Virus record (IMG/VR): IMGVR_UViG_3300040816_000093
Span: 1 to 37,335 of that record
From: a virus
Lineage: Duplodnaviria > Caudoviricetes
Strand: one strand, 5' to 3'
Length of the DNA: 37,335 bases
In this document: positions 1 to 37,335 of the stretch, one piece after another
Position numbering within the stretch: position 1 is the stretch's first letter
Layout: each line of letters begins with the position of its first letter
Position numbers and translations under genes: made by a program
Notes under the pieces: generated by a model
Seen by the model: the letters and a program-made list of their open reading frames with translations, nothing else
Database searches by the model: none
Told to the model about the DNA's origin: nothing

Positions 1-126
1 TCTCCGCACTACACTTCGACGCTAATCGATCAAGGCTCCCCCAACGTGCAATCGCATCCATCCTCCTGCGTTCCCAACTTGCCTTCGCCTTCCGCGTCAC
101 ATCGCTTGCATAATCATCCATCGTAT
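1..126. repeat. Terminal direct repeat, copy 1 (identical to 37203-37328); circular contig overlap
   Basis: 126-nt exact match to the window end; it lies inside the CDS that starts at 37323 (= position 121). Confidence 0.95.
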
Positions 127-172
127 CCCCTTTTCTGCCACTATCCTGCGCGTTACTTTCGTGAGTCGTCAC

Positions 173-354
173 TGCGGAACGTCGTCAACGACAAGTGACG
201 ACTTCCGCATGACTGCGAGTAAGACCAACAACTTCCGCAAACCTCCGCAGACCCGTCCAAAACCATTGCGGAAGTTATCCTTTTCCCTTAGGGGATTTTA
301 ACGACTTCCGCATACCCCTCTCTCAACTTCCGCAGACTTCCGCAGACTTCCGCA
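173..354. repeat. Iteron-like ACTTCCGCA cluster; putative replication origin
   Basis: Exact copies at 201, 231, 304, 326, 336, 346; one-mismatch copy at 241; inverted copies at 267-275 and ~173-180; lies just downstream of the primase-helicase and two HTH genes. Confidence 0.7.
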
Positions 355-529
355 AATGCCCCCAAACCTTCCCGTTTACGATCTTGCTAACGTGCGTCTT
401 TGTTACCTCAAACTTGTTGGCAATCGTCTGCAACGTCAGCCCCTCCTTACGCAGTTCCCTAATCAGGATCACGTCCTCTGGATCTAGCTTGCGCGTGTTG
501 TGGTTCAGCCAATACGGATTGCTCGTCAT
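323..529 (-). CDS. Small helix-turn-helix DNA-binding protein
   Basis: KLDPEDVILIRELRKEGLTLQTIANKFEVTKTHVSKIVNGKVW fits an HTH pattern; 4-nt overlap with upstream gene. Confidence 0.75.
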   Translation of the reverse strand: MTSNPYWLNHNTRKLDPEDVILIRELRKEGLTLQTIANKFEVTKTHVSKIVNGKVWGHLRKSAEVCGS

Positions 530-786
530 GATTTCTCACCCCACGCCTTCACCAGATACTTCTTCGACAGGCTTAGATTCCACGATGAATTAAGCTCTGC
601 GCTGTAACTGTTGACGCCCGTCCCTTCGGCCAGGTTGCGCCTACGCATCAATCCGTACTCATCCCTGTTCAAGCGCACCCAACGCTTCACCGTGTATACC
701 GATGTACCGGCATCCTTCGCGATCTTCGTGTAGTTGCGTCCATCCTTATACATATCCACGATGATGCTGATCTGCTCCTTAGTCAT
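526..786 (-). CDS. Helix-turn-helix DNA-binding protein
   Basis: IVDMYKDGRNYTKIAKDAGTSVYTVKRWV fits an HTH pattern; coupled to the primase gene. Confidence 0.75.
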   Translation of the reverse strand: MTKEQISIIVDMYKDGRNYTKIAKDAGTSVYTVKRWVRLNRDEYGLMRRRNLAEGTGVNSYSAELNSSWNLSLSKKYLVKAWGEKS

Positions 787-3031
787 TCACAAACCCTCTC
801 TCTTCTTTAATCGTTGACTCAGGCTTATGCATGACGCATAGCCCCTTCTTCTTCGTGTTCCCGCTTAGCATCTCGATCGTGATGTACCCCTGATCGATCC
901 AATCGCACATCGCCTTGTTAGCCGCACGTTTTGTCATGCCAATGTTCTCGGTCATCCACCTGACCAGATAACGGTCCCCGGTCTGACTGGCATTGCTGAA
1001 TGGGTTCTCACGGTTCCAACGTAGCTCGATCTCGCTAAACGTCTTGTCGATCTGATCTTGGCTCACCTCGTCCTCAAGCCGACGCGCTGACTCGACCTCC
1101 GCTGTACGGTCTTCCAATAACCCGGTCTTACCACGTCCGTAATAACGCACGTCCCTGTCGATCAGGTCATTCGCCTTGACGACACAACCGCACACGATCG
1201 ACTGCTTGTTGAGTGGGAGCGATAACGCTTTGCATGGCCCGATCTCGGCATCCCCGCTGATCGCCCACATCGCGTACACCAGACGCGCACCATCGACCAA
1301 GGCGGTTGACCCTCTGATCGCTTCACGCGCCTCCTCGGCCACTGTGATGCCTCTCAGGCCATCTTTACGCATATGGTGTGCAACGATCAGCGTGGCTCCG
1401 GTCTTAGCGCAGATGGATGACATCGCTGTCCACCACACCTGCGCCGCTTTCGGATCAGCATTAACGTCCGCCCAACAGAACGCCTGCAACGGATCGATGA
1501 TGACCAACGCCACATCCTCCATATGCAATAGCTGATCCATCAGGTCGTGGTAATGCTCAGTCATTGAGACGACACCCATTCCCTCGTTAACCAGTGCAAT
1601 CGCGCCCGTAGCGTCTGGAAGCGGAACAACGATAAGGTTTGGCGACGCTTTTTCGATTTCGTCCGACGTAGATATTTGAGCAAGGCGACGATGTACGGAG
1701 TCGGCTGAATCTTCTGCGGTGAGGAATACGACTTTTCCGCCCTTTGCAACACGGCCTCCAAAAGCGAACGGCGTGACCTCAAAAGGATCATCCCCTCGGA
1801 ATAGTGCGACCTTGAGCGCCAGATCGAGGAGCGCAAATGACTTTCCAATACCGCCTGACGCCGCGAGCAAAGCCGGAACACCTTGCGGAAAGATACCTTC
1901 GACCAGATACTCCATCTCTGGCGGCTCTCCCTTAAAGCGAGCGACGTGCCAGTCGTCGAGATGTAATCGCGTTTGACGCTTCTCCTCCGCTTGTGCGGCC
2001 ATGCTAATGGCCTCTCGCAGAACCGCCTGTACTGATAGCGCCACCTCACCTTGCTGTGCGCTGTCGTTGTCTGTGTCATCACTGTGTCCCCCTGACGTAT
2101 TTTCTCTGATGCCCATTGCTTCCATTTTGGAACGGATAGCATTGAGCGTATGTAGCTCACCGCGTTTCGCCCTAGCGAGTTGGTATCCCGCTTTCTCGGT
2201 GAACGCAGTGATGCCTCGGCCATCTTCTTCTAATGTCCTGCCGTTTCTTGTAGCGACGCGCATCTCATAAAGCTTCCACCCGTGTTCGATAATGTCGTCG
2301 AGCGTTGGCATGGATGACGTGCTTTCGTAGTACGCCATGATCGTTGACAGGATCGTCTTCGTCATCACGGCTTCACGTCCGTCGTCGTACTGGCCGAACG
2401 GATTGGTGCTAGTGGATTGCATTGGCGCGTCATGCGTTCCCGCTGTCCCGCCTTCCACCATCGCTAGAACCCAGTTCGGAGCATCCGCGATGTCGTCCAT
2501 GTCATAGGTGTAGCGATTACCTGACGCGTGACGGCTTGGCGCGGTAACGACAAAGCCACCTTCGCCTCGCACGTCGATCCCTTTGCCGATCAAATTGGTA
2601 TCGGTCTTAACGTGGAATCCATCCGGCGCTCTCAGGAAGATGTGCTTGCCACCTGATCCGGTCTTCGCTGTTGCGGTGATCGGTAGGTCGTCATGCGCCA
2701 TCTGCACCTGATCGAGCGTCTCCAATCCGGTCTTTCCCTGACCCGTGTCCACGTCAATCACAAACACGTTGCCGCTGATACTGCCAGTAACTACTCCGAT
2801 GTTGTGGCTATGCTCCATCCCATCGAACCAGACAAGCAGTTGATCGTCGTCCGCTTTCCTTTTCGTGAAGCGTTGCCAGTTCACCGCCGGATGCTTACCT
2901 GCGTTCCTGCACTCATCTTTTTTCTTGCAGGTGCAGATGCCGTCTTGGTCGACGGTGTACACCGGTATTACGCTAAATCCCAAGGATGCGTAGTATCTGG
3001 CCCACTCCAATAATGTGTTTGGCTGTTCCAT
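779..3031 (-). CDS. Bifunctional primase-polymerase (PrimPol) fused to an AAA_25/RepA-type SF4 helicase
   Basis: N-term CTC..C..AGKHP, NIGVVTG, VIDVD, TGSGGKH, IDVRGEGGFVVTAPSRH; C-term Walker A ASGGIGKS, Walker B LVIIDP, HHMRK, RGSTALVDGAR. Confidence 0.92.
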   Translation of the reverse strand: MEQPNTLLEWARYYASLGFSVIPVYTVDQDGICTCKKKDECRNAGKHPAVNWQRFTKRKADDDQLLVWFDGMEHSHNIGVVTGSISGNVFVIDVDTGQGKTGLETLDQVQMAHDDLPITATAKTGSGGKHIFLRAPDGFHVKTDTNLIGKGIDVRGEGGFVVTAPSRHASGNRYTYDMDDIADAPNWVLAMVEGGTAGTHDAPMQSTSTNPFGQYDDGREAVMTKTILSTIMAYYESTSSMPTLDDIIEHGWKLYEMRVATRNGRTLEEDGRGITAFTEKAGYQLARAKRGELHTLNAIRSKMEAMGIRENTSGGHSDDTDNDSAQQGEVALSVQAVLREAISMAAQAEEKRQTRLHLDDWHVARFKGEPPEMEYLVEGIFPQGVPALLAASGGIGKSFALLDLALKVALFRGDDPFEVTPFAFGGRVAKGGKVVFLTAEDSADSVHRRLAQISTSDEIEKASPNLIVVPLPDATGAIALVNEGMGVVSMTEHYHDLMDQLLHMEDVALVIIDPLQAFCWADVNADPKAAQVWWTAMSSICAKTGATLIVAHHMRKDGLRGITVAEEAREAIRGSTALVDGARLVYAMWAISGDAEIGPCKALSLPLNKQSIVCGCVVKANDLIDRDVRYYGRGKTGLLEDRTAEVESARRLEDEVSQDQIDKTFSEIELRWNRENPFSNASQTGDRYLVRWMTENIGMTKRAANKAMCDWIDQGYITIEMLSGNTKKKGLCVMHKPESTIKEERGFVND

Positions 3032-3061
3032 ATTCTTCCCACAGAGCTATCTTGTTGTTAG

Positions 3062-3085
3062 AAAAAAACGCCCCCCGAAGGGGGC
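3062..3085 (-). terminator. Rho-independent terminator
   Basis: Minus strand GCCCCC-TTCG-GGGGGC followed by G and T7. Confidence 0.85.
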
Positions 3086-3100
3086 TAAATCACCCGCTTA

Positions 3101-3313
3101 TCAGGTAGTCTTCCTAGCTCTAGTGGAAGCCGGTTTGGTGTTGAACAACTCATTCAACACGTCAATGCCTTCGCTGACCGCCATGTGACGATCCGAGTTG
3201 GCGAACTGGATATTCGACCGTTTCTCGGTCACCTTAAATACCGCCTGCACTTGGTCTGGGTTAATCAAAACCTCCGTGCAATCCGGTGTGCTGAGTTTCA
3301 CTAACATCGTCAT
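3101..3313 (-). CDS. Small protein, FlbD/SwrD-like (start re-called to 3313)
   Basis: MLVKLSTPDCTEVLINPDQVQAV...IQFANSDRHMAVSEGIDVL resembles the FlbD family pattern; ATG just after the SSB stop with GAGGG upstream. Confidence 0.6.
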   Translation of the reverse strand: MTMLVKLSTPDCTEVLINPDQVQAVFKVTEKRSNIQFANSDRHMAVSEGIDVLNELFNTKPASTRARKTT

Positions 3314-3317
3314 TCCC

Positions 3318-3920
3318 TCAGAACTCATCATCGTCTGCCGGGGCAGGCGTTGGTGCAGGTGCAGGTGCAGGTGCAGATGCGACAGGCGCTTCTGTTGTTC
3401 CGCCTGACAGTTCCGCAGGACGGTCCACCCACTTCTTGACCTCGAACTGAGGGATCTGCGTGTTGCCCTTGCCAACCTTCATCGGAGTTGAGCCAGTGAT
3501 TTGCACGACTGGCGCTTTTCCGGACTTGAACTCCGGATTCTCCTCACAATGGTTGTACAGTTCTTGGATGAACGTCAGGTTGCCAAAGGTGTTTGCGCTA
3601 AACTCACGCACCGGCTCATCGCCGAACAGCTTTGTGCTGACCACATCGATCCGGAACCCTAACTTGTAAGTCGGGTTACCATCACGATCCTTCTCTTCAG
3701 GCTGTGGCAGTCGATTATTGATGCTCGGCCACGGCATCCAATCACGCCCTTGAACGTCGATCTTCAGCCAACCAAGCTGTAACCCTGCAACGTCAAATAC
3801 CGCAGGAGCGTCCCAAGTGAACTCAGTCTTTCCTTCAGGTGAACTCATTTCCCAAGCTCGGATGGATGGACTGAAACGAATGTACGGCTTACCCTCACCG
3901 CCTCCTAGATTTAATGGCAT
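3318..3920 (-). CDS. Putative single-stranded DNA-binding protein
   Basis: Beta-rich core, Pro/Ala linker and acidic C-terminal tail DDDEF; located between nuclease and primase; GAGGAG RBS. Confidence 0.65.
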   Translation of the reverse strand: MPLNLGGGEGKPYIRFSPSIRAWEMSSPEGKTEFTWDAPAVFDVAGLQLGWLKIDVQGRDWMPWPSINNRLPQPEEKDRDGNPTYKLGFRIDVVSTKLFGDEPVREFSANTFGNLTFIQELYNHCEENPEFKSGKAPVVQITGSTPMKVGKGNTQIPQFEVKKWVDRPAELSGGTTEAPVASAPAPAPAPTPAPADDDEF

Positions 3921-3922
3921 TT

Positions 3923-4939
3923 CTACTTCTCCTCTTTTGTGTTTTCGATTTGCCGTTTTGCTTCTTCTACTATGTCATTGAGCGCAGGCTCGCCGTCCCA
4001 GTAGAAGCTCTCTTCGTCGTGCGGCACACCGGCCACAAGATCGAATGGGTTTTCGCTTAGAGCTAAGAACTTGCTCATGCGAACAATGGAATCCTTGAAT
4101 CGTTTCAACGAACGCTGATACGTTTCATCGTCTAACTTCAGGATGTGATACGCGTTGGGCTTGCCCTCTTCCTTCGGACTCGCATACGCGAAGTACACGT
4201 CAGGGTTGTTGCCATGCGCTCGTTTGTAGAACGACGCCTGCATCGCGTGTGACGTTGACCAGTCGCTCGGAATCCGTGCAGTGGTCTTGAGATCCACGAT
4301 CGTATGCTTGTTTGCGTCGTTCGCGTAAAGGAAATCGAGATAGCCGATGACCTCGACCTTCTCATGATGTTGATCGCCGAACCGACATGGCAACCCGACT
4401 TCCCACTGGCCGTTAAACGTCTGACCGACCGGCGGTAACTGCGGCTTGCCAATCCCGTGATTGGTTTCCAGTTCGATCATCGCGTCAATGCTGTTCATCA
4501 GGTAGCGGTACAGGCGTGTACGCTCTTTCTCAACAGCGTCGTTGAGGTTGATCGTCCCCTTGAGTTTATCGAACTTAGCTAAGGTAATATCGTGCGCCGC
4601 TTTAGGGTCTGCCTTCTCAAAGATGTACGCGTTCAATCCATCCTCAGTTGCGATCCCACGCCAAGCCGACGCCCCCATTGAAAACTTGTGGCCGAATAAC
4701 GCCTTGGCGATCCATGCAGATGGACTGCCCGTAAACATATTTACGGCGCTAGGGCTGAGATGGCTGATGCCATGATGTTGGAATGGATTCATTCTTCTCA
4801 CTTTCCTTATCGGGTTCTTGAACTCGAAACCGAATCTATCTTTTTTAATGTGCGCCCGCAAGCGCATATTGATCCCATGCTGATTCCAGAACTCCGTGTC
4901 CTCAAGATCCTTGAACGGATGCGGCGGAAGGATAGGCAC
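3923..4939 (-). CDS. PD-(D/E)XK (RecB/Cas4-like) exonuclease; alternative start at MNPF (4792)
   Basis: HLSPS, WRG..TED, WE, GYLDF, IVDLKTT and Q..FY motifs. Confidence 0.85.
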   Translation of the reverse strand: MPILPPHPFKDLEDTEFWNQHGINMRLRAHIKKDRFGFEFKNPIRKVRRMNPFQHHGISHLSPSAVNMFTGSPSAWIAKALFGHKFSMGASAWRGIATEDGLNAYIFEKADPKAAHDITLAKFDKLKGTINLNDAVEKERTRLYRYLMNSIDAMIELETNHGIGKPQLPPVGQTFNGQWEVGLPCRFGDQHHEKVEVIGYLDFLYANDANKHTIVDLKTTARIPSDWSTSHAMQASFYKRAHGNNPDVYFAYASPKEEGKPNAYHILKLDDETYQRSLKRFKDSIVRMSKFLALSENPFDLVAGVPHDEESFYWDGEPALNDIVEEAKRQIENTKEEK

Positions 4940-5127
4940 TAATGCATATCCTTCGTGTCGCTAACAAGCGTAACGGTTGCTGTAAGCTCAGGCTTGTCAT
5001 CGCTCAAAGAATAATAAAACTCAGCGATCTGCGCGCAGGCTTCCTTTTCACTTTCTGCCACAACATCCGGAAAGATCATTGATCCTTTGCTTCCTTTTTC
5101 TTTTACTTCGACTGTGAATACACTCAT
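4939..5127 (-). CDS. Hypothetical protein
   Basis: AGGAGA RBS; stop overlaps the next GTG start. Confidence 0.7.
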   Translation of the reverse strand: MSVFTVEVKEKGSKGSMIFPDVVAESEKEACAQIAEFYYSLSDDKPELTATVTLVSDTKDMH

Positions 5128-5148
5128 ACATTTCTCCTATTATTAAAG

Positions 5149-5165
5149 GACGGCTTACACCGCCT
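5149..5165 (-). repeat. Gene-end hairpin repeat, copy 1 (AGGCGGYGTAAGCCGTC)
   Basis: 16/17 identical to 5479-5495; TAA stop codon lies in the GTAA loop. Confidence 0.75.
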
Positions 5166-5463
5166 TCCTTTTGATTCGTTTTTTATACCCAGAAAAAGAA
5201 GCCGCGCCCTGCTGAATCCAGATCACTTTTGTTTCCTTCTCTTGCTTTGCAATCCGAGCATCCTCCATGCGAAGGACTTCTCCTGCAAATGCGTTTGCAT
5301 TAACCGGATACCCGTCAACGAAGAACTGAAGATCAACAATATCGTAATTATCACCTGCAATTTTTCGGGCAAGAGGCAAAAGCATTGCGTACTTGTTCTT
5401 GCGGACTTTGCGTAGCTCATCTCGGATCACGCGATCCGTCTTGATTTCAAAATAATGCGCCAT
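5155..5463 (-). CDS. Hypothetical basic protein (early region)
   Basis: 102-aa ORF with G-rich RBS, bounded by the two hairpin repeats. Confidence 0.7.
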   Translation of the reverse strand: MAHYFEIKTDRVIRDELRKVRKNKYAMLLPLARKIAGDNYDIVDLQFFVDGYPVNANAFAGEVLRMEDARIAKQEKETKVIWIQQGAASFSGYKKRIKRKAV

Positions 5464-5478
5464 GATCGTACCCCCCGA

Positions 5479-5495
5479 GACGGCTTACGCCGCCT
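5479..5495 (-). repeat. Gene-end hairpin repeat, copy 2
   Basis: GAGGCGGC-GTAA-GCCGTCTC hairpin at the stop of 5485-5811. Confidence 0.75.
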
Positions 5496-5811
5496 CCGAT
5501 TTCTTGGTTAACGCTTTATACGGCGGGATGACATTCCACACCCAAGTGCCGTTCTCACGCCCGCTACAACAGCAAACCCAGAAGTCGTACTGCTGAGGGA
5601 CGAAGTTTCCTTCGTCATCATCGCGACCCATATAAATATGAGACTCCCAACGCGTATCGCCGTAGCTTTTTGGCATGGTGCAAGAAAGATGCGTCTGAAC
5701 GCCTTTTGACTGAGCGAACTCAATCGACTGGCCGTAACAACTAGGAAGGCGAATCTCGTCAACTAACTCGCCGCGCTTACCAGTCTGAGGATCGAACTTA
5801 AATACTTTCAT
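5485..5811 (-). CDS. Hypothetical protein (start re-called to 5811, MKVFKFDPQTG)
   Basis: GGAG RBS upstream of ATG 5811; follows a promoter-like element. Confidence 0.7.
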   Translation of the reverse strand: MKVFKFDPQTGKRGELVDEIRLPSCYGQSIEFAQSKGVQTHLSCTMPKSYGDTRWESHIYMGRDDDEGNFVPQQYDFWVCCCSGRENGTWVWNVIPPYKALTKKSEAA

Positions 5812-5845
5812 GTTTTTGACTCCATTAGTCATTGATTGAGTCTTC

Positions 5846-5881
5846 ATAATAATCGATCCCGTACCAAATGCAACACCTTTA
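5846..5881 (-). promoter_or_regulatory. Putative sigma70-type promoter with conserved TAAAGGTGTTGCA box
   Basis: TTGCAT-16nt-TATTAT; shares the 13-bp box and GATCGATTA with 7515-7552. Confidence 0.65.
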
Positions 5882-5893
5882 AGCAAAAAAATA

Positions 5894-6139
5894 TCAGTCA
5901 CCGTCTTCGTGCATCTTGGCAAGCACATTCAGCCGAGCAATATCTAGTGTCACGCTTGGGCTAAGCCCGCCCTTGACTCGGTACTCAAAGTTCTCATGCC
6001 AGTCTGGATTGCGGCATGGCTTCCAGTCGTTCGACGAACCATACGCGATCCGCGTAGTGTTCACGCGAAACTCGATCTCCGCTCCATCGGCCCATGCGTG
6101 TATCGCATCAGCGTGTTGATGCGGTTTCGGCATCAGCAT
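5894..6139 (-). CDS. Conserved phage hypothetical protein (H..AI.AWADGAEIE family)
   Basis: PHQHADAIHAWADGAEIE...W...P.W....YRVK pattern recalled from phage early genes; GAGAGG RBS. Confidence 0.7.
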   Translation of the reverse strand: MLMPKPHQHADAIHAWADGAEIEFRVNTTRIAYGSSNDWKPCRNPDWHENFEYRVKGGLSPSVTLDIARLNVLAKMHEDGD

Positions 6140-6308
6140 TAAACCTCTCAATACAGATCGTGTTAGACATAAACTCGCCCTCCTTCTCCGGTAGGCATAC
6201 CGTGAAGTTGTTTGCGCGGATCATCAGCGAAACCGTGATGCCGTTCAACTGGCAACCGTTCGCAAACTTGATCGCCTCTTCAGCGTCAACAAAATGCTTA
6301 GTCTTCAT
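6108..6308 (-). CDS. Hypothetical protein
   Basis: Fills the gap between overlapping neighbours on the coding strand. Confidence 0.5.
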   Translation of the reverse strand: MKTKHFVDAEEAIKFANGCQLNGITVSLMIRANNFTVCLPEKEGEFMSNTICIERFNADAETASTR

Positions 6309-6390
6309 ACTTATCACTCAACAAAAGCCAGAACGCAAAAGTGAAAGCGACAAAGACAATCAGCGCAATTTCTTGTCCGGTAAAATGCAT
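6298..6390 (-). CDS. 30-aa single-TM membrane protein (not in ORF track)
   Basis: MHFTGQEIALIVFVAFTFAFWLLLSDKYED*; overlaps both neighbours. Confidence 0.5.
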   Translation of the reverse strand: MHFTGQEIALIVFVAFTFAFWLLLSDKYED

Positions 6391-6845
6391 TGCTGTCCCC
6401 ATAAGGCGATCAACGCGGCCTCCGCTCTTCCATCATCCTTCACGCGTTTAAACCGATCCGCTTGATCGGGCCATAATTGAGAAGCCAGTTCACGCGACGA
6501 CACCTTGTCGTTGCCAAGTTTGAAATGCTTCTTCCATGTTTGCGGTCTGACGCCTGTCACGTCCGGCGTCATCACCCATGCAATCGCTTCAGCGATTCCA
6601 CTTGCCTGACCGAACGCGAACATCGAACTGACGCCTTGATTCGGTCTGGCGTTGACGATCTCGATAAAGGCGTGTTCAAGCTTCTCAAACTGGAGAATCT
6701 CGTACAACGCCCTCGCGTCAATGCGTCGTTTCTTCTTCCCGCCGACCGTCACCGAGACTGTCGGCATATCGTGGACCTCGACAAGTTTGTTTCCATCCAA
6801 TAGTGCGACAGCCCCACTGATGCCGACATCTATTCCTAAGATCAA
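6360..6845 (-). CDS. RuvC-like Holliday junction resolvase (start re-called to TTG 6845)
   Basis: ILGIDVG, AFIE, QGVSSMFAFG, PQTWK, DGRAEAALIA; TTGA overlap with the upstream stop. Confidence 0.9.
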   Translation of the reverse strand: MILGIDVGISGAVALLDGNKLVEVHDMPTVSVTVGGKKKRRIDARALYEILQFEKLEHAFIEIVNARPNQGVSSMFAFGQASGIAEAIAWVMTPDVTGVRPQTWKKHFKLGNDKVSSRELASQLWPDQADRFKRVKDDGRAEAALIALWGQQCILPDKKLR

Positions 6846-7060
6846 ACGTCCGTCTCCGCAACTTCGCGAGAAAGTCGTTGGATAGCATCGCGAATTGCAG
6901 TAACACTTGCTTTTCGTGGAGATGAGGCGTTCTGCAACCAACGCCAAAAAGTAGCTCGGCTAACGCCTGCTTCGGAGAGGACTCTTGCACGACTAACTCC
7001 TGCTTCGGTCATTTCGTTTTGTAGCTTATAAGCTACATCAAACGCTTCTTGGTTTATCAC
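6842..7060 (-). CDS. Cro/Xre-like HTH regulator
   Basis: GVSRARVLSEAGVSRATFWRWLQNASSPR. Confidence 0.8.
   Translation of the reverse strand: MINQEAFDVAYKLQNEMTEAGVSRARVLSEAGVSRATFWRWLQNASSPRKASVTAIRDAIQRLSREVAETDV
7020..7037. promoter_or_regulatory. Perfect 18-bp palindrome TGTAGCTTATAAGCTACA; candidate operator
   Basis: Exact dyad symmetry within the 5' end of the HTH gene; function inferred. Confidence 0.4.
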
Positions 7061-7191
7061 TTAAAGTAACCCTTTGGGAATAATGATTTGTTGCAAGTGT
7101 AACGCAAGACGACATCGGACAATATGGCAAGCACCGTAAAAAACGATGTCGCCACTACAAACACAACCATAAAGATAAACGCCTCAACCAT
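7057..7191 (-). CDS. 44-aa membrane protein (not in ORF track)
   Basis: MVEAFIFMVVFVVATSFFTVLAILSDVVLRY...GYFK*; GTGA overlap with the HTH gene start. Confidence 0.55.
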   Translation of the reverse strand: MVEAFIFMVVFVVATSFFTVLAILSDVVLRYTCNKSLFPKGYFK

Positions 7192-7480
7192 TTGCCTTGT
7201 CCTTCTGCTGAATGATTTCTTTCACCTTGCCGTTCATCTGATACACGGTGACCTGCGTGACGTTGTACATATCCATCCAAGTTTTGGCGATGTAACGTGC
7301 CGCGCCTTGCAATGAATAACGCTCATGCGCTAACTCAATACCCTCGGCATCGTAACGATTTACATCCCACTCCTTGTGTACCTTATTGTACCGAACGACG
7401 ACGTGAAGAACTGACTCCAGACGTGGAGCCGCCTTCTTTTGTTTGACGCGTAGCGCCTCGATGATTGGTTTCCAATCCAT
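7184..7480 (-). CDS. Hypothetical protein, first gene of the early region
   Basis: GAGGGG RBS; follows a promoter-like element. Confidence 0.75.
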   Translation of the reverse strand: MDWKPIIEALRVKQKKAAPRLESVLHVVVRYNKVHKEWDVNRYDAEGIELAHERYSLQGAARYIAKTWMDMYNVTQVTVYQMNGKVKEIIQQKDKANG

Positions 7481-7514
7481 TTTACTTCCCCTCTGGATAA
7501 ATGAATCAGCGTGT

Positions 7515-7552
7515 AGACTAATCGATCTTTCGTTTCATTTGCAACACCTTTA
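7515..7552 (-). promoter_or_regulatory. Putative early promoter with TAAAGGTGTTGCA box
   Basis: TTGCAA-18nt-TAGTCT; directly after the late-operon terminator. Confidence 0.65.
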
Positions 7553-7555
7553 GTC

Positions 7556-7579
7556 AAAAAAATGCCCACCGAAGTGGGC
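7556..7579 (-). terminator. Rho-independent terminator ending the structural operon
   Basis: GCCCAC-TTCG-GTGGGC followed by A and T7. Confidence 0.88.
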
Positions 7580-7616
7580 GAAGTGTCGTGTAGGGGGCTA
7601 CACGATGAGGGAACTG

Positions 7617-8813
7617 TTAGCCAAGTAAACCATAGGGTTGCGTAAACCGCGATGGAATTGTGTAGAACTGAGACACAAAAGGTTGGTACTCAAATTCTCT
7701 TGGCGTGAACTCGGGGAACGCGCTTTGCTCGCGTTCTTCTTCAGGCGTTTGCTCTGGGACGATCAGCGGTTGGTCCGAACGTTCGTCACCACCACTACCC
7801 ATTTGCGCTTGGCGTGATTCAAGCTCAGAATATGGAATCATTTGTTCGCCGATCATGTCGCTAAGCAACCCGCCTTGTGCTGTTGAATACTGAAGGCTCT
7901 CCCCACCGGCAAGCGGAGTATACGTTTTAGTGTCTAATCGGCCAGTGAAAGGCGTGACACCCAAAGCGCCTGCTACTGCGTTACTGAAAAAGTCACCAAG
8001 CATATTGTCGCTTGTCTTTTCAAGCGTCGTCTGTCCGTCGAAACGTTGAAACGTTCCAGTGCGAGGATCGAAAACTCCTGCACGTTGATTCGCGTAAGAT
8101 CGTCCGCCGATCGCATTAAATGCTCGCTCAAGGATGTTGCGATCATCCGGTGTTCCGGCAGGCGTTGGTGCGCGGCCCATGTCGAACTGCGAAATCCTCT
8201 CCCCGCCTAACGGTGAATAGGATGCGGCAGGCGCACCGCCTTGAAACGAAATCTGCGAAGGCGCATAAGGTGAAGCCGTTAGCCCCCCATAACCGAACAT
8301 CTGCTGAGGCGAGCGTTGGAAAGAATCGTATGGCATGACAGCCACTTTCGATCCAACAGCAAGCGGTTGGTTGACAAGGTTTGGGGCGAACGACGGTTGA
8401 ATCTGGGCAGTTGTTGAACCAAGTGGCGCTTGCTGAGCCGCTTGAGCCGGTCCAACAATTTGAGACTGAATCGCATTTGTTACCGGAGAAGACCCGCCTC
8501 GACCCGCCTCGACTGCCGCGACTGCTGAAGGAGCAACTGCAACTGTCTGACCATTAATGTTTACGCGGTCCATGCCTGCTGTTTGAGCGGCGCTTGTGTT
8601 GAAGTTTTGCGTATTAATTTGCCCGGTGTTTGGACTGACAACAGCCACGCGATCTACTCGGTCATTGTCGTCATCCCTACCCCTGTCTTCGTCGTTGCTT
8701 ATCTCGTCAGCGCCGAAAGTTCCTGCATCATCGTCGTCGTAGTCGTCACTACTTGCGCCCCAAAAGCACCACCGGAACTGATCTTCGTCGAAACCGTTAA
8801 GCGTTAGCCTCAT
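7617..8813 (-). CDS. Putative internal virion/ejection protein
   Basis: Low-complexity G/Q/P-rich; last structural-operon gene; ends YGLLG. Confidence 0.55.
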   Translation of the reverse strand: MRLTLNGFDEDQFRWCFWGASSDDYDDDDAGTFGADEISNDEDRGRDDDNDRVDRVAVVSPNTGQINTQNFNTSAAQTAGMDRVNINGQTVAVAPSAVAAVEAGRGGSSPVTNAIQSQIVGPAQAAQQAPLGSTTAQIQPSFAPNLVNQPLAVGSKVAVMPYDSFQRSPQQMFGYGGLTASPYAPSQISFQGGAPAASYSPLGGERISQFDMGRAPTPAGTPDDRNILERAFNAIGGRSYANQRAGVFDPRTGTFQRFDGQTTLEKTSDNMLGDFFSNAVAGALGVTPFTGRLDTKTYTPLAGGESLQYSTAQGGLLSDMIGEQMIPYSELESRQAQMGSGGDERSDQPLIVPEQTPEEEREQSAFPEFTPREFEYQPFVSQFYTIPSRFTQPYGLLG

Positions 8814-8814
8814 T

Positions 8815-10863
8815 TTATTCCCCTAAATCTAGCAGTGACGGAATCATACCTGCCGCCCCAGAAGCACCCATCCCTGCGGTCGACACAGTGCGACGACCCT
8901 GCTCCGCTCTACGGCTAGCCGCAAGAATAGCATCCAAAGCCGCTTGCTGTTTGCGCGGATCAGTTTCAAGTAGGTAGTCGCTTAATACTTCTCCAGTGCG
9001 CCCGCGCTTTCCTGTTGCTGTGTTGATTACGCCTTGGAATAAACGCGTGAGCCGTGGAACGTTTGCGACCTGCGTTGGGTTCATCAGGACATCTACAACG
9101 TCATCGAATCCAAGCCCTGCTCGCTGAATGTCTTGTTGGAAGGCGGCAGTTTGCGAACCGCCTGCAATCAATCGACCAGACTTCACCATCTCTGCTTCGC
9201 GATTCATTGCGTCCATAAATGCTTTGAACGCAGGCGAGTCCTCACCACCCATGACGGCGGCTAACTTCTTACGCTTAGCCGGAGAACCCGCAACCTTTTT
9301 CACAACGTCTGCACCGTCTGCCGCGTTCTCGATTACGCGACGGATATCTTCAACAGCCCCAGTTAAAAACGCTTGACGCGCTGAGTCGCTTGTTAGGTCG
9401 GTCAATGTCTCGCTGATCTCTTCAGCGGATGACGTGGCAAACTTCTTCCCTGCGTCATACGCTTCTTCGATTTCGGCTTCACCGGCAAACACACGACGCG
9501 CTTCTCTGTAAGCAGGAACTTTCGCATCAGCGGCGTCACGAATTTCACCTGCAACACCAAACAACCGCTCGCCTAAGTCTGCGTCTGTCTTCTTAGCGCC
9601 TTGTCCTTTTGAACCGATGACGCGTTTCGCTTGATCCAAGAAGTCAAACGGTACTGTGGTGTCTGCACCTGAACGCAAATTCTCCATGAACTCATCATAA
9701 GTCTTCGGCGCGTTCCCGAAAGTTCCTGCCGGTACCGTGCGCCCCTCGCGATCACGCAAGGCGTTCATGATGTCGTCGAAAGAGTTCTTGAACGATGGGC
9801 GTTCAAAAATTGGGATCATATCCGAAACATCGATTTCGGGGTAATCCTTGCGTATCTGCTGATACAGCGGGGTCGCCGCTGACTCTTGCCGCTGAATTAC
9901 TTTTTTGATGTTCGTTGTATCGTCAGGCGTTAATCCAAGACCTGCCTGAACGTCTGTTTTAATCCGCTCACCTTGTTGGAACATACGCTGTTCAATGAAC
10001 GGATCGGTCTTTGCTTGAACTTCGGATGACCCGCCACGCAAACCACGAAGCTCGCGTTGCGCTTCAATACCTGCAATATCCGCGAGTGTTTCAGGTCGTG
10101 CATCTGTTTCGGTAGCACGTTGAGCAATGCGCTCGGAAACACCTTCACGCGCCTCTTCGGGGATCACTCTTCCTAATTGAGAAACCGCTTGGTCCTGCGC
10201 TGATCCGCCTCGGCTCAACAACTTTGCCCCACCCGCAACAGCGGCAGGCGCTAATGCACCTAACCCTGCGCCTAAAGCACCTTCAGTCAATGCGCGTTGT
10301 GCGCTATCAGCCGCACCTTCACCGCGACCCGCGCCACCAATAGCGCCTTCTGTCGTACCAATGCCCATGCCGTAGCCCATTGTGCGAGCTAGTGAAGGAG
10401 CGCGACCGGCCATTGACGCCATACGCGCTCCGCCGACAACAGGTAATGCCATATAAGGAAGAGATCCCATGACTTCAGCCGCAAGAGCCGTTTCAGGTTC
10501 AGCCGCCTCAAACGCTTTTTGCCCTGCCCTGATCTGACCAACGCGCTGTTCGTAGTCCCCTTCTAAACCCGTGAGCGCAGAAGGAAGCGCCGCTTCGATC
10601 TCGTCAGCAAAACCAAACGACAAACCTTGAAGCAATGCACGGCCTGCGCCGTAATCCACAATACCGCCTGCTTTGTCATAACGCTGATACGCGTCAATAA
10701 ATGCATCAGATGGAATACCTGAGTCCATGATAAATGAATTAATCTTATCGTCTGATGCGCCTTCTTCGATCAGCCGATCAATTTCTTTGAAGGTCTTTTC
10801 AAACGACTTAACAGTGTCCGCAGTCTCTTCTCTAATCCGTTGGATTCTTGCTCGATTTGACAT
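8815..10863 (-). CDS. Putative internal virion / DNA-transfer protein
   Basis: QGLSFGFADEIEA motif, Gly/Ala-rich hydrophobic helices, long helical body; podovirus ejection-protein position. Confidence 0.7.
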   Translation of the reverse strand: MSNRARIQRIREETADTVKSFEKTFKEIDRLIEEGASDDKINSFIMDSGIPSDAFIDAYQRYDKAGGIVDYGAGRALLQGLSFGFADEIEAALPSALTGLEGDYEQRVGQIRAGQKAFEAAEPETALAAEVMGSLPYMALPVVGGARMASMAGRAPSLARTMGYGMGIGTTEGAIGGAGRGEGAADSAQRALTEGALGAGLGALAPAAVAGGAKLLSRGGSAQDQAVSQLGRVIPEEAREGVSERIAQRATETDARPETLADIAGIEAQRELRGLRGGSSEVQAKTDPFIEQRMFQQGERIKTDVQAGLGLTPDDTTNIKKVIQRQESAATPLYQQIRKDYPEIDVSDMIPIFERPSFKNSFDDIMNALRDREGRTVPAGTFGNAPKTYDEFMENLRSGADTTVPFDFLDQAKRVIGSKGQGAKKTDADLGERLFGVAGEIRDAADAKVPAYREARRVFAGEAEIEEAYDAGKKFATSSAEEISETLTDLTSDSARQAFLTGAVEDIRRVIENAADGADVVKKVAGSPAKRKKLAAVMGGEDSPAFKAFMDAMNREAEMVKSGRLIAGGSQTAAFQQDIQRAGLGFDDVVDVLMNPTQVANVPRLTRLFQGVINTATGKRGRTGEVLSDYLLETDPRKQQAALDAILAASRRAEQGRRTVSTAGMGASGAAGMIPSLLDLGE

Positions 10864-12209
10864 TACTGATTGACCCCACCGCGTGTCTTGATGCTTTTAA
10901 GCACTGCCGCCGGGTTGCCTACCTGCCCATCGTCTACCGGCTCCAAGTTAAGGGTTTGTCTAAGGTTGCGTAAAGTTGCATCCACGTCCGGAGCGCCTAA
11001 AGTCTTGTAAGGTATAACAATGTCAGCCTTTAGACCTTCTTCTTCTATACCTGAGAGTCTGTTTTCGACAGCCGCCTTGTAATCTTTTTCGACCGCTTCT
11101 GCGACAGTCAACGCGCTTTCTATAATGTCCGGATAAGCCTGATCAGGAAGCAGTCTTCCGTTAGCTAGCTTCTCTTGGATATTCATTAACTTGCGATAAG
11201 CGCCTTGCGCTGACTCAACCATATCAGCCTCGCCTTCACGAACAGTTGATCGCGGATCAAGAGACTTCATTAACCCGAAGATCATGCTTATGTCAGTAAT
11301 CGCATTGGGGTTCTTGGCAAGCTCAACAAGTTGTCTAGCTTTTGCAACTTGCTCAACGCGTGGCCGGTACTCTGTTTTATCCCATTGATCCCTTCGATCA
11401 TATGAAACTGTTGTTCTCTTCTCGCGAGACAAGAATTTCGTGCCAAGTCGCTGATTGATTGATTCAGCTTGCTTGCGGTAACTTTCAGCTTCCTCAAACC
11501 GACTCATCGATGAAGCCATTTGAGCCGCTTCGTCTAGCCTCATTGCTTGGATCGCGTCTTGCTTCTCGGCGTCACTTAATTGCCCGATCTCATACGCATC
11601 ATATCGTTGGCTAAGTAAATCATTAATTGGAGGTCTTTCATTAGACTCAACGCGACCCATTCCTCCAGAAAGCATCCCTTGTAGACGCTCCCTGTCTGAC
11701 ATTTCTTTCAGTTTAGCCGCTCTGTCTAGCTCAAACTTTTCTAACTGCATCCGTGTAGATAGATCTTGTAGTCCACGTTGTTGCGCCTGACCCATGACCT
11801 GCTGACCATACTGGGTTGCTCCCGCAAATCGATCTTCGCCTCGACGCACTGGACGCCCGATCGCTTGCATTGTCGCAAACAACCCTTGAAGAGCCGCTTC
11901 GCCTTGCACATCACCGAGTAACCCACTTGCCGTTTCACCGCCGCCAAGCAATCCGCCAACCCGTTGTGATACTTTCGACGCTGTGCGCTGTTGATTACGC
12001 GCTCCCTCTAGCCCTTGCTGACCGAGTTGCGATAAACCGGCAACGGGAGATACAGGTTGAGTCGTTTGGCGAGGAACTCCAACCGGGGGAACGCCGCTTG
12101 CAAACTGGTTCGCAAGATATTGCTCGTTCGTCATGGTGTTGGGGATTAACGGATTTTCAGAGATCATCCGCGTCTGCGAAAATGGAGCAACTCGTATTGG
12201 TCTAATCAT
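10863..12209 (-). CDS. Putative ejection protein (start re-called to 12209)
   Basis: Helical, with MKSLDPRSTVREGE motif; ATG one base after the upstream stop. Confidence 0.65.
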   Translation of the reverse strand: MIRPIRVAPFSQTRMISENPLIPNTMTNEQYLANQFASGVPPVGVPRQTTQPVSPVAGLSQLGQQGLEGARNQQRTASKVSQRVGGLLGGGETASGLLGDVQGEAALQGLFATMQAIGRPVRRGEDRFAGATQYGQQVMGQAQQRGLQDLSTRMQLEKFELDRAAKLKEMSDRERLQGMLSGGMGRVESNERPPINDLLSQRYDAYEIGQLSDAEKQDAIQAMRLDEAAQMASSMSRFEEAESYRKQAESINQRLGTKFLSREKRTTVSYDRRDQWDKTEYRPRVEQVAKARQLVELAKNPNAITDISMIFGLMKSLDPRSTVREGEADMVESAQGAYRKLMNIQEKLANGRLLPDQAYPDIIESALTVAEAVEKDYKAAVENRLSGIEEEGLKADIVIPYKTLGAPDVDATLRNLRQTLNLEPVDDGQVGNPAAVLKSIKTRGGVNQ

Positions 12210-12210
12210 C

Positions 12211-13164
12211 TCAGCCCCCGAAGTTGAATACGTCGCCCAAAGCGCCTGCGCCTTTGCCGAACATATAAGCTGTTGAACCAATGGACCCTAGTGTCCCGAG
12301 CAATGACTGGAACTGCGAAGGCTCTTGATACGTCGGTGCGGCTCCCGCGACTTGCGCTCCATATCCAAGTGGGGATAGTCGAGCTTGCAATTGCTGATAA
12401 GGGAACGCCTGAGAACGCAGATATTCTTGATAATCGGATTCCATCTGAGACTGCTGTAACCCACGCTCTTCCGCTCCTAATGTACGAAGTACATCAGCGT
12501 CAGCGTATCCAACCTGTCGTAACTGGTTCGCCGCTTGGCTTAATCCTGACGCGCCTTGCGCTTGTATGCCCGCCGCCGCTTGGCGCATTTGCTCTTGGAC
12601 TTTTTGCTCCTCGTTCAGGCGGTCAACATCCGATGATGCGTAACCCATCGCTCTGTCAAACGCTTGCTGATAGCCTGTTCCAATAACATCGCCCATTTGC
12701 TGACCGAAGCGACCAAGTGTTTGAGCCTCTAATACGCCTTGACGTGACCCGCCAAACGCACCGGCTCTGGCCGCTCCCGCACCTAGCCCTTGCAACGTTT
12801 GCTCTTGTTGCTCCCGAATCGCCCGGAGAGTTGGGTCCAAAGCGCCTTGTAAGTAAGGCGACATATACTGGCTGTAATCTGCGCCGGACAGCAAGTTGGC
12901 GTCATAAGTGCCTGCTTGGTAAGAACCAAGGCCCGACATAATGTCAGCCGCTTCTTGTACCTGCGGCATCCCTAAGCCAAGTTGAGCTAGTTCAGCCGCT
13001 CTTGCGCGGCCCGCTTCTTCTGTCGGAGAAAACCCTGCAATCCGTTCTCCGGTGTACGGCGAATAACCTAGATTCGCAACGTCCTCTGCTTGCTGAAGTG
13101 CGGTTGTTGAGTAATTCTGAAGAACGTCTTCATAATCCCCATCAAAATTTGTTGTGAAAGCCAT
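12211..13164 (-). CDS. Putative DNA-transfer/pilot (ejection) protein
   Basis: PYTGERIAGFSP, YMSPY and AGAFGGSRQGV motifs; Q/A/G-rich; follows the gp10-like gene. Confidence 0.7.
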   Translation of the reverse strand: MAFTTNFDGDYEDVLQNYSTTALQQAEDVANLGYSPYTGERIAGFSPTEEAGRARAAELAQLGLGMPQVQEAADIMSGLGSYQAGTYDANLLSGADYSQYMSPYLQGALDPTLRAIREQQEQTLQGLGAGAARAGAFGGSRQGVLEAQTLGRFGQQMGDVIGTGYQQAFDRAMGYASSDVDRLNEEQKVQEQMRQAAAGIQAQGASGLSQAANQLRQVGYADADVLRTLGAEERGLQQSQMESDYQEYLRSQAFPYQQLQARLSPLGYGAQVAGAAPTYQEPSQFQSLLGTLGSIGSTAYMFGKGAGALGDVFNFGG

Positions 13165-13166
13165 AC

Positions 13167-14666
13167 CTATCTCCGGCTACCTTGTTTAAGGTTCATTCGT
13201 ATTGTACCAAATTTAAACTGCTCATCCCGCGTAGCTTCTAGTTTAACGCGTAACTGTCTAGCTGTCAGACGAACGTCGATGTATCCGTCTGTTTCGCCTA
13301 GTAGAAACTCTGAGTCAGAGTAGCTTTCCTCTGGCGTATTCTTTGTCCCGATGACTGCTTTTAACGATGGGAGGTTTTCGTAGTCGTCGGTAATGATTCG
13401 GTCAACGACTGCAAATCTATCCCCCTGCCCAAGCTCAATCGGACCACTGACAGCGTACACATCACCAACTCGCGTTGCTCCGTTATCCAAAGACCCAATC
13501 TCGTGGAAATAAGATACGCCATCTGGGTCGACAGCGATCGGGTTCCTAAACACACCTTGGTCTACCCAACAGGTTCTTGCTAGGGAGCCTACCGCCCAGT
13601 GTCCATACCTATAATTGTAAATGATGTACTTGTCATTTTCGGTAGACGATGCTGATGGGTAGAAGAACCACATTTCGCCGAACTCTGAGTTATGCCCGCC
13701 AAACGTTTTGTTACCCTGTCCTGCGTTAATCTGGTCTGTTACATCAATTAAGGCGTCGCACTGTAATGGCCTGATTGCCCCGTCATAAATCCAAAACCCG
13801 GATTCGCTTAGCCAGACAGCCGTGTTCCCCGCAACGACCATGCCATTCGGACCAATGATCCCGCAGTTCGTGCCAATGCGCTCAATGCCGTAAACATACG
13901 GAGGGCCAAGGTATCGCATCAAGTGGACATCAACGTCTGTCCAGATCAAGATATCAGCGCCAACCTTTCTGGCGCATTTAATGTTGCCTGACGTTTCTAG
14001 CAACAAGTCTCCTGCTAGGTTAGACGCCGCAGGAGTCCATGTGGTGTTATCTTCTTGGTCCGAGAAAGCAACCTTGCGCGGGTCGCCATCAGCGCCTAAC
14101 GCCACTAAGTGCCGTTCGTTAGAAACAAGAAGACCCTGGCAATCAATAGGCGCATTGGCGATCACAGCGGCAACAACGTTTTCATCGCCTGTCCACTCAA
14201 TAAGCCGACCATCAGCCGTCGAACAAGCAACCAGATATTCGCCCCAGTTATCAAGCGACCAAGTTGTTGCGTTTAGTGTTAGCTCGCCACTTATGCGCTC
14301 TACGCCATAAGGCTCTTGGCCGAAGTTGCCCGACCCGTAGCCAACGCCTAAGAAAGAGTCTTCCCGCCCCTCGACTAGGTCTGCCGGTTGGATTTCGTAA
14401 AACTTTCCACCCGTTGAAATATACAGTTTTGTAGAAGTACCAACAGCTAGCCTTGGATTCTGCGAGTTGTTTCTCCATGAATGAATCCCTCTCGCCGTTC
14501 CGCTGATTGCGGGAGACGTTGCATCGAAGTTAGTCCAACCGCCGACAGGCTCAAGACGCCCTTCGCGCCAACGAACTAAATTCGTGTCAAACCAACGACC
14601 CTTGGATTCGTATTCTGTCCCGTTTCGATAAACTCCGGGAGGTATGTCGAGCGGTACTAATGGCAT
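13167..14666 (-). CDS. Tail hub/nozzle, P22 gp10-like DNA stabilisation protein
   Basis: 499-aa beta-rich protein (FSDQED..W.P, CGIIGP, E.WFFYP, YNY...W..G); gene position. Confidence 0.75.
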   Translation of the reverse strand: MPLVPLDIPPGVYRNGTEYESKGRWFDTNLVRWREGRLEPVGGWTNFDATSPAISGTARGIHSWRNNSQNPRLAVGTSTKLYISTGGKFYEIQPADLVEGREDSFLGVGYGSGNFGQEPYGVERISGELTLNATTWSLDNWGEYLVACSTADGRLIEWTGDENVVAAVIANAPIDCQGLLVSNERHLVALGADGDPRKVAFSDQEDNTTWTPAASNLAGDLLLETSGNIKCARKVGADILIWTDVDVHLMRYLGPPYVYGIERIGTNCGIIGPNGMVVAGNTAVWLSESGFWIYDGAIRPLQCDALIDVTDQINAGQGNKTFGGHNSEFGEMWFFYPSASSTENDKYIIYNYRYGHWAVGSLARTCWVDQGVFRNPIAVDPDGVSYFHEIGSLDNGATRVGDVYAVSGPIELGQGDRFAVVDRIITDDYENLPSLKAVIGTKNTPEESYSDSEFLLGETDGYIDVRLTARQLRVKLEATRDEQFKFGTIRMNLKQGSRR

Positions 14667-15175
14667 TAGTCATCCTCAATGCTAAAGCTGTTGTGCTTTA
14701 TTGCGTTTTCTTCTGCGGTAATCACTTGCGTATTCGCATCGTTGTGTAAGCCGCAAACAAGTTTATGCGCTAAAGGCACAATGTGGTCTACCACATATTC
14801 TACGCCAGTTTCTAGTGTGAGTCTCTGCGCTTCTAAATACTTGAGTTTCATCCGCCGCTCGCCTTCTTCGGTGAACACCGACGCAAACAGTAAACGCTTC
14901 CGTCTAATTCGATTGTTATTCCTGTATAAGTGCTTGTGCTTTTTGTAATGCTCGCTTGCGGCTTCCCGCTTCTTTCGTTTGTACTCAAGGTTACCGTATC
15001 CCTTCCAGTAACCTTTGGTCGTTCGTTCTCGGTTTCGCTCGTTAATGCAGTCGCGACAGTTCTTGTTACTGGTGAAGCGGGGCGCGATGTGTCCACGGCT
15101 ACATGGAACATTGGTGAAGTAGTAATCACTGCCACTCGCAACCGCCTCTTTGCGAGTCTTCGGTATCCCTTCCAT
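14666..15175 (-). CDS. HNH endonuclease (homing-type)
   Basis: VDHIVPL...VCGLH...N..VITAEENAIK; N-terminal C..GH...C..C zinc motif. Confidence 0.88.
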   Translation of the reverse strand: MEGIPKTRKEAVASGSDYYFTNVPCSRGHIAPRFTSNKNCRDCINERNRERTTKGYWKGYGNLEYKRKKREAASEHYKKHKHLYRNNNRIRRKRLLFASVFTEEGERRMKLKYLEAQRLTLETGVEYVVDHIVPLAHKLVCGLHNDANTQVITAEENAIKHNSFSIEDD

Positions 15176-15192
15176 CGACTCGCGCTTTCACA

Positions 15193-15645
15193 TCAGTCCA
15201 TTAACTCAAAATGCGGCGCATCGATAAACGGTCGCTTGCCCTGCGAGCGGCGCAGATCGACGTAATCGTTCATCGCTTCTTCCATCGTGCCGCCATACTC
15301 ACATATGTCAGGTATATGCCAAGCCGCACCCCAACGCACTTTGACGCCTTCCGCTTGAGCCGCCATCTTTACTGCATCAGCGATGTCGTCGTAAGTCGTC
15401 ACTTCCCATGACACGGAGCCGCCGATGTACCCAACAAGGTCAACCGCCTTTCCTTCCAAGTGCTTCGACTTCATCGTTTTGCTCGCGCCCTTGGAAACTA
15501 ACTCTTTCTGCCGCTCTTCGGTTCGTAATCCTTCTGAGACGCCGAAATCGACGTTGCTTAGTTTGATTGCCGCGCATACTACTTTAACCAACCTCTCGTC
15601 GACACCATCCAATCTACTTAAAGAACGTTGTGATAATTCGTACAT
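15193..15645 (-). CDS. Endolysin, peptidase M15 (L-Ala-D-Glu type)
   Basis: EGLRT..RQ, SKHLEGKAVD, RWG..W, DAPHFEL. Confidence 0.92.
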   Translation of the reverse strand: MYELSQRSLSRLDGVDERLVKVVCAAIKLSNVDFGVSEGLRTEERQKELVSKGASKTMKSKHLEGKAVDLVGYIGGSVSWEVTTYDDIADAVKMAAQAEGVKVRWGAAWHIPDICEYGGTMEEAMNDYVDLRRSQGKRPFIDAPHFELMD

Positions 15646-16040
15646 TATTTAGTTAATCCTTTCTGTTTCTCGTAAGTTCTTAATCCGCCTAACCCAAGCA
15701 TCCCTAATAAGACAGTCATCAGCGAGTCCATATCGAACGCAGGGAGGTCAGGTATTTCGACACCAGATATACCAACTCCAAAAAGAATAAGTGGAGCAAG
15801 CACGAAGTGGTATGCAAGCGCGACCGCACACGTCCAACCGACCATCGGCCTCCATCCGGCAACAAAGATCGACTTGTGCTGTGCTTCTGCTTTGTTGACT
15901 TCAACTTGAGCCATAGCCGCTTCGTGAGCTTGCTTTTCAGCCATCGTCGCAATCTCATGTGCGAGCCTGTTTTTCTCGTCCGCATCAGGGATCACCTTGT
16001 CTAATAAGCTACTTACTGGGCCGATTAGTGCCTGTAACAT
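15645..16040 (-). CDS. 3-TM holin (GTA-type; start re-called to 16040)
   Basis: FVAGWRPMVGW, LLGMLGLGGLRTYEK; AGGAGA RBS; adjacent to endolysin. Confidence 0.88.
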   Translation of the reverse strand: MLQALIGPVSSLLDKVIPDADEKNRLAHEIATMAEKQAHEAAMAQVEVNKAEAQHKSIFVAGWRPMVGWTCAVALAYHFVLAPLILFGVGISGVEIPDLPAFDMDSLMTVLLGMLGLGGLRTYEKQKGLTK

Positions 16041-16164
16041 ATTTTCTCCTTTCCACAACTTTCCGCCCGCACTTGTCGCAACGACTCGTTGGACGGAATA
16101 TCAATTCAGACCCGCACTCCGCAATGTATACACCTCGTGTATACACATAAGCGCAGGTTTTCAT
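16009..16164 (-). CDS. 51-aa Cys-rich protein, possible zinc ribbon (not in ORF track)
   Basis: MKTCAYVYTRGVYIAECGSELIFRPTSRCDKCGRKVV...; TAATG overlap with the upstream stop. Confidence 0.55.
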   Translation of the reverse strand: MKTCAYVYTRGVYIAECGSELIFRPTSRCDKCGRKVVERRKYVTGTNRPSK

Positions 16165-16478
16165 TAGTCGCTCTTCTTCGCTTGGTACGCGTTTGCTCCG
16201 AAGAACGAAGCAAGTATTAAAGACGTGGCGGGAAAGTAAATTGTCGCCATCGACCCGAGGATCTCAGTTGCTTTACTGAGGCCAAGCATTTCCGCAACGA
16301 TCACGAAGAACGGGTAGCCAAGCATCCCAAATAGCACGAACCAAATCATGCGTCTGGACTGGTCGCGTTGTGAGTCATCGTCCAACATTCTGCGTCGGCG
16401 GTCCTCGATGAGGATTTCGCGCTCCTCTGCATCAAGAACTCCATCACCGTTTAAGTCGTATTTCTCGATTGTCGTCAT
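16164..16478 (-). CDS. 2-TM membrane protein with N-terminal EF-hand loop; holin-like
   Basis: DLNGDGVLDAEE followed by two hydrophobic segments. Confidence 0.7.
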   Translation of the reverse strand: MTTIEKYDLNGDGVLDAEEREILIEDRRRRMLDDDSQRDQSRRMIWFVLFGMLGYPFFVIVAEMLGLSKATEILGSMATIYFPATSLILASFFGANAYQAKKSD

Positions 16479-16657
16479 TGCATTTGCACCTTATCCGTTT
16501 GTATGCACACCGCCTCATAGTTAATCTTTGGCTGTGGGGCGGTCGCCATGAAGACGCTACGCGCTTCAAAGCATTTATCCATTGATGAGTAAAAACTGTT
16601 TGGCTGAACGTAGTAGCGATCGGAGTCGAGCATGATGATGAATAGTATCCAGATCAT
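16475..16657 (-). CDS. Small secreted or anchored protein with two Cys
   Basis: Hydrophobic N-terminus; ATGA overlap; in the lysis cluster. Confidence 0.6.
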   Translation of the reverse strand: MIWILFIIMLDSDRYYVQPNSFYSSMDKCFEARSVFMATAPQPKINYEAVCIQTDKVQMQ

Positions 16658-16660
16658 TGC

Positions 16661-17119
16661 TTAGCTACCTCGGTGACTAATAAGAAACAGTAGTAGGGCC
16701 ACGGCCCCGCCCACAATACCGAGAGTAAAAACGCCAACAGCACCATAAGTAAGTGCAGTCTTGATGGCTTTTCTGCGAGCCAGTTTCTTGCGCTCTGCCG
16801 TTTTCTTTTCTTCATCTCTGGCTTTCTTCTGCTTGGCTTGGAAAGCAAGCCAGTCTTGCCACATCCCTCCGCGCCCTTGGTAGATCATCATTTCTTTCAG
16901 TTCTGCTTCTCTGGCTTTTAGCTCTTCGTTAGCCATGAAGAGGTCTAAATCAGATGAACCTTTCTCTTGAGTTCTTTTTTGGATCTCAGACTTTGCGTTG
17001 AAGTATTCCGATAACTGAGAACCGCACGACATCAAATCCTGCCCGTTCCCTACCATTTCTTTAATCGTTGAGATTGCAGAGTTAGCCGCAGAAATTACTG
17101 CGATTGTTTCCATAATCAT
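16661..17119 (-). CDS. Coiled-coil protein with C-terminal TM
   Basis: Charged helical middle and hydrophobic C-terminus. Confidence 0.7.
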   Translation of the reverse strand: MIMETIAVISAANSAISTIKEMVGNGQDLMSCGSQLSEYFNAKSEIQKRTQEKGSSDLDLFMANEELKAREAELKEMMIYQGRGGMWQDWLAFQAKQKKARDEEKKTAERKKLARRKAIKTALTYGAVGVFTLGIVGGAVALLLFLISHRGS

Positions 17120-17791
17120 CTAGGCAACTCCAAATATAGAGATGGTCGCAGACGGAGATGCAGGCGCAAACGCTGTTGCGGCTGTCCCGTGAATGTCGAG
17201 ATCGACATCATCGACTGCGAACACTGCTTCTAGGTAATCCCCCGCTGATACAGTGAACATACCGGCACGGCTAACAACGATTCTGTCGTCGTTTGATGTC
17301 AGCGTCGTGACGATTGTGGAGTTGGGAACGTCTGTTCCATTGATGCGCGGCCATATCCAAATCTTCTTTGCGCTTGAGTTCTCAGAATGAAGCTCAGCCG
17401 AGAAGTCGATTGCGTATGTGCCTGCGTTTGTGAAGTTAATCCTGCTAGTGGTTGTGCCGTCGATCGCGACACCGTTTGAGTACCCAGTGCCTTCCCATGT
17501 GATCGCTGTGGCCGTGTTGACCGTCCCTGCGTCATGTTCAACGTTTGTGTAGAAAGCGCCGTATGACCCGACAGCGTTTGACCCGAACCCTAGCGGTCTA
17601 AATACGCCATTAACAGAAACAACGCATTGGTCAATTTGAGGGTCGTAAATAAAGATTCCATCAGTATCCGCAGACTCGTCTCCAGACTTGTGCTGAAGTT
17701 GCGAGCGAATCCTGTTTAAGTAGATGTTGAGGCGAGTACCCCAGTCCGACCACAACTTACCAGTCGGAGGAGGAGGCAGAGATTGCGACAT
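17120..17791 (-). CDS. Tail-associated protein with C1q/BclA-like C-terminal domain
   Basis: YGAFY, INFTNAGTYAIDFSAEL, W.RINGTDVPNS, V..GDYLE. Confidence 0.65.
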   Translation of the reverse strand: MSQSLPPPPTGKLWSDWGTRLNIYLNRIRSQLQHKSGDESADTDGIFIYDPQIDQCVVSVNGVFRPLGFGSNAVGSYGAFYTNVEHDAGTVNTATAITWEGTGYSNGVAIDGTTTSRINFTNAGTYAIDFSAELHSENSSAKKIWIWPRINGTDVPNSTIVTTLTSNDDRIVVSRAGMFTVSAGDYLEAVFAVDDVDLDIHGTAATAFAPASPSATISIFGVA

Positions 17792-17792
17792 A

Positions 17793-18038
17793 TCATTTCC
17801 CTGCCGTTCTGTTTTCTAGAAACCGATCAAGCTTTGCATCTAGTGCATCAAGACGGTCCATAACTCGGTTGATGTCAGCGTGGACTTCTGCTTTGGTCAC
17901 ATACTCTTTCGCCATCTCTTCTCTTGTTCTATTAAGCAAGATGTTTTGGCGATGCAACTCTCGCCAAGTAGTGTTAGCAAACCAAGTGACTGCCGCTAAT
18001 ACAACAGAAAGAGCGGCGTTCCAAAGCATCATTTCCAT
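17793..18038 (-). CDS. Single-TM coiled-coil protein
   Basis: N-terminal TM, then EYVTK.E...DRLD.KLD. Confidence 0.7.
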   Translation of the reverse strand: MEMMLWNAALSVVLAAVTWFANTTWRELHRQNILLNRTREEMAKEYVTKAEVHADINRVMDRLDALDAKLDRFLENRTAGK

Positions 18039-18040
18039 TA

Positions 18041-18325
18041 CTAGGTTTCCTGCGCATCCGTATGTGTTTCATAGGCTGTCTTTACTGCGCTAGTCCACAC
18101 AGCGTTACAAATCGCCTGCACTTCTGTGGATTCACCTGAGATGTCTGTGTCGCCCCATGTTGCAGGGTCGCCAGACTTTACTCGTGGGACAAGAACGTGC
18201 CGGTGGAGAGAAGAAGAGATCACAGTGCCGTCTTCGCTAATCGTTGTACGAGTGCGAACTTGTACAAACTTATGTTCTCCAACGACTTCAATTTGATCAG
18301 TTGTAATTTCTTTAGTTAATGCCAC
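18041..18325 (-). CDS. Tail-fibre-associated small protein
   Basis: VQVRT.T.I..DG..IS...HRHVL...VQAICNAVWT; follows the fibre gene. Confidence 0.65.
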   Translation of the reverse strand: MALTKEITTDQIEVVGEHKFVQVRTRTTISEDGTVISSSLHRHVLVPRVKSGDPATWGDTDISGESTEVQAICNAVWTSAVKTAYETHTDAQET

Positions 18326-18330
18326 TTTGC

Positions 18331-19995
18331 TTAAACCTCATAAGTTATTGTGAATCTAAAAATATTGTTTGTACTAGCTCCTGTCATCAAATCAGAAGCT
18401 TGAAGTAGTGAAGGGTTTGAGGTAACGCTAGATGAGTACCAGAATTCAAGGTGATTTCCATTATCAGTACTGACTTGAGTAGGCCTCTCTCCTGCAAATA
18501 ACGCCCCATAACAAGCTCCCCTTGCATGATCGTTGGCAGGAACAAATGGTATACCAGTGAGCCTAAGACCACCGATTGCTGTCCCTATTGAAACATCGGA
18601 GGTGTTAAAGGCTCCTTGAAGAGTCACCTGTTTTCCAATTTTAACGTAGCTACAAGTCGCCCCTGTGACATTCATTGTCGAAAACGTGCCGGAGGCTGTT
18701 GAGAGGTTTGGAGTCCACGTTCCCTCTTCATAATCGTCGAGTAGCTCGTTGCTCATTCCGGTTGCGTCGGGTGTGGCTGAGAAAAGAATGCCGTCGCCCG
18801 ACTGATTAATCCTTATGTTTTTATTGGCCTCTATAAGCCCAGATTGTCCGTTAATTGAAAGATAAGTAGTCAGAGAGGGTTCTTTTACCTTAAATCTCAA
18901 GGTGGCCGTGTCACTAAAACCCGTTATCCCCTGAATTAAGGCATAATTCACATCTACACCGGCTAAGTCTTTCGCATCCCATCGTATTTCGTGATATGAC
19001 TTAGAATTTACAAAAGTATTTGCAGTAGTGTTTCGCAGATAAAGAATTGCATGATCGTCTGTTGGTTCGATTTCTAAGGTAGTAAAGTTAGTCGCCTGAG
19101 TTGGCGCATCCGCAAACGAAATAGCTCCTGCACCATTTGTTTTGAGAAACTGACCGGCAGTTCCGTCTGTAAGGTTAAGCTCATTAACGCCAACAGTATT
19201 CGACGCAAGAGATACAGGGATTGATGTTGTACCTGACCCTGTTGCGTCGCCGGAAAGAGTGATCGTTTGGTTGCCGGTGATATACGAACCTAAGTCACTA
19301 ATCTGTGATTCAGTAATACTAAGATCCGCTTGGTGAGCAGTTACGTCAGCAGAAGTTACTGTATAGTCTGTGATATACGCCCCTAAGTCACTGACCTGTG
19401 ATTCAGTAATGCTCAAAGCGGCTTGATGCGTTGTGACATCTGACTCTGTTACCGTGTAACCCGTAATATATCCAGAGTCGTTAGTAAGCTCAGATATATT
19501 ATCCTCAGGCTGTAATGCGCTATCCGCTGTCGTGCCTTGAGCCGCTGTCGCGTAAGCAGTTGAGGAAGTTGTTGCGGCTGTTCCTAGCCCGAGAGTCGTC
19601 CGGGCGGCAGACGCATCGGCGTCATCAATCAAGCTTCGGCCAAACGCCGTAAGGGATGTGGTTGCGTATGTATCTGCCGCAGTAGTGTAGATCATCTTGT
19701 CTGCGGCTGTTGTTAAGCCTGCAATCGATGCCAGTCCTGCGTCATTGATTGTTGACGTGTAATCTGTGCCGCTGATTGAGACTGAAGTGAAGTTGCCTGT
19801 TGATGCACTGTTAGCGCCAATCGCCGTGCCGTCAATCGATCCAGAGTTGATATCGATGCCTGTTACAGCGGTATCACCACCAAGCAATTCGTCCAGATCA
19901 TCGATCACTCCATTGAGCTTGGTTCCCCATGTGTCCGTTGAGGCTCCAACTTCCGGCTTTACTAATCCGTAATTGGTCGTCGTTGTATCTGCCAT
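18331..19995 (-). CDS. Tail fibre protein
   Basis: [24 protein letters not shown]-terminus, [25 protein letters not shown]; internal 31-aa duplication. Confidence 0.85.
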
Positions 19996-20835
19996 TTAAG
20001 GTAATCCCGTCCAAGTTTTTGAGGAGTCCGCAACCGCGCTCCAAGCTTCAGGTGTTTTAGCGATATCAGCCCAACTATTGTCTGAATCTGCGATGTCGCT
20101 CCAAGTATCTGGAGATACTGATATTGTACCCCATGTTTCGCCGGAATCTACAATCGACTCCCACTTCTCTCGGCCAGATGCTAAGAAGTTAACAATAGCC
20201 TCGACCGATGCGCTTGATATCTTAACGTAGCCTCCTGCGGCTTGCGTTGAGGAAGTCGTCGGAATTGACAAAGCAACTTGAGCTACATAGCTCCCGCTCG
20301 CGGCCACAGAAAGATTTGCCGATGACGATGAATCAAAAAGACGTATGCGCTCTTGGCTAGATATTGCTGATGAGGAGGTAGTTATCCCGGCGCTTCTTAG
20401 AACGACGCGAAGCGCGGAGGGCGACAAAGTTGCTGTCGCTGAAGTCGCTCCTTCGTCGTTCCTCACGCGAGTCACCGATGCCGCTATGGCTGTAGATGCA
20501 ACCGTTGACTGCGAACTTTCGCGAACACGCTGATGATTGTCCCCATCGACACTTAGGCTAGTCAATATTGAGCCAGAAGAGTTCCGCGCCCTTTCGGGGG
20601 ACAATGTATTAACTGACACTGAATTTACTTCAACCGGCGTCAATCGAACTCTTTCAATATCGATGTAACTTGTTTCGCCCGATGTTGTCTCTATTGATGC
20701 GGAGGCATGAGTAACTCTGCCCCCAATTAAAGAATTTGCAAGGATACAATTTGCTGTTGCTGAGGCGTCCTTTATACCCCCCGTGCTGTGTTCGGAGTAA
20801 GGAGTTTCGCTAAATGCAAACGCCCCAAAAAGCAT
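19996..20835 (-). CDS. Ser/Ala/Thr-rich virion structural protein with Trp decad repeats
   Basis: MLFGAFAFSETPYS N-terminus; W every 10 aa, six times, at the C-terminus. Confidence 0.7.
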   Translation of the reverse strand: MLFGAFAFSETPYSEHSTGGIKDASATANCILANSLIGGRVTHASASIETTSGETSYIDIERVRLTPVEVNSVSVNTLSPERARNSSGSILTSLSVDGDNHQRVRESSQSTVASTAIAASVTRVRNDEGATSATATLSPSALRVVLRSAGITTSSSAISSQERIRLFDSSSSANLSVAASGSYVAQVALSIPTTSSTQAAGGYVKISSASVEAIVNFLASGREKWESIVDSGETWGTISVSPDTWSDIADSDNSWADIAKTPEAWSAVADSSKTWTGLP

Positions 20836-20838
20836 CCC

Positions 20839-21009
20839 TTAATCCTCGACAGGCTCCGCCTCAACAGGTTGTTGTGGTTGTTGCCCCTGTTGTTGCGCTT
20901 GCTGTTGGATGTTCATTATTAACCCCATAGACGCTTTTGCAGGCAATTCGCCCAGTGCGCCAAGAATAAGGTTAAGTTCATCTGTTGTGAGAGTTAATGT
21001 GTGATTCAT
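20839..21009 (-). CDS. 56-aa protein (not in ORF track); possible fibre assembly factor
   Basis: MNHTLTLTTDELNLILGALGELPAKASMGLIMNIQQQAQQQ...; ATGA overlap; fills the gap exactly. Confidence 0.75.
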   Translation of the reverse strand: MNHTLTLTTDELNLILGALGELPAKASMGLIMNIQQQAQQQGQQPQQPVEAEPVED

Positions 21010-21272
21010 AGGTTTTCCGCTTCTCTTGCTTCTACTTCATATGGGTTATTCCAGTACCCATGCCTAGTTGTGTAGTATAGATACTTCACGGCAAATTTTA
21101 AGCGACCCTCTTGTTCAATCTGCTCTAAGTGTTTCTTTTCGTGACGTATTAATTTCTCATCGTCCATGTGCTCAGGATCAAGGTAGATGACATTCCAGAA
21201 CGATGTCCATCCCTGAAATCCACAGAGCTTCATGTACCATTTAATTGGGCCAAACCACGGGCGTATTTTCAT
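21006..21272 (-). CDS. Small zincin-like metallopeptidase (HExxH)
   Basis: LIRHEKKHLEQ ... YWNNPYEVEAR. Confidence 0.7.
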   Translation of the reverse strand: MKIRPWFGPIKWYMKLCGFQGWTSFWNVIYLDPEHMDDEKLIRHEKKHLEQIEQEGRLKFAVKYLYYTTRHGYWNNPYEVEAREAENL

Positions 21273-21283
21273 ACCGGAACCTA

Positions 21284-22450
21284 TTAGGTGAACACAATTG
21301 TAAAAGCGTTGCCAGACTGTGCCGGTGAACTAGCGCCGTTTACTGCTTCATAAGCATAATAACCGGGCGTTGCACCTTGCGTAGCTAAAGTCCAGAATCC
21401 TCCGTATCCACTGTTAGTTCCGCCTACAGAAGAAGCTAGTGTAAAGGGAAGATTCGCACGGTTAGCAGTATAAGTTCTGAATCCATTATCTGAACTGATT
21501 GTAACCGATGTCCAACCAGAGTTTGAAGTCCCATCGGTGTATAAGTATACCCCTTGGAATCCGGGATTAGAGTACGCAATTACACCGACTATATTTTGGC
21601 TAGTTCCGGGGATTGCAGTTGGGCTTAATGTGCCTCCTGTTCTTGTGGTGCTATTATAAGTAAACCCATTTCCGTACCCAACGATAGGGTAAAAAGTTTG
21701 AAATATAGTACTTGTTCCCAACAGATCGGTTGAACCCGCTAGTCCATAAAAGTCTGAAAGACTTATTGTGCCGCTCGCAGGTGCGCCTCCACTGGCAGGT
21801 GCGCTAATCACCTCAAGGTATGCGGTCAGAGTTCCCATAGTATTGCCGTAACGAGCCTCTGAAAACTTAAATGTATTGTTACTAGAAGTAATAGTTGTGC
21901 TAGTCAACCGCTTTAACCAATATTTGTTGCTTGAAGAAAAATTGCTAGATGTTTCTGTGTAAACATACCAAGATCCACCGGCGGCAGATGTCAAGCCCGT
22001 ACTGCTCGATGGAGTACCCCCAGAATCTCTATTCCATCTTCCGTTTGTAGTCCCAGTACCTAACGACGTAAAAGAAGCTGAAGTATAATCCGCCGTGTTT
22101 CCAGCAGTAGTTGTCTGCCAAGCTCCAACAGAGGATGCAGACTCAAAAGACTCTAAATTTGTTCCAAAACCTATTAGATCTAACTGCAAGTCGGACCGAA
22201 AGTTCGACATGTTGGTGTGTAAAAAAACAGGACGAACGCCACATCCCTCATAGGCGGAAATATCTATAGAGCGAGAAGTCCATACCGCATTGTTTCCAGA
22301 AACTGTAAACAGTGCAGGGGACAGTCCTAAAGGTTGTGTTGCACCGCCCCCACCTACACCATAGTATTCACTGATAGAGATTGGGTTTGAGCCACCAAAC
22401 TCTGTTTGAACGTCACTGAGTGATATCGCACCAGATGTTTGCAACGCCAT
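21284..22450 (-). CDS. Tail-tip adhesin / receptor-binding protein with an inserted MAM-like domain
   Basis: N-terminal [31 protein letters not shown]...ASGTISLSDFYG module; follows the long fibre. Confidence 0.7.
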   Translation of the reverse strand: MALQTSGAISLSDVQTEFGGSNPISISEYYGVGGGGATQPLGLSPALFTVSGNNAVWTSRSIDISAYEGCGVRPVFLHTNMSNFRSDLQLDLIGFGTNLESFESASSVGAWQTTTAGNTADYTSASFTSLGTGTTNGRWNRDSGGTPSSSTGLTSAAGGSWYVYTETSSNFSSSNKYWLKRLTSTTITSSNNTFKFSEARYGNTMGTLTAYLEVISAPASGGAPASGTISLSDFYGLAGSTDLLGTSTIFQTFYPIVGYGNGFTYNSTTRTGGTLSPTAIPGTSQNIVGVIAYSNPGFQGVYLYTDGTSNSGWTSVTISSDNGFRTYTANRANLPFTLASSVGGTNSGYGGFWTLATQGATPGYYAYEAVNGASSPAQSGNAFTIVFT

Positions 22451-25400
22451 TAATCAAGCCCCTTCAGTGCAGTGATTTCGTTCTTGAGTGCGTCTATTTG
22501 TTCCTGTTGTTCTTTAACTGCTTCAATCAGCAATCCGACCATGTTTCCGTATGCGACAGACTTTGTGCCAATCTCGTCATCCGCAGTTAATACAACTTGA
22601 GGAATAACCTCTTCAACTTCTTGAGCGATAACACCAAGACCATCTTTCCCGTCTTTAGTATATGTAACGCCACGCATAGACTTAACTTTGTCTAATGCAT
22701 TGTCGATTGTTTCTACATTTTCTTTGAGGCGTATGTCTGAAAACGCCGTTATGTCCCCAGAACTAGTAATAGGTACAGTGGTACTGAAAGAAGTGTTATT
22801 TACGGTTACCCTAGTACTACCCCCTGTTCTAATCCAAAAAGTATCAACACCCGGGAAGCCAATATAAGTGTCGGTATCACCAGCGTGATAAATGTAACTA
22901 TTGATGGTTGCAGAAGCGGTTACTACTGTTGAACTCGCATTTAAAGTTCCGGTAACATTAACTCCACCGGCGTCAGTCTGAAGCTTAATGGAGTTGTCGT
23001 ACATCAACTGAACGCTAGCGTCATCATTACAAATGATAGAATTTTCACCAGATTTTGCTTGTATATAAATATTGTTGCCTAGATCTGATGTGCAGTTTGC
23101 CCGGATAAAAAGATGTCCGTCGTGCGAGTCGATGTAATTTGTAGTTGTGGCATTTGTATCAGCCCAAATGCGTAAGTCACCGCTAGATGAACTGCTGTCA
23201 CCTAGCCTCAACTGCTGACCATTATTTAATAAAAGATGTGTACTGTTGACAACATTGCCACCCCGAATGAATGCGGAGGCTTGTAGGCCATCTACAGTAT
23301 CAGCATCTAGGCCAGAGCCTGAACCATCGTTATAAGCGTCCCACACTTTGTACAACGTACCGGCGTGGTCAACTTCAAGATTGCCGCCATTTGTTTTCCT
23401 TAAATCCCAACTTGCCCATTTAGCGTCTAAGAAACCATAGTATAATCCTGAGCTAGATGCGTACAGTTGCAATAAATGGAGATCATTACTATTACCTAAC
23501 CAAATACCGCCATCTGCATTAGTTGAGCCAGTATTTAAATTTATATTTCTGTTTGAGTCTGTAATGTCTCTAAACAAGAAATTACTGGCGTTATAGCCAT
23601 CAACAGTATCAGCATTATCTGCGTTAGAAGCAGTACCAATAAACTTTCCATTATTGTCAATATAAGATTTATCTGAATTGTTTCTTCTAAACTGAACAAT
23701 TCGGTTAGAACTGCTGTCAGCAACTATATACCAACGATTAGAATGGTATTGTATTTTACCTTGAGTTCCGGGGTCACCTGTCCAAGTAGAAGATGCATTA
23801 GAGCGAATATCAGAGTTTGTAATAGTGACAGCACCTGCGCCTCCAGTGAAGCTAATGTCTCCAGAGCAAGTGTCGGAAGCATCGCTTCTCAGGAATGAGG
23901 AAGCATGAATGCCATCAACAGTATCAGCATTTGCGGCACTACCAGTAATACTGATTCCCCAAGTACCAGAAGCACCGCCACCTGTTTTAGTTGGATATGT
24001 CCCATCAGTTACAGCCGACCTAAACTGTGCAGGAGTGGTTGGTCTAATGTAATTGTTTGAAGCAGTGTCTATCTGCGTCATTATGAAGTTAACTGTTGAG
24101 TTCGTAGTGTCATATTCGCTTCGGAATAAGCGAGCATTTATGTCGCCTGACGAATCACGAGCAACAACTTTGCTTGCAGTTGACGCTGTAGTGGCATCTA
24201 CATTCAGTGTTACTCCACCTGAAGTACCACCACCTGTTAAGTATGATCCCGCAGTTACACCTGTAATATCACCTGTGTTTGTGGTATAGCCATTAGGGTT
24301 TGATGCAGGGTAATAATATGACCCTTGTTGACCATCAAGAGTATCAGCATCTAGGCCATTGCCAGAACCTTCATCGGCTGTAGTGAGGATGCGGTTGCCA
24401 TTGATCTTGAGGTTGCTTCCAGACGTAAATGCAAAGTTGAAATCGTCCTGCCCCGTTTGATGATCCAAACTCATCCGCAAACTTCCGCTTCTTTGGAAGT
24501 CGATCAGCCTGCGAGAGCCATCAGAGTCGATTGTAATCTGTTGACCATTGGGGTTGAAATTCAAGGTATTGTTGAACGTAGTAGATCCGCTAAACGTCAG
24601 AGCGCCGGTCGCTGTATCAGTTGCATCGCTTCTCAAAAACGAACTTGCGTGGAGGCTATCTACTGTGTCTGCGTTAGCCGTCGATGACAGACTAAACGTA
24701 GTGCCGCTCAATGAAAGACCTGTTCCCGCTGTGTACTGCGTGTTGGTGCTCGATATCGTGAAGCTAGGGTATGTGCCAGATATTGATGTAGCACCTGAGC
24801 CAGTCAAGGAAACGGTCTGGTCTGGCGCAGTGTTTGCAAAGGTTGTCCCAGTAAGGCTTAGACCAGTCCCCGCTGTATAAGTCGTGTTGTTGTCAGCCGC
24901 CCATGAAAACGAACCATCGCCATCAGACTTCAATACCTGACCCGCTGTGCCATTGCCGGATACGTTTAGCTGAGTCGCGCCAATTGCATTGTCTGTGACG
25001 CTGACCACATTGCTAGCGACCGTGATCGCAGTCCCGCCAGTGATGACAGCAGACTTACCAATCTGTGTGAAGTCAATGTCAGTCGTTCCAAACGTGATCG
25101 TGCCTGTCGTGTTACAAGTATAGACCTCGCCTGCGCCATCATCGCCGTCTGTGACAAACACTGACGTACCTTCACTGAGGCTCTGATTACCTAACCCATA
25201 GCTGTCTGCGTCTGTGGCTCGCGTGAGAACCCAATTGGTTGTTGAGGCAACCCCAAGAGTGCTGACGTAGTAAATGCCGTTCTCAGTTGCGTCAGTCTGG
25301 CTATAGATCAGCACACGGTCATTCAATGCCAGGGTCACGCCATCAATGACAAGAACTTCCTGCGCTCCTGTCAGTGTCGCCCCTACACCGTCTGTACCGT

Positions 25401-25965
25401 TATCGTATGTCGCTGAAAGATTGCCGTCTGAGTCAGGGCGCTCTACGCGCACTGGCTCGTGGTAGTGGATACCTGCCGCGATTAAGCTGTCGACATATGC
25501 CTTGGTTGTTGCGTGGTTGTCCGCTGTCGGCGCACCACTCAGCGTCAACGCGCCAGTCATCGTGTCGCCTGCTGTCAACACATAGTCATCAGGGATGCTT
25601 GTTAAGTATCCAGAGTCGTTTGTTAGCTCCGAGACAGCAGTTGGGATGTCGTCAGAGAACGCCGCTTTCTCAGCAGGGTATGTTGAGAAGACAAATTTTG
25701 TCCCTGTCTGGAGGTCAACAGCACTTCCGCTGTTAGATGACTCTAAGATCGTGTCACGGCTGAGAGTAGTGCCTGAAGCCGTGTATGTGCCTAGACCTAC
25801 CTCCCACTCGCTGTTTGTTGTATCAACGATTGAGTAATAGGTTGTGTTCCCATCACCAATCACTGAAAACGACTGGAATCCTTCTGACGCGCCGCCTAAT
25901 GTAACTGTGCCAGTGCCAGTTGTCGTCGTCGTTTCTTTAACGCGATCCTTGACTATCAGAGCCAT
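22450..25965 (-). CDS. Long tail fibre with C-terminal intramolecular chaperone (peptidase S74)
   Basis: [14 protein letters not shown]-terminus, Q....ENGIY, ADTVDG repeats, SDIRLKEN...GVIAQE...LLIEAVKE coiled coil. Confidence 0.92.
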
Positions 25966-25977
25966 GCTGTACCTCTA

Positions 25978-26358
25978 CTAATCTAAGGTAATATCAAGAT
26001 CACCCGCAGGTACGCGGAACACGTCTCCTACCTCAATCGATTTTGAACTTGTTAGCGCCGCGTGAGCAATTAAGTCTCCGCCGGTTGAAGCTGTATATAC
26101 GCCAACGTGAGATACAGTTCCGTAGTTGGCTGTTGCTGTTGGGAACTCGATCGCGGACGTGTTTGACGCAGTGTCGTTTGTAACCGTGAAGGTGACCGAT
26201 TGTCTGGCGTATCCGCCTCCTGTCACTTCTGTCCCAGTGTCATCATCTGCGGGGTTTGTTGTAAACAATGCTAAGTACCACGCAGTAGGGCGTACCAATA
26301 CGTCAGTAGTAAAAACATAGTCGAGAACGTGTGTCTCAAAAGTGTCTGAAAAGCTCAT
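25978..26358 (-). CDS. Virion structural (tail/collar) protein
   Basis: YLALFT..P...GTEV.GGGYARQ, FP.ATA..GTV.H, GDLDITLD. Confidence 0.75.
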   Translation of the reverse strand: MSFSDTFETHVLDYVFTTDVLVRPTAWYLALFTTNPADDDTGTEVTGGGYARQSVTFTVTNDTASNTSAIEFPTATANYGTVSHVGVYTASTGGDLIAHAALTSSKSIEVGDVFRVPAGDLDITLD

Positions 26359-26981
26359 CCGAAACTCCTAACTCTCATTTTCGGTGTAGACCCATTGAAT
26401 GACGCGCTCGTGTCTCTTGCGATCAACTCTTCTTTCGCTTTCTTCGCGAGTTGCGCCCATACTGCTAATCTCTCATCGTCTTTTAAATAAGGCGCTGAGT
26501 GCATAAGCGAAGTATACAGGTAAAGGTCTGGATAATCTGTAAGCAACCAATTCGTATCCGCATCAAGCGTTAGCGCGCTGATCTTAGCAAAATACGTCAT
26601 TTCCAAACTGTACTCAGCATCAGGCGTCGGGACAAACTCAAACTGCGCCCCGACGACGCTAAAGTATTTAGGTTTGCCCGCGCTCGCGATCTCTGTGTTA
26701 CGAATCTGTGCCATTTCCTGTTGAGTCACGAACTCCAACGGTGTCACCGGAGTTCCCGTAACAATCACCAAGTCCTTAGCCTCAACAAAGTCAGACGGCA
26801 CTGCGCTGAAGCGAGTGTCTATCGCGGCTTCTGCACGGGCAACCATTTGACGCACACGCAAAGTTCGATTGATCTCTGCTTCTGCGAAGTCGATGAATGT
26901 AGGAATCACCGATGTTAAATCTGAACGGTTCAGGAAGTCGCCGATCGCGCTCTTCAGTTCACCGTAGTTCGTAATCGCCAT
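26355..26981 (-). CDS. Head-tail adaptor/connector protein
   Basis: ELKSAIGDFLNRSDL..IP.FI..AEA, P.PD..Y, NWLL..YPD.YLY; position after the capsid genes. Confidence 0.8.
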   Translation of the reverse strand: MAITNYGELKSAIGDFLNRSDLTSVIPTFIDFAEAEINRTLRVRQMVARAEAAIDTRFSAVPSDFVEAKDLVIVTGTPVTPLEFVTQQEMAQIRNTEIASAGKPKYFSVVGAQFEFVPTPDAEYSLEMTYFAKISALTLDADTNWLLTDYPDLYLYTSLMHSAPYLKDDERLAVWAQLAKKAKEELIARDTSASFNGSTPKMRVRSFG

Positions 26982-27292
26982 TAGACTTTACCTTTGCGAG
27001 TCCTGAACAATTCGTTGTCTGGATCATTAAGCCACCTCTTCATTGCGGCTTGGTCATCCAGAATACCTTTCTGCTTCAGGTCATAGTATACAGTCAAAGG
27101 AATAGAAGCGACACGGCTCATCTCTCCCCACTTATCACCCTTCTCGAAAGAACTCCGGGTTTGTTGGTTTGCTTTCAAGATTTCGCTGACATCCTGATCG
27201 CTTTCAATCGTTACAGTGCCATCCTGATTATCGTGCCAATATTTAGTGATCCCAGTCATCGGATCATGGCTGAATACTTTTTTGTTTCCCAT
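26981..27292 (-). CDS. Conserved phage protein downstream of the capsid gene
   Basis: QDVS.IL..N, VASIP, WLNDPDN..FRT. Confidence 0.75.
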   Translation of the reverse strand: MGNKKVFSHDPMTGITKYWHDNQDGTVTIESDQDVSEILKANQQTRSSFEKGDKWGEMSRVASIPLTVYYDLKQKGILDDQAAMKRWLNDPDNELFRTRKGKV

Positions 27293-27307
27293 GCAACACC
27301 TTTAGAT

Positions 27308-27332
27308 AAAAAGAAGGGGCCGAAGCCCCTTC
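27308..27332 (-). terminator. Rho-independent terminator after the major capsid gene
   Basis: GAAGGGGC-TTCG-GCCCCTTC followed by T5. Confidence 0.88.
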
Positions 27333-27346
27333 CGTAGTTACGTTAC

Positions 27347-28333
27347 TTAGGCAGTAACGTCGATATCTGCAATCACACCGTGAGCGGCTTCGTTGCTGAT
27401 TTCCAGACCGTACTCAACTTGAACAAGCTTCTGCTCAGAGTCGCCAACACGGGCCAAGTCAACAACCTCGAAATCACGGAGGTAGTTCACTGACGCGTAT
27501 TCTGGGTCGAGAACGAACGCAGAACGATCACGTTGGAAACGGTTAGGTACAACTTGCACTGAACCAAAGTCTGACACATACACATCAGCCGCGCCGATGA
27601 TTGTTGTTGGGCCGTCGTTTGGAGCCATGTAACGCTGTGCCGCGATACCTGCGAAGGTTGATGCCTTCTGCTTCTGAGTTGGGCCTACCATCAAGATTGA
27701 TGGGTCGCCGCCTTCCGTCCATACAGACTGGATAACGTCTTTCAACAAAGTTTCTGTGAACTCACGAAGAGCGTCAGCAGAACCATCTGTTGCCGCCGCA
27801 TTTGGGTAGCCAGACGTTGTGCCAGACAACGTTGGGTTTGCACCGTCAGTTGTACCAGTACCACGGCTAGTGTTAGTGCGGAGCCACGCTTCCAAAGATG
27901 CAGTGTTGCGAGCGTTTGAAGAATCGCCTGCGTCAGCCGCTTGGTTGCGAGTCAAAATCGCTTCCATGTCGCGCTTCAACTCAGATGACTTCTTAGCCAA
28001 CTGGTAGCTCAGTTCAGAGTTACGGCCTGCCTTGTTGACGACTTCTTCAGTTCCAGAGATCGAAACAACCTTGCGGCTGATCTGCGTGTAGTTCTGCATA
28101 CGCTTAGTTGCAGTTGCAGAAGCATCTGCCGCAGTTGCGCCTGCGCCTTCAACAACAGCGTTAGTTGTATCGACTGAAGCCAATGAATCTGTCTGGAACT
28201 CAAACAATGTGTTCGCAACAGACTTACGTCCAACGTTGGAGATGAACGGAGTTTCTTCTGGCGAGATGTTGTAGATAACATCAGCCAGTTCTTCGCGGAT
28301 ACCAACCGCGTCATAAGTAGTAAAAGTTGCCAT
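27347..28333 (-). CDS. Major capsid protein (DUF5309/SU10-like, HK97 fold)
   Basis: REEL.D.IYNISPEETPF, NYTQI, ELKRDME, YVSDFG, VVPNRF; AGGAGA RBS; terminator follows. Confidence 0.92.
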   Translation of the reverse strand: MATFTTYDAVGIREELADVIYNISPEETPFISNVGRKSVANTLFEFQTDSLASVDTTNAVVEGAGATAADASATATKRMQNYTQISRKVVSISGTEEVVNKAGRNSELSYQLAKKSSELKRDMEAILTRNQAADAGDSSNARNTASLEAWLRTNTSRGTGTTDGANPTLSGTTSGYPNAAATDGSADALREFTETLLKDVIQSVWTEGGDPSILMVGPTQKQKASTFAGIAAQRYMAPNDGPTTIIGAADVYVSDFGSVQVVPNRFQRDRSAFVLDPEYASVNYLRDFEVVDLARVGDSEQKLVQVEYGLEISNEAAHGVIADIDVTA

Positions 28334-28345
28334 GAGTTAAATCTC

Positions 28346-29320
28346 CTAACCTAGCAAATGTTTAAATGCATTAGCCGCGTCTGCGACTTTGCCTGTCTTT
28401 GCGAGTCGTTGTTGCGATTTACGATAGGCATCTCGACCTTTAGGCGTTGTTGTCGCGGCTCCGGCTTTCGCAACAGGCGTCGCCTGCTTCTTAGCCTTTG
28501 GCTTACCGCTTTGAAGCTCATCGAACTTCATCGCCTTATAGAGCGTTGTCACAGCACGGTGATCGTAGAACTGAGCGATCTCCTGATCGGTGAATCCGAT
28601 CTTCTTGGCATAGTCGGCCACTTTCGCCTTCTCTGCCTTCGCTACTTTTTCATCACGCCACTGAGGGAGAACCTCGGCTAATCTGCCTCGTTCTTGCTCA
28701 ACAAACTGTGCGACGATTCGCTGTTTGTCCGCTTCCTGCGCTTGGAGCAACCGCTGTTTCTCCTCGACAAGTGCGCGTTTACGCTCTTGCCTTTCGCGCC
28801 ACACTTCACGCTGAATAAGCCATTGCTGTGGGTCTTGCTGATATAGCGCATCCCAGTTCGGCTCTTGCTCTTGGTCCTGAACATCAATTTGCTCTAGAAC
28901 CTGCGTTAGCTGTGCGCGTTCGCTCCGAATCTGCTCAAGCTCTGTTTCCAGTGACTTGCGCTGATCCGCTAGTGCCATCGTTTTACGCGTATAGTCCTGA
29001 GTCCGCGAATACCCGCTCAACAATTCATCGATCGACACTTGGACTTCTTCACCATCTACTCTGACGGTGTAAGTCTGGGTGCTCTCTTCTTCGTTCGCTT
29101 CGTCCGTTTCTTCCTGACTGGTTTCGGGGTCATATTCCGAGTCCTCGCTAAATTCCTCGGCTGACGTGTCCTCTACCTCAACGTCCTCTGCATTTGCTTC
29201 GGACTCTTCTACCACTTCCTCTTCAACGGCTTCCGGTTGAGCGTTAGCTTCCATTAGCCCGCCAAATACGTTAGCGGCTTGTTTGACTGATAGTGATCCA
29301 GTTTCTTGGGTGTCACTCAT
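28346..29320 (-). CDS. Capsid scaffolding protein
   Basis: Acidic N-terminus, YTVRVDGEEVQVSIDELLSGYSR..DYTRKT, coiled coil; directly upstream of capsid. Confidence 0.88.
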   Translation of the reverse strand: MSDTQETGSLSVKQAANVFGGLMEANAQPEAVEEEVVEESEANAEDVEVEDTSAEEFSEDSEYDPETSQEETDEANEEESTQTYTVRVDGEEVQVSIDELLSGYSRTQDYTRKTMALADQRKSLETELEQIRSERAQLTQVLEQIDVQDQEQEPNWDALYQQDPQQWLIQREVWRERQERKRALVEEKQRLLQAQEADKQRIVAQFVEQERGRLAEVLPQWRDEKVAKAEKAKVADYAKKIGFTDQEIAQFYDHRAVTTLYKAMKFDELQSGKPKAKKQATPVAKAGAATTTPKGRDAYRKSQQRLAKTGKVADAANAFKHLLG

Positions 29321-29334
29321 GGTTACATTATCCC

Positions 29335-29595
29335 TTATCTACGGTTTAGTTTGTCAAGGTATTGTTTTGCCAACTTTCCCTTGTCCATAACGCTAACAAG
29401 CTGTGCTTCCACCTCTTCTAGCATCCTGATCGCCATATACGCCTTTTCGCGTTTGGCCGATTCATCCTCCGCCGTGTTGATAAGAGACTCGACGTACCTG
29501 TTACGAACAGTAACAAGTGCGTCTTTATATGCCTCGTTCTCGACGACGGATCGAGCCTTCTCTCCAAGCTCAACGTCCCGTCTTGTAAAGATCAT
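29335..29595 (-). CDS. Conserved small protein between portal and scaffold
   Basis: Helical 86 aa, RE.AY motif; coupled to the portal stop. Confidence 0.75.
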   Translation of the reverse strand: MIFTRRDVELGEKARSVVENEAYKDALVTVRNRYVESLINTAEDESAKREKAYMAIRMLEEVEAQLVSVMDKGKLAKQYLDKLNRR

Positions 29596-31820
29596 TAGTC
29601 ACCTCGTGGTGCGTTATTCATCATCTGTCTTAGCGTGGCTCCGCGTTCACGGATCGTCATCTTCTCGCGCTCTACCTCAGCCCTAAGTTGCGCCACGTCG
29701 ATCTGAGTTCCGTACTTCGCCTGAAGCTCCAACGCCTCCATCGAGATCTTCGCATCCAGTTCATCGCGCTTGCGTTCGTCTTCCATGAACATCTTCTCGC
29801 GGTCCAAGTTCATCGCCGCAATCCGCGCTTGCGTTTCGGCTTGTGTCTTCGCGATCTCAGCTTGCGCGAGGACTTCTTCAGGTCTTGGCTTCTTCGGCTT
29901 CTGAGAAGCTTTCGCCATGATCTGTTGAGCCTGCGGACCATTCGGATCAAGGAAGTAATTATCGACATCCTTAATACCCGCCGTTTCGATAATCTTGCCG
30001 ACAGTATTCCTATACTGGGATAGAGTGACAAGCGGATTATCCAAGCCGAACTGCGAGATCACGTTTTCCTGACGCTGAGCGATCGACTCAAGAAGTATCA
30101 TCTTCTGGTCGTCATCCACTCCACCAAGTGCAACGTTCACTGTTACGTCAAATCCTGCCTGCCATGCGCGTGGGTCAACCTGCACGAACTCGTTCCGCAG
30201 GCGGATCATCTGAGGTTGGTCCTGATGCAAGACAGTCAGCTTCAGTAATCCCTTAAACAGGTCGGTCATGCCGGTTTCTGCGAAGATGCGAGCAATCAAC
30301 TCTAGGTGCTGACGTGCCGCCGTGACAGTCGCCGCAACCGCTGTCTTCGTTGTTGACTGAAGAGCATCAGCATCCAAGCCTGCCGCCGCACGGTTGATGC
30401 CGGTACGCGACTGCTTCACTTCATCCATGTACGCCATCATTGGGAACGCTTGTTGCCCAACGAACGGCTGAGAGAACGACTGCACCATGTTTGGAGCGCG
30501 CATACGGATAATCCCGCCTACTTCAGAGTTCAGCACGTCTTCCAAGTTAGCCTGGCCTTCAACAACGGCCATGCGTGGGTGAATCGACTGCGCCAGTGAG
30601 TCTAACTGGTTGCGAAGGATGTGCGACTTGATGTTCTGGATATCCATCGTGATATCGGCTAACGACTGACCAAAGAACGTGTGTGGCTCTGGATCTGGGC
30701 AGAACGCCGCAAAAGGCACATGATCGTAAGGCTCATGCCGCACAATCTCGTGAGCGTCGCCCATACAGCAAACCTTACGCAGTTCCGCAATGCCGTCACC
30801 ATCGTAATCCGCTTTCACATAGGCTTCGATGTACAGGACGCGCTTGTTCGCGTCGTCCTTAGCAACGTAATTCTTCAGCGTCGCAACGGGGTTCCGGTTG
30901 TAGTATTCGCTGTTGGTGTCGAACTGGAAGTCCTCGCCTGCGTGGTCCTTCACCATGTCGAAGTCGTAACCCATCGCAACTAGCTCGGAGACGGTTGCCA
31001 TCTTCCGGTGAGCGACGATCGTTGCATCGTGGATTGACTTTGCACGGCGATCGATTAGGAACTCTTCAGGAGGTAACGCCTCGCACTTGATCTTTCCGTT
31101 CTTGGTACGGCGCTTTAGCTCAAGGTCGTATGCCATTGGCTGATCCATCACCGCTTCTTGGATGACGTTACCCATCTCATCCATGACCGGCGGCTGAACC
31201 ATCACTGGCTCACCGATCGGCTTCTCCTTGACGGCAGACGCCTCAACGTCTTCATCCTGAAGCAACATCATCATGGATTCTCGTGTCAGGTCGGTGTAGT
31301 TCTCTGTCGACACCTCAACGGATTCATCGTAGTAGAACTTGATGATTCCCGCCTTGCGAACCAACGCATCCTTGAACGCGTCGTATAGGATGCTGAAGCC
31401 ACGGTTTTGTTGCATGAATACATGGTTGATGTAGTCAGTCGCTTGCTCGGCTTGAGCAACGTCCTCGGCCCCGTGTGGCACGAACTCCACAACCTTCTCG
31501 CCAGACGTGAACACTTTCATCAATGAAGGAAGAATCGACTGTACGGTATCGCGTACATCCATCGAGACAACGGCTGAACGACCTTCCTCTTCATCGCCGA
31601 ACGGTTCGCCACGGTAATACTGAGAGGCGGCATTGCGCTCTTGCGAGATCGTGTTGTCAATGTAGTCAATCGCGTCCTGCACTTCGGATGTGATGATGCC
31701 ATTGAACTCATCATCGCTCATCTCGTTTGGCTTATCGATCTCAATACCCATCTCCGACAGCGAGTTCATCGCTTGGTCGATTGGTGAGCCGTTCATGTCG
31801 TCGTCTTTGTATTGATCCAT
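29595..31820 (-). CDS. Portal protein (P22 gp1-like)
   Basis: YYRGEP, VVS.DV.DTV, EDV..AEQATDY.N, FKDAL..K.G, PPEEF, C-terminal barrel coiled coil. Confidence 0.93.
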   Translation of the reverse strand: MDQYKDDDMNGSPIDQAMNSLSEMGIEIDKPNEMSDDEFNGIITSEVQDAIDYIDNTISQERNAASQYYRGEPFGDEEEGRSAVVSMDVRDTVQSILPSLMKVFTSGEKVVEFVPHGAEDVAQAEQATDYINHVFMQQNRGFSILYDAFKDALVRKAGIIKFYYDESVEVSTENYTDLTRESMMMLLQDEDVEASAVKEKPIGEPVMVQPPVMDEMGNVIQEAVMDQPMAYDLELKRRTKNGKIKCEALPPEEFLIDRRAKSIHDATIVAHRKMATVSELVAMGYDFDMVKDHAGEDFQFDTNSEYYNRNPVATLKNYVAKDDANKRVLYIEAYVKADYDGDGIAELRKVCCMGDAHEIVRHEPYDHVPFAAFCPDPEPHTFFGQSLADITMDIQNIKSHILRNQLDSLAQSIHPRMAVVEGQANLEDVLNSEVGGIIRMRAPNMVQSFSQPFVGQQAFPMMAYMDEVKQSRTGINRAAAGLDADALQSTTKTAVAATVTAARQHLELIARIFAETGMTDLFKGLLKLTVLHQDQPQMIRLRNEFVQVDPRAWQAGFDVTVNVALGGVDDDQKMILLESIAQRQENVISQFGLDNPLVTLSQYRNTVGKIIETAGIKDVDNYFLDPNGPQAQQIMAKASQKPKKPRPEEVLAQAEIAKTQAETQARIAAMNLDREKMFMEDERKRDELDAKISMEALELQAKYGTQIDVAQLRAEVEREKMTIRERGATLRQMMNNAPRGD

Positions 31821-31829
31821 ATCTTTACC

Positions 31830-33866
31830 TTAAAGCGGTGAAAGTAATCCAGTTGCGGTGCGGATCGCATCTCGTCCGTACCCTTCATCCATATACCCGC
31901 CTTGAGTATACAACCTAACAAGTTCTTGGTCAGACAGTCGGGGCATCCGATACTCTGTTCCTAGTAATTCAGAGATAGCGTTTACGGTGTCTGGCACTAG
32001 GAAGTCAGCCGTGCCGACGATTGCTTCATTCAGTGCAGAACCGATCTCAGCCGGTACAGCGAGCAATGGGTTCAACTGACCTTCAGGTGTTACGGCTTCT
32101 GATGCGAGTAAGCCGCCAACCGCTCCGACTGGGGCGGGGGAGGCCATGATGTTCGGATTACCGATCTCATCTGGGTCAAAGGCGGCACTTGTTGACCTGA
32201 TCTGATCTGGATTACGCACTATCATCACGTCGCCAGAGCGGGAAAGTAACGAATCGCCCTGCCCTGCATTGAAATCCTTGAACGCCTGAAGATCGCCACG
32301 CGTCATTAAGTCTTCGGTTTTTAGGTAGACAGGAATAACGTTCGCGCCATCGTCAACCGCGTATTCAGAAGCTACCTTTGGATTACGGGAAAAATAAAAT
32401 CCTTGCGGAAGCGCCGCAGGTGTTCTGCCCTTGCCTTTACCAATCAATGCGGGGTCAAAGGCAAGAATATCCTTATCCGTCCCATGAAAGTATCTTGTAT
32501 CAATATCAAAGCCTTGATCTTCCGCCCTAATCATCCGAGACTCGAAGTCCATCGGCAGTTCGCCGGAAACGATCTTTTGCGCTGTTGATTCTGGGTAACC
32601 GGCTTCGACCAACTTCTTGACGGACGGTAGTACACCCGCCTCTGCCTGTGCCGCAGTCAGGATTCCTGCGCTGACAAGTGTTGCCTTCAGAGCTTTAGGT
32701 AGTGGCTTGCCGCGCTTGACGAAATCGATGTATGCGTTGATATCGTCAGCGCGTTGTTGTGTGGCGATTTCATAACTGCCTACATTGTCCGGTCCACGCT
32801 TATTAAACGCGTCGATTCTCTGACCTCTAGGCATCGGTTGGCCTGCTTTGTTTAACTGACTACCTAGCACCCTGTTGGCTTCTGGCGCATTAAGCTCAAA
32901 CGGAATAGGGATCTCATATTGAGAAACGTCCCCGCCCTGCGCGAACATATGCGAATAAGTTCTATGGAGGTCGCCAGTAGGAACAACCGGCGCACCAATC
33001 TCTGGAGTGAATATGGTTGACCCTGCATCACCGTAGTTCAAATCCTTCAACTCAGGGTCAGTGATCACTTCATTGATCTGATTAAAGCTAGGCATTCCCG
33101 CATCACGATAAGGTGCTTTTGAGCTTTGTTTTATAAACCACTTTCTTAGCTCGCCCGCTGTTCCCTCTATTACCTCTCCCTTCTTGTTGTAAGTCGAGAT
33201 TGGAGCTTCTCCTGCTAACTGAGCAATCCCCTCTGGCGTATCGAAACCTGCGAAGTCTGGGAAACCCGTAAATCCACTATCTGCTTTCTTGCCTAATCTT
33301 GTCTTTGTTCTTACTGCTTTGTTCAGAGACTCCTTGATGGTTTTTGTCATCGGAATCTCTTGAGCCATTTTCGCCATGATCAAAGCCGGAGGATCGCTAA
33401 AATCGATAGCTTGTTTGCTCATCACGTTGACAACAGCCTGCACCGGCATATTCAGATCATTTGCAATTTTGTCGATCTTCTTTTGGTATCGCTCTGCAAT
33501 TTCTTGACCCGAAGCCCAAGCCTCGTTACCCCTTGCAAAACCTTGTCCCCCTTGGATCGTCACGCCATCAGGAACTAATAATCCGCCGATCATGTTTGCT
33601 TCGCCAACATCAGATCGATCACTGGGGACGCCAACAATCACGGAGCCTACATCTTCTTCAGCGTTCCGTATCCTAGGCGTTGGCAGATCCTTCCGTGTGT
33701 ACTGAGTCTCAAAGCCGCGCTCAATCGCCATCATCTCACGATCACGAAGATTCTTGCTTTTCGATAACGCCTCTTCGTATTTCTTCCGGCTCGGGAATCC
33801 TAACGAAAAGATTCTGGAATCCGATATCATGTTTGCGATTTGCTTTGCTACCTGAACTGCGCTCAC
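31830..33866 (-). CDS. Modular protein with ART-PolyVal-like ADP-ribosyltransferase domain (start re-called to GTG 33866)
   Basis: YFHGT...F...GFYFS....ASEYA....V.PVYL...IV..PDQIRS..AAFDP; GTGA overlap with the upstream stop. Confidence 0.72.
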   Translation of the reverse strand: MSAVQVAKQIANMISDSRIFSLGFPSRKKYEEALSKSKNLRDREMMAIERGFETQYTRKDLPTPRIRNAEEDVGSVIVGVPSDRSDVGEANMIGGLLVPDGVTIQGGQGFARGNEAWASGQEIAERYQKKIDKIANDLNMPVQAVVNVMSKQAIDFSDPPALIMAKMAQEIPMTKTIKESLNKAVRTKTRLGKKADSGFTGFPDFAGFDTPEGIAQLAGEAPISTYNKKGEVIEGTAGELRKWFIKQSSKAPYRDAGMPSFNQINEVITDPELKDLNYGDAGSTIFTPEIGAPVVPTGDLHRTYSHMFAQGGDVSQYEIPIPFELNAPEANRVLGSQLNKAGQPMPRGQRIDAFNKRGPDNVGSYEIATQQRADDINAYIDFVKRGKPLPKALKATLVSAGILTAAQAEAGVLPSVKKLVEAGYPESTAQKIVSGELPMDFESRMIRAEDQGFDIDTRYFHGTDKDILAFDPALIGKGKGRTPAALPQGFYFSRNPKVASEYAVDDGANVIPVYLKTEDLMTRGDLQAFKDFNAGQGDSLLSRSGDVMIVRNPDQIRSTSAAFDPDEIGNPNIMASPAPVGAVGGLLASEAVTPEGQLNPLLAVPAEIGSALNEAIVGTADFLVPDTVNAISELLGTEYRMPRLSDQELVRLYTQGGYMDEGYGRDAIRTATGLLSPL

Positions 33867-34099
33867 TTCTTCACACTCTTCTTGCCGGAACACTGCCACC
33901 GCTTACGCGATAGCCGGAGGGGGGAGTTGGGGTCTTTGGCGGCTTTCGGGTACTGCTTCATTTGCTCATACGATCGAGCGCAGTAAGCGTCGCCTTTCGG
34001 GGTATTCGGTCGGACGCTTGCGCCTTTTGCACCATAGGAAACCTTTTTCCCGGTCGCCGTGACTTTGACCTTCGCCTTGCCTTTCGCCGGTTTAGGCAC
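33863..34099 (-). CDS. 78-aa basic protein (YCARS...DPNS.LR..R.RW.C family); real 3' part of the 147-aa track ORF
   Basis: GTG start overlapping the upstream gene; K/R-rich. Confidence 0.75.
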   Translation of the reverse strand: MPKPAKGKAKVKVTATGKKVSYGAKGASVRPNTPKGDAYCARSYEQMKQYPKAAKDPNSPLRLSRKRWQCSGKKSVKK

Positions 34100-34262
34100 G
34101 GCCTTTCGCCTTCTTCTTGGCGGTTTTAGCGGCTTTCTTGAACGCTGACGCCTTCGGGTATCCTGCTTCGTTAGGGCGAGCCATCCGCTCCTTCGACCCT
34201 TCCTTAATCCGCTTGCGCTTTGCGTGAATATTCGCGTACAGCCCGCGACCGCCCGTTGCCAT
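34092..34262 (-). CDS. 56-aa basic protein (GLYANIHAKRKR family; not in ORF track)
   Basis: MATGGRGLYANIHAKRKRIKEGSKERMARPNEAGYPKASAFKKAAKTAKKKAKGRA*; starts one base after the terL stop. Confidence 0.8.
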   Translation of the reverse strand: MATGGRGLYANIHAKRKRIKEGSKERMARPNEAGYPKASAFKKAAKTAKKKAKGRA

Positions 34263-34263
34263 A

Positions 34264-35682
34264 TCAGATGACCCCTTTTATCAATCGTTTCAAAGGTTGA
34301 GTCCAACTAGACCCACTAGCAGACCCATAAATACCCACAGCCGCATCACCGGCTAGGGTTAGTATACACGCGTCTGCCAAATCAGGCGACGATAGCCCGC
34401 GCTTCTTCATCTCGTCCTTAGATTCCAATCGCAACCGCCCGGACGAATTAAAAGTATACCGGGGGGACGTAAGCTCTGCGAGTAGATCATCATCCTTCGG
34501 TAACGCGCATCCGCGTTGCTCCAACCAGTTCTTCATCTTCCCCCATAGCTCAGCACGAAGATTCACATAAGCGTTCTTCATTGCCGGTGATTCGGAGACG
34601 TTAATCCCGATCGCCGGTAGACCGAGTTCGCGTAATCGGTCAACGACCCCTGACCCCAGGCCGATCGAATCAATATATATAGCGGTCGGTCGATCTAGCG
34701 ATTCTTCGGCGTCGTATTCATTCTTGATTGCGCCAACCAGTTGCATGAGATCAAGACCTTGCCACTTCTTCACCTCGGTAATTACGTTGCCTTTCTTCTT
34801 GGCGAGCGCAGACTTATCCGAACCAAAGCGAGCCACGTCGATCCCATAAGTCATCTGCGAGAACTGGTCGACCTCGATGTCACGGTTCATCGCTTGCTCA
34901 ACAACAGAGAACGGAATCATCGTGTCGTCGTCTGACAACGGGAACTCACCCAGTACGCGGACGCGGTAGGCGTTCGACTCCTCGCCATACTTAATCGCCA
35001 TTTCGCGCACGAACTCTTTCGATACGCGCTTAGAGTGTTCGCAGTTGACGTGAAGCGTGAACCATTCATCCTTAAGTCGGTTGTGCGTTTCATAGAAGTA
35101 TCCGCTTGATCGAACCGGGTTCCCGAGCAAGATGGTGACCGCATTGTGTCCCGACATAGAACCTGCCGCCGCTTCAAACACCGCCTCTGGAACACCGGAA
35201 GCCTCATCGGCAACAAGCATGACGTGTTCCGAGTGGATGCCCTGTAACGCTTCTGGTTGCTCGGCGCGTGACGTTCTAGCCGAGATGAACGCCTCAGTAG
35301 GCGATGGGCGTAGCTCGATACGATCGCTTTTCACCTCAAGCAACTCACGCAATGCCGGGTCAAGCTCCTTCACCCATCGCTTAATCTCAGCAAACAACGC
35401 ATCGAATAACTGTGATGACGTGGGGGCCGTGACGACAACCTTGACTGGATAACGCGTCAGCAGATACCAGAGCATCGCCCAACTTGCCGCTGTTGACTTC
35501 CCGACCCCGTGACCCGATCGGACGGAGACGCGGCGATTGTTGTCGGCGATTGATCGAAGGAACTGCGATTGCCAGTCATCCGGTTGGACGCCGAACACCT
35601 TCTCCACGAACAGCACCGGATCGTTGCGGTACTTCAGGATAAAGTCGTCGAATGGATTTTCAATTTTCGTGGGTTCGCTCAT
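34264..35682 (-). CDS. terL: Terminase large subunit
   Basis: Walker A SGHGVGKS, VTAPT, Walker B LVADEASG, LGNP; nuclease GIDVARFG.D and SPDLAD. Confidence 0.96.
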   Translation of the reverse strand: MSEPTKIENPFDDFILKYRNDPVLFVEKVFGVQPDDWQSQFLRSIADNNRRVSVRSGHGVGKSTAASWAMLWYLLTRYPVKVVVTAPTSSQLFDALFAEIKRWVKELDPALRELLEVKSDRIELRPSPTEAFISARTSRAEQPEALQGIHSEHVMLVADEASGVPEAVFEAAAGSMSGHNAVTILLGNPVRSSGYFYETHNRLKDEWFTLHVNCEHSKRVSKEFVREMAIKYGEESNAYRVRVLGEFPLSDDDTMIPFSVVEQAMNRDIEVDQFSQMTYGIDVARFGSDKSALAKKKGNVITEVKKWQGLDLMQLVGAIKNEYDAEESLDRPTAIYIDSIGLGSGVVDRLRELGLPAIGINVSESPAMKNAYVNLRAELWGKMKNWLEQRGCALPKDDDLLAELTSPRYTFNSSGRLRLESKDEMKKRGLSSPDLADACILTLAGDAAVGIYGSASGSSWTQPLKRLIKGVI

Positions 35683-35780
35683 TTCGCTCCTATACCCCTA
35701 GGGGTTACGCCGATGTGTGTCTCGTACCCGCCGCCGCCGCCCCGTCAAATAAATCGATGGGGGGGGTCATCGCGGCGGAC

Positions 35781-35789
35781 TTATCCACA
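35781..35789 (+). promoter_or_regulatory. DnaA box (perfect); a second one-mismatch box lies at 35846-35854
   Basis: TTATCCACA and CTATCCACA in the same orientation, in the terS-terL gap. Confidence 0.6.
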
Positions 35790-35875
35790 GATCGACGTTT
35801 TTTCGTGTTCAAGTATTGACCAATCCGTGCCGACCATTTCGTGACCTATCCACAGGCTGACAACGATCCTAACGA

Positions 35876-35888
35876 AATCAATAACTTA
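35876..35888 (+). promoter_or_regulatory. IHF-binding consensus
   Basis: AATCAATAACTTA matches WATCAANNNNTTR exactly. Confidence 0.65.
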
Positions 35889-35911
35889 CGTCGCAACGTT
35901 GCCAAGTTACT

Positions 35912-35939
35912 TCGGCGCATAACTATCATTATGTTAAAT
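35912..35939 (+). other. dif-like XerC/XerD recombination site
   Basis: TCGGCGCATAA-CTATCA-TTATGTTAAAT versus E. coli dif GGTGCGCATAA-TGTATA-TTATGTTAAAT: XerD arm 11/11, XerC arm 8/11, 6-bp spacer. Confidence 0.88.
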
Positions 35940-36015
35940 CGATAATTGGTCGCCGGTCACGATGTGGTCACGTCGCCTCGCGTGCGCGTATCCACGTCGG
36001 TGCGTGTTTTCTCCG

Positions 36016-37335: not shown

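Follow-up and report, generated by a model that had tools for sequence, protein, structure and literature searches.

XerC and XerD are the host recombinases that act at the chromosomal dif site, where they need FtsK, and at the plasmid sites cer and psi, where they need accessory proteins. At cer, XerC makes the junction and another resolvase completes the exchange. Elements that integrate at the host dif (IMEXs), such as VGJ, TLC and GGI, retain dif homology at least on the XerC side (PMC5357621). The tyroviruses encode Xer-like enzymes of their own (PMC9703825). In phage P1 the terminal repeats must recombine after injection, for which a RecBCD route has been described (10.1101/2021.07.08.451572). 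Within the literature searched, Xer use is described only for non-tailed phages, satellites, islands and plasmids (PMC12715192, PMC7062461, PMC5357621). A dif site linked to the terminase genes or to the terminal repeats of tailed phages is not described in the full texts searched, which leave out subscription journals, and the main text of the BASEL paper mentions neither xerC nor a dif site.

The dif-like site and its phage

The window, that is, the whole stretch of 37,335 nt analysed here (IMGVR_UViG_3300040816_000093), is by gene content an apparently complete podophage of ~37.2 kb that occurs in estuary metagenomes and carries an SU10-type capsid, portal, adaptor and PrimPol-helicase. Its completeness, already proposed in an earlier note made from the letters of the window, agrees with a CheckV value of 100% and with the recurrence of the first ~126 bases from position 37203 (37203-37335 versus 1-133). 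This overlap, whose final 7 bases do not match the start, probably arose in assembly through a strain variant and accounts for the IMG/VR class "linear". The features that matter are the following:

6360..6947, minus strand: RuvC-like Holliday-junction resolvase (phrog_1770, E 1e-32)
34264..35682, minus strand: terminase large subunit, terL (phrog_2, E 3e-47)
35758..35766, minus strand: C-run, candidate marker of the packaging or terminal-repeat end; retained in all aligned relatives
35781..35789, plus strand: DnaA-box-like 9-mer TTATCCACA, with an imperfect repeat at 35847-35855; conserved 0.98 and 0.95
35876..35888, plus strand: IHF-consensus match; distance to the XerC arm 23 bp; the window has two such matches; conserved 0.92
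35912..35922, plus strand: predicted XerC-binding arm (TCGGCGCATAA); mean column identity 0.95 in 17 relatives
35923..35928, plus strand: 6-bp spacer CTATCA; five spacers among 19 relatives; A/G polymorphism at 35925
35929..35939, plus strand: predicted XerD-binding arm (TTATGTTAAAT); invariant in 17 aligned relatives; TTATGTTA in 19/19
36016..36531, minus strand: terminase small subunit, terS (phrog_1482, E 2e-21; PF20901)

The 28-bp site at 35912-35939 reads TCGGCGCATAA CTATCA TTATGTTAAAT and has the make-up of a dif-type core, with two 11-bp arms, a TAA/TTA dyad and a 6-bp spacer, much as the earlier note had described it. The pattern GCGCATAA-N6-TTATGTTAAAT has this single match in the window even when 3 mismatches are allowed; the chance expectation of an arm-pattern match is 0.02, and one was seen in 2 of 100 shuffles. 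Because the search patterns allowed only a 6-bp spacer, the spacer length carries no independent weight. As the note had also observed, the terL-terS gap that holds the site is the largest intergenic one; it measures 333 bp, and no sigma-70 promoter was found in it. The neighbouring motifs are matches to what we take to be the IHF consensus and, presumably, the DnaA box. At spacer position 35925 an A>G change is present in 4/4 sequencing runs, a polymorphism within the population.

The earlier note saw no recognisable integrase or resolvase in the phage, and it would have counted a phage-encoded recombinase with a different att site as evidence against its own reading. Six-frame profile searches of the window at E<=1 match neither Phage_integrase (PF00589) nor Resolvase (PF00239), none of the 46 ORFs compared with PHROGs and Pfam or of the 29 compared with NCBIfam is called a tyrosine or serine recombinase, and PF00589 is found in 0/5 relatives. 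The statement is too broad in one respect, as the window encodes the RuvC-like Holliday-junction resolvase, an ORF with no Pfam match at E 0.01; this enzyme is not a site-specific recombinase.

Other features of the genome were recorded in passing. KOPS-like octamers occur four times on the minus strand (8675, 10522, 13423, 32257) and not on the plus strand; on a circularised genome they would point to the XerD arm, and coding bias explains them equally well. Between terL and portal, a 689-aa ORF (31830-33899, minus strand) matches the ART-PolyVal ADP-ribosyltransferase domain at E 1e-10; in several close relatives this slot differs or has no match, which suggests from sequence a variable position for anti-host proteins. 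Between the endolysin and virion genes, an ORF at 14666-15175 (minus strand) looks HNH-endonuclease-like by eye and falls in PHROGs of unknown function.

Conservation in relatives and spread across tailed phages

Eighty IMG/VR loci related by TerL were collected, 67 of them with at least 300 bp of upstream DNA. At TerL identities of at least 85% the site is present in 19/19 relatives with that much upstream DNA, and the spacer is CTATCA in 12, CTGTCA in 3, TCTCTA in 2 and CATCCA and TCCTTA in one each. Conserved arms around a variable spacer in the terS-terL gaps of related phages are what the earlier note had named as support, and the absence from close relatives that it would have held against the idea is not the case. 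The site is found in 1/6 relatives at 57-70% identity and in 0/8 at 39%; at 46-52%, the XerD arm is of another type in 17/34, mostly TTATGGAA, and a TTATGCG variant occurs in a further 12, so that arm types change with the phage lineage. Matched downstream control stretches of the relatives contain no site match. Across 17 aligned gaps, identity is 1.00 in the XerD arm, 0.95 in the XerC arm, 0.85 in the spacer and 0.65-0.80 in neighbouring gap segments; the IHF-like motif, both DnaA-box-like motifs and the C-run are likewise retained. The arms are thus more conserved than spacer and flanks, and they match bacterial chromosomal arms, as in a dif-type site.

The site is optional, since the dif pattern is missing from phiM5, from five other capsid relatives (Venkman, HTVC106P, Octadecabacter virus 2, ppBeUSDA76-2 and MW202462), from the first 1.5 kb of BME3, which has a 342-bp repeat, and from many distant relatives. 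In three relatives without dif, a serine resolvase gene lies upstream of terL (L025:9286-10059 and L026:5097-5774, both directly; L032:796-1494, ~0.75 kb off), which may functionally replace dif. In L009 the block of DnaA-box-like motifs, IHF-like motif and dif is inverted relative to terL. Two further arrangements occur upstream of terL: a near-palindromic TCGCATAA-N6-TTATGCG instead of the standard XerD arm (L036-L041, L048, L049, L064, L067, L069, L074), and an 18-bp tandem-repeat array before the C-run, at the dif position (L027, L029).

Pattern scans of IMG/VR covered 9/64 parts (first arm pattern) and 28/64 parts, and the loci are not independent. The first scan gave 119 loci, 80 with flanks, and about 890 stretches are estimated; 91/112 long flanking ORFs were profiled. 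The site is next to a terminase gene in 39/80 loci (37 with a PHROG-called TerL and two relatives of the window) and in up to 45 when six tblastn matches to TerL, one only partial, are included; the rest are inovirus-like (19) or unassigned (16). The 39 terminase-linked sites fall into 11 TerL clusters, 38 of them lie upstream of terL, and their orientations are 24:15. They use 30 different spacers, TGTATA just once, with T or C as the first base in 28/30 and A as the last in 28/30. The 19 inovirus-like loci have TGTATA (14), TCTATA (3) or TATATA (2). An IHF-consensus match lies within 150 bp of 13/39 terminase-linked and 1/19 inoviral sites, against a background of 2%. A scan with the TTATGGAA arm places 35/80 loci beside TerL, with 20 spacers. 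Locus L151 and the phage EKP1 have an integrase of their own, yet carry dif just before terL, in EKP1 26 bp before the terminase gene.

For comparison, the arm pattern was matched in 152 of 401 bacterial genomes from the class of an Oceanospirillales MAG. About 97/149 of the matches listed have the spacer TGTATA or TATATA (a hand count that omits one unpublished genome), and none of the 150 listed has CTRTCA. The window spacer CTATCA shares 1/6 bases with either of the two.

Terminal repeats and the role of the site

Cultured phages were reached by blast of the site rather than by census, and those with terminal repeats represent two lineages. In the rV5-like E. coli phage EdH4, an exact terminal repeat of 459 bp carries dif in each copy (L259:170-197 and L260); PMC6563267 gives '458 bp terminal redundancies'. 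The related region matched 332 records, among the matches listed mostly rV5-like and related myoviruses, and in five of these records the site itself was checked. Two T7-like Ralstonia phages (Autographiviridae) show the same arrangement: RpT1 has dif at 82-109 and 40661-40688, in both copies of a 208-bp repeat (L228), and RpY2 in both copies of a 236-bp end repeat (L393/L394); these records are labelled circular, and the repeats were read from the record ends only. The genomes concerned measure 40-136 kb, and a random site would fall in such repeats with p about 0.003-0.004. The Ralstonia phages, whose hosts belong to the former Betaproteobacteria, carry the same XerD arm as the window, so the gammaproteobacterial host suggested in the earlier note is too narrow. 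The site also lies between terL and portal in phage Mulock and in the terS-terL gap of C72C1 (TerL 49%). PBES 02, with dif at 403, is uninformative as its record shows no end repeat; Vibrio K311-type, D-type and Bacillus blast matches were set aside, those inspected having no dif pattern.

The closest cultured relative with annotated ends is phiM5, whose 357-bp terminal repeat spans the end of terS, its first gene, to 34 bp past the C-run (315-323 in phiM5). Since this repeat takes in both the end of the first gene and the C-run that precedes terL, the terS-terL gap may be the physical genome end in the family. The dif site of the window lies ~150-180 bp from the C-run on the terS side and, by analogy with phiM5, would be covered by the terminal repeat. 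A rise in depth at ~35760-36070 in some runs was discarded as a terminus signal, being summed over strains in assembled contigs and giving no copy number.

With modest confidence, we favour a role in which host XerC and XerD recombine two phage dif copies and so join the terminally redundant ends into a circle or concatemer. Each end of the packaged DNA would hold a dif copy within its terminal redundancy, as in the records of EdH4, RpT1 and RpY2. After injection XerCD would join these ends into a circle, or would join replicated linear molecules into concatemers. As at cer, an exchange begun by XerC could be completed by XerD, by replication or, more speculatively, by the phage RuvC-like enzyme acting on the XerC-made junction. 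Both partners would have the same spacer, which could then drift freely as the arms keep pace with the host recombinases; arms that follow the host around a drifting spacer are what recombination between two copies on one genome predicts. The packaging-end position and the place inside terminal repeats would supply the two copies. T7-like phages are not known to circularise; in these, recombination would yield a concatemer, unless the role is non-catalytic. The earlier note had proposed that XerCD serves integration or dimer resolution. Conserved arms and a variable spacer do fit an XerCD site, but the link to the packaging end had been missed.

Self-recombination could instead resolve dimers or multimers of a circular or plasmid-like form, as at cer and psi, the vicinity of the terminase merely reflecting one large non-coding gap. 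This is unlikely, though it follows the same spacer logic (non-host and variable), the conserved IHF-like and DnaA-box-like block on the XerC side, inverting together with the site in L009, recalls cer/psi accessory DNA, and serine resolvases occupy the same place in three dif-less relatives. No partition or plasmid-maintenance gene is found among the window ORFs scanned (PHROGs, Pfam, NCBIfam), and neither the near-constant position upstream of terL in 11 clusters nor the presence of dif within terminal repeats is explained. Packaging phages need concatemers, which also counts against it. The tie to the packaging end in unrelated phages, within the terminal repeats of cultured ones, favours end joining over dimer resolution.

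Also improbable is that XerC and XerD bind without needing to recombine and, with IHF, protect DNA ends, stop a translocase or help terminase to position or duplicate the terminal repeat. Conserved arms, a free spacer and a site at the packaging end would fit, and IHF-like motifs seen by eye in the dif-less terminal repeat of BME3 suggest a scaffold of host proteins at the end region in any case. Against pure binding, the spacer bases at both cleavage points are constrained, as the first and last bases of the 30 spacers show.

Less probable still is that the site is an attP and the phage an IMEX that inserts into the chromosomal dif of its host. The lack of an integrase fits, and gokushoviruses integrate with motifs whose spacer and XerD arm vary, such prophages being rarely seen (PMC7062461); integration is for this reason only disfavoured. 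In this clade it is the XerD arm that does not vary, and integration would separate terS from terL. The rV5-like phages, to which the dif-bearing EdH4 belongs, are described as virulent (PMC8594841). With 1/6 bases shared with TGTATA or TATATA, neither strand exchange has homology to these dominant spacers, which may not be those of the actual host's dif; this agrees with the earlier note's preference for self-recombination over integration. Its expectation of prophage junctions at dif was not borne out: a TerL search of 185,579 genomes gave 25 loci with a best identity of 50%, the best of which (L084) has terS abutting terL and lacks dif, and a capsid (MCP) search of the 401 genomes gave 2 matches with no dif in the ~4-kb loci. 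Nor were joints found at 35923-35928: 6 runs contain no dif-like attL/attR joint in assembled contigs, where rare variants or lysogens would be lost. Where unitigs break at the site, the 35925 A/G variant and the strain flanks account for it. This spacer occurs in 22 metagenome stretches; 19 belong to the same clade and are flanked to the left and right by phage sequence for as long as each stretch runs (terS in 19, terL in 15, the other 4 stopping 12-276 bases into the gap), and three are unrelated elements.

A chance match or functionless relic, to which the shortness of the motif and the many site-less relatives at 39-70% TerL identity might point, is very improbable and already largely refuted by the low expectation, the selective conservation of the arms and the recurrence beside unrelated terminases.

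Comparison with known Xer systems

The chances seem about even that a host dif mimic with its own private spacer has arisen independently in the terminal redundancy of many unrelated tailed phages, common virulent ones included, where XerCD would circularise or concatemerise incoming DNA without RecA. To our knowledge, the end joining of injected linear phage DNA with short terminal repeats is poorly understood outside a few models. If true, this would add to dimer resolution and integration a third role for Xer, one in which a universal host recombinase joins ends in several lineages, including rV5-like coliphages, some T7-like phages and marine podophages. The genes xerC and xerD would be host factors of lytic phages, therapy candidates included. 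In a phage without an integrase, a dif match should then not be taken as a sign of lysogeny; in metagenomic phages the site would mark the genome end and the host group, the arms reporting the host class.

The phage site shares with chromosomal dif the 11-6-11 layout and the XerD arm and inner XerC arm of gammaproteobacterial genomes (PMC5357621). It differs in being on a phage, in its non-host, variable spacer and in its position at a packaging end. With the IMEXs (CTX, VGJ, TLC, GGI, dif-type DJR phages and gokushoviruses; PMC5357621, PMC12715192, PMC7062461) it has in common the lack of an integrase, a non-coding dif-like site and the presumed use of host XerCD. In contrast to these, it belongs to a tailed dsDNA phage, has no spacer homology to the dominant host dif spacers, keeps an intact and invariant XerD arm and has yielded no prophage junction in the assemblies searched, and terminase-linked dif sites also occur in virulent phages and in phages with an integrase of their own. 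Like plasmid cer and psi (PMC5357621), it would use host XerCD on its own site, with a non-chromosomal spacer, conserved DNA beside the core and possible finishing by a Holliday-junction resolvase. Unlike them it is found on a linear packaged genome, its neighbouring motifs are predicted IHF-like and DnaA-box-like ones rather than known binding DNA for PepA plus ArgR or ArcA, and it likely joins ends rather than splitting dimers. The circularisation of P1 offers a further parallel, as terminal repeats downstream of pac must recombine into a circle and a tyrosine-recombinase site in the redundancy would serve. P1 can also circularise through Cre-loxP. Here the recombinase would be the host's and not phage-encoded, and the repeats are probably a few hundred bases long. 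By its spacer the site thus differs from those of IMEXs, and it would work like a plasmid Xer site, or like loxP, placed in the terminal redundancy, without being Cre-lox.
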